Positions 1-64,000 of a stretch of DNA of 64,000 nucleotides are shown here, in pieces (within the stretch, counting starts at the first letter, position 1; the number at the start of each line of letters is the position of its first letter). Made by a program: the position numbers and the translations under genes. Under the pieces are notes generated by a model. The model had not been told where the DNA came from. It did not search any database and was given only the letters and a program-made list of their open reading frames with translations. The stretch is from the NCBI GenBank assembly GCA_051294905.1, contig CM119381.1, positions 2,232,001 to 2,296,000 of the forward strand, given 5' to 3'. The DNA comes from Botryllus schlosseri (Eukaryota).

Positions 1-50
1 CACAATAAACCGCTGTACGCTGTTGTGTATTAATCGTTTTTCTTTTTCAG

Positions 51-119
51 GTGATCCGTGCGGTTACAGTGATAATTCCGTCTGATAAGGATGGAAGTGC
101 CGCAAATCATCCGCTTTGA
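51..119 (+). CDS. Candidate terminal coding exon of an upstream gene (product unknown)
   Basis: Strong polypyrimidine tract and acceptor ttttctttttcag|G at 50/51. Phase 0 reads VIRAVTVIIPSDKDGSAANHPL*; an alternative phase reads GDPCGYSDNSV*. AATAAA at 606-611. No recognisable homology. Confidence 0.25.
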   Translation: MIRAVTVIIPSDKDGSAANHPL

Positions 120-1042
120 ATCATGAACAAATCCTATCTACAGATAGAATAGATTTGACAAGAGGAAAGTTTCCATTAAACCGCCGTCATCTGGAGATTT
201 GCGCATAATGCGCGCCGTAATTCGTTGCCCGGGGCGGGTCTCGAAGCTAATCGTGACATATCTCCGTCTACCATTGTAAACAATGTCGATGTTCCTTTAT
301 CCTGTTGTTCAATCGCACTTTCGCTGCTCGAACCTGCACGCGGGCGTGCGCGAAGGGCAATATTCAAATTGCACTTACAGATAGATCGAATCGGTGAAAC
401 GAGTCTACTGCACAGTGCACATTCGCGCGTCCTTTCTCCTGACGTGTGGAGATTTCGGCAGATTAACCGATACGTGCTGGGAGCCTGTTTACACAAAACG
501 TCTTCTGACGAAGCCTGTATCGAGTTTAATTGCCAGATTAACCGAGGCCATTCCGAGAATACAGCTCGATGAAAGAGTTTGGATCTATTCGATTCAAAGG
601 GTCTAAATAAAGTCGATCCTATAAAACAGAGATATCTGTATAAGTTCTAGTTTTAGATATCCCTGCGACACAATATATCCGTGCGAACTGTTGGCCGCAT
701 TGATGATTTTGGGCCGAACCGTTCTGGTTTGACGAGACATAGGCTACTGTTGAAATGTCGCCAGCACGCAATGTTACCTGAACATTTTGCAGAAAACCAA
801 ATCAATTTGCTTTTATAAGAGGCGCGAGACAGCAAAATATTGTTATTGTAATTCCATCGGCCATTTCTTTGATAAGAATGCTCTGGCTGATAACTCATCG
901 CTAGAGGTCTAACATATTAGATTTGTTGAGATTAGTTCAAGTCTAGATGCAATGAACTTGAGGACTGTAGCATTCGTCTTTAGAAGCCGATGGTAACTGT
1001 AAAATCTAATTCATTTTTGAAGAGCTTCTCTTCAAAATTGGG

Positions 1043-1149
1043 TTGAATAGTATATTCATATTGAAATAAACCCGACTAGTTGCTGACGATTACCCCTGAC
1101 AAGCAGCCGCAAATATTCGGGTTTGTTTCAAAATGAATATGCTATTCAA
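1043..1149. mobile_element. Foldback family A, internally deleted copy
   Basis: ttgaatagtatattcatattgaaataaacccg ... cgggtttgtttcaaaatgaatatgctattcaa inverted ends; same sequence as the full copy at 60622-60849. Confidence 0.8.
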
Positions 1150-4100
1150 TTCAATTTTTACATCCATTGCCAGTGAGTTTCTTTTACAAACATGTTCTGT
1201 ACACGCGAAAAACGCGATCTTCAATGTCGTCTACACATGAATCAATAGAGGACGAAGTGCCGAATGTCTACTATGAACGGAAGACACGTGCATGAGCAAA
1301 CCGCGCATTTAAAAAGATTGGCTTTGATTTTCGTTGGCTGGAAGTCGCTGATCTTGCACGGACTGGGAACGTAGAAGAATTGTTAAAATAATTACGAATG
1401 GGCAAGTAAAAGTAGGAGCGCGTCTATACCAGGAAAAATCAATATATCCCGCGAAAATATGGATTTATTCGCAACGCTGCCGACTTGGTGTTTGTGTTCT
1501 ATATACGATTACTAATATAGTAGCACATCAATTTCCCACACATATACTCGCGAGCATCATACTCTCGTCCGTGCCAAAGTATATATCGCTTGAAGCAGTC
1601 ATCACGTAGCTGTAATGTTCCAAGCAGACTTGCTGGCGTCTGTGTCGATGTGTTTACCTAACATAGCAGAGGGCGTGATTTAGGCGCGTTGTTATAGTAG
1701 TACAATGTGGAAACCTACTGATATGAAATTGATATTAAACCACAGCTACTAATCTTATTGTCAGTTCCGTGAAAATATCTGTGCTCCTTCGCAGGATATG
1801 CAAAGGCAATGTGAAATCGCTGTACGTTGTACTTCGGGCTTATCGAATGCGAATCCAAAATATACGGATGCAAACATGGTAGTACGATACACAATATTGT
1901 CTCTGGTTTATCCGCTCCTTAGGTTAAATCCCAGACGCGCTCGGCGATTTAATCTATAATCCGTCAATATCTTTGGCAGTGTCTGCATACAATCGAAAGA
2001 GTTAATGATGATGCTGTTAAATTGGCAAATTAACTAATCCGTCAACGACCGACTAAATATAGTAGGCCTACTTGAGCGTGACTAAGGGAGCGATTGCAAT
2101 CGGGTTAAGCCAGTGCAGAAGGGATTCAACATGTGTCGCCCAATATACATGCTACGATAATCGCTGCACGCCATTTGCCAATTCCCTCTGTTGAGGCAAA
2201 ACGTTTTAATGATCGAAGTGAGCCAGGCGCGACGCCGACAGAGTAAATCCACTCCTATTGTCAGGTCCCTGTGTCAGGTCATAGAACCCACGCGGGATGG
2301 TATAATCTCTGGTCAAATCACTGGCTGGTGTTCGTTTGCTGAAAATAAATATCCAACAAAGGCGATCGTCTCTGTCCTCAGTCTGAATAGCGCCGCACTG
2401 CAAACACAGTATCGCAAATCCTTGTGGACTTAAGTGTTTGCTTATCTCATGAGAGAGCTTATGGCAATTGCTGCTAGACTTGCTCAATGTAAGCAGCTTA
2501 TGGCATCGCTTTTAATATGTTGGCGAAAAGTTTCTAAAGTGAATCCTGAAAGAGGCATCTGCGTACAGCGCAAACAGCCGAGTTACGACTGTAGCTGTCT
2601 GCCTCTAGCTCATTGAAACTATAAGGTACCTTGATCGCTTGAGTATTGCTTCTTCCATTGGTTATGGAAATGTGATTCTGGCAACACCTCTTTTATTGGC
2701 GGGATTCGGGGACCAAGTTCCTTCCACAAGTTTGCCCGGTCTGCAGTGGTATCCTTCAAATTGTGTGTGCCTCATTATGAGAAATCGCTTTGGCAAAGAA
2801 TAGAGCTGTCAAGATGATGTAACGTGGATTACATCTCAACCATTTATCTTTCGCGACAATAAGATATTGTCGGACATTGGGTTTGGTCAACGTCTCGCGA
2901 TAGAATACTTGAGATAGGGCCCGACTGATATCTGCCTCCCACCGACATTAACTGTCACTCCTACAATTGTTTTAAATGATGGGAAAATATTGATTCATAA
3001 GGACCACATGACATGACTTCTCGACAGAAAATGCTGAAAAACTGTGATTCATGAACTGCAAGTTTACGCCTTTAGAAGTACAAGTACTAGTTTTCTACTG
3101 AAATGTCACATTATTTTGAGTGAATGGAGTTTATACGGGGTATGTTTTTAAAATTACTGCCACTAATAGGAAGTTGAAGATCTCCTTTGAGGTACAGAAC
3201 TTCAATAATAATAAGAAGCTATGGTTGAAATATGTCACATATCAGCATAAATATCGGTATGTCGACAACATGATGTAATGTGTGATATCGGTAACAGTCC
3301 AGAATTCTGATAATCGTCAGTCTCGATAATCTCTGCGAGTCTCCAAGATCCAAGATTAGAAAATCCTTCACATATGCTCATTCTCACACTCAAAAACGCT
3401 AGCAGGGCCACGCACGAGCGCCGAGTAGTATATCTGAGCTGGGCGGGATATTTCCACGCATAAATCAAGTACGCCGCTTTCGCAACTGGTCATGTGTGGC
3501 CCATATCCCACTTGGCTGAAATATAATCCCGACAACAATCGCGTCTGGATAGCGAAACAGGTTATGTGAGACTTGGCGTTGGCTCATAATGGGGCATGAT
3601 GCTACAAATGTTACGATACGCGTGTGCCTTGTGTGCGAACCATTATTTAATTAATATGAGGGGGGGGGTGTTATGTCATTCAAGGCAATGTATAATTGCA
3701 CTTTATATTATAGTGTAAGGCACACCGCAGGTAAGAAATTTACTACATGAAATTGCTTTCAGCAGAATTACAAAATCGCATTATGACACTATGCTTTATA
3801 TACCGTAATATAGTCGATGCCAACATCGCGTTTCCACATCGAGTAAGTTTGATAAATATCATACCTATATGAAACGAATAATGAAGACGACGTTATTGTT
3901 TTATTCATTTCACAATATTTACTTGCGAATCTCAGTTGCAGACATATCTAATACCAAAGGAACGTGATAAGGGGTCAAGTTATCTTGCTTAGCGCCGAGT
4001 CCTGCGACAATACTCCTATATATCATAATTTCGCCATCGCGCCGTGGAATTGTACCACACGCCCCCCGTGATTCATTGAGGCGAGAGTATTTGCGATCCT

Positions 4101-7100
4101 ACCCACACAAAAGCGATACGTTCAATAGGCGTGCAATGTCCGTAAACAAACAAAATTTATGAATAGCACGAATGAATTCAAGCTCTTTGTACGGAGGCTG
4201 CGGGTAATTTTCGAGATTCAGCGCTTTGCAGAAGCTGCAATCCCTGATTCATTAGGTTATGTTACAAATGTGAAGTACGTTAACGGTGAATAGCGCCGTT
4301 GGCTATTCTTGTGAAGGTTTTACTGAATTGCCCGCAGCTCATATACACGGTCAAGGGGGGCCAAGAAGTGGAGAAACACCGTCGTGGTAGACTGGTGCGT
4401 GGAGTGGCGAGTGGTGATCCTCGGCGGAAATATACTTTTAAAAGACACGCCGACTGTAAGAGTATCTCTGCGCCGCTCACGGGTCGCCGGATTTTCTAAT
4501 GAACCTTCACTTGTTTCCAAGCGCGGAGGAAGACTCACTCGCTGCGCTGGCTAGAATTACTAAGAAAGAATTCCGAAATTATTTGCTGTCGCACGCCCAA
4601 CAGATAATCCCGTCTTGAGAAGTCCTCTTCTCATGGTGCTGCTCAGATAATACCGTAAGGCAGCTTATAACGTGTTAAGATCGATATCGCGTATGCCTAT
4701 GGGGAGAAGACAGTCATGTTTGAAACACAGTATTGAAGGCGACATACGTTAAACGCCTATACCTCTTATTCAGACTGATAGTTGTATAACTATAGACAAC
4801 TAACCTGCAGATAGTAATCTATGGTTTAACGCGGCTCAGAAATGACTTTTTCTGCGTAACAATGCACATTACACTTCACTGTGAGTTCCTGTGCTTGGGC
4901 ACTTCGAATCGTGCTATGCAAGTAGTTAGACTGTGTGGAAATTCAACGTGTCGATCTATCGGTCTGGCTCTAGTTTTCTTCATTGGTGCATTAGACTGAT
5001 TAGAGTTCAAATTTGGCATGTAAAAATATCACTTGACTGGCTGTTCAAGAAGTGACTGGTAAGTGTCGAAACGACTGATTCCAGTACAGTACCGGTAGGC
5101 TTAATCACAGTGATCAGCTGTTCTATGATTTTCATCCGCTCAAGAGTAGGGGTCTTCAAAAATGACTTTTTTTCTCAAATTGTACTGGCTACTTGATAAA
5201 ATTATTAGGTTATCTAATTTAAGCCTACACACCAAATTTGGTTCAATTCCAACCAGTAGCCGCATTGCTACAGGAGAACAAAGTTTCTATTTATTACATC
5301 AAAATATATTGACAAAAATTTCAAAATTTTCTGTTCACCCCATGAAAGTGTTAGGTTGTCTATAGAAATGATGTTCACCAAATTTGGTTCAGTGCATATT
5401 TAGTGAGTAGGCCTACATTACACGTGAGTTGCAAGCAACAACAACACATCGAACCTAGTGTTACTTGTGATCATACATCCACTTCAGAAGCATTAAAATG
5501 CATCGCGATGAGTCCTGACGCGGTTGACTGTTCCAACTATGATCTGGGCCGCTTAATCATTGATAATACCATGCTCTGATGTAACAGATGCGTGCGTTGG
5601 CAACGATGTACAGTAAGGTCACGCACCGAATGATACAATGCACCTTCACACGCCTCAATTCGGAGATAATGATCTACGAAAATTGGTTTAATGAAGCGCT
5701 CTAAACGTGCTGTAAACCTAACGTATAATTTATTCAATGAGCAATGAAGTCTTCACTTCAACCAACATCGAATCGCGGTACGAAAATGCACAGACGACGC
5801 TTGGAAGTTAAACACTGGTGCATCCAACATGCCAACTATCCACATGGTTTATTGTTGTTTTTTCCACCTCAAGTGCCGTGAAGAGAGGAGTAAGATAACG
5901 AAAGACAGTGCGCCGGCATGAAAAGCGTTTTTACACATAGTCGTTATCGCTTTCTTCCTAAAGTTTTTGTGACCACAAAGACCACGAATTCAAGATCTTG
6001 AATAGATTGACAGATAGGAGAGCTAATAAACCGTGAAGGCTTCGCCTCTCGTTCCCGGGGCGCCGTGCCAATTGTACTGAAACTTTTGCACAAAACACCG
6101 CTACGGGTTAATGCCGAGTAAAAGACATAAATATTAGCCTCTCGAGCGCTTTTTTCTAAATCTTTCTCTTTTATATATCTATCGCAACAAAAAGCTGCAT
6201 ATTATCTGCGCGGCATCGCGATATCCGACGGGCGTCTCAAAACAAGAGGCCAAGAGTGCGGTTATTAGAATTTAAGTCAAGTAATCCGCGCCTGTGACGC
6301 AAATGGATGAAGATTGAGATACAATTCTAGCGTAACAAAGTTTATGTTTAAATTTAGTACGAAACTGTTAATATTAATAAAACCCAACGTCACTTTTGAC
6401 AGGATATAAAAAGCATCATTTCCTTATGAGTAGCATTACGTTCCGTCGTGATATTACGGATATGCTCCTCATCACCGCAATAATGAAATTCCTTCTTATA
6501 AATTCATCAGACTATTTTGACGCTTCTATGCGTGATGTTGTCAATTGTTGTGTGTATTAGCCTACCGTATATTCATTTCAGTCGTTAAAATACACGCACT
6601 GTGCAAACTCCAACACAAGTTCTAGCTGGGTTGATGCCCTGAGAGTTGAAATGGACATATTAGTCGCTTAAGAAGGTGTAGTGAGATAAAATTATACTAA
6701 AGTATGAATAGAAGTACAATGCTCCTCTTTGCTATATGGAAACCAACGGTATTAGATGAAATGCTGAAATATTGTCAGTTATTGAAATCGAAATTATATC
6801 CAGTCAGTATTAGATTTTTTATCAGATCAAAACACCACAAGATTGCAATAAAATGAAAATACACGCTTATGGACATGACGGAAATTCTAAAATTAACATA
6901 ATTGTATGCCCCTTGAAGAGATATATTATTTCTGACGCTAGAAAACCCAGATCCTTCCCTATCGGTGGTATGCAGTGCTTTCTTGAAACATTGTAACGAG
7001 GAAGCGTGCAGTGTGCAGACTGTGCAGTGTGCACACAGCACAGGCAATTCGAACTAGCCGAACGAAATCTTCTGTCGTGAGTCAGACTAAACCAGCCGGA

Positions 7101-7139
7101 GGGTTGTATATTGCCGACCTCTGCTTTAGGGGTTCTATA

Positions 7140-7394
7140 CCAATACCAAAAAATCATTACCGAAAATGGACTTTACCGAGAATGCCGTTACCGAGAATGG
7201 ACAGTGACATTAACGAGAATAGCCAACGCCGAGAATCTAACTCACTGAGACGGACATTGTCGAGAAATTTATACCCTAGAATCGACACCGAATGTGTGAA
7301 TTCGCGTTTAAGTTCTTGGCATTGTCCAGTTCATACTCGGTAATATGCATTCTCGGTAATGTATATTCTCGGTAATGGTTTTTTTCGGTATTGG
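7140..7394. mobile_element. MITE with ~28-bp TIRs and CCGAGAAT subterminal repeats
   Basis: ccaataccaaaaaatcattaccgaaaatg at left versus cattctcggtaatggtttttttcggtattgg at right. ccgagaat repeats on the left, attctcgg repeats on the right. No clear TSD. Confidence 0.75.
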
Positions 7395-10153
7395 CCGGAC
7401 ACCAGCTTTACGCTCACCGCAGACGGACTCCAGCAAGCACCTCTTTATGGCTTTTGTGAGTGGGCTGTTCTGGTTCAGCAATGAGATAATGGCATCATGT
7501 CTGCTACAACGGCTATTAGAAAAGGCCGGGACAGTTGCGTGATTAAGACACATTTCATGTCGCGGAAACGTCGAGTAGAATACGTCGTAAATTACCATTT
7601 TATGAGCAGTGACATCGTCTAACGAAATGCCAATTGGATTATATTAAATACGTTTATTACATTGGCGCTTTCGTAAATCATTGAGATGACTGTAGCAGAG
7701 GGAACAAACTTGTGTGTCGATTGTCATGCTTTCAACATAACCAACGTTATGCCTTCTCGTAAATTACGCTGTCATGGGTTGTGAGCAAATTCGGCGTTCC
7801 TTGATTACACATATTCCCAGTGTGTGGCACACTTTAGTATAAATATTGCACCATCCTATATACTTGACCGTTTTCGTGGTATACCAGACGATTCACTTCA
7901 CAATATACCCGTGAAGTGATGCTGTGCGAAGTAGTAACCCAGTTTCTGGCTAACATTAGCCTGGTACCGGGTTTTTCTCCGATTCTCTCATGACCGACCC
8001 ATTGAGTGACTAATCGATGTCGGTTGTTCTTCATTCACGAGTCACAGATTCGGTTAAACAGATTCGGTTCAACAAAATTTATGGCTGGCAAATGGCGATC
8101 GCCGGTAGCCCCGGACTGAACGACAATGACTCATCGGCACACCGAAATTTCAAATTGCTATCACGCGCCGCTGTAAAATGACTAAATCCTCCTTTCCAGA
8201 AAATTGTAACCAGTACACCGGAATTTGTGTCGAAGACCCGTTACGAAGCTCACTACAAATAACTCAACTTTGCACTGTACCCGTGCGTTGGTATCTGGAA
8301 CGATACGCGTCTTCATTTCAATCCTTTATATCGTGGCAAGAGAAATGTTGCTCAGTACTACAGAAACATCCGATACACAGCTGGTTAAGTATCATAAAAT
8401 GCCTTATGCATACACTGTTCTATTGAACCATCCACCACGCAGATTTATGTTAGAATCCACGGATCACGCAGGATCTATATCAGTACGAACGATTATGATG
8501 ATATATGTATAAAATTCAAAGTTACAACACTAAAATTGCATCTACGAAATTTCATAAAGTCATCGTGACCATTTGTTTCAACGTGCAATTGCGTTACATG
8601 GATGCAATTAGATATAGCTTGCATGCTCAAGCTCATGCGTGGTGCTGTTTAGCGTCCGATTGCGGAAGTTGATTTCTCTGTCACAACTATATTTGACCAT
8701 TCGCGCGATAAATATATCTGTGCGCGTTGTTAGCGTTCCAATTATAGTGTTTAGATGGCGGGCGTACGCCGTCTGATTCGAAAATGTTGAATGTTTCGAA
8801 ATAAATTTTACGTAGCATATAGTGTGTCAGTAACGCTTATTAGCCTAAAAGCCAGGTGATATTTTCATTATTCATAATCAGTCTTGTCGTCATACAATAA
8901 TACACACATGACATATCCCCATATATAAATGTAGTTTGCTGTCGGAGCCCATACCCAGGTTCGGAATATAGTATATATATATATGCAATACCATCAATTT
9001 TTTCAGGTTTGAGGGCATACATACCAAGCAGATACGTCTGACTCTGAAAGGAGCACCGCAGAGAAATCTCATTAGCACGTTTCGTTTAATACGTTACAGC
9101 GAAAACGAAACCTAAATATATTACAGACTTCGCATCTAAGGTTTGTGGGTAAAGATTAGACTCAAATATACAAATTCAACAGTAGACTTCGGGCTAGATT
9201 CGGACTCTCATCGGCGGTGGAAATAGATATTGATTAGGGATGACTATTATCATTCATTCACTCACTCAACACACCACAAACAGAATTGATCATTGCTGAT
9301 GCGGGCATATTTGCCTAATATCCATGGGATTAATTGGTTGAAAAAACCAAGCTATTCCCAACTGGCGTGCGGAAACAGTTAGAGTTATGAGCAAGCTAAA
9401 TAGGTTGATGATCATCGGTCTATAATTCAGCACGCCCAGCACCTGGTAATATAAAAAGTAGTTGATAGATCATTCCTCTTATATGTCTACTAAAATCGAG
9501 TTATCAAAATAGCAGAGTATAACCTTCATAATCTAACTTTAAAGGTTTATTTAGAGCCGTTGCAATCACCTATGTTCTGCGACCATGCTGAAATGAAGGG
9601 TTTCCCCTGGTAATACAAACGGTTCCACTCCCTGTGCTGTAATATTAGTCTAGACTTCATGAGTCATCTATGTTGAGCTGGTGCTAAGAATACCAACAAT
9701 ATGATCAATGGATTTGTGGACATACAAAGAGATACTCTGCCTCAGTTAATTTGTGAGGATGACTCAAATACGGATGACAAATACAAATAATTATACTATA
9801 CTGTTATCGAGTCAAGAGTAAACCGATTACCACGCGACATTGCATCTTCGATAGTCATGCAACATGTGTAATCAATGTATTCATTGAATACTATTCATAT
9901 ACTGCGTGCACCAAGTCCATCCTATATGATAGGGGGATTTCACAAGCATTGACCTGTTACGAAATCCTTGAATACTTTAAACCGGAGGAATTCAATGTAG
10001 TACATGCGTTTCTGAATGCCTGAGTAGTATATCACATAGTCTATCTTCTTCAATGTTCGGCATTTAAGTGCTTCTACTTAACTACTTTCGCTACAACTGC
10101 TTTCATAGCTATAACATACGTCCAAAAATTTAAATTGCTTCAAGCAACTTTGG

Positions 10154-10262
10154 AATAGTACATTGATATCGAACTAAACCAGAATATTTTCTGCTGATAC
10201 TCGTCAGGGGTAATCGTCAGCAACTAGTAGACAATTGGAAAAGACATCGTATATCAACAATC
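10154..10262. mobile_element. Foldback family A, single arm
   Basis: ctcgtcaggggtaatcgtcagcaactagtag core matches the left arm of 60622-60849. Confidence 0.8.
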
Positions 10263-13017
10263 GCATCACAAAATATGACGTCATCAGCATGAAATTTGGA
10301 ATAATCGGGGCGAGGAGATCACTGAAGGAGAACGTGCTTGCTATGTGATAGATGGTACACGACCCCCTCCTGTTGACACAGACTTGGTTGGCGTATTTTG
10401 ATAAATGTCGACTCCAAGGCACCCGAAGGAAAGTGTGAACAGCAGCACCCGACAAAGCAAAATCGGTTGTCTCGATAATTTTTCTCACAAACAGTCAAGT
10501 AGAAACTATTTCTACCATAAAGACTTGCTCTCTGCGCACAAGTGAAATTATTATGTGATACGGCGGGTTTTCAAAATATACTCATTCGGAAATTATGATT
10601 TACCAAGTGACATGTATCCTAGAAATTTGGCAGGTGTGGGAAGTTTTTTGTAAAAATACCCGTCACACATCGCGTCCACCTTTCATTTCAAATATATTCT
10701 CTTTGGCCGGCATAAAATAGGAGCATCCTGCATTAACATCGCATACCGCCTACGTCGACAGCTTTAAACAACATATATGACAGACATACTTTTGTATCCA
10801 AAAATAATTTGAAGGTATATACCCAGATTATCTCCCCTTGCAAAGACGAGTCTGATTATTTCATACAGATATGGTCACCATACCGTAACTATATATTTTA
10901 AACCTTATTTTAAATGACAGTGTCTTTAAAAAAAACTGTCCTGATTTATAGGATTAAGTCCTTATTTTGGACTTGGCTCCTATTTTTTTCGGTTTTCTTG
11001 AAAAGAGATCATCTTCCTTAATCAGGAGGCACTGAACCGACAAGATGACATCATTGAAGCCGTAATAATTACGACTGGTCCAAAGTGATGAGTGATGACC
11101 TTTCAGTCGGCTGTTTCCAAAATTTCTCAGTCAGATTACTATTACCCAGAATTTTCTGCTGTATTATTTGAACTCAACCCATGTCAATGTCTACCCTGCA
11201 ATATGAAATCGTAAAGACAGAAAACTCATACCGGTTTCTCCATGAAGCACATGGCAGGTGCAATTGAATCGTCATGGGTAAACTTATCAAAGGTTGATCT
11301 GGCGTATTAACACGATTTACCTTTCGTTCATGTGGTGGGTCTAAAGAAAAAGTGGCATTTGCGGTATTGGCCCTTTACATTCATATTTTCTCTACACGGT
11401 AAGCGTAGCGATAAAGCATCCCATAATGACGCAGATAAGAGTGTCAGTTTGACAATTACGAATGAACGAGATGTATCCTTCTGTCGTCACATCTTTCCAT
11501 GAAAAATTGTAAACTGCAGAGTCGATAGTACTCACTCTATCGCAAACACTCACGCATGGCGCGCAGTACGGCGTAATCTGACGAAAACTTGAGATATACA
11601 GGAGGCGTGGTTCGAGAGGGAGTGTACGCAACTAGCGTATGAATCACGTTATCACACGGACACTATCGCATGTCAAACTATCCATGGCGCAAGGTCACTG
11701 ACCGATCGTCATATCTCGACAGAGGCGTGGCGTGAAGTTCTTTCTCTGGAGAGACTGCACTTTCACATGACTCGTGACTTAGGCAGTATCTATTACGGAT
11801 GCCATGAGAAATATAGATTATTCGAATCCATGTTTGCCGCATCTGGTGAAAGCGACATTTCACGACAAGCATGGCCTTGTAGCATCCGAATTGCGAGAGT
11901 GGTGACATCATTGAAACACGGATGGCAAAAAAGCTACACAGATGGCCAAGTTTTACAGCTCCTTCCCTATAATGTCAGGAAAACAGAGGTATTTCCCCAA
12001 ACTGACTTCAAGTGATATGAATCAAAGCGTAAAATGAATTGGCAGAAATACAAGATATTCACAACACCCTGGGAGGAACCTTATCACGCCATGAATTACT
12101 TTGTGGATGCTCGCTCGTGATGTTTTCAATCGCTTGGAACAGGTAGATAGCGTTGCGACAATAAACTTTTAGCCCTTCGGGGTGTAAACTTGAAATAATA
12201 TCTGATTATTTTAATGTTCAAACTTATTAGTGGGTCATTTAACATGTACGAGATCAGTGAAATTCAACAAAGGTGTTTATGACACGCTGAACTCATGTGA
12301 ATACATTTTCTCATGGAAAGAGCTGTATAGCGACGCCGCAGTGCCGATGATTCGGAAATGCAGCAGGACAAGGTACAAAATTGCTTCTTAACGTTTGATT
12401 CTAACCTGGAGAACACTTAATATAATGCGCACGCTTTCGCGGAACCCCAAATTTCCGCTGAACCATAAAAATATACCGCGATACACATCTCGCTACACAT
12501 CGAATACAGTACTGTGGATTACTGCACAAAATGAACTGAGGGACAACAGCGAGTCGAAAGAGACTTCTGCATTTCCCTTCCAGAATCTGGTTCAGGAATG
12601 GGAGGCTCCACCTTGGACAGCGTCATCGTATCGTTCTATCGAAATACAACAGTGGGATACCAATTGCTTAATTACAAACGATCTTCTAACTAAACATTGT
12701 ATTGTATTTGTATATATTGCCACGAATATTTCCTTACGGGATGTTCATTTTCACCTGGATCGCAACTATTCTTTCCATTTGGAAGAATATTTTCGTTATG
12801 CACCACCACGTACAGAAATACAACCCCACTTTCTTATCACTACCAGGTGCCAATCCATTTGTCTTCCTGTCACATCATGTTATTTTTATTAATGACGCCC
12901 GTGATAAATAATGGAACTCGAAGCCGAAGTAGGGTACTGGAGGTTTATCTAAAGCCCGTACGCAATCTCGGCGCACTTGAAATCGAAATGGGCATCAATC
13001 AATCATATACGACGCGT

Positions 13018-13207
13018 TCGCGATAAACGAAACTGAACCTTCGCGTTATCGAATTGACATTGCGAGAAACACAGCAATACAGGGCGGAACATATTTTTGG
13101 CGGACTTTTTTCATTGAAGGTCGCGATAAACGAAACTGAGCCTTCACGTTGTCGAAGTGACATTGCGAGAAGTATAGCAATGCAGGGCGGACACATTTTG
13201 GCGGACT
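13018..13207 (+). repeat. Diverged direct duplication, ~88-bp unit, period 103 bp
   Basis: tcgcgataaacgaaactga...ttttggcggact at 13018-13106 and again at 13121-13207. Confidence 0.9.
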
Positions 13208-13858
13208 ATAGATATGTGTATGAATATTCATAGCTTGAAATGCCAATACCGCGTTTACTTGTGAAAGCCCTCGCGTATCTTATGCAATATTTGTTATCCC
13301 GACAGCGAGTTACTGGGTTAAAGATGCGATGAGGATTATACGCACCTGTCCGCAACGTAGCGGGATTAAATCCCCCGAAAGATTGCATATCGCGTTACAT
13401 TTTGATGTCAACATTGCATGTCACGTGACACCGAACTCATTCACGCTCGGAATTCTTTTGGCCCCTTTCTCCTCGTGAATTATGACAACTTGAGATACAC
13501 GGACAAACATGTGTACAATATCGCCGTGTGAACAAGCACCGGAATCCATTATTTACCCTACGAGCCCACGTGTTGCGTATATTCTTAAGGTATAGAAGTA
13601 TTATCATACGCGCCTATCTGATTTCAAAGGAGATGAATATGGGTCAGATATGATGGTGAATCGACTGTTGCCGGGTAATCTCCACAATATTAGCTACCAA
13701 AACACCGGGTTGAGTGGTGGCAAGAACATGAAGCCAGGGTTGTATTCATAGCACCGTTGCGCAAAAACAGTAGCCGTTGAACACATACACTACGTAACTA
13801 GAAGTGATTGTGACATCACGTCGTCATATTTTCAATATTTGTTTACCGCTGTGTATAT

Positions 13859-14032
13859 TAGCAACATTTTTATTGGTATGCGTTCCTCTGCTCAAAGTTA
13901 CAAAAGGGGGACCAAATTTTCGACCATCATGTCTATAGATATGTTCATTATTGGATTACTGATGTGTGTAACATAGCAACATTTTTATTCGTATGCGTTC
14001 CTCTGATTGAAGTTACAAAACGGTGATCAAAT
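13859..14032 (+). repeat. Diverged direct duplication, ~60-bp unit, period 115 bp
   Basis: tagcaacatttttatt(g/c)gtatgcgttcctctg...aagttacaaaa at 13859 and 13974. Confidence 0.9.
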
Positions 14033-14470
14033 TCCCTTCAAATACGGCGACTACCTGAGGGTATGTATTTATCAGCTATGAGTGGACGCATGAGATTGTG
14101 TAATCAATTTTAATATTCCACGCGGTCACGGCTGATTAAAAATCGTTTTGAAGGACCAATGATTTCCTCAAAACGTAAATATGCAGGTATGCTCACAGAT
14201 GTCCAAATTTCAAGCACTTAACGTCTGAATTTACTCAATCATTGTGCTGTATAGCAGTGGTATGCCACCTGTTCAATCTTGCCGACCGGTTAAATTGTAA
14301 ATTGCGGACAAGACAGGTGGCGGACAGAAATCAAACTTAACCCAAAATGTATTCGCGACAAAATATGAAACTAAAAACAAATAATTGGAACTTTATTTTA
14401 ATGAGGGGTTCGCTGCTGTCTTTTTGATATTAGACCTGTTATGCGTGGTTATATTGAAGTTTCTTTTAGG

Positions 14471-15004
14471 CAGGGGCGGGCAACTTCTCAAGTCGGTGGG
14501 GCGGCTATGGGAAAATAAAGTACTTGGCGGGCCGGATTACAGAATATATACATTAATCGCGTATTTACCCACCTATGCAAAGAATAAATCGTATTTAATG
14601 TGTATATATTCAAGTTTAAAGCACATACCAAAAATAGTATTTAAATAATCTATTAACAATAGCTGTTGAAGTCAATCAGACATCTGTGGTCGGTCAAAGT
14701 TGTCACCAAGTTCTTTGAACTCTGGCTGCATATCGCCTGTAGAAATTCTTAATAAAAACTCCACGTTAACATCAGCTATTTTGGAACGCAGCCTTGTCTC
14801 GTTAATGTTCATGGTCGAAAATGTATGTATAGACCCGAACTGAGCAAGTAGTTCATGTCCATCTTTGTCACGTTGGCAAACTTGGATTCATACTACGACG
14901 CATAAAATTTTTCAATAATTTCAGAATGGAATTTCGCTTTCAGCGCATAAACTCCCTGCGGGCCGGTCGAAACCCCTTCTGGGGCCGTATGTTGCCCGTC
15001 CCGG
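14471..15004. mobile_element. hAT (Charlie/Buster-like) non-autonomous element
   Basis: TIR caggggcgggcaac versus gttgcccgtcccgg (12/14); gcgggccgg subterminal motifs at both ends; TSD eroded. Confidence 0.65.
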
Positions 15005-16584
15005 TTATACGGCAAAATCCTCTGAAAACAATTATATCTATTCTTATTATTTTGTTATAAAAGACATGCGACTTGGCTATGTGCTCTGTAGTTATACTGT
15101 CAACTTTCGTAAATTGTACAGTCGATTTCGGCAAATTTTGTTTAAAAAGTCTTGTTAGCTGTCAATCGAATTCTAAGCTACTCTTAAACAGTTTCGTACA
15201 TCACCTGCGGAACAGCGACTTGGTAAGTCGGAGGTGGACCTTGATCTCTATATTACCCCAGAAATCGTTATAAATAACGTTCTGAATTTCTAAATCTTTG
15301 ACAATTTGGTGTTTTATTTCTCTAATTAATCAACAAGCACCCAACCCTCACATTTTCGGATTTGAGATTTTTCCCCAATTCGGGTTCACGTGGGTCAAAT
15401 CAAGAATCACGGTTCGAATGATTTACTGTCTTGTTACCGCTCGTCGAATCCAATGTCTTAACAAAAATAAAACGGAAACATAGTCACTTTACAATTTGGA
15501 TACAGGCGTGTCTGCATTATATATTGGGATGCGACAAACTGGGGGCACGCTCACGACAATACCGTGTCGTCGTATTATCATTCAGCTATTATAATACCCG
15601 GACCCGAACACAATCCTTTCCAGACTCCTTACCCGTACACCAGTGACATTATTTGTGACAATATCTAGAAGATAGCATAGAATAAAATTGACCACATTGA
15701 AACGGCATGGTGCAAAAGTCATTTGGAGTTGTACGCACTACGCACCACTTCCAGTTATACAATACAAATCGATGGCCAGAACCACTCACGAATTGTGTTG
15801 CTAGCCTTCGAGACATATTGTTGCAAACACCTTCAAATCGTGGGCGCGTGTTTTTCAGTCTCCATCTCCATCGCAACATGCTTTCGCCCTTACAGCGACA
15901 ATAGGAAACGTAAGATGGGATTCGTCATAGCGGATGTGAGTTGATAACGAGCGCGAACGGCAAACACGACTCATGATAAGGACTTTCCGGTCGGTATACA
16001 ATTAAACCTGTTGATCACATCGAAGTAACACTCTGGCTTCCTTTGCAGTATAATGGCCCCGGCTTTTTGCCGAATTAACGAGCGTTTTGTGGACGTACCA
16101 GGGCCAATAATTAGAGTTGAATGCAACGTTCGAGCGGATTTGTTGTTTACACACGAGGCCCCTCGCTGACATTGAGCACTTGAGCAGTGGAAACGAATGT
16201 ACCAAGACCTTCACACCAGTGTACCATCCGTCATATGCGGGTGCGAATATGCTAGTGTAAATATACAATATTTTAATCCAAATGATGCATTCAAATACAA
16301 ACATGGGAAGCTAGTTATATGTACCACGAATGGGTTGAAAATCGGCGAATAACACGATTTTCGTTTACATGATATTTTTTACAATGTCTTGTCACAAGTA
16401 AAGTCTTTTCCAGACTGCGAGTCGCTCGCAACTTATGAAATGTGCACAAGGAAGATTGCCCGATTATTACAAAAACGCGTAGACAAATTTTGATGAATCT
16501 ATATACTTGACTTGACAACGCTGTCAACCGTAAAGGATCGTGACAGCGATGGACGGCTTTTTATGTTTGGCCTATATGACATGC

Positions 16585-16608
16585 CAGGGATATCGATAGA
16601 TATCCCTG
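16585..16608. mobile_element. 24-bp palindromic micro-insertion with 7-bp TSD
   Basis: gacatgc[cagggatatcgatagatatccctg]gacatgc: perfect 10-bp stem and perfect 7-bp flanking direct repeat. Confidence 0.7.
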
Positions 16609-16849
16609 GACATGCCCTTTTCAAATGCGGTCGTAAAATTTATATTTATATTCGCAAATATCCGGGTGCCGTCCGAATAGATTCCGCCGGAAAATCGTGT
16701 GGCAAATAGGCCATTCAAAACTTAATCTCTGTCGGCGTCGACATAGATCTAAAAATTCGACCAGTATGCAAGATACTTAACACTCTGATGCCGTGCATTA
16801 ATACATTCTCGATACAGCTAGCATGGGTCTATCACACGTGAGTCCTAAA

Positions 16850-16950
16850 TAGTTGCTGACGGTTACCCCGGACATTCGGGTTCATTTAAATATGAATATA
16901 TTATTCAATCAATTGTTTATTGAAGTTCTGTACCTCCAAGAATCTCTTCG
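16850..16950 (-). mobile_element. Foldback family A arm with its one-sided leader
   Basis: tagttgctgacggttacccc...tatgaatatattattcaat followed by tattgaagttctgtacctccaagaatctcttc, the reverse complement of the leader at 60599. Confidence 0.75.
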
Positions 16951-17774
16951 AATACTGAATAGTTGACACAGTATTTTTAAACGTCACCTAGTTCAGCAGA
17001 TAATCAAAGGAACAACGTGATTTAGATAAGATTTTGTCTGCTTGCGCATTCGCTTGAATAACTCGAGACGATACCACACGGCCACTCAGTCCCACGCAAG
17101 GCATTGTTTGACCACGCGACAAGATATTTCGTTTGACAGCTCTTTCTTTCCCTACGCGCAAGTCTAAATCTGTGCCAAGTACATTTCTTTTAAACTTCAG
17201 AGGCAATCGATATGCATATCAACCGCAAAATGTGACGTCAATCACGTCGTCAGGAGTGCCGTAAAGGAGAAGCCGAGAGTGCTCACGATGGGGTGTTTAT
17301 GCTTGCTTGACGTTTGGAAAGGCCTTGACAAGTTCGAGTGACAAATACATATGTGATTTTGAGAATTATCAAACGGTGTACCATTCGTGTGACGGTCTCT
17401 AATCGTGAAGATTTGAAAACTTCAAGACATCAATGCAACCGCGGCAATGATTTTCCACTCATATGTAGATCACGCACGATTTATAATATTGGTTCTCCGA
17501 TACGTAAATATCGAGTCGATATCGCGCTTTGAAAGAAATATCGGTATCGGCCATTAGTGGTAAAACATATCGGCAATTTATGACGTGGTAATATTTATCA
17601 TTTTAATAGCTTACAGACAAAGGGGGTCAAAATTGTAGGCCGCAGGGTTATCATATGTTCGCCTTTCGGAAAATCGAAAATGTACTCTGAAGACACGTAA
17701 ATCTAACGTTTGTGATTTGTAAAAAGTGTCCCCTTTTCGAAGATCCCAAATTATGGTAAACCTACAAATTATGT

Positions 17775-18030
17775 TAGTCATCGTTGCTACTGAAGTAGCA
17801 ATACAAGTAACATAATAAAATTCTACTCATGTACGAGTAGAGGTAGCGATTTAAAAGTAAGGACAAAAGAAAGTATTCTAGGCTTGATTGTTACTAAAGT
17901 AACTGCGAAGTAGACATAAAAGTACTCTAAAATCTTAACTTCTTGAGTAAGTACTGTAACTGGCAAACATACTTGAGTAATCTGAAAAAGTGGAAGTGAT
18001 CATCTCTACTTACAAGTGTCCAAATGCAGC
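17775..18030. mobile_element. Degenerate AAGTA/GAGTA-repeat (Tol2-like hAT) MITE remnant
   Basis: Dense aagta / tacttgagta motifs resembling Tol2-type subterminal repeats; ends not resolved. Confidence 0.4.
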
Positions 18031-18109
18031 CTTTCTAGTCTATTTCGTATTCAAGTGTAGCTGTTCTAATGAATTATTCAAAGTTTTGTAAATGCGCAAT
18101 ATGCCGGAT

Positions 18110-18222
18110 TCCATATGTTTTGAATATCGGCCGAATATATCGGGGTTATCGGTGAAGGTGGCGGTTATCGGTTTTACCGGTATCGGCCCGAAATATCAGA
18201 TATCGGTTGGGATATAGAACCT
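18110..18222. repeat. TATCGG repeat cluster, probable hAT MITE end
   Basis: Six or more tatcgg units; a similar cluster lies at ~17500-17580. Confidence 0.45.
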
Positions 18223-19118
18223 TCGCGCGTACTTCTGCTAGTACGCAGAACCAACCCTATCCGCCAGAGGCCTCGCGAAATTAGTTGTTACTAACGATCC
18301 TCGCTGGCAATTGAAACCTTCAAGTGTGTTGACGTAGCGGCGTTGAAAGGTTAATCGAAATTGGTGAGGATAAGGTCACATTGAGTTTTCAAAACACTCT
18401 TGAAAGTATGTGAAAAGGCGAACGATTGCATTAGGTGACGTAATCTGAATGGAGCATCTGAAAATACGGGCGAAAATTGTACGTAGTCGTGATAACATTT
18501 GTCTTCGGTACTGTGAATAACTATTGATCAAGGGGACGGCATGATAATAATTTTTGTATTGCATCCGCGTCCATTGTCCAATCAAACAACCCAACGGCTG
18601 CCTGCAAAATAACCCAATTAATAGCTAATTAAGGACTTCGTCAAGATGAAACTTCTGTATAATTTTACTTGGAAACGCAGAGTCTTTCAATGTTGGACAA
18701 GAGTCAATTACGTCAACTAAAACACTTACTTCAACGGTCCATCAAATGATAATGTGAAAGGGTTTAACGTAAACTACGAATGTGACTGGTGACAGTGTTA
18801 AATTGTGATGCAGGATAGTTCAACTCGAGCGTGCTTGATATAGGTGGTAAAACATCAGATATGAAAAATGTTTCTCCTGTGTAAAAAAACTAAACGCATT
18901 TGACGAAATCCCGACTTTAAAAAAATATCTTTCAAAACTGCACGTTTCAAGTTTTGCTCCAACTTATCGCGAGTCTTGTGTGATATAATTTGCGTAACGA
19001 CCCTGATTAGAAAATGCTTCTCGATTCTACTAATCAGATAAAGTGAAGTTGCCCTAAGAATAGCAGCCTTCTACGATCTAAAGATATATTATTACTGCTA
19101 AATATAAAACAAAATTCA

Positions 19119-19398
19119 TGTGGCGAGATAACGCAGTGGTATAATCCGCGGCTGCAACACCAATGGGTGTGGGCTCGAGTCCGACCGAGGTCGACTTCCG
19201 AATTCGATACCTAAGTGTTGGAGGTTTACCTAGGCTCCTCCTCGCCACCTCATCCGCGTCAGCGGTGTCTTACAAAAGCCTAGAGGTGGGCCGTGCTATA
19301 AGTCGGCAGTTACGGAAAATAAGAAGAATATCGGCCTGGTGTAAATGACCATAGTAGTCGACAAACACCATGAATACCCCAAAACAAACAAACAAACA
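19119..19398 (+). mobile_element. tRNA-derived SINE, full length
   Basis: Head gtggcgagataacgcagtggtata (A-box-like) and gggctcgagtcc (B-box-like); unique body; (AAAC)n tail; 13-bp TSD aaaacaaaattca at 19106-19118 and 19399-19411. Paralogs at 31941 and 41285. Confidence 0.9.
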
Positions 19399-22300
19399 AA
19401 AACAAAATTCACATCAAATGAAAATTCACTAAATCGGCTTAACGTCCGGTCTGAACTTGACTGGTAAACTTTTATGGTAGATAATTTCAGTCATGATCAA
19501 AGTCGTCACTTTCAGTTTTTAAAGTGTAATAAAGCAGTATTGCGCGCAATAACACGGCAGGTACACCGAAGTTTCTGTCTAGCTGCCGAACTATGACAAT
19601 ATAGGCTGATTTTCAATCTAATATACCAGTTAAATGGTCAAATCAAAAAATCTCAAATATGAATTATTTATGCATCGAACCTGTCCGGCAATCTTGGGGG
19701 TATATACAGCGTGTAGCAAAGCAATATTGCAGTGAGAAAAAGTAATAATCGTCCAAGCCCGGCATACCGGCTTTCGATATGATGTTCGATTGAAAGGCAC
19801 TCTTTTTCAGTTTCAATACTCGATAGCATCGGCTATAATACAAAATGAAAATTTTCAAAATCTGTGCTTATTGTGTTTGAATTTTATGATCAAACTTCGG
19901 TGGTGAAAACTTTGAGAGATTAGTATGAATATATCTATATTGTAAACGGATTATGTCATATTTACTGTCGTCCTTAGGATATTCAACAGTATATATATAT
20001 TCGCACGCTAGTTAAAGTTTGTACTGTCGATAGCAATAGATAAAGTGGCATATGATAAAGTACTTCTACAGCGATAGGTATCGCGCTGTATGATATCATA
20101 TTCGACATATGATACGCTACGCACGTCAATACTGCTTGTCTTGGCGTAGTATTGAATGCTTTGTCGGAATTCCATACATCAGCACAATAGACCGCGAAAA
20201 CGATGGGCCTCCGCAAAGAGGGAAACAGATTAAGCTCGCAGATATCTATCTATTTTTGTCATTGAATAGGACATCCTCCCACAGACTTGGTGTCTGGATG
20301 CGGGATTAATTTCAAGTTGTTGAGCGGGAGATGAGTATAGCGACCTTCGCGAAGACTGATCGCTTGTTATAAAGATCGAGAGGGTGCTGAAGGGCTCTAA
20401 TTATACGGAATACAAAGAAAGACATCGGAAGAAATGAAGAATAGAAACATGTGATTCTCCGACTCCGCGTAGCCAGATTGCAATCCATGAATTATGCATT
20501 GCAGTGAAACTTTCTGTGGTTGACTTATAGCATTGGCCGAGAATTATAGTGCTATACAGTATTTGCGTTCAATACAAATATCATTGCACTGCGACCTCGA
20601 TTGGGATATCCATTCATTAATTATTTTCAACTTACAAACCATGTTTTAGTCGTAGTCGACTTGGTGTACTACCGTATAGTGCACAATGCACATGTAACTT
20701 CTAGAATGAGAAGCGAAGCTGTCATAAATGTCATGAATATCAATGAGAATGATAGCATGGTGTTATGCTACCTTGCAATGAATAATTAACTGTCACCAAT
20801 GGGGTATTCGTCCACACGACATATTATAGTTACTTTCCATTAAGACATTTCCCAAAGCGATCATTTTGTTTGTACTGTAGTTTCGAGAAGGCTTATAGTA
20901 ATCATGAGGCATAGCTGCGGGTTATTTGCTAAGGCAAACCACAGAGATCGTCTGAATAGTTGAACGCTTGCCAGGTCCATCGAAACAGCACTTTCCGTAT
21001 ATGGGCGATGTTATTTTTTATCGTTTTACCTATCAGGCAGGAATTTCGTTAACGATAGAAAACTCGTTAGCGCCTGCGTTAATCTACAGTTCCGATTATT
21101 AATATGATTTCTGATTAGCCCGGAAATGTGGATCAATTAACGCAATGATATCTGCGAGGAAGCGCTAGGGCTAGTGTAATATAGCGTGTGTACGCTATAC
21201 TTGTGGATACGCTATACTTGCACTACGGTATCTGTTTCTGTTCTAGCACATATCAGATATCATGTCTGTTAATGAGAGCGGATGTGACAAGGCGAAGTGC
21301 GAATTAGAAGCAATCCGTCAGAATAGACGCACGTAATCTGACAATGTTAAAACTATGCTCCCATAGTCATGGTCTTGGTGATAAGTTCCGATCGTACAGA
21401 AAGGTCAAACGGCATTAGCTTACTGACCTCCATAACAGAACCTCGTAATTACGAATTTACTATAACCAGCCCAATTTCGTGCTTCAGTACTGCGGCCACG
21501 TAAAATAACCTTTAAACAGCGCGTTATTGCATTTTCCGTGCGCGTTGTTACAGACAATGCACCCTTTCATTGGAAGGTTCAAACCGTCACAAAACCCGTA
21601 ATCGTATCATAATAATCGCAAATAGCTGTGATGCATCGTTACTCTCTGCCGATGCCCTCGGCGATACGCAGTAACGGACGGATTAGCTGAATTATTTTAG
21701 CATTATCGCATTATACGCAGACTTCGAGACCTTGAAATCACGTTTGCATGGGTCAGTATCAGAACTGCGTGCACGTGATAGCAAAATCGTTACTGATTTG
21801 TAGAATCGTCAGCTGATTCTACCCAAAAATTCTCAATAACACCGCATCTCTAAACTATAAAGATGTGCAAATTGTACTCTTAACTGGCAATGACTGGAAA
21901 TATGAAAGTTTGCATCAAAGGAATATTGTTTTTGTATATTCATAATGAATTCGAGTTAGATTGGCATGATCTAACTATAACATATTAAATTCTGTTAAAT
22001 GTCACAGGATTGTTCATCGAATGCCAATAACAGAAGATACTACTTCTGCTCAAGGTACATCGAACCCGCGACGACATTATCTGCATCCTGAGTTGGAAAA
22101 CTTATATGTGGTATACATCTACTTCAACCAAGTCGTGTGTCTTCACAGATTAAAAAGCTTCCAACATAGACAACGCGACGCAGTAAAAGAAAAAGCTTCG
22201 ACCTAAAGATATTAATAGAGGGAACTTGTTGTTGCGATGGGCTCGGTTTCAGTGTTATATTATCGGGGGCGGCAGGTTGAACGGCTGAAAAATTATAGAA

Positions 22301-22710
22301 GTAATAGCGAATTTCATAAAGGTGTAATTTGGCGCAATTTCGCCAAAAGTCCCATTTTCCCCCGCCGTTTATGATCCGGATGTCTTCGCCTGTAATTTGG
22401 GGGACGTCCGAGATTGATTCCAAAAATAAGCAGGTCAAATAACAACGCGACGGCTTCTCGTGATGGAAACCGTCAATCGCGCCAGGTGCGCTGGACTTCT
22501 TCAAAATACACCGAGTGCGAAATTTCGGTAACGAAATACCGCGCTGAAGCCAACGGTTTGATTACCTATTCCGTGTCAAGCAGATCCAACACTATTTATC
22601 TAATTTCTCAATTAAAGCCCAATTATTATCTAAATTAGTGAACGCACATGATCGTAAGTTGTTGACTGCGGATTTATTGCGTCACGCTATCAACAACACC
22701 AAAGAGCGAC

Positions 22711-22810
22711 GTGCTGCAAATCTGCAGATCAGGAATCGTAGTACGAAATGTCGCCCTTGTGTAAATGACAACAATAGTTGAAACGCCATGAATACCAAAT
22801 AACAACCACA
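22711..22810 (+). mobile_element. 5'-truncated or degenerate SINE 3' fragment
   Basis: gtgtaaatgac...aaacgccatgaataccaaataacaac matches the SINE 3' end at 19340-19390. Confidence 0.6.
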
Positions 22811-23118
22811 CGCCTTCCATCAGTCCGTACAAGTACTATATGGAACTTGGAGTTGTACGGAAATGCCAAAGTGGCTGAACTTCTATAAGCGCGTAGATGT
22901 TCAAGGTGACAACGAGGAATACATTCATTTTATCACAAACTTTATCATCAATGTTTTTATTTTCCATCGAAAATCTGGATTGATGTGTTATCTCGTCGCT
23001 ATAATTTTTCCTTCACTGCTAAATGCGTCGTAATGCATTGCGGTGACGAAAATCGAAAGAAGTCAAGATTAATTTGAAATATGCACTTGGTGGTACAGAA
23101 CATAGGTATACAACTAGA

Positions 23119-23248
23119 CAATTGAATAATGTCTTTGTATTGAAATATACCCGAATATTTTCGGCTGACACTCGTCAGGCATAATTGTCAGCAACTAGTA
23201 CAGCTTTGAAAAGAACATTATTTACACGATTGCTGATATATAATGTTC
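23119..23248. mobile_element. Foldback family A, left arm plus loop
   Basis: caattgaata...cccgaatattttcggctgacactcgtcagg...cagcaactagta. Confidence 0.8.
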
Positions 23249-23564
23249 ATTTATATTAGTTTTTACCACTTTTCAACAACCAAGTTATATATATTGTATT
23301 CCCCAGCATGCATTCGCAGGGCCAACGCTTCATCACGACTAAATATAAATGCATCATCTTGCATCTGCTTTAGCTCTTAATAACCGTATTCAGTCGGCAA
23401 AATCTTATTTTTTGCCAATTCCGTAGTTTCCGAATAAAGGTGTTAGTAGAATTGAGCCCCTAGGATTCATAATGCAATGCACGAGGTTATTTTGAATAGG
23501 CTTGATAATAAAACATTCCAGTGAAAAACGAAGAAGTTATGATATGGACTGAACGTTTTGAAAT

Positions 23565-23640
23565 CATTTTACTGGTCCGGCACCAAGCGATCAAAAGGTT
23601 TGTATCCGGCCCGTGACCCAAGTCGAGTTTGACACCCCTG
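23565..23640. mobile_element. Orphan right end of a Charlie-like hAT MITE
   Basis: ggtttgtatccggccc...gagtttgacacccctg matches the right end of 41434-42234; no left end found. Confidence 0.6.
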
Positions 23641-25642
23641 GTGTAAGGGGTGCCGAAAAGGGTTGGTATGTCTATGGGCGCACGATTCTGCATGTTCTAC
23701 CATGCTACTCGTCACTTTAAGCAAATTGCTATTAATGGGTCGCATGATGCCCAAAACATATCCAATTGGGTCGATGGCATATTTTTAGATACGAAGCGTC
23801 ACAAACACGCAATGTGTAATCCGGATTTTCAGTCTCGGGATGATATATAGCACAGTAAACCCCAGAAAGCTGTAATATGACCATAAGGTATAGATGCTAT
23901 CTTTTCACAAGGGTATTGACAAACTATAAGTAAATATTTTGGATGCTATTGATTTATGACGGTGACTTTTTCGAATGGATATTATTTTCGATTTAATGTT
24001 TTTAACGACGGTTCGACTAAACATTGATGAAGAACGGCGGTTGGCAGAAATCTTTGCCGAGCAAATATATGCCTTTCCCGATCAATTGTTCTCCCAATAC
24101 TTGCACGTTCGGTGGGGAGTGTTTGCGCTGTAGTTTGAGAGAAGGTGCAGCAGATACGCGCCCGTAAAAGGCAGAGAGGCGCACTCGTGGAGCAAATAAA
24201 AAAGATTTGACAGCCCTGATTGAGAAATCGTCAACGTTTGCAACATCAACATGGGGAGTTTAGCACAGAAACGTAAGCACGTCATCCGCTGGAATTTGTT
24301 GTGTATCGATTGCGTAACGTGGGAAGTATTCGGGTGTGTTGAGGCGGGTTTTGCAACCTGGTTTCTAGATCGATCACGAAAGTATTTTTTCAATAAACGA
24401 TTTTTGTTAATATACAAAGTTCCTTTAAATTTTCTACTGACGATTACCTGTGACGAGTGTAAGCCGAAAATAATTGGATTTATTTAAATGTGAATATGTT
24501 GTTCAATTGTGTTCTATACCTTCAACAATCTTTGCAATGAACGAAATTAGGCAGTGCATGGCTTACCTATCTTATTTATATTTGTAGGAAAAGCTTCCCA
24601 CATGCCTATACCATGGATGAATTCATCTGGTTACATTAAAGCTGCCATACAAGCCTCTCATTATATGCAGCATTATATCATACTCCCCTCGTATATAGAG
24701 TAGAAAATGAAATATGTCTGACTGTTTGGAGACATTCCTGGAGGTATACAGAACTTCAAAATACCATTGAATAGTATACTCAAGTATGAGAGCACGAATC
24801 GCGTGGTTCGACAACGGGAATGTTGCAAACGGGTAGTTGTCCAAACAACGGTCCCAGCGTACAAGTGGTCCTCTGTAAAATGAGATTTACTGTAGACGCA
24901 GTCACACTTATAGACACGAAATACGCGAAAGGAAAGTTATTATAAATATTACTAATTATTAAAATTATGATATGGTGCTTAACAACAAATTTCATCAACA
25001 GCACAAGCTAATTGATGAATTACGCAACGGACTATAAGATATCCACAATATTAAGGTGATCGTCAATAAAAGCTAAATGCGTCGTCTCAATGTAAAGAAC
25101 ACACTGATCATACACTGAACACACATCATAGATCCCGATGGGCGTATAATGTCGTACTTTACCTAATTTTGGAATTTTTACGAATTTTCGTGGACTGTAG
25201 AAATATGTGCTTTCGCAGCAGTTATTTTAGTACCGGTATTGGAAGATTGCGGCTCTTTCCCCATTTCCTTTAAGTCACTTTCCGCGCGAGCCACACAAAG
25301 GATTTATTTCCGCCGCTACGCCGTTCTTTCTTTATTCAAGCGCAATTTGCGATGAACTGAATTAACGGAGTTCAAGCGACCTTAACACGGCTTATCGCTT
25401 GGGTATATATGACTGGCAAACACGGAATTTCTTAGCCTATTTTGAAATAGAAAACAGCGGTTTCGCGAATGTCAAACAGGGACCACAAAGACATAGCACT
25501 GCCGTTATTGACTCTTACAGACCGAGGCTATACACAATGTGCGTTGTTCGGTCTTTAATAGCGAAAAAGTGATACGCGTTTTCAGATTTAATACGCGGTC
25601 GAAAAAAAGAATGCCTATATTTAATCTGACTGTACATACCAC

Positions 25643-26390
25643 CAGAAGTGGCGAAAGTATTCACTGGTACTCAAGTATAAATAGAAGTAACTCCGTAAAT
25701 TTCTACGCAAGTACTAGTAGCAGCTTCCAAGTATAAAATAGTCAGTATTATTGACCTATAGCAGGGGTGTAGAACCATTTTGAAACCAAGAGCTACTTCG
25801 TGGGTACTGATAATGTGACGGGCTACCAGTTACTTCCGCCGTTTGTCCGTGCTCAGTTGGATGTCTTCACTAAGACATTCAGAGTACTGGGCAGGATTTC
25901 AGCCCCTTACCAAGAACAGAAAACTCTCAGTCACCGGGACTCACACCAGCGTCCCCGGGCCCAGCTGCGTTGTCGTACTGCGCGTCAAAGCGCCAAGCTC
26001 CGCGTCGAGACTCGGGAATATGAACTAGATTCCTATTAAGCCTCAGCGCGGTCGAAGACAAGCAACGCCCCGACCGAAAACTGCGTTCGTATATTCCGTA
26101 GGGTCGACTGACTCATGTTCAACAGGTGGTCATATGAAACCTTTTTCCGCTTCGACTTTCAAATCTCTCATTTAAATATTTTGCTACTGCGACCGGGGGC
26201 GACTCACGGGCAACCGTTAGCCCGCGGGCACCGCGTTGGTCACCCCTTACCTATAGTTTTGCCTACAAAACTAAAAACCGTTACTTAGTAGTCTAAAATC
26301 GAAATCACTTGAGCAAAAGTAGCAAAATAAGGCAAAAACTATACTTGGAGTACTTCGAAGAGTAGAAACAATTCACTACTAACCAATAAC
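25643..26390. mobile_element. Degenerate AAGTA-repeat (Tol2-like) element split by a Charlie-like MITE
   Basis: Starts cagaagtggcgaaagta; aagta/gagta motifs on both sides of the 25762-26248 insertion; right end unresolved. Confidence 0.4.
25762..26248. mobile_element. hAT (Buster/Charlie-like) MITE
   Basis: Perfect 8-bp TSD acctatag (25754-25761 and 26249-26256); imperfect TIR caggggtgtagaacc versus gttggtcacccctt; gcccgcgggc subterminal motif. Confidence 0.85.
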
Positions 26391-26649
26391 CATGCAGTGA
26401 CCACCATTTACTATCACGCGCCCTTTGTCTCGGAGATTCTTGACCATCCCTCACCGGAAAACAATGTCTTTCAATTTCCTAGTCTGGCCCGTAGACTTTT
26501 ATATATCCCCATTGATGCTGCAATTTCCGCTTATAAACCAATAGTAAATGTGAAAATTCAACTATGCCATGCAAAGCAACTGAGCCTACAAATATAGCTT
26601 ATTAGAGTGTTCCCAGATTTATAGAACGCAAACAAACATTACGGTGGTG

Positions 26650-26679
26650 CGGGGCCTACGATAAGTATCGTAGGCCCCG
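26650..26679. mobile_element. 30-bp palindromic micro-insertion with 7-bp TSD
   Basis: ggtggtg[cggggcctacgata-ag-tatcgtaggccccg]ggtggtg: perfect 14-bp stem and perfect 7-bp direct repeat. Confidence 0.8.
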
Positions 26680-26854
26680 GGTGGTGAAATTTAGAATCTG
26701 AGGGTCGCACAGATTTGGCAAAATACTACAACCGGGGGAACCATAGCAATGTATATCGGGATTAGTGAGGGTTGTAATGGAATGCGCTACTTCTAGACGG
26801 GCAGAAAAGAATAGCCTCTTATATTTCCGTTGAATCTAGATACCACGTTATGTC

Positions 26855-27110
26855 CTATAGTTCAATGAACGACGTCAATGATTCGGTTCTGAATCTAGTA
26901 TTAAGTTGTGAGTCTATATCATTGAGTATCACTCGTGCCGACGTCACGATGAAATGCAGTCAGAAATACACATATGTACCTTTTATGCGACCACAAAGAA
27001 TTATAATGTCTGTTCCACATCACATTCATTATAATTCGGCATTTTGTCGACCGTACCTGTTTCATTGTACTTTGTGGCAATGGTGTGGGTTTTCATCAGT
27101 ACTACACATA
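26855..27110 (+). mobile_element. Degenerate family B hAT MITE fragment
   Basis: gagtatcactc...atatgtaccttttatgcgaccacaaagaat is shared with 58626-59147 and with the reverse complement of 40649-41171. Confidence 0.65.
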
Positions 27111-27113
27111 TGT

Positions 27114-27420
27114 TAGGGTTACTATATTTTGAGAACCTAAAAAGAGGACACTTTTCACATATTTTGAACGCTCCATCACCTGACAAGAAAACTGGTGATT
27201 TAAAAAAAAATCGACCCATGTTACTGTATTGATAGAAACAAAAAGTCATCACTTCGACTCGACTCGCGATCTACCCGATTTTTTTTTTGCGAAACTCTGA
27301 TGTTCGCTGCATCGGGATCGCGTTTCGGGTCGCATTTTAACCCTTTTTAGTGAAAAAGAGGACAAATTCCCCAAAAAAAGAAGATTTAGGTGTCATCCAA
27401 GGACACTTTCAAGCCCCCAG
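27114..27420 (+). mobile_element. Family C (AAGAGGACA) hAT MITE, partial
   Basis: tagggttactatattttgagaacctaaaaagaggacact matches the left end of 45387-45730; aaaaagaggacaaat and aggacactttcaa recur. Confidence 0.65.
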
Positions 27421-30400
27421 CTCAGCTCTATTTGTGATTTGTGTCAATTGGTTGCTGTTGGAAATACTCGCTTGCATCATTGCACTGGTCAGAAAAGTTT
27501 TGAAGACTATTACGGTGTCCCGCTTCCGCGAAATTGAGACTGGGCAAAAGAGATGGACCTATCGACAGGCCTGGGCAAGTTTAATTATGCCACTCGGAAA
27601 TTCTGTAGACTGTACATTTCATACACGGTGCGAATAATACGATCCTGTCGGCTGATATTGATATTGAGTGATGATATATATACACTGGCTGTGGTCAAAT
27701 GGTAGAACGATCACTGGAACCGTGAAATGAATCCATTCCTGCTTTTTCAATATTGATATTCTTTGTGTCGAGGGGTGAGTCCATTTCTATTGAGATCTCT
27801 TGTTTCGTCCAATCCATCAATATTTAAATACCTATTACTTTCCTGGGACAGGTCCGAACAAGCGCGATTGATACACATCAACGTAATTACATTCTGCGAA
27901 ACGGTCGCTTTTTGGGCAGTAACCAAATACCATATTCTTTTCGCCAGCGTATCGGCTGCGGGTGGAAACGGAAATGTAATATCGTGAAAACATTACGTAC
28001 AAATTGAACGTGAACAATCGAATCGACGCGGATTCGAATCAGATGTTGAATATTTGACTGGAATCGAATCAAATCACTTTTGAACCGTATATTTCATTAA
28101 TCTTTAAGTACGAACATTAGTAAAGTTGGGCACAAATAGAGCACTCGAAGTAGGTAGCAGGAGGTTACAGATATTTACTCGCGTGATAGGAAAAACAAGA
28201 ATACCTCCCCATTCCAACTTTGATGCTTTACTGTTAAGATACACAGATGTTCTTCATCATTCTCAACTGCTCTAGAGTGTCGCACTCTATTTTCAGGGGA
28301 AATTTACATCAGATGGCCGAAATCAACTGGAGAAGCATCCGTGACATCGGCACCCATAAACACTTTCATAATTTGGTTTGTGTACACGGTAAATGACATT
28401 TCAGCAACAACGCGCTGAGTGCGAACATAAATGAGGTACTCTTATGCAATATCTCTAAGTTCAGAGGGATTTCTAAGCGTGAGATCAGATTGTATGTCAG
28501 ATGCCATGTACTCTGTTATGGAAGCTGTCGTTCAAAATCGCTTTACCTAAACGTGGTTCTTCCGTCATGTTGATTCGATTCGACATTTCAGACTTCATCA
28601 ACAATACATTTGATTCGATTCAATTTCGAATAAGTGATTTGTTTTGCTCATTCATAATCACGAGACACTGTCCGCAAATGATCAGTGCCAATGAAATGTA
28701 ATTCCTATACGATTGCCCGTGATTGCTATTTGCGGCTTGGAGATCGAGAGCTTTCTTCAATATATATATCACCAAAATTTTCCTTTTTGTACCGTGGGAA
28801 CTTGACTACGCTTCTGATAATTATAATTATTCCATAACAATATGTTCGCTATAAATATATATTGAGATTAATAAGGCTTATGTAACTGTTGTATCGAAAA
28901 AATACTGGCAAGTAGATAGCAATTGACGGGCGGAAAGATTCTATCATGATAAGCGCACAATTTGGACATTTGCTATTTCGGACATAGCAATTCCATTTCG
29001 GACATTTGCCACGTCGATCCTTTTCTCTGCCTCTTTTCATAGTGTTGGTACTGTGTAAAGATCATATATGGAGTCTACTTGGTGTTATAAGAGTTTTCAT
29101 GGGATGCATATCTAGTATATAAACACCATATAAGACCGTTCCACAAATTGCTGACGTTTAGATGTATCTGCAAAGTCTTAAAAAGTCGTGACATTCAAAA
29201 AAAAAATATACATGTCTACTCTATGGATGTACGACATGGCACATAAACCATTGATGAATTCATTGGTGGTCGACCGATAGACGAACTTTGGCCAGGCGCT
29301 GCTACAGACATTCCTTTTGGTGTCAATTTTCGATAACGGTAACTGCTATTTCGACCTTGTGACTGTGGAGAGATTTGGATCTATATGAGTCAAAACGATT
29401 GAATTAATAAATAGTTCATGCAATGAGAGTGTGCGAGTAATTTATAGGGATAGCGTAAGAAATAATGTTGTAAGGGTATACTTATTCATGAATTCTTGAA
29501 CATCGCTCACGTAGGAATGGTGTATATCCAACATTAGCATGTCGATAGCGAACTTTTCCTTGCTACAACATCATAGATAGCATACCAACATGATAGGTTA
29601 TCGGTTCTACCACAAGAATCTGTTTCGCGACATATAGAAGACCAACTCTCATGAACATTTTTCTATCGAAAATTATACAAGTCCTAGACTAGAGTAGGCT
29701 ATCACATCTGTGAAGGGTTTTCGGAATCACGTGAATCAAGGCGGTTATCTCCAGATTTTCTCTAAAACGATTCCATTCATTTACACGACACATACTGAGA
29801 AAGATAAGTTGATGAGTCGCCATATTTGCGAACCCCGCACTGTGTCTTGTCCAATTACTTGTCTTAATTAGACAACCATGAAATCGACAGCTGACATTTA
29901 GAATTAATTACCGCGGCCACTACGCCGTTAATTGTTGTCAGAACGCTCGGTATAAGATCTTGAGTGAGTTAGCGAGTCAATTCCGGTCTAAGGACGCTTG
30001 TTTTTAAATATGAATCACGAGGCATGATTGGGGTGCTCAGATAAGTATATGTTTTCTTAGCTTTCCTCGTCTAATGCGGACTATTCTGGAATTGCCATAA
30101 TCAGCCTTTTGTTGTTAAAATAGAGTTTATACTGGTGCCGGCTGTCAGATTACATCGAATAACACAAGATAGCGTTCACAGGTCCACGTTGGCAGGCGAG
30201 CATAAACACAGATTTCAGATTTTTTCAAGTGACGCACGAGGCCAATTTCGATAGTCTCATGTCGAATGACACACGCGCTGCCGTACCATCAACAAGATAC
30301 GATGTATGAGCGATAAGTACTTTCTGAGAAATGTTTACTTTATATTGAAAAGAAGAGAATAGTACTTTTTCAAGAGTGTACACAAACACAACAGAGACGT

Positions 30401-31940
30401 CACGTGTTAGTTTTGTAGATTTATGATGTCATTTCTGTATTTTAACGCTTGCAGAATGGATGCATGCAATTATAGCTTACTTTATACCGCACGTATCTTG
30501 CACAGCACTGCTGATCTGATCTGTAACTTTCTGTATAACAATTGACTGCTACACAAGTAGATATACAGTTTATACACCTCACCACCCTAGACTTGAACAA
30601 TAAATCTTTCAGCATTTCCAGATTAGATTAATTATAATTATAGCTACACAGCAGTGTTCCCAAATTAGCCTATACGTACAATTATAAGTACACATTTTTT
30701 TCCACTTTAGATTAGAATTAGAATTATAGCTACACAGTTTTTTTTTGTAGCTATAGGTTGTTTTGTGTGACCCAGAATTTCACGTAGCAGTACTTGGCTA
30801 CTTAGATTGGATATAGATAGACATCGTTCCAAAAGACCAATATGTGTTGCTATAGTCTTGATAGATGGATGAGTTCACAATTGCATAATTGCTATCACTG
30901 CACACACCGTCGCCAGCTTCCCACAGGCCGTGAGTAGGTTTGGGCAAAGTTTGTGGCCATTTCTTAAGAAATAAGTACGCCAACTGGAAAGGTTGGGTCG
31001 CGGAACATTTTTTAAATCGAAATTTGGAGTCGCAACTGTAAAAAGTAAGCAAATTCCTGGTCTAATTAGACAAATAGAATGATATAGTTGTCCAAATCCT
31101 CTCCCCAAACTTGAATTTTGAATCTATTGCGTGCGCACGAAAATAATCAGATGACCAAGGCAGGAATGCACAGGACGGCACTATAACTTAATTTTATCGA
31201 GGTTGAGATTACTGATTGGCGGCAAATTGCAATAGGTTCAAAGCTACGCATCAGAACCGCAGCCATCGATCTATTTCAGGCGGTTGTAATCGGTTTGGAG
31301 TATTCTTCAAAGCGCGCATCATTACATTACCCAGTTTGTAAAACGTTAGATTTATCACCCAGCTGAATGGGGTGGATTACCCGCTTAGGTATAATAGGGA
31401 ATATTGATTTTGGATAGATTTCAAAGATCCCACTGCCTGATCAGCTATCCCGTACACAGTAATGAGGTAATTTACGCCACTTGGGTCACTTTACAGAGTG
31501 AGTTACTACAAGCAGGAGTGATCCTGTTTTCGATTTGGTACAAATGGGGCGTATCAGGGGATGATCCGCTGTGTCATTTATCTCTATCACGAGTCACGGC
31601 GTGTTTATTGCAATGGTCGTTTTATTACGTGGTGAATCAACTGGATGCGTACGGTAGCCTTATAAGTCGAATAGTATACGCTTCACAAATAAACAGCTAT
31701 TCATTGTGGAGTACGTGGAAAAGATGTAGGGCAATTGAATAAGTGAATTACCCCGTAACAACATAAGTAATATCAATATTTACATCTCAAGGCTGCTGGA
31801 TATCTGGGTGAAATTATATATACACGGATAGATAGTTATATGCTTTATACAGAATTAGTAGGTATTGAAATAGGATATTTACTCTATCTTTCTTAGCATG
31901 ACTTGACTCTTAGCGAGCAGGTACACTATATTACAAAATC

Positions 31941-32838
31941 GTGGCGACATAGCGTATAGCGTATATACTACAGTGGTATAATCCACCGCTACAACACCAA
32001 TGGGTAGCGGGTTTGAGTTAGGGATGAGCATCGGAGTGGAGTCGGAGTGAATTCGGAGCGGAGTTTTGCCGATTTGGTGGCAGTCGGAGCGGGGTCGGAG
32101 TTTACTACAGATATTTTGTCGGAGAATTTCGGAGTACTTTAACTTTTGTCTCCGATATCTTTGGATAGCTCTGACCAGAATACACTAACAATTATGATCA
32201 CAAACTTAAACACAGACAGTTGACTCCTTTTAAGTTGTAACATGACGGGTAACATGCAAAAATGATTGTCAAGTGCATAAAAATCAGTCATCTGCACTGC
32301 AATTATGGACTGGAGAGCATAGTAGACAATACTATGAGATGAGGCCAACCATATTATCACATTTATTTAGTAAAACACATTACCAAGTGTACCATGCTTG
32401 TCACTCTAATGATATGGTTAAACTTAAAATGGTATGATTGACCACGAGCTATCTTAACCTAGGCTTTTTCGTTGAGCATTGTCTGTAGTTAATTATGTTT
32501 CGGATACTTGACGAGATTCATCGGAGTATCTCGGAGTCGGAGGGAGTTTTCCTCGGACACTAAAGCTGTCGGTGGGATTCGGAGTCTCTAAAAGCACTAT
32601 CCGCTCATCACTGGTTTGAGTCCGACCGGGGTCGGCTCAAGAATTCCTACCTAAGTGTTTGAGGTATATCTGGGCTCCTCCTCGCGATCTGATCCGTGTA
32701 AGCGGTGTCTTATAAATGCCTAGAAGTGGGCCGAGCTGTAAGCAGCAGCTACGGAACAAAATGATGCAAATTGGCCTGGTGTAAATGACCATAGTATTCG
32801 ACAAGTACCATGCATACCACAAAACAACAACAACAATC
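31941..32838 (+). mobile_element. tRNA-derived SINE split by a hAT MITE inserted in its B box
   Basis: Head at 31941-32018 and body plus (AAC)n tail at 32614-32838 align to the SINE at 19119 once 32019-32613 and one TSD copy are removed. Confidence 0.9.
32019..32613. mobile_element. hAT MITE with TCGGAGT subterminal repeats
   Basis: TIR tagggatgagc versus gctcatcactg (9/11); perfect 8-bp TSD gtttgagt (32011-32018 and 32614-32621); ggagt/cggag arrays at both ends. Confidence 0.9.
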
Positions 32839-34662
32839 ATGCTACAGGAGAGCTGTTAAGTGTGATATGATCCAAGCGTGCTGTACAGACATTTGTGATT
32901 CTCATGCTTACAAGAATGAACTCTAATTTGCTACGAAGTAGGCTCGATTCAATTCCAAGTTTTCGCGATTTCAGTAATACCAATTCTTATCTCATTTGGA
33001 AAACATCGTGTATAGCTATATAATTGTAATTTTAGTCTAATTGAAAAAAAACTGTGTAGCTATAATTCGAATCGCATTTGCAAAATCTGGAAATGTTCTA
33101 GTTGTCCAACCCCGATTGCAAGTGTCCACATACGGTGAGAGGCCCAGTACTGGACCATTCGCAGTTGTCTACACGAGTAAATATGTCCTGATTTATCGTT
33201 TCCACTTGGGAATAGCCGTTCCTGTTTTGCTCGGCCTTTCGCGTGATGGTTGGACGATGACGAATGACAACAGTCGGTTGAACGAAGTTCGCCACGAGAC
33301 TGTTTTTCCTGCGTTGGATTTACCAGAGCCACTTCTCGCCGGATTCAAAACAGTGACTTCCGAGGGCGTTAAGTGCTGTAGTATACACTGCATACCGTAA
33401 CCATGCGGCATACGTGCTTGAGTTAGGGAAGCAAATGAGCAAATTAAGACTGGACTCATTGCAAACTGAAAAAAAATCATAGCGAAAACTTGGACGTATT
33501 GTCATATCTCATTGTGGGCCCCACAATGACACTCGCATTAATAGTGGTTCAGGAACTGAAAATCTTGGGAAGCACTGGGCTAAGCCATACTGAAGGCAAT
33601 CACGATATAAATCTTAACTAGATTGATACTGTGCAGATGCCCTTCCACAGCAGAAATTTGAAAAAGGCACGCAGAATCCAGCATGCAAAACGATGCAAAG
33701 ATCAATTACGTGGTCAAGGTATATGCTAATAGCTACTGAGGTTAATATTATCGCTTTACCAAAGATTCTAAATCCAGACATTCCCGGCGTTTAATTTCAC
33801 AACATGACATAATGCAGAGCGACCTTACGGTAAAACACAGCAACGCGCCATAATCGGCATTGTCCCATGAAAATAAACAACAAACCACGCGACACGTTTT
33901 TAATATCCATTACCTACGTCAGTTATTTGCACGTCTTTGCATTCTGCGCGACAAAGCCGGCGGAGAAAGTCGCTTCACAGAATCCTGCTCGATAGGAAAC
34001 TGGCTTTTCTCCTAGCACAGTCGCAGCGGTAGACGGGACTATTTTATCCTCGCGGTATTGAGACGCGCATCAATAGCAATTACTTCTGCTGCAATGACGT
34101 ACGTGGTATCTTACGCATTTTCAGTCACGATTCCGTGTAGTTTTGTTATAATTGCTGATAATTGGCAACTTGTCCAGGAGGAAACCTACCCATGAGTCAC
34201 TAACAGTAAGGCCGTAACAAGTGTTAACGAAACCGGAGTTCTAGATCCGCGTCTAATACAAATAGGAACAGCATAGTGACGCTAAATATCTGAAATTCTC
34301 GAGATGAGTATTTTCAAGCACTTTCTCTATTGCTGCTATATTTGTCTGGATTTTGCGTCCATGTAATATAGTCGTGGGACTTTCGTATTGTTTTCTCGGC
34401 TACTCGCAGTATCCACGAGGAATCTGACGACGTCCTTGGATATTATGTAGTCTTTTGCGACCATGATCGACCAATAAGACTTCTATTCGAAAGTAGCGTT
34501 AGACTATGTAATAAAATATTTGTCTAATTCTACTACCTTTTTGATCCCAGGCGTCCACAAATAACTGAACAATGAACATTATACAAAGAGTCACATAATG
34601 AGCCCAAAATATTTTTTTCAAGTAATCTTCATCTTGGTCTTGAGAAAACTATTTTAAAATTA

Positions 34663-34824
34663 AAGAGCTTCTTGAACGTACGGAACTTCAATACTGAATA
34701 GTATATTCATCTTCAAATTAACCCGAATATTTTCGGCTGACACTCGCCACGAGTAATCGCCAATTCTCTACTAATTGCTAACGATATTCGGGTTTTGTTT
34801 CAATATGAATATACTATTAAATTG
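34663..34824. mobile_element. Foldback family A, short copy with leader
   Basis: aagagcttcttgaacgtacggaacttcaata leader, then tgaatagtatattc...gaatatactattaaattg inverted arms. Confidence 0.8.
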
Positions 34825-34830
34825 TATATT

Positions 34831-35342
34831 CAGGGGGTAATTTCCGCACCCAAAACCCCCCAATTGGGGGGGGGGGTGCGAGCTCGAAGGAGGCCCAAAA
34901 TTATTTCGCAAATTAGCATAAATTAGAGAGTTTTTTTGAAATTCTAAAACTTCTACAAAAAATTTCGCGCCAGGCGCAATTTAGTGTTGCCAAATGTATG
35001 GATTATTGGGTACTCCCCCCCCAAAAAAAAGAACAAAATACCATCTGTATACAAATGGGCATTTCGGCGTCGGCCATTACCACGCCATGACGCACCAAGA
35101 CATATATAGAATTTCAGGCCATGCAACATGCGACTCCAAGAAGTGTGCCAGAACGATCGGCGGCGAGAAAACCTGGGCCGAAATGGACTGTCCTTATGCT
35201 GACCGAAAGCTTCGATATATATTCATAGGCCTAGTCCGTAGGTGCCTAAATGGCCAAGACCCCCAGACGTTTGGTTTATCACGTCTTGGGGGCCCCAAGA
35301 CCAATGTTTTGGGGGAGCTGACGAAGTGCTGTTACGGTCCTG
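34831..35342. mobile_element. hAT-like MITE, family E
   Basis: Perfect 8-bp TSD tgtatatt (34823-34830 and 35343-35350); ends cagggggtaa and ttacggtcctg; internal homology to 37540-38346. Confidence 0.8.
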
Positions 35343-36150
35343 TGTATATTGATATTGAGATAATCCGGAATGTTGTCGGCTGACATTCGTCGGGGGTAAT
35401 CGTCAGAAACTAGTAGAGCAGGGCCGGCCAACCCGTGGCCCGCGAGAAGGTTTTGAGTGGCCCGCGAAGTAATTTCCGAAATTAGTAATATAATACAAAA
35501 TGGATTCTGAACTTGCAAGGCCAACCAAAAATTTGATTAGTCTTGCCACAACACGTGAGATGTGATGACCAAAATATCAGTTCCGACACATTGGCAGTTC
35601 CATGAGCCAGTCACATTTTGATAGATCTTCGTACGCTACAATAAATCAGAATAATTTGAGATAGATTTATCAAAAGTAAAAATTTTCCTCACGTTTCGCG
35701 CAACATGTTTTCACTCGATTTCTTGCTTTAAATATTGTTACCCCTTTGTGAAAATGGATGAACGCCTGATGTATCAGATTGAGTGTAATTATATTCGCGA
35801 TTATGAGAAAAAGTGTCGTTCAACATGTGCGACCTTGCGTTTGCGCTAGCAGAAATACCGTCGACGATGAAACCTAGGCACAAAATGATTGATGCATGTT
35901 GGTCGAAACTTTCGATATCGATATGTCCAGGCAACGAATAGTTCAGTCCTTGCAAACTGCGCGCAGCGATATACAGCAGGCCCGCAATATAGTCAAGTGA
36001 CAATACTATTGACCTATGAACTTCGAAAAATTTTCGCGCCCGGCGCGGCTAGTGACCCGCGTAATAGTTCGTCAATCGAATGTGGCCCTTTGGCCAAAAA
36101 GGTTGGCCAGCCCTGTAGTAGAGCATTGGAAATAATATTGTCCATCGGCA
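35343..36150. mobile_element. Foldback family A copy interrupted by a Charlie-like MITE
   Basis: cggctgacattcgtcgggggtaatcgtcagaaactagtagag at 35377-35418 continues as tagtagagcattggaaa at 36116. Confidence 0.7.
35419..36115. mobile_element. hAT (Buster/Charlie-like) MITE
   Basis: TIR cagggccggccaacc versus ggttggccagccctg (14/15); perfect TSD tagtagag (35411-35418 and 36116-36123); ggcccgcg subterminal motifs. Confidence 0.93.
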
Positions 36151-36939
36151 ATCCAATGTCCATTAGACGTACTGGCAAATGAGCCTATGCTGGACAGTAC
36201 ATCTATGCCGCGGTCATCCAAGGTCAGTTTTGTTTACAAGCGAACATTTGTCCCACATGCGTCATCTTGATTCTGTGTCTATTAATTGGCTCGACTCCAT
36301 ATACTCCTGCAAGGCCAGTCATCGTTACGCTTTGTTTTTCAAGAACTGGGCTCCCGAGGGAGATTTGACCGAGCGCTTATCCTGTTTTTCATCGCGCACA
36401 GTTAGTACGATAGTCAGCTTCGAGTGGGCGAGGTGGCACCATCGCGACTCCCTCGAGCCTTAAAACCTATTAGCGGTGTATTTTTGGATCGTACTCCCAG
36501 GAGTAACCGTTTTTCAGACACAATCTATTTCGGTGACCACGGCCGACTCTTTCATGAAGTTTAACAATGCGCGATGCTCTCGAATGGCTTTACCGCGACT
36601 TAGGTATGAGTAATTATCGAATGTGTACACGAGCAGAATAATTACGGTCTCGGCATAGCAGTTTAAAGACACCATTTCGCATTGTACTCGTGGATAAAGC
36701 ATTAAAACTAGATCAAGAGACTCTTGCATTTACAGAACTTAAGTATACAATTGAATTATTATATTAATATCGAAAATATCCTGGTTTATTTCAGTCTTAA
36801 TATATCATTCAATTGTAAAGTAAGCTCGCGGATGGATTGTTAATCGATCCGCAAAACAAACTACAAAATCCCGTCCGATATTCTACAAAATGTTCAATTA
36901 AATTAGGTCCACAGTATTTCGAAATCCAGAAGAGAGGAC

Positions 36940-36973
36940 CGGGGCCTACGATGTTCGAATATCGTAGGCCCCG
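36940..36973. mobile_element. 34-bp (17+17) palindromic micro-insertion with 7-bp TSD
   Basis: agaggac[cggggcctacgatgttc|gaatatcgtaggccccg]agaggaa; arms 16/17 identical; the paralogous family C site at 45416-45422 has a single agaggac and no insert. Confidence 0.85.
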
Positions 36974-37203
36974 AGAGGAAACTTTCTACAAATCATAAAA
37001 CTTCTAAAATCGGACGAGAAAACTTATAAATTGAAATTTTTTACTGTAGTCACTGCGGCCGGAGTCCAGATTTCTCGTCATTTATGGCATTTAGTATAGT
37101 TGTACCTGTACAATCGCCGACCTGTCAAAGCTATAATAGAGGACACGTTGGCAAAACGGAGGAGATTTTAGATTTCTTGAAAAAGGAGGACGTGTATGGC
37201 AAC

Positions 37204-39199
37204 CAGACATGGGGTGATTACTTCGTGAATGTAATCGATTGCGATTACGATTACTTCTGAATGACGCGATTACGATTACGATTACGATTACAGCAAAATC
37301 AGGAAGTAGTCGATTACGATTACGATTACATTGGAAAAGTAATCACGATTACTCACGATTACATTTATTCTGCATCTTAGAAGTTATATATTGGAAGACA
37401 ATATATGGATTGCGCTGAAAGGCCTAATGAGATAACAACTTTCTTTAAAAAAGATGCGACATTTGTTTGTTACGTCGTAAAGTACCCATGCCCATTTTAT
37501 AGAGGACGATTTATCGCACACAACGATTTGCATTCTTGCTACGTCCACAACCGCCGCACCCAAAATTTCCCAATAGGGCGGAGAGATAGCTCGAAAGGGA
37601 ATCAAAGTAGGTCTATTTCGTAAACCAATACAAATTATAGACTATTTTCGAGAGATTTCATGAACTTGAAAATTTTCTACGAGCATCGCGATTTAAATGT
37701 CTCTATATAGCTTGATTTTGAAATACATACGTCTCCTCCTCAAGAAAAAAAGCATGCATAATTTATTGTAACAGGCATTTAGTTGCCAGTCAATACCACG
37801 CCACGACGCACCAAAAGACACACGCAGTTTCGGCCAACATGCGAATCCACGAAGTGTGCTACTAATAAAAGACATTGGCCGAAACTTGGGGTATGTGTCC
37901 ATTGTCAATACCCGCGCTGGGTGGGCGTGACTAATAGTCTGGTCCGTCCAATTTGAGCCCACAAGGCAAATGCCACCCGGGCACCCACAGAGCATTAAAG
38001 ACATGGCAATTTGTGTGTGCGTCTCACGCAAGTATTTCTTTTAGTCTGCTACGTCTGGGCCACTACAATATCTGTTTGATTATATAACAGACCGGAGGTT
38101 ACGAATTAACAACGTCCCCTAAAGTAATTATTACAAGATACCAGATGTTATACCTATGAATCACGTGCCCCCAGCTCATCAGGTAAATCTGACCATCGGG
38201 GGCTGAGAGAGTATTAAAAATGAATAGTAATATAATGCATTTACCAATATTATATGACGAAATTAAATCTTCAACTTGAAAATTTACTACCCTATGGGGG
38301 CCAAAGACCAACGTTTGGAGTGGGGGGATTTGCTGTTTTGGTCCTGATTCTAGCTACAAGCCACGCTAACATTGTATATAAGCCGATGGCTATGGCGGCA
38401 GGTCCAAATGTTGAGTAAAGCATTGTGAAATAACGATTGGCGCCCGTTTCAAGAAGAATCATATGAGAATAAGAGAAGGTGAACATAAAATTCTGCCTTC
38501 AACTTAATACGGATAATGTAATGCAAGCAGCCATTTCGAGAAACGGCTCGGTTATGATATATATCAGTAGCTGTTGATTTTTAATGCTTCGTCGTGGAAA
38601 CCGTAATGTTTTATTTGACGAGTAGGCCTACAAAATTTCAAACCTTTTTCCGGTGTACGTTCGTGCTACATAAGCCTACTGCTCGTCAAGCAGCAACGGT
38701 CAAACTGCGTTTAACTAAGCATAACCAAACATCAATACAAAAGTTACTATTTTAAACTAGGCAGAGTGGTGATTAACTGTTCTGATAACCTGATATACAT
38801 CAGGGTGAGTGTTCTTACAATCACACCAATTACATCGAATATCTATTCACTATGTGTGGATAGCTGGATAAATCATACTGACGCAATGACGAGCAAAGCT
38901 AATAGGCCACTTCTGACGTAATAAGGAGTAGTGTCATTTGGAAATCTAACGTTTGTGCTATCACTAACTGGTATAATCCTTGTTCATGTTCACGAATGTT
39001 CAGTTTATGTCATAGTCCTGTACAAATAAAAAGTAATCGTTCTTTCACAAAGAAATCGATTAAATACGGGAAGTAGTCGATTACGATTACGATTACTTGG
39101 GAATTTTTTCGAATGTAATCGATTGCGATTACGATTACTTGAAAATGCTGTAATCGTCGTAATCGATTACGATTACTAATCGCGATTACCCCATGTCTG
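37204..39199. mobile_element. ~2-kb hAT non-autonomous element with GATTAC subterminal arrays
   Basis: TIR cagacatggggt versus accccatgtctg (12/12); perfect TSD atggcaac (37196-37203 and 39200-39207); (gattac)n arrays at 37215-37365 and 39075-39190. Confidence 0.93.
37540..38346. mobile_element. Family E MITE nested inside the GATTAC element
   Basis: TSD attct(t/a)gc (37532-37539 and 38347-38354); collinear homology with 34831-35342 (ccgcacccaaaa; accacgcca..acgcaccaa; gggggcc..aagaccaa; ggtcctg end). Confidence 0.7.
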
Positions 39200-39856
39200 A
39201 TGGCAACCTTAGTTAAATACGCGAAATATCCGTTAATTCCCGTATGAAATGATTGTAATGTGAAATATTATATTCTAAAACTTTAGGCAAAAAGAAATAA
39301 ACTGTAAATTAGTACATCAATTGACTTGTCCCCTGATCTATGTTTTACACGCATTTTTCCTACTTCAATCATTGATACGAAGAAACGAACGTATATAATG
39401 TATACGTTTGAATAACATATTTACATTGAAATAAACCGAAATGTGTAATGTCACAAATATGCAACTCTCTCAACATTGACATGACATAACCTATAACGCA
39501 TAAGCAAAATGAGCAATCATCCCCATACGCTGCTGTGTGGAATGGCGTGGAAATGAACTACGACCTTCGTGATCCATTGACGACAGACTCAGTTGATATT
39601 GTTTTGGCGGTATCATTGACGGAGTCGAATGACATTCGAAGATGCCTTCGTTATATTGTTTGCGTCACGTTGTGACTGGGTCGTGAGCATGCATTCGAAC
39701 CCCGAGAGAATTTGAGCATTCCCGGACATCAATGAGGCGATCGACGCGGTTTTGCCGTTTGTAGCTGCCTGGTTATTATGTTGCGACTCGATACAGTTCA
39801 TCTTTAAACGCATTTATACCTGCATACACTTCCAATTTAATTAGGTGTACTATAGA

Positions 39857-40289
39857 TAGGGTTGCATTTAACATAAATAGTTGTTTAAAACACTTTTTTA
39901 AAAATATGTTTTATACAGTGTTTTGAACAAATGCACTTTGAAAACAAAACAAAATTGTGTTTTTGTTTCAAGATTTTCATGTAAAATCGTGCCATAATTG
40001 TGTAAATACTTTCCAAAACACATGTTGTATGAGCCTACGGACGATTACCACCCGAATAGCCGACGTATACGATATGGGATGGTTGGAACCCTCAATATAT
40101 ATATATAGTCGGTCCAACAGCTATAGTGCGTAGATAATATTTCCTAAAATGAGCTATATTTACACTACATTTTCAATTGTCAATCCACTATGGCGTCACA
40201 ATTGAATATTTGCGACGTCAAGGCTTATAAAAAAAAGTGTGTTTTAAACAATAAATAATTATTTTAATTTTTTTTTAAATGCAACCCTA
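39857..40289. mobile_element. hAT MITE, family D
   Basis: TIR tagggttgcattta versus taaatgcaacccta; inverted paralog at 54032-54446; TSD partly eroded (actataga and tggataga). Confidence 0.88.
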
Positions 40290-40648
40290 TGGATAGAGGT
40301 ATATACGAAATGCTTCAGGTGCGGGAATATTCCCTCGTTCGCACCTATTTACTAAGAAATGATCACGAAGGTCAACACTTGCGCTCTACTTTAATTGTGA
40401 GTTTATTTGTGCAATAAACATAGTTCTGCATTTCTGCCAAAACAGCACGACATTTAGCAATACGTTGAAAACGGATTCGCAATAATCAGCAATCAGCAAC
40501 ACTGCAGTTCATGCATCACCGATCGTCCTTACGACTTCGCAATCCAGTTTGTAGTACCATAATCTTTTACAACGGTGTTACATATTTCATATCACATCCT
40601 TTATCACTACAGAGAGTGATACGTTTGAACGTTCCGCAGTCTCGTGAC

Positions 40649-41171
40649 TAGGGCTGGGCAGTGGGCACAATGATTCGAGTACTCGAATCTGAATCGAGTA
40701 TTAATTTTAATGATTCGAGTCGAGTAGTAAAAGACGATTTTTTCGAGTACTGAAATTATACGCTCTCGCCACTGAAATTTATTTTTATCAGCGAGAATTA
40801 TAGTTTCGATGCTAATTTTCACTGTTGAAGCCGTGAAACCTTGATTGGCCGTATCGTAGCATACGAAACATATAGTACAAAGCTATACGAACGTTACTGG
40901 AAAGCATATTTCCGAAGTCATGATCATCCCACAACATTGTCACCAAGTACAATGAAGTCGGTATGGTCGAAAAAATACCAAAGTATATTTAATGTGATAG
41001 ATAATGGGCATAATATTTTTTGCGGTCGCATAAAAGGAACATATTTGAACTTAACATATTACATTTTGTTATGACGTCATAATGAGTGATACTCGATTAC
41101 TCGACTCGACTCGAAGCATATTGCGTGATTCAGAATCGAATCACTCAGGTACTCGATTTTGCCCAGCCCTA
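40649..41171 (-). mobile_element. hAT MITE, family B (GATTCG/CGAGT repeats)
   Basis: Perfect 12-bp TIR tagggctgggca versus tgcccagcccta; perfect TSD ctcgtgac (40641-40648 and 41172-41179). Confidence 0.95.
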
Positions 41172-41202
41172 CTCGTGACAGTGGTGCTGTATATTGTACT
41201 GA

Positions 41203-41232
41203 CGGGGGCTACGATACTTATCGTAGGCCATC
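41203..41232. mobile_element. Decayed 30-bp palindromic micro-insertion, inverted copy of 26650
   Basis: cgggggctacgatacttatcgtaggccatc matches the reverse complement of 26650-26679 at 26/30; flanks gtactga and gacctga match at 5/7. Confidence 0.65.
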
Positions 41233-41284
41233 GACCTGAACTCGCCGAGTGTGTCCAACTGTCTATAGCACAATGATCATCGGA

Positions 41285-42378
41285 GTGGCGAGATAGCATG
41301 GTGGTATAATCCGCAGCTGCAACACCCAATGGGTTGGTTGCGGGTTCGAGTCCGACCGAGGTCGACTCCAGAATTCCTACCTAAGTGATGGAGGTTTATC
41401 TGGACTCCGCCTCGCCATATCATCCGTGTAGGTCAGGGATGTCAAACATACGGCCCGCCGGATGATTTCATCCGGCCCATGAAGCAATTTCGAGTAGATT
41501 GAAAAATGCGTGCACGTTGAATTAAACAATTAATAATCCCTCAAGACCGCAAATGTCGAATATGTTCATATGTCACTTTGTATAACATTCAGACTGCGGA
41601 CTTGCGGTTTCTAGTCACCATTGGGAACTATAGTCGCTGAAATTGACACCCATTTACGAGAACGCAATAAAATTGGATATTGAGATAAGTTTTTTAACAA
41701 ATTGACCAAAAACGAGTACGGTAATTCACAGAAGCTATACCCTTATATGCAGGTTACAAAGAGAATATAATAGTTACACAGAAATATGAATTGAAATATC
41801 TATGGTCGCATTGTTGCTTCACTTCTGATTCCCCTGAATCGCGACATAATAGTGATGAAGCTAATTCCAACGTTCTCGTTTACAGCTAAAACCTTTGTAT
41901 TCCTTACAACGATACGCAGGGCCGACGCCATTATACGACTAAAACAAGGCAGTATAGAAAAATGCCAACTTACATCATCGTTAGAGCCACTGTTCTAGCC
42001 GCCCAATCATCGCATCATTGCTAATTTCATTGTTGGCGAATAAAGGCGTTTCTACATTAAACTCCTATGACCCGTAATATAACATAATACTGTGTGGGGC
42101 ATGCGAAGTATTCTAATGAAAAACAATGACATTGATTTTGAGGATAATATTTTGGAATCATTTGATTGGTGCGGCCCGCGAGCTATTCGAAGGTTTGAAT
42201 CCGGCCGCAACATAATTTGAGTTTGACGCCACTGGTGTAGGTGGTGTCTTATAAAGCCTAGAAGTGGGCCGTGCTACAAGTGGGCAGCTACGGAATAAAA
42301 ATGAAGAAAATTGACCAGATGTAAATGAAAATAGTCGTCGACAAACACCATTACGACCACACACAATAACAACAACAA
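41285..42378 (+). mobile_element. tRNA-derived SINE split by a Charlie-like hAT MITE
   Basis: Head with A box and gggttcgagtcc B box at 41285-41433; the body resumes at 42235 and runs to an (AAC)n tail. Confidence 0.9.
41434..42234. mobile_element. hAT (Buster/Charlie-like) MITE
   Basis: TIR cagggatgtcaaac versus gtttgacgccactg (11/14); perfect TSD gtgtaggt (41426-41433 and 42235-42242); ggcccgc motifs at both ends. Confidence 0.92.
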
Positions 42379-45300
42379 TCATTGCTAATCACTCCATTTC
42401 TGATTGTTTTGCATGGGTCTGTTGTGAATGAGCTGGGAGTGACTTTTTGTACAAACCCTTCGGGATATTGCGGCAGCTCCCCAAGCGATACTATAGTGTA
42501 GGGATACTCGATTATTGTTAGCAAAGGTCCATGTGTAGAATTCTGAAATTCTCTTACGTCCACTAGGAATCTCACCGACCATTTTTTGGTTTGCTAGATT
42601 TGTGGTGGTGACTAAAAAGGTCAACTCACCCGCCTGTCTGCCAAATCCGCACAATCTACTCATGGATAATAGGTTTTGTTACGATGATGCTATATTTTTA
42701 GTTCGATATCGGTGAAATTTTCGAATCAGAATATGTCAATTGTGAATGTAATGCCGTTAGATGTTACTTTCGCATTTTTGAAATAATTTTCGTAACAATC
42801 CACAATAGTGTCGCCGCCTAAACACGCGTAATGTAGTTGGTTATGCCGTTCATATTTACGTAAGACCTTGATAGCTTCCACCCATATTTACGGCAAACCG
42901 TTTCCTCATGCCAATCTCGGCTTTGCAAAATGCCCTGACCATTACCAATAGAAAGGCCTGTAAATGGATAGAGCGTATGATCTCACAATGCCAAATCTGG
43001 AGTGATCCCCTACTCATAAAACCGGTGTTGTGAGTTCTTTACTTAGCTCTAATCGCTAACGGTGTTGTCTTTGCGCCAATAAAAATATAAATAAAACAAA
43101 TGCGACCGTTCAATTCTAATCAATGACATGGTAACAAAGTCAATATTATGTACAGTCGGCATGTGTTCAGGTGATTTGTGAACAACTGCTCGTAATTCTG
43201 CCTGTGGAGAAATTTGTTTCAGAATTTTGTAGCGTATATGTTTGTTGAAAGGGATAAAATACGGCCTCGAGCTAAGATCATTATTCTTAAATTGATGCTT
43301 TTAAATTCAAGACGTGTTATTAAATATGTATGTATGTCATCTCCAGATAGTCACATAAACATTTGATTTTAATGTTTGCGGACCGATGACGTATTTTATA
43401 TTTATATATGTATTGACCCATAATAATATTGCCTATGGCGCGCATTTAATTTATACTACGCGCACTGTAATAAAGAACGTCTTGAGTTCTATCAGCTACG
43501 TTACTGAGCCCTTCATACCATAACTATTTTTATAGGAACATACATACGCTGTAAAGATATTCCAGAGTGGAGCTCCACTAAAGCTTCGAGTGGAGTGACA
43601 ATAAAATATGGCAAGAATAATACGAACAGCTGTTCCAACAAACCGACCCTTCTGAGATGAACTCACACGATCTCGGGGAAGCTTAAATGTGGAGAGGATT
43701 TCTTTCAATTAAACATCATCAAAGATTGCACATTAATGCCAGTGAGTTACCCCGAAAGCAAAACATTGCGCGTCTCAGCTTCAACAGGGCATACATGTCG
43801 ATACGAACGTGACCCCTTGATGCTGGAGTGACCCAACTTGAATATTTGACGCTTCCACAATTGCGTGGAGAAAATTAACCCTTTGTGGGCGCTCCAGCCG
43901 ACCCAAAGCACTAACATATGGATTTTGAATTGGCATTAAAATAGAAAAGTTACACCAATGTTCCATTTTGCATTCCGATTCTGCTGAACAGTTGCCAACT
44001 CATCTAATGCAAGTATATTATTAGACAGGCGACATCACCGACTTACTACCCACACCTATACGACTTAATAAGGGTGTACGATAATGAAGATAATTGGACC
44101 TACTTAAATATTAATATACCGTAACGCGCCATTATGAATCAGTAGCAATCTCGCCGACATTTTTCAATCGTAGATACGTAGCGATAAGATCGGGAAATGT
44201 CGAGATTTTGGCATGGGGCGGGAGAGTCTGCTAGGTATACCGGTCTCTAGTGTCGTGAAATCCGGATCATAATTTTGAGATGTCAACTTGATACTACCAG
44301 CAATGTCTGAATATGTGGAAATGTTGACCGTTTTTGTTATTTATAACCATATTTACCAGCCGGACAATGCCCAGCCAGTTAGTTATCTAGACATTTGAAC
44401 ATTTAAAGTAGGAAAAAATTATAGATATATAATCTCTACAGTGATGTTTCTTTTCTTCCCCGACTATATTTTGGGATAAATTTCGCAGCTGAAGTTCCGT
44501 AATAGTTGGGAATAGACAGGGTTTGTGCCAGTATGAAATGATAGCACAATAATAATCAATAATCGTCAGATTATATTTTCATCTGACCGAGACACATACA
44601 CAATGTACAATGCGATATACAAGACACACAATGCGGTGTAATGAACAGATGGGGGATACCGTAAGACCAGCCAGTTGGGGTCTTAGAACCTGGCATCCAC
44701 CTCAACGTCGACCTATAGTGCCCGATGTCACAGTGTTATTCGATGTTAACTTTCTTCGTCGATCCTTTTTAAAAGCTATTTCTTGCTCGTTTCTTTCTTT
44801 ATCGGGCATTTTTCTCTGGGCTTTTTGTCGCCGTAGAAACAGAGACTCGCGGAACGAGGAGATCAGAATAACTTTTAAACGGCGGGAATTGAATGCGGGC
44901 CGCCTGCGCCGACGCTCACCACCACGTTATCTCCCACGCACGCACAGCAAGTCCATTCGCGACGGCGCGATAGCAGTGGTGTAGTCTGTGGGTTTGAAAC
45001 TCAAATTTACTCACGGGTCAATTTCGTAGTTTTTGATGGCGTAGCGGGCCGGAACATCGATAATAGGGGTATTCAATGTCTTTCAAAGTAGGCAAGCGGG
45101 CCTTATTTGACGGGACCTCGCAGAATGACATTGCACATCCATCGTGAAAATCCGATATATAATGTAGCAATTCACGGCTGGCAAGACAAAAATCCCATTT
45201 TTAAGTATTTGAATAGAATTGTGTGTGTACTTGCTTTCGACGTGGAAAGCATGTAGCGCATGCATGCGTCGCGTGTTTGAGACCAATGGTTTAGTCATTA

Positions 45301-45386
45301 AGTGTTGGCGTTACACAGTTGTTCTTAATCTTTTCCCTATTCGCACCACTTTGAAATCAGTAACTACTTCTTGGTCCCATATAGAA

Positions 45387-45730
45387 TAGGGTTACCATAT
45401 TTTGGAAATCTGAAAAGAGGACACTTTCAAAATTTGCAGACTTGCAAAACAAGAGGAAAATCCTGAAAAATGGTCAATTTTTCCCACTTCGTGGTCGGTT
45501 GACTAAAAAAAGGTCAACCTTCCGGCTCAGATCCTGATATAGCCGCCGGATCGTTACTTAAGTGCTGCTTTACTGTATCTCAGTCGAACTTTGCCCTAAC
45601 TTTAACCAGAATTCTGAAAAAAGATAACAAAATCTCGAAGAAAGAGGAGATTTGGGCGTCCTCCGAGGACACTTTCAAAAAGTCGAAAAAGAGGACAAAT
45701 CCTGTTAAAAGAGAACGTAAGGTAACCCTA
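45387..45730 (+). mobile_element. hAT MITE, family C (intact reference copy)
   Basis: Perfect 10-bp TIR tagggttacc versus ggtaacccta; TSD atatagaa and ttatagaa (7/8); repeated aagagga(ca) motifs. Confidence 0.9.
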
Positions 45731-48700
45731 TTATAGAACAACGAGAGAAGTGTTGTAGAGTACACGCGTGTAACCATTGTTACTTCCTGCGAACCAGACA
45801 CCAAAGTCATGTTTCGAGTCCCGAGAGGTAACAATGAGAGGGCATTTTTAGACGGCAGTGTGTGGTATGTTCATAACTGAGAAGCCCTACTGCACTAAGT
45901 CTGTCCGTAAAATGCTCTTCGAGCGATGGTTTTAAACTGGCGTCTGCGAACATAGTGAATGTACCATTGCATGTACTCCGGGCGCTGTGCACCATTCTAC
46001 ACAGGACCTCAAAAGCACACACTGAAATCACACCAAGCAGAGTCATCATTACATGTTCACGGTTTGGTGTGGCTGAAACGACACACGAAATTTGTAAAAT
46101 AGCTCCGTGGTAACATGGATCCGAACTTGTAGTGCACCGAATTTTGGGCCGCACCCGGCGTCTTATACTTGACTGTGACTAAGCAGTAAGCTGCTAAGCA
46201 CGCAAGCAGTCTCTGAAGTCATGCGAGATTTATCGGAGTTCTTTCTACCGGAGTGATCCGCGATTCAAGAAGCCGGCCTCGGGATCAGGTCGAATTTGAC
46301 GTTTCTTCACAAAAAGCGAGACCATAGTCGGATCGAGAGAGTTTCCTATCCGATTTGTACTTCTCATTAGACCACTGTTCAGTCCTCACCTGCAAGTGAG
46401 CAAGTTTCTCGTCGCATCCGGATTGAACGAAGGCACATTTTGAATGGAACCAGGCAAGCATCGATTTTAGTAACGAACTATTAGGTCATAAATATTAATA
46501 ATAATGATAGCGTGTTTGAAAATGCGCGATTATCAGGTCAAAGCTTCACACTCGATCACAAGACACATAGTATCACGCATCTGGACGAATTATAAGCTTA
46601 AAACCTCTGCAATTTCATTATCTTCGTGCATCGCCATGTTCCTGATCAAACCACGGGCTGCTTCATCGCCGAAGTGTACTTTTAGTCCAAGACACCTTGA
46701 TGCCCATTCGAATTGAACCGCAGCGACGATATAATCTTGACCGCAATCATTCTTACTTATGTTGTGACGCCCAAAAAAGGTTATGTATTTTACTATAGCG
46801 AGACTCATATTTCAATTGACGGAAGAATAATTGTTTACAATTTAACGCTTCAGTAAAGTAGGTGCACATGCACAGCTCCTACTAGAATTTACTGATGCAA
46901 CTTCACGTCAATGCGTAGTTGCATACCTACACGTCACTATATGTATGGTCGAACACGATGTGCGGTTGCCGATTGACCTAATTATTGTGCGGATACGAGC
47001 CTCGCAGGGCAATATTCAATTCATTCACCAAGCCCTGATGCTCACATTGCATTGCCTCGCTGAATAGAATTGCGCCATCGCCGTCTGCAACATTTGCTCT
47101 CGAAGGTGGCGTGATGCGAAAGCCGTAGAAAAAAATGTGACGGGTTATTTTCGGTCAACCTACGATTTATCGCGCAAAGCCGGTGCCTCTTGTTTATTGA
47201 CAGGATGAGAAGACGTTGTTTTGTTCGGCGAATGTAGGTGCTGTCCCCTGGCCAAAAAGAGGTTACTGCGCTCCGGTAAATAGCAGATAGCACAGCATGA
47301 CTTAACCGGTACCCCTTAAAACCACAATGCTGTAATGCAGTAATTGTATTTTGCACAACTGGCTTGTCGCGAGACTTATTATCTGTTTTCGTACTTGAAA
47401 AATATTGCGGTGTGGTTATGGCGATAACAACTGGTTCGAGGGCTCACATGTCCATTGTCCAGGAATATATGACTCTTCATTCACTTCAATTACGCCATGA
47501 TTCAATTAATATTGATTTGATCGAAGTCAAGTAGGTGCGAGTCGCTGTGATTTTGTGCTCGATTTTGTTATCAAATGTGAGGCATTTAAACAATGAAATC
47601 GAGCAACTTATAAAACCGGGTCAATATCCGTTTCTATGCAATTGATTAGCTGCCGTCCACTCTCCTTCACATTGCTGTGTTAGTTTATCAGTACCATTGA
47701 TGCTGGAAGGTAGGATCTCGTGCCAGAGATGGTTGCGTGCGGCGGATCCCAGATATTCCGTGTGTTTAATCCAGGCATTCGACGCTGGAGTGCACTTGGG
47801 GTAATCAATAAATACGCCAGTCTCACTGGTTCAACAAATATGCTATTCATGCTGGTAGATTAGTGAATGACCACGCATTTTCTCATGTTATTATGGTACG
47901 AGTCATGTCCCGCTATTCAAATTCAAGTCGATGGACGCCTAAATTGTCCGCGCAAAAGAAAAACTATGGCATAGCATACAACATACCGCAATACCAGGCC
48001 TGTGGCTAGATTCTCTGGAGATCGCAAACGCGTAGTTATTGCAATTGTTATGTAACAGAGCGTCACTCGCTATCCGTCACATGAAATTGACGCGCGTTTT
48101 CATTACCGAACTTGGTTTTGGACATGTAAATAGACTGTGCGGTTTTTGAATACGATTCCCGTTGCGCATTGCTCTTGACCAATGGCAGGTATCTTTGCGT
48201 ATTGTGTGGAACAGCTAGAGTAAATTTATGTCCGCGAAAAGTAACAGGATATGCCCTGTTGTTCGTACTTTCCTTCAGTCGTGATGCATACTACACTTTC
48301 TGTAGCCCTCCGTATGGTATATTATCTAATTCCGTAAGGAAGCATCAAAATCCATTAATGTGATTGCGTTAGTATGTCTGTAATAACATTAGCTGTTAGT
48401 CCACACTAAAACTGACGATATGACTTGCTTCCAGGGATGGATTCCTTGCCGAAATGTAGAAAAGTGTGTTAGCGTTAGGGTTCCAATCTGTGTGCCGTGT
48501 GTTAGAGATTTACTACGAAGCCATTAGTTGAATCAATTCTCTCCGGTAATATCTGCTTCGACGCAAGAAAATTTTTCTCGCGGTAACATTTTACGGATCG
48601 AGCTTATCGTGTATCTGCGCATTTTTGAAGTTTTTCGAAATAGTTTGTACCCTAATCAACTCGACTTAATTACGCATCCAGGTTTATGAAAGCCTTCTTT

Positions 48701-49302
48701 GCATGGCGAAGTAAAAGCGCTTGATCAAGATCTGAACATGTGTAAGTAAGTCACGCGCGGATGGATTGCAACCCATCCAATCACAGTTCAGAGTTATAAT
48801 GTAATCAAAGTCTTTGATGTTGGTCTGATACTACTGAGAAAATACCCTTTTCGTAATCCACCCAATTATGCTAATCTGACAACATTTTAATTCAGACTAA
48901 TATTCCGACTTGACTGAGTTATGAAATATTGTCACTTGGTGTAAGCTACAAAATCGGAACATATTCGAGCAGGTTCTCAACTTACAAAGAAGTTGCGTTG
49001 TTCCAGAAACATGAGAACCCCACAATTGTATAGGATCAAGTTTATATAATCTATCAACTTGCAAAATGTATGGACAATAGACCCGTCTCAGTTAATACAG
49101 CGCGATACGCACGGTAGGTTGACTGCGGCAATGTAGAATTAGCCATCCGCAGCCGACGAGTTCAATCCGATTCCAGTGACTTGTTTCAATGCGAGGTAAG
49201 AGCGACACCAGACGGAATATTGTTTTGATCAGACTTAGGAAAACATAGGATGGTGCACCAAACAGTACGCGATAACTGCATCTATACGTTGTGAGTACGA
49301 AG

Positions 49303-49323
49303 ATCATCATCATCATCATCATC
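49303..49323 (+). repeat. (ATC)7 microsatellite
   Basis: Direct reading of the sequence; it accounts for the poly-M start of the 49092-49325 ORF. Confidence 0.95.
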
Positions 49324-51603
49324 ATTGGTTTATTAGCAATTTTATCAGTTCAATACACCACAAAAAATGCGATACAATGAAAAGAAAGGAAGATGTCGAA
49401 GCGACTTGGATGCTGTCATTTTCTATTATGATACCTCTTTCTTTACCTCGCCTACGCCAAGGGGGTATCTGATTTCAAATACTACCGTAATTTGGTGGAT
49501 GAGTCCAGTACAATTTTCTTGCTAAATTTAGTCATCAAAATTCATTAATATGTATACAACGTATTACGTGTGAAAGCTGCGAATGGAAAAATGCTTTGGC
49601 CACTAGACAAATTGCTGAATAGTGTAGTAATGGTCTGCGTTTAGCTAGCTATCTGTACCTTCAGTCATCATACGGCAAATGGCGCAATGTCCATATTGCA
49701 ACGATTTGTAGCCACCTTGTATTGAAATACATTCGCTGTATTCTAGAAAGTCCTATGCGACTGCGGGCTTGTTGATACCGACGCACAGATACACATGTCG
49801 CGCAGGTACGTAAACACAGTCTCACATACACGGAGTTATCCCGTCATGTACTGGACACCTAAAGGGGTACCTTGTTAATTCCATAAGTCAACATCGTGTG
49901 TACACAGTTGTTAACTCTTTGGCGATTCGCGACGTTCTTGCTTTTCGGAAATTGTATCCTGCAGCAGGATATAAGTACGGGTTAATTTGTTTGATATATA
50001 CGTTGTAGGCGTGGGTTGAGAAAAACATATTTACAGAATGTGATGGTTCAAGTCGTATATGATGGCCTGGTAGGTGATAGCGTATGTTTTAAAGCCCGCT
50101 GGCCGTGGACTAGTTTTTATCAGCCATGAGAATGTTAAAGTACGAAAATGAGCTGATAAGACCGCACATGTGCCATTGAAATGAAAAACAATGAACAGTG
50201 CATGTTGCTCCCTAGTACAATAGTTTATCCCCGCAGAAGTTGGAAACAGTATGTTGTCACGGTCTGGTCGTCTTCGTGTGATACTGCAAGGAAAATATTA
50301 ACTAATTTCAGTCCCACGTCGGCCAATATCTCAATCACACAGCAACTTATATTCTTCCATACATGGAAATATATCCTAATTATACACTATTGCCACCTAC
50401 CTTCAAAATGCGGACGCAGTCAAGATAGAACTGTCAGACCATGCAAAAGTCAAAGTCCAGACCCCAGTCACATCAGTCCTATGCATCACCACCACTCAGC
50501 AGTTAGCTTTACTGATAGGTTCATAGATTTCGTATGTGTGAAATAGATATTCCACCTAATGACATTTGTTTTTTTACCATACATGGGAATATTCACATTG
50601 AAAACGAGATACTAAATAGCGTCAGGTGTTTATCAGTTGGGAGGGGATCGTGCTTCAACGTAGAGGCCATGTCGCGCCAGGCACGCGTGTGGGTGTTGTT
50701 AGGATGTAAATGTCTCATCCAGAAGAACTAGCAATGTTGTAAATTGGTATGGTTGTCGTTGGATTGGTTATAGGAGTTGGACTGAGGTACGACCATATTA
50801 TGTAACATGCTCTTGTTTTACATAGGAGAGTTATAAATCAGGAATAACAATGGAGTTATGCATTGGCATCACAAATACGTGGTGTTAGACATGCCGATAC
50901 ATTCTACCGTTAGTGCTTAAATATAAAAGATGATATTCATTTAATTTATACAATCTGCGTCGTCAACAATTCTTTGTTTGCTTAGAGCAATAAATATCAA
51001 CCGCTACTCGATCTCGGTAGGGTTGAAACAGGTTGATACATTTCAAAAGCAGTGTTTGCTGACAGTTCAACGATGGCTTATTGCGGACAAGTAGACCGAC
51101 GTAACCCATAGAGACCTACGCGGTCTCGTGTCGTTAGTTTTTCTAGCTGCGTATAAGAGCCTAGGATAGGTGTAATCAAACCCCACGTTGAAGTAAGAAG
51201 CTATTCTCTCACCATGGGCAAGCAAAGGGGTCACAGTGAGGGCTGAGTCGCGTCGGTGTATCCAAGCGACCGTTTAAAAGTAGTTTGAAGAGTCATTCAA
51301 CTATTTGTCATGTAGATTATTGCCGGAATGAAATAGTGTCGCTAACGCAAATCCGGAATCTCGCTTATTGAATACAAGGTCACACAGGTTCTTCCAGGTG
51401 CCATTACTGCCGTGTCTTTCTCACACTGAAAGCGGCCGCACTACGGCTTGTTGGTAAGCCCCTCTCAGTAAATTAATCAAGTATACATCATTGTCACGTG
51501 GGCATCGCGAACATCCACTAATTACAAAACAACCTTTAACTTTACCAAATATTATATCACTTGAGTGAATAACTGAGGGCATTACCACGATGTAGCCAAG
51601 TTG

Positions 51604-51671
51604 ACATGACGCTCACTAGCGCTAAGCGGGCTACTAAACATGACGCTCACTAGCGCTAAGCGGGCTACTAA
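51604..51671 (+). repeat. Perfect 34-bp tandem duplication
   Basis: acatgacgctcactagcgctaagcgggctactaa occurs twice, at 51604-51637 and 51638-51671. Confidence 0.95.
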
Positions 51672-51733
51672 TAAGTTGTGGGATGAAAGCTGTGTGTTCA
51701 AAAACATATGAATTGATGATACGGCTATACGAC

Positions 51734-51827
51734 GTTCTTTATAATTCTCTTCTAGTTGTTGACGATTACCCCTAATGAGTATCAGCCGAAAAGATCCATG
51801 TTTATTTCAGTATGAATATATCATTCA
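51734..51827. mobile_element. Foldback family A, right arm
   Basis: aattctcttctagttgttgacgattacccc...atgaatatatcattcaa. Confidence 0.8.
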
Positions 51828-54031
51828 AAACATGTTACAAAAAGCGATACCGAAACATGCAGTGGTTTTCATTAACCCGAAAGCCAACGCGCGTGTAGTC
51901 AACGCTCGTCCCAAGGGCCAAAGTTCTTTTTGTCGCAAGCAAAATACGTTTCAAGAAACGCTCTCGACTGGTATCGAAAGCCCTCAGCTTATATGAGTCA
52001 CGTTTTCTATGCCACGATTGAATTGAATGCGACTCATCCGAATGTTTCCTTGGCGTGTCGCCTTTCCTCAGGTAGGCTAGATTGCGCAAAACACGGTATG
52101 TACGTTACAGAACGTATGCAGCGTGCCACTGTAAAAGCACAGTGAGTAACAGAAACATCAGTACAAGTTTCATAACAGGCTTGACTATCAATGGAGAAAA
52201 TAACATCGGCGCCCAGCGGGATCCGCGCCGTATATGGGACTGGAAGTAGGGGCAAGCTGTTTTCTCCACATCATTTCAAAATTGCGTCAGGCATCGATTA
52301 ATACTCGCGTACGGCTCACATTCGCAAAGACGCCTTTGCGCCCACGTTAAATCATCTGATGTCTTTCCTTGCAATACAGCCATCCATGGGCGTATCCAAG
52401 GGAAAAGCGTCCTCGCCCTTTCTCTCATTCTGGATGAACCCAATACTAAAATATGGTTGCCTCTCCCGGATATTAGTTGCGAAACCCAAAGAACCAAGCT
52501 AGTGGTTCAATATATACAGATAAAGATAAACGCTGATTTATAATGATGATTTGCCGTGTAATAATTATAATTAAATTGAAAGACACAAATAAGGAAATGC
52601 TGTTGAGTCGCTACAAGTACCCTGGCATATTTATTAAATACACCGGGAACGAGTTCCTAAATTCGGACGTATAGGTCCCCTTTCCAACTTTTGAGTGTGA
52701 ATACACTCGGTTTTCACTAAGAGTGTATGAGACCCTGTCTATGACTTTTTTTTGTGCGCGGGCACCGGGTCGGTTATCTTTGTTAATGCAGTAAATGTAT
52801 GTGTCAGAGATTGGCCGAAAATACTTATTGGATGTTCTGTATGATGTGCCTGCTATGTAACATGACATCTAGATACGGCGGGGATTTGTACTGTCTCGGA
52901 CCGATGCGAAACGATTGTATCCAGCCAGGCTTCTATACCTCGGGTCAAAACAACGGTTTGGAGGCAACCGGCCGGCTGTAACGAAGCCACAAGGTTCAGA
53001 GTAATATGTCAATCTTACTTTTATAGTTTTGACTTGAGTAAAGTCGAATCATTTTAAATTCACCACCGAGTCAAATCCGAGTCCACGTCAGCGTCCAAAG
53101 GGAGTAAAGGATCGATCCGAGTGATAGTGTTGAGACTTGGAATCGAGTTAGAGTCAAATTGTTTATTCTTGTTCAGGTCACGTTCAACTCATATTTGACA
53201 ACTCTGCTTGGGTGAAACGAATCCCCTGCATTCATAATATATTTGTCTTACTCTTAACAAGAGATGGTCAGTAGTAAACGTTATAGCGACCCAAGTATCC
53301 ATACTTTGTTGGGGTGCTGATCGCTTAATTTTCCATTGAGGAGGTATGCTACATCAAGACTTGCGCTAGTCAAATACCAAACTGGTGGACTGGTGGTATC
53401 AATATCAACCGGGAAATCAATGATCGGAACCGAACTCTGGCTTTTTACGTTGTAAACCGTCCCAAAATCACTTCTCACGCCAGATCGAATATATTAGCAT
53501 CAGTGTAGTTGTAGGAACGGATGTCGTTGACTCTCGCAGGGTTACTACGTGACACAAGACATGCGACGCTCCTCAAAAGCCTTTTCAAAACAATAGCCGA
53601 TCGCATAGGTATTTGCGTGAGGGGTGCGAGACTCGGTTCGTTCTCGGAAGCGTACTACGCTGTTTTGATATGAAGAGATCGAGAAAGGCTGGTGGCAAGA
53701 ACCTAAAAAAGACATATTGCTCATCTAAACTTGGGCTAATGAGAGCGAAATTCCGTTACTGTAATAATTTGTGTAATTTCTCTATGCTACCATTTTAATT
53801 CTAATCTAATTTCTAGTTTTCCTGAAAATGCCACAGGGGAGCTGCATAGTGTGAAACGAACCAAGCCTATACATTTACCGTTCTCATGCTCATCAGAATG
53901 ATGTCTGTCTGATTTGATATGAACTGGACTTTTTTTTTTCGAATTCTGAATTTGATTGAATTCCCAAGCATTTACGAATTCAAAAAATCTAATCTAATAT
54001 GAAAAAGCTGAGGATTTTTGAGTGGTCTAAC

Positions 54032-54446
54032 TAGGGTTGCATTTAAAACAAAAATCAATTAACAACAAACATGTTTTTAATTGGTTTTTTATGTTTTTTA
54101 AGCAATGACGTCACGAATATTCAATTGTGACGTCATAGTGGATTGACATTGACAATTGAAGAAATAGGGTAAAAATAGCTCCTTTGACGAAAATATGTAC
54201 TATTGCTGTTGAACCGACTATTTCGAGCGTTCCAACCATCCCACATCGATATACATCGGCTACATCGGTTGGTAATTGTCCGTAGGCTCATACAATTTGT
54301 TTTTTTGTGAAGTATTTACACAATTATGGCTTAATTTTACAACTTAAAAAACACACAATTTTTTAAGGGGCCTTTTTTTAAAACACTGTTCAAAACATGT
54401 TTTAAACAAAGTGTTTTAAATCACCGTTTTTTAAAATGCAACCCTA
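54032..54446. mobile_element. hAT MITE, family D
   Basis: TIR tagggttgcattt versus aaatgcaacccta; perfect TSD ggtctaac (54024-54031 and 54447-54454); inverted relative to 39857-40289. Confidence 0.95.
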
Positions 54447-57400
54447 GGTCTAACTCCTCCCGAATCACGCCAAAATTCTGCTTTGGCGCATGTTTCTCTG
54501 GGCACCCGTACCTAATACAGCTAATGAACATAGGAGCCTTCGGATTCCCACCCTAGTCAATATTGTCAAAAGAATGCAAGAAAATTTATAACCTCGAGTT
54601 GTCACTATTATTAATGGATGTGTTTTATGATCCGAATTTTTATTAGATTCCTCGTGCAAAAACAGAAAAACCCATATGAGATTCTTTCATGATAAAATTT
54701 CGAAGATTACATCAAAGCAGATAAATTTTAATTCCAAATATTGTTCCACATATCAACGGTAACTCGAAATCATATTATTCATGCGCTATCCGAAACCAAG
54801 ATCTGTAATCCAGCAGTCTATGCTGGCTTATTTTCGTTCGAGAGTGTTTGTAAATAGAAAATCGAATAATTTGTAGAAATATATGATGGTGTAAAGCCAA
54901 CTTTGCAGTCATTTAGCGACAAAGAGATACCATGCAAGGTCTCCACACCCGCAAAATCAACACTCACCTATTTAGTTGCTGAATCGGCTTAATCCAAATC
55001 GAGAATTCTCTGGATGATGAGCGTCTATCCATGGTAATAGCAGAACCCGATTTGATTTGATGAGTGGCAACATTGCAAAGGCAAACATTGTATTTTAATA
55101 GCTCAATTATTGAAAATGTATCAGATTCGTGAACCGGGGCTAGAAACCTTCATCAAACTATCCCCATTATGATAACTTTTGCTTCGATGCTACCCAATAA
55201 AGATCGTGAGTCAGCACCTAATCCTCGCAAATCTGATGATCAATCGGCCGTCCGTCCGTTTGGAAAAGCGAGAAAAACACCGGTTGATTCACGTTTAATT
55301 CGCGCGTACCAGCTGTGTCCGCGTACGAGAATCGGCAAATCCACCTGAAAAAAACCTCGCCTCTTTAGAAAACCATTGAAAGGCGAGGCAAATGTAAAGA
55401 GATACGGAGAAAGGTGTATCATTGAGCGCGTTTATTTTCTCTAGGAGAAATTAGGGTACTTCCTTCGCGTACACAGTTACTATGACATTTACATGAGCAA
55501 TATAAGGCTGATGACAAAACCAAGCGGCATACATATTGAGTCGTGACTCAATCGTTGATAGAACGTACTGACACAATTGAAATAAAACACACAGGACCCT
55601 TGACTCAGCCATATATCATATGACGAGAGTCGAAAACACAATATAGCGACTGGAAAGCTGTGACGGCGGCCCGCATGACGCCAAACAAGGCCGTTATGCC
55701 TGCCGGGTTGGATTAGGATGGATAGGGATTCCAGGAAGGAACAGCGTGTTGTGGATTATTATTATTACTCCACGCTCGTGGACGGCGTATAGTTCACCGC
55801 TGAATGAATGTCACTATTATTATTACAGATTTGAAATTCCGTTACGGTGTGATTACGTTTCCTGAACCCTGTGCCAAATTCACACACTACCATTTACGCC
55901 TCGCGAACTGATAAGAACCGCAGTACGGAAAAGTCGTATCATTTCATCACCTCTAATGACCGAAAGGTCGCTGTAATTAATACGATAAAAACAAGATCTG
56001 CCGTGTCTCGGGACAAAAACAAGTCTGGCCAATATCGTCATATGAGTAGGACTAGTTACAAGGCTAGACAACGTCTGCGATTCATTATGGGCGTGTGAAA
56101 CTTGTGCGATTTCCCATTGTGTCGTAGTAAATCGCGGCGCGGCATGCGTCAAAATGCTGAATAACAAGTCACCATTCCATTTAAAGCGGGGCTGACAAAT
56201 CCCAAATGCGGACTGTCGATTCGAAAAGTCTGACTGCGTTCTAGGCAACATCGACCACTGATAGCAGACACATATATATGATCCCTTGGACCATTGCAAG
56301 GAAAATCTTACTTGTACAGTAAAATAATTCGTATCCTTTTGCAAGACGAGTGTAGATTTAGAATGATAGCTGTCATGATCACTGATAGAACATAAAATAA
56401 AATCAAGTTAATATCTTGTATTGTATATGTCCCTGCCTTACCGCACACCCTCTATACAGTCTATAGTGACCTTGCAGTGCATGCGCTACAATCAATTTTG
56501 TGTTGAATGTTGTATTTTTGAACAACGGCCGGCGAAAAAATCATTTGAAATCGCAAAGCAGAAGAGGTTGCAGACCCCGCCTTGGAAATAATTCCCCACA
56601 ATTAATACCGTTTGGCATTTAATAAATGATGGACTGCTTAACCATGTTTTCGATAGTTATATGGTAACTTTCTTGTGGGAAGTTGTAAAATTACCAGAGT
56701 TACATCGAACGCGCGCTTTGCATTAGTTGTGGAACAAGCCGTTGAGGAGATATCGGTGGTATTATGGTATTTTGACAATAATTTTTTTTTTCAGCGAGTT
56801 TTTAAAAAAACATTCATTGCTCACACAATTCATTCGATTCCAGAACAAGCAGCATTTCCTAAAGCGCTGCAGAATTACAGAGATTTTCCATGAAGGACAC
56901 AGCGGAAGTCTTAATTTCGCAGCTTGAGAGTTGGTACGGCTCCCGAACTGTTGACAACAGCTTTCAGTCACGATGGTCGTAGTACAAAACAGGAAATGGG
57001 TGCGTTCTTTCAGGGAAGGGCGATTCGAAAGAATGTTGACGACTTATTCGGTAAAATCCGCAGCTCACGTGACGCGGAATTGTGACAAAACAACCCAACT
57101 TATTGACGGCAGGAGGTTAGCTTCGCGACTTTGCAGTTACCTACGCTCGGGATAAACAAGGTTTTCGTAAATAAACCATTTGTTAGCGTTGACGTCATTC
57201 ACCCTTCCTGAACCCTGGTACCGTATAACACCGGCTTTAAGCGTCGTCATGTTTTCTTGTTTGTCAAGTCTATGATTTATTTGATCAATCCGTCATCTTC
57301 CGCCGTAGCAAATATTCGCGAACGGATTCGTGCGGCGTGTGTGCGCCTACTTTTTCTCAGAATGAATTCCGGGTAATATCGGGTGTAACCGAACTATGGT

Positions 57401-57685
57401 TGTGCAAAAGGCAAAGACCGTGAACCACTCCGTATTTCTCCGTGATAACAGCGATGGATTTTTTTTATTTTGTTTCGCTGAGAAAGGATTCGGGTCGCTG
57501 CGAATAACTTCATGAACGTTTTCTGCCGCCTCCCACAATAAAGGCGTTGCGTATTAACAGATAAATTCGTGTAACAGTACAAGAAACTGACTCGTGAATA
57601 ATTATTATGATAGTCGTAGATGTAAGCGATATGTGGTCTATCGTTTCATAATTTATAAGAGATCGTGGATACCCAGTCTAAATGC

Positions 57686-57840
57686 TAGGGCTATATGCAC
57701 AATGATTCGAGTTCTCTAATCTGAATCGGGTACTAATTCTAATAATTCGAGTCGTATAGTGAGAGATGATATTTTCGCTCCTTGCGACTAAGATTTAATA
57801 TATCAATGAGAATTATTGGTTCGAAACTATTTCCAACTGC
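57686..57840 (-). mobile_element. Family B MITE end, truncated
   Basis: tagggctatatgcacaatgattcgagt...ctgaatcgggta matches the 40649 end; similarity stops at the GTGAAC cluster. Confidence 0.7.
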
Positions 57841-57844
57841 AAAC

Positions 57845-57930
57845 TAGGCATGGTGTGAACGTGAGGTTCACGTTCGCGTTCCGTGTGTGAACCTCGCATA
57901 TTTGGAGGTTCACGTTCACAAACGAACCTT
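57845..57930. repeat. GTGAAC/GTTCAC repeat cluster, probable hAT MITE end
   Basis: taggcatggtgtgaacgtgaggttcacgttcgcg...gtgaacc...ggttcacgttcac; no partner end found. Confidence 0.5.
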
Positions 57931-58625
57931 ATATAGTAGGTTCTGAACTGTGAAACCTTTCCATTTATTACAACTTTCATGCCATTATAATTTCATTGGA
58001 TGAAACTCTTTGCATTTTAACTTCAGACCACCTTACGAATGGCGCTGGCAGCATAAAAAATCAACACGAAACGAGCATTTACTTGCTTTGTTACAAAAGT
58101 TTTGCTCGGAATATTCAGCTTTCTGTTCGTGAATATGTAGTGACTCTCTGCTGTGAGCTTGGCTTACAATCACAAAACATCAAGAACGAATTAGGCAGTC
58201 ACCGAATGATGCTTATTCAATCAATCAACGAATTTGATATAAAGAATCATCGCTGTCTAATATTAAAAATCTAGCTGGCTCACAAGATCAGTCTTGATTT
58301 GATGGGTTTATAATGTTTATTGTATCATAAAAACCAAATCCATGCGATTGTGGTGTTGGCTACTGTATAACTTGTTTGTGGGGTAACATCGGTGGCAAGT
58401 ATAGAAACCCGTTTTACACTCTGCTCAATATCAATGTAAGCAGTAGTTAGACGCCGACTACAGGCCGACTACAGACTAAGACTAAGGCGTAAACTTATAT
58501 TCTCTTGCTAGTCCTCGTCGAAATTGTTGGGAAAGCGACGGAAATTATTGATTTCATGGGATTATCATAGCATTTGATTGCTCCAGGTAATAGGCTATAT
58601 TAGGGGATGTTTAAAATGTCAGCAT

Positions 58626-59147
58626 GAGGGCTGGGCAAAATCAAGAACCTCGGTGATTCGATTCCGAATCGCGTAATATGCTTCGAGTCGGGTCGGGTAA
58701 TTGAGTATCACTCATTATGACGTCATAACAGTACGTAATATGTGAAATTTCAAATATGTACCTTTTTATGCTACCACAAAGAATATAAGGCCTGTTATCT
58801 ATCACAATAAAGGTAGGCTACTTTGGAATTTTCCGACCATACCGATTCTATTGCATTTGGTGACAATGTTGTGGGACAATCAGGATTTCGTAAACGTGCT
58901 AGTTCCAGTAACGTTCGTAGCTTTGTACTACATGATTCGTATGCTACTATACGGCTAATCAAGGTTTCAAGGCTTCAACAGTGAAAATCACTGTCGAAGC
59001 TATTATTCTCGTATTTCAATTAACTTGCAGTGGCGAGGAGCGTATAATTTTAGTACTCGAAAAAATCGTATTTTACTACTCGACTCGAATCATCACAATT
59101 ATTACCCGATTCAGAATCGAGTACTCGAATCATTGTGCCCAGCCCCA
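58626..59147 (+). mobile_element. hAT MITE, family B
   Basis: Ends gagggctgggca and tgcccagcccca; full-length inverted homolog of 40649-41171; TSD gtcagcat versus gttaacac (5/8, all differences transitions). Confidence 0.9.
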
Positions 59148-59959
59148 GTTAACACGTACTTCAGCATTGTGGAATAATGTGGCCTGAGCGTAGATAGGTA
59201 GGTTATCGTGTATCACGTACATTAATATATCACGTCACTGAAATGTAGGGTTCGAAACAGCAATATGACGTCACGCACGTTGGTGGAAATGACATATCAG
59301 TGAAGTTGTGATCTATCCAAAGCATTGCCACATAGTACAATGGAAGAGGCATGATCGAAAATATCAAATAATCTTTAATATGATGTAAAGCTGACATTTA
59401 CCATTTCAAGCCTCATTTGACAAGTAGGCCTATATCTTCACAAGATATCGCGATTTAAAGCTCGCATGACAGAATATTTTTGATTGAAGTTGCATCGACA
59501 GTGCGGATAACCCATCTCGATATAGGTATTGTTGACATAAATGCATTAAAAATCCCATTTTCGAACTTACCCATCAAAAATTAATGCCACCAACCCGAAA
59601 ATACTTGAAACGAAATCCCCTGATTGACGCGAGTGGCTCCGGGGGAAATGGGTGCACGCAGGGCCGTAGGTACGAACGACATCAATCGATCAGCGAGAGA
59701 GTATTGCCCACGCGCATTGAACTCTTGCGATCTTTTGTGAGATGAAGGATCGTACGTGATTGCGGTCAACGATAGAAGTTATTTTCAGTCGAGTCCGCAA
59801 AACTGGGTCAGTTGCGATCACAGACCAAGTCAACTGTTGGAAGACTATTGTAAAATCCAATACACAATATAGCCAACGTACATCACGAGTATTGTTTTTG
59901 GGGTTGGGTTTGAATTAGATTAGAGCATAACCTCCGAGTCCAGTATGAATGATGTGGAA

Positions 59960-60290
59960 AATTAGAATATGTACCTTTTATGCAACCACAAAGAATAAAT
60001 GCAAGTTCTAGGCTGCATTGTCGATTATTTGTTATTTTTTCGACCCTGCCTATTTCATTGCATTCTGTGACAGTGCTGTGGGCTGATAACGAGTTCGCAG
60101 ATATGTTATTTCTACTAACGCGCGTAGCTTTGTAATACACTTTTTGTATGCTCCGATACGACCGGTTGAGGCTCACAGATTCCATTATAATTCACGTTGA
60201 CAAATTGACTCTTAATGCCCAAGAGCGTGTAATTTCAGTCCTCGAAAAATCATCCCTCACTTCGACTCGAATAATCAGAATTCAGAGACT
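59960..60290 (+). mobile_element. Degenerate family B internal fragment
   Basis: atatgtaccttttatgcaaccacaaagaata ... gagcgtgtaatttcagtcctcgaaaaatc...ttcgactcgaat is collinear with 58750-59100. Confidence 0.65.
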
Positions 60291-60598
60291 CATAGTTTTG
60301 CTGTTGAATGCAAAGATTCCGATTTAAAACCTTCAAATGGTGGGGTGTTTCAGTATTATGTATAATGCGTCGATGTGGATAGTACACTATCTGTAGTCCT
60401 TTTCACTCCTTCCAGTCTCGTCATTAAATTATAATACCGGCATATTTTTGAATGATTTGATATCCGGGGAATGATGAATGTGCTGGCTCGAACCCACACA
60501 GTGGCAAAGGCGTGCGAATCGTGTTCGCACATTTGCATGCGGCGTGGCTTGAGGCACTGTAAAAGATTCGAGTTTCAAATTGATATAACGTCTACGAT

Positions 60599-60849
60599 AG
60601 GAGGTACAGAACTTCAATATACAATTGAATAGTATATTCATATTGAAATGAACTCGAAATATTTTGGGCTGACACTCGTCAGGGGTAATCGTCAGCAACT
60701 AGTAGAGAATTGTAAAGAACATTGTATATATGCGATTGTTGATATACACTGTTCTTTCCAATTCTCTTCTAGTTGCTGACGATTACCCCTGACGAGTGTT
60801 AGCCGAAAAATATTCAGGTTCATTTCAATATGAATATGCTATTCAATTG
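60599..60849. mobile_element. Foldback family A, full-length reference copy with leader
   Basis: Two ~108-bp arms (60622-60730 and 60742-60849), about 90% complementary by eye, around an ~11-nt loop; preceded on one side by ggaggtacagaacttcaata. Confidence 0.92.
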
Positions 60850-61785
60850 CAACAATATTTCAGTAACCCAGTAGAACGTGCAGTTAGAGATGGGCTTCGA
60901 GGTCTTTACTTCAAAACTTTTGCTTTTGACTTCGTAATGAATCGGCGAGTACATTACTTTGTTCCCTGGTGACAGGTACCAGATGAAAAAGAATTCATTT
61001 TTGAAAGACGCGGCAAAGAGTTAATATTCCTTCACTGCGCTGACAATTTAATCCTGCTGTAGTGGAAGGCTGCATTGCAAATTTCACGACACCGTCTCCC
61101 ACGTATTGAAAAGTCCGAATGAGATTCGAACCTCAAGTAACCACGGAAATACGGAAGGTATAAACTTCGGCCTACCAGCACTGTGATGTTATAACTTCGA
61201 AACTCTAAATATTAAATTGTCTGACAAAATCAGCTAATAGAGATTTGGTCAAGAAGTATTTTCCCAAAGTGTACGTCATTTGTGGGTCTCTCAACGTTCA
61301 CGTCTCCTGTTATGGGTCCGGATGTGATAAGACGGGGGTAGGGGCGCAAGTGCCAGTTTTATGAAAATACTTTAAGCCGGGAACATGTATTATACCAGTG
61401 CCGCCCGTATCCGTCCAATCAGGTTTATGCTGGCCTGACCACTAGCGCAGCAAGAACTTACAGAAAGCAACCATGTTATTCGTACTAAATACAGCTTTCA
61501 TTACACGACGCTCTCCATTCCAGCATCAGTCTTTCTTAACGGGGTGCGCTGTATACTACGATTTGTGGGTTTTATAGCCCCGCAAAGAAGATAATGCAGA
61601 CAGACGAATTTCCAAAATTCAAGTAGTTTTGAAGGTGCAATATAGCGTAGCTTAACGCAATGCAGCACATTCTATACTGCTGCACAATTCTTCATACGGT
61701 AATATGTACCTAAGTTAGCATTTGGTGCTAACACTTGTCGGGTATATTACGGAGTTATAAATGACATATATTAGTTATATATTCA

Positions 61786-61890
61786 ACATACAATGTTCTT
61801 TCCAATTCTCAACTATAGTTGCCGACGATTACCGCTGAAGAGTGTCAGCCAGGATTATTCGGGTTTATTAATAATAATATATTATTCAAT
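61786..61890. mobile_element. Foldback family A, right arm
   Basis: aatgttctttccaattctc...agttgccgacgattacc...gagtgtcagcc...attcgggttt. Confidence 0.75.
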
Positions 61891-62857
61891 AGTTTTAGGC
61901 ATTATAGTTGAGGTATATTTTAAATCAGGTCATTCAAGTTTCTTTCACAAATTACATACCAGTTACTTACTTTTAACGAGTAATATGGCGCCCTCTACTT
62001 GCGAGAATGCTGAATTATATCCCCTTACCAATTCTTGAGGGAGATTAAATTGTTAAAGAATGCGAACCCACTCGTCGATATACATGTGAAGTAGGTAATA
62101 TGAGACAGTCACAGTGAGAAACCATTTAGATAACTTCTCGCAACGTGAATTATTCTCTGCTATTTAATTCAAATCGCATTACACGGTGCCGTGTGTACGG
62201 TACGCTGCTGTAGGTTCATTCCGATTCGTTCGCAGCAGAGACCAACTGTTTTCAGTCAAAATCCGTAGCTAGATGTCAATCGGGCGTATTGTTTACCGGC
62301 TTAACGCAACGCTACCCCTGGTTAGACCCATAAAAGACCTCTAGGACCTATAAGATTATGGGGCTCTAGCCACGAGTGCTGTCACCATCAAATTACCGTA
62401 GAATGAAAACACGCGATTATACCCAAAACAAACGGGACGCTCTTAAGCAAATAAATCGACCCAAATCTGACAGATGAATTCACGCCAATGTTGTTCTAAC
62501 CTATTTACCAACATAGCGTGGCGACAGCCTACTTGGCTTCGATCATGCAGCAGAGTTGGGTATAAGCTAATCGTTGTACGCCAACATACCATCACTGTTT
62601 ATCAAGATCACTGCCATTACACCAAATCAAGTGAAACAAAACATTTTTTCTCTGCAACCGTTTCACCGTATCAGGATTAGAAATAATCTCTCATCATTAT
62701 AGATGTGACTTATTATATACTAATTCAACCAACCCCATGCGACAAAGATCGCGACGGATTGGCTCAGCACGTGAATTTGTAATGGGGCCAAAACTTGAAA
62801 CATTTTGACGAACGACTGCACAGATTGTAAATAAATTGTCCAGACTCCCATCAAGAG

Positions 62858-63395
62858 CATTGGTTCTTAACCAGGGTCCATACGAACCTCAGGGGTGCGT
62901 TGAGACAGTCTCAGCAGTTCGCTTGAGGTCAAGACACATACCAGACTCATGCAGCAGACGTTTTTATTATAATATTTTCGTTTTGTGTGGTGTGGAAATT
63001 ATGTTATATTGTAGTTGTCCTTTTCACACTCTTGGCAATAATAGACAGCTCTCAAGATTGCCGGACCTGACATATCGACCTCGTCTACCGGCACATGCCC
63101 ATTCATTTTCGTCGCTTCCTTTTATGCTATCCTCTCTTAAGTCCGGTGTGCATGCCTCTTATGTACAAGTACATGCTCAAAGTCGTTTCCGCACCCTCTT
63201 ATCTTTTCATCATATCGCAATTTTGTGGTGTATTGATTTGTTGAAAAATTTGATTAAATGTTCATGACGTACCGTTCATTTTGTGCACCAGTCGTGTATT
63301 AGATGTGTAATCTTCTAAATTTTTAGCGAAACTTGGGGTTCATAGAAGGCCTTCAGATTTGCGTTCGTCAGGATACTAAAGGTTAAGAACCACTA
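62858..63395. mobile_element. hAT MITE
   Basis: TIR cattggttcttaacc versus ggttaagaaccacta (13/15); TSD eroded (atcaagag and atacagaa); an internal segment resembles the reverse complement of ~6810-6870. Confidence 0.75.
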
Positions 63396-64000
63396 ATACA
63401 GAAGTAATACTCGCCTCATTAAGATATTTCAACTAACCGGGAAACTGTGGAAACACCTAAATTCTAGCTTCTATCACTATTAAATTATGAATTGCACTCC
63501 TAGATATCACCCAAGGTCAACGCAGTACGTCTGTAATTACAACAGGTAATGTATGTCTAGGCGTCATGTTCGACGCGTAGAATTTGGTCGACCGGGAAAC
63601 GTGGATTGTTGGCTTTGCTAAAATACGATTACAATTCCCTTTTAGCCATTGAAACAGCAAATCTACACAAATCGTATTGTTTGCTAGGATTTCGAGCCAT
63701 TGTTGATATTGTGTAACCAACAGATAGTTCCTATCAACCACGCCACGGCATCAATTACAACAACGGTTCTGGCGATGAATAAAAGTTGATCGAACCCGCC
63801 TGAACTCCGGTCAGCTGCGATTTTTTCCGCTTGCCGTTCCCATAAGAAAAAAGGCTGCTACGTCATCCACTGTAAACAGATGCCACTCGCTTATTCAGAA
63901 TTGGATACGCGATCGCGTCATTGCTCCGTGGCCGGCACTTCGAGCAGCGATTGCCCAGCTGTAACTCGACTTAACCCTCTTCTACTGAGTAATATATGAG

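What the first reader, a model, noticed from the sequence alone, without database searches (positions are those of the whole stretch)
36933..36980. 17+17-bp palindrome with a 7-bp TSD, shown to be an insertion by an empty paralog: P-element-type excision scar or ultra-minimal transposon
Seen in sequence: agaggac[cggggcctacgatgttc|gaatatcgtaggccccg]agaggaa sits inside a family C MITE, and the intact family C copy has a single agaggac (45416-45422) with no insert. This shows a 34-bp insertion plus a 7-bp duplication. The same cggggcctacgat ends recur at 26650 and 41203. Established knowledge: Drosophila P transposase cuts with a 17-nt stagger and leaves TIR-derived overhangs on the donor site, so repaired scars keep about 16-17 bp of each TIR between the TSDs; P-superfamily TSDs are 7-8 bp, whereas hATs make 8. 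Inference: these are either scars of a P/THAP9-like family or a tiny self-complementary element moved in trans. Standard repeat finders would probably miss objects this short.
Basis: partly seen in the sequence, partly recalled or inferred. Interest (0 to 1): 0.8.

Follow-up and report, generated by a model that had tools for sequence, protein, structure and literature searches.

The report
P-type transposon excision scar
The 34-base palindrome is the scar left when a P-element-type jumping gene cut itself out of this sea-squirt chromosome; several hundred such scars survive in the genome, and together they show that the unusually long staggered cut known from the fruit-fly P element also occurs in a distant relative.

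Summary
Window 36940-36973 is a 17+17-nt palindrome between AGAGGAC and AGAGGAA. Two paralogous MITE copies (27143, 45416) carry one uninterrupted AGAGGAC.

The scar reading is supported:
- The 13-nt end motif occurs 1504 times in the 495-Mb genome, against 0 for the reversed control.
- 243 loci are short end-to-end pairs with highly variable centres of 0-30 bp. Only 2 loci have centres of 31-60 bp and 1 has 61-90 bp.
- All 17 pairs read with flanks have a 7-bp duplication (9 perfect, 7 with one mismatch, 1 with an indel).
- Long elements of 1.2-7.3 kb share the same ~45-bp inverted ends and 7-bp (once 8-bp) duplications.
- These long elements carry THAP and P-type transposase remnants. Full-length homologues have THAP + TNP-like RNase H + GTP-binding insertion domains.
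- Scar arms stop at TIR nt 17-18, or 18-19 in the variant with one extra base. This is just outside a conserved ACGGCC.
- The common scar classes are those predicted by microhomology joining of two identical 3' overhangs.

A RAG1/Transib-like ORF found in one long copy belongs to a nested Chapaev3 element, not to this family.

Other first-stage notes flagged the same kind of footprint elsewhere in this genome.

Verdict: a new member of a known kind (P superfamily, Galileo/1360-like 7-bp duplication), with an unusually rich natural record of footprints.

The parts
36933..36939 (+). Left copy of the 7-bp target-site duplication (AGAGGAC)
   Evidence: The target is single-copy in paralogues at 27143 and 45416.
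36940..36956 (+). Left scar arm: the first 17 nt of the transposon's terminal inverted repeat (ATATTC variant, with one A>G change at position 14)
   Evidence: listed there as C11:2268940. It matches TIR nt 1-17 of long elements L048, L051 and L052.
36957..36973 (-). Right scar arm: 17 nt of the opposite TIR, read on the minus strand
36974..36980 (+). Right copy of the target-site duplication (AGAGGAA; last base changed)
26643..26686 (.). Second scar. A 30-bp palindrome (26650-26679) lies between perfect 7-bp duplications GGTGGTG. It belongs to the recurrent class seen at 11 loci: an 18-nt arm plus a 14-nt arm joined over a TA microhomology, from the ACTT TIR variant.
   Evidence: listed there as C11:2258650.
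41203..41229 (.). Degraded scar of the same 30-bp class in the opposite orientation. It has one substitution and has lost the last 3 nt of one arm. The flanking 7-mers match at only 5 of 7 positions.
   Evidence: the class assignment is my own reading.
45416..45422 (+). Empty target site (single AGAGGAC) in a paralogous MITE copy
27143..27149 (+). Second empty target site (single AGAGGAC) in another paralogous MITE copy

Best explanation
The palindrome is an excision footprint of a cut-and-paste transposon of the P superfamily.

1. Insertion. An element with about 45-bp terminal inverted repeats beginning CGGGGCCTACGAT inserted at AGAGGAC inside a MITE and duplicated 7 bp.
2. Excision. Its THAP-type transposase later excised it. 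The 3' strand was cut at the tip of each repeat. The 5' strand was cut 17 (sometimes 18) nt inside, just outside a conserved ACGGCC. Each flank therefore kept a 3' overhang made of the first 17-18 nt of the repeat.
3. Repair. The two overhangs have the same sequence and cannot pair end to end. End-joining filled and joined them, here 17+17 nt, which gives a palindrome between the two duplication copies.
4. Later change. One arm base and one duplication base have since mutated.

Shown: the insertion with its duplication, the parent family, the P-type coding remnants, the variable centres and the sharp arm limit. Inferred: the cleavage chemistry, the overhang polarity and the repair pathway.
For: Insertion and duplication:
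- Two empty paralogues carry the target once.

A family, not chance:
- The motif has 1504 hits against 0 in the control.

A discrete class of short pairs:
- 243 loci have centres of 0-30 bp, 2 have 31-60 bp and 1 has 61-90 bp.
- Among the 50 loci listed, total lengths run from 26 to 56 bp and about 30 different sequences occur.

Duplications:
- All 17 short pairs read with flanks have a 7-bp duplication: 9 perfect, 7 with one mismatch, 1 with an indel. The chance of at most one mismatch in 7 positions is about 0.13% per site.

Parent elements:
- L046, L050, L051, L052 and L056 have perfect 7-bp duplications and L055 has 8 bp. They have the same TIR variants as the scars.

Coding remnants:
- THAP domains lie at L048:1101-1337 (E 5e-14) and L050:2060-2347 (E 4e-13). 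L050:2425-2982 gives a weak match to the TNP-like GTP-binding domain (E 0.0016).
- That piece has 150 genomic matches. At least 35 of the 56 ATTCACGG-type ends have such a match 1-1.4 kb inside the end, in the expected orientation. On contig 1, 7 of 10 matches lie within 6 kb of a terminus, where about 2% is expected by chance.
- Full-length homologues P0128, P0145 and P0171 carry THAP + TNP-like RNase H N + GBD.
- Genomic copies align to P0145 over up to residues 174-869 in a 695-aa open frame.

Arm limit:
- ACTT variant: 70 of 74 arms have TIR nt 18, 5 of those 70 have nt 19, and none reaches nt 21.
- ATTC variant: the base after nt 17 is TIR nt 18 in 20 arms, the complement of nt 17 in 26 arms, and C or T in none of 46.
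- AACTT variant, which has one extra base: arms end at nt 18-19, and none of the 100 listed rows continues into ACGG.

Repair classes:
- The recurrent classes equal the predicted microhomology products. These are 34 = 18+18-2 (TA), 30 = 18+14-2 (TA), 36 = 19+19-2 (TA), 31 = 19+15-3 (TTA) and 26 = 15+15-4 (ATAT).
- Longer centres are templated copies of arm sequence.

Literature:
- P transposase makes a 17-nt staggered cut (PMC7776569).
- Galileo, a P-superfamily element, makes 7-bp and occasionally 8-bp duplications at GTANTAC (PMC4168063). The duplications here give GTnnnAC (n=21).
Against: - No fully intact transposase copy with both termini could be read.
- The GTP-binding-domain hit in the family's own remnant is below Pfam's cut-off.
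- Whether the cut lies 17 or 18 nt inside is not resolved. In three of the four TIR variants, nt 18 equals the complement of nt 17.
- Identical scars recur at many loci (about 45 of the 31-bp class), which amplification would also produce.
- About 40% of the ACTT-type long ends on contig 1 sit inside a larger inverted repeat rather than at a terminus.
- Only the source individual's data cover the locus, so no full, scar or empty polymorphism was seen.
Confidence: 0.87

Rival explanations
1. The 26-36-bp palindromes are themselves mobile 'nano-MITEs'. They are minimal TIR-TIR units that the family's transposase moves in trans, and each makes its own 7-bp duplication.
For: Identical units recur at many loci, each with a different 7-bp duplication. 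The 31-bp class is at about 45 loci, the 30-bp class at 11 and the 26-bp class at 6 or more.
Against: - The centres are highly heterogeneous, with dozens of sequences.
- Every abundant class is the product predicted by microhomology between two overhangs. The equivalent class is the most common one in two different TIR variants (the 30-bp and 31-bp classes).
- Many units contain templated filler between two full arms.
- The units lack TIR nt 19-45, which are conserved in all long copies and presumably hold the binding sites.
- No subfamily-like shared substitutions were seen.
Confidence: 0.06
2. The short pairs are extreme internal-deletion derivatives made by interrupted gap repair (synthesis-dependent strand annealing that copies the element in from both ends). 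They are not retained cleavage overhangs.
For: Internally deleted long copies are common. One short pair keeps 37 nt of one TIR (C13:22967071).
Against: - Interrupted gap repair predicts a continuum of retained lengths. Instead there are 243 loci with centres of 0-30 bp, 2 with 31-60 bp and 1 with 61-90 bp.
- The arms stop abruptly at nt 17-19 in about 240 arms inspected.
Confidence: 0.04
3. The family is mobilised by the RAG1/Transib-like (Chapaev-type) protein encoded inside the long copy L046.
For: The only long ORFs in a long copy are at L046:2651-4307. The predicted fold matches Transib and RAG1 (E about 1e-6). There is a weak match to the RAG1 N-terminal family.
Against: - The ORF lies in a separate element, L046:2373-4736, with its own ends (CACTGGTCAAC...) and a 3-bp TAA duplication.
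- The host sequence is continuous in L055.
- Eleven other copies of that gene have no CGGGGCCTACGAT nearby.
Confidence: 0.01

Closest known systems
Drosophila melanogaster P element and its excision footprints
   Same: - THAP-type transposase with an RNase H fold and a GTP-binding insertion domain, seen here in homologues and as remnants.
- A long staggered donor cut that leaves about 17 nt of each inverted repeat on the flanks.
- Footprints made of two partial repeats between the duplications.
- Templated filler in some junctions.
- Internally deleted non-autonomous copies.
   Different: - The duplication is 7 bp rather than 8 bp.
- The repeat is about 45 bp rather than 31 bp, and its sequence is unrelated.
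- Arms of 17-18 nt (18-19 in one variant) suggest the cut is set by an inner motif rather than by distance from the tip.
- The host is a sea squirt.
- Cleavage here is inferred from scars and not measured.
Galileo and 1360 (P superfamily, Drosophila)
   Same: - A 7-bp, occasionally 8-bp, duplication at a palindromic GTANTAC-like target. Here the consensus is GTnnnAC (n=21).
- A THAP transposase.
- Some copies have very long inverted repeats (foldback-like). Here L047, L049, L053 and L054 do.
   Different: No sequence relationship of the ends was tested. Most copies here have ordinary 45-bp repeats. I found no description of Galileo footprints of this kind in the papers searched.
Ciona P-like elements, vertebrate THAP9 and zebrafish Pdre2
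   Same: P-type transposase genes in chordates. Pdre2 has short inverted repeats and duplications and can be excised by zebrafish THAP9 (PMC10983969, PMC7776569).
   Different: Pdre2 has 13-bp repeats and an 8-bp duplication. The papers read here describe no natural record of its footprints. The relation of this family to the Ciona elements was not tested.
hAT and Tc1/mariner footprints
   Same: They are also small insertions left between duplications after excision.
   Different: hAT leaves palindromic copies of flanking bases through hairpins on the flank, with an 8-bp duplication. Tc1/mariner leaves 2-3 nt of each end at a TA. Neither leaves 17-19 nt of the repeat (my knowledge; not tested here).

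Membership tests
P superfamily of DNA transposons | N-terminal THAP zinc-finger DNA-binding domain in the transposase | tested here: met
   PF05485 matches at L048:1101-1337 (E 5e-14) and L050:2060-2347 (E 4e-13). Both lie inside elements bounded by the family's repeats.
P superfamily of DNA transposons | RNase H-like catalytic domain split by a GTP-binding insertion domain (TNP-like RNaseH_N, GBD) | tested here: met
   The family's own remnant gives only a weak GBD hit (E 0.0016, below the cut-off). Its full-length homologues P0128, P0145 and P0171 (E 1e-19 to 1e-32 to the remnant) carry PF21787 and PF21788. Genomic copies align to P0145 across residues 174-869.
P superfamily of DNA transposons | Terminal inverted repeats with a 7-8-bp target-site duplication | tested here: met
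   Repeats of about 45 bp. Five long copies have a 7-bp duplication and one has 8 bp. All 17 scars have 7 bp.
P superfamily of DNA transposons | Long (17-nt) staggered cleavage that leaves 3' extensions | tested here: inconclusive
   The scar arms end sharply at nt 17-18, or 18-19 in one variant. This is what such a cut predicts, but the cleavage itself was not observed.
P superfamily of DNA transposons | GTP as a cofactor | not testable with these tools
   Needs biochemistry.
Excision footprint (as opposed to a mobile miniature element) | Variable junctions between truncated ends of a longer parent element, at sites that carry that element's duplication | tested here: met
Excision footprint (as opposed to a mobile miniature element) | The same site is occupied by the full element in another individual or lineage | tested here: inconclusive
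   Only runs from the source sample hold the locus. Their contigs show the scar and no other allele.
Chapaev3 / Transib-RAG1-like transposons | 3-bp TWA (Chapaev3) or 5-bp (Transib) duplication, and ends beginning CAC | tested here: not met
   The family has a 7-bp duplication and ends beginning CGGGG. The Chapaev3-type gene in L046 sits in a nested element with its own CAC ends and a TAA duplication (PMC3014272).
Dada | 6-7-bp duplication, no terminal inverted repeats, insertion into small RNA genes, large intron-containing transposase | tested here: not met
   Long inverted repeats are present, the targets are diverse and the transposase is THAP/P-type (PMC3706591).

The most novel reading that the evidence does not exclude
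Some of the recurrent 26-36-bp palindromes may still be substrates of the transposase and move as the smallest known transposable units ('nano-MITEs'), so that part of the 243 loci would be insertions rather than scars. A milder novel point is better supported. The fossil scars show that the long staggered cut of P elements is shared by a chordate lineage and is positioned by an inner repeat motif (ACGGCC) rather than by distance from the tip.
Probability: 0.07. Interest if true: 0.8.

Novelty: new member of a known kind. Interest (0 to 1): 0.45.

Why it matters
The 17-nt staggered cut is regarded as a peculiarity of the Drosophila P element and has been measured only there. Several hundred natural scars in a sea squirt show the same geometry in a distant P-type family with a 7-bp duplication. 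This suggests the long stagger is an old property of the superfamily.

Cleavage geometry can therefore be read from genome sequence alone. The comparison of repeat variants also points to where the cut is positioned.

The scars are a natural catalogue of germ-line end-joining outcomes in a chordate, including microhomology use and templated filler. They could also serve to count past excisions and to annotate short palindromes that repeat finders miss.

Tried and rejected
1. I first took the 573-aa ORF in long copy L046 for the family's transposase. I spent a homology search, a structure prediction and a fold search on it. It has a RAG1/Transib-like fold, but DNA comparison showed it lies in a nested Chapaev3 element. 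I rejected it as the family's enzyme.

2. I considered Dada because of its 6-7-bp duplication and rejected it after reading PMC3706591.

3. The abundant P-type family with 792-813-aa ORFs is probably not the parent. Its three contig-1 copies have no end motif nearby, and the family's own remnants give only weak PF12017 hits.

4. I looked for a repeat variant reading ATATTCG that would explain the G after nt 17 in many ATTC-type scars. None of the 56 long ends has it.

6. PDB sequence searches gave nothing useful.

7. MAFFT misaligned the paralogue when the insert was left in. I replaced it with a local alignment of the joined flanks.

8. The polymorphism test was uninformative, because only the source sample holds the locus.

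9. Word searches of earlier findings for the motif returned nothing.

Full report
**Observation**

The sequence at 36933-36980 reads AGAGGAC, then a 34-bp palindrome of two 17-nt arms, then AGAGGAA. The arms are complementary at 16 of 17 positions. Position 14 is G in the left arm and A in the right. The 13-nt end motif CGGGGCCTACGAT occurs five times in the window with up to 2 mismatches, against 0.48 expected.

The other occurrences are:
- a 30-bp palindrome at 26650-26679 between perfect GGTGGTG repeats;
- a degraded copy at 41203-41229.

I removed the 34 bp and one 7-mer. The flanks then align without a gap across the junction to two paralogous MITE copies that have a single AGAGGAC followed by ACTTT, at 27143 and 45416. 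The insertion plus 7-bp duplication is therefore real.

**Genome-wide picture**

The window is contig 11, 2232001-2296000, of a 495-Mb assembly. Earlier notes of this scan call the animal a sea squirt.

The motif has 764+740 exact matches, against 0 for the reversed control. Of these, 243 loci are head-to-head pairs separated by 0-30 bp. Only 2 loci have 31-60 bp between the motifs and 1 has 61-90 bp. The short pairs are therefore a discrete class and not the tail of a deletion series.

Their centres vary widely. Among the 50 loci listed, total lengths run from 26 to 56 bp and about 30 different sequences occur. All 17 short pairs that I could read with flanks have a 7-bp direct repeat: 9 perfect, 7 with one mismatch and 1 with an indel.

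**Parent elements**

Pairs of the motif 1.2-7.3 kb apart are long elements. They have about 45-bp inverted repeats and 7-bp duplications (L046, L050, L051, L052, L056) or 8 bp (L055).

After the shared 13 nt, four repeat variants occur, all followed by ACGGCC: AACTT, ACTT, ATTC and ATTT. The same variants appear as scar arms. Mixed ATTC/ATTT ends occur in the long copies L051 and L052 and also in scars.

The 21 duplications give a weak palindromic consensus GTnnnAC in an A/T-rich context. This resembles Galileo's GTANTAC (PMC4168063).

**A false lead**

The only long ORFs in a long copy (L046) encode a 573-aa protein with more than 2000 homologues and no Pfam family. Its predicted structure matches Transib transposase and the RAG1 core (E about 1e-6, TM about 0.4-0.47). 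This is far better than its matches to Hermes or P transposase.

DNA comparison showed that this gene lies in a separate 2.4-kb element at L046:2373-4736. That element has its own ends (CACTGGTCAAC...) and a 3-bp TAA duplication. The host sequence is continuous in L055. These are the published features of Chapaev3 (PMC3014272). It is a nested passenger, not the family's enzyme.

**The family's own coding remnants**

L048 and L050 carry THAP domains (E 5e-14 and 4e-13). L050 also carries a 186-aa frame with a weak match to the TNP-like GTP-binding insertion domain. A C-terminal remnant about 500 bp from one end is shared by L046, L048, L050, L051, L055 and L056.

The 186-aa piece finds 150 places in the genome. 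I compared those coordinates with the 56 ATTCACGG-type ends. At least 35 ends have such a remnant 1-1.4 kb inside, in the expected orientation. On contig 1, 7 of 10 remnants lie within 6 kb of a terminus, where about 2% would be expected by chance.

An exhaustive protein search gave full-length homologues of 833-873 aa. They carry THAP + TNP-like RNase H N + GBD, and one also has the P-element HTH.

Genomic copies align to one of these homologues over up to residues 174-869 in a 695-aa open frame at C15:12617887. Further long frames lie at C10:11841767, C10:11980110, C12:25852055 and C3:6920406. The last of these lies 1.3 kb inside an ATTC-type end at C3:6919118.

The family is therefore a P-superfamily transposon.

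**Geometry of the scars**

- ACTT variant: 70 of 74 arms of at least 17 nt carry TIR nt 18 (A). Only 5 of those 70 carry nt 19 (C), and none reaches nt 21.
- Many scars are exactly 18 + filler + 18.
- ATTC variant: the base after nt 17 is TIR nt 18 (A) in 20 arms and the complement of nt 17 (G) in 26. It is never C or T. This fits arms of 17 or 18 nt, with the next base copied from the opposite overhang.
- AACTT variant, which has one extra base at position 14: arms end at nt 18-19. None of the 100 listed rows continues into ACGG.

In all variants the arm ends just outside ACGGCC. I infer that the inner cut is positioned by that part of the repeat and not by distance from the tip.

**Repair classes**

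Two identical 3' overhangs can pair only through self-complementary microhomology. The abundant classes are the predicted products:
- 34 bp = 18+18-2 (terminal TA);
- 30 bp = 18+14-2 (TA), seen at 11 loci including window 26650;
- 36 bp = 19+19-2 (TA);
- 31 bp = 19+15-3 (TTA), seen at about 45 loci;
- 26 bp = 15+15-4 (ATAT). I predicted this class before I saw it listed.

The window's scar at 36940 belongs to the ATTC class, in which 17+17 nt are joined directly. Six other loci carry this class. Longer centres are duplications of arm sequence, that is, templated filler.

**Comparison with what is known**

[quoted passage not shown] P-type genes are known in Ciona and in vertebrates. Zebrafish Pdre2 has 13-bp repeats and an 8-bp duplication (PMC10983969). 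Galileo and 1360 are P-superfamily members with a 7-bp duplication.

This family fits the P superfamily on every feature I could test. Cleavage itself and GTP use are untested. It is a new member of a known kind. The unusual aspect is the size of the preserved footprint record and what it says about cut position.

**Limits**

- No independent individual covers the locus.
- The 17-versus-18 question is not resolved.
- Arm statistics were counted by hand from listed rows.
- One subgroup of ACTT-type long copies (L047, L049, L053, L054 and others) is embedded in larger perfect inverted repeats. These extend at least 130 bp beyond the motif, so the motif is not terminal in those copies.
- Several other first-stage notes on this genome describe the same kind of footprint. 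I treated them as leads only.

Noticed in passing
L046:2373-4736 (G000:C1:669072-671435); also L058-L068: A young Chapaev3 element has ends CACTGGTCAACAA... and a 3-bp TAA/TTA duplication. At least 12 copies are 92-97% identical. It encodes a roughly 573-aa protein (P0001 is an intact version at 97% identity). The predicted fold matches Transib/RAG1 (E about 1e-6) and the N-terminal zinc finger gives a faint match to the RAG1 N-terminal family. Conserved D270, D324, C343/C346, H500/H505 and E519/E522 (A1) recall the acidic and zinc residues of RAG1 as I remember them; RAG1 was not aligned here.
   Followed up: partly
L047, L049, L053, L054 (G000:C1:26723700, 36860200, 12459200, 36841800): These ACTT-variant copies are near-perfect long palindromes. 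L049 is 7.3 kb, and the ORFs listed for it are mostly mirrored on the two halves. Their inverted repeat continues at least 130 bp outside the CGGGG motif, so there is no direct duplication at the motif. They are foldback-like structures reminiscent of Galileo, or inverted duplications made by aberrant transposition.
   Followed up: partly
G000: e.g. C6:29542296, C4:2654349, C8:17407244, C10:971474, C13:16234514, C2:28706748: A second, abundant P-type family has strong Tnp_P_element matches and many open frames of 792-813 aa with identical scores, so it was probably active recently. Its contig-1 copies have no CGGGGCCTACGAT nearby.
   Followed up: no
G000:C4:15357039-15359594: An intact 853-aa P-type transposase ORF, 43% identical to P0145 over residues 1-870 and 46% identical to the L050 remnant. 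It is a third, more distant P lineage in this genome.
   Followed up: no
window 26650, 36940, 41203; also C3:22318073/22320312, C7:5998975/6013206, C12:7230660/7253940: The scars cluster. This window holds three within 15 kb, against a genome average of about one exact scar per 2 Mb. Several other pairs lie 2-25 kb apart. This fits local hopping or a regional insertion preference, as known for P elements.
   Followed up: no
window 37224-37400: A short tandem repeat of gattac units (gattacgattacg...) has summed contig depths up to about 10^5 times those of the flanks in the source runs. It is a very high-copy satellite-like sequence.
   Followed up: no
window 41290-41365: A tRNA-like stretch (ggttgcgggttcgagtcc...) lies next to the degraded scar. 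It is probably a tRNA-derived SINE head.
   Followed up: no
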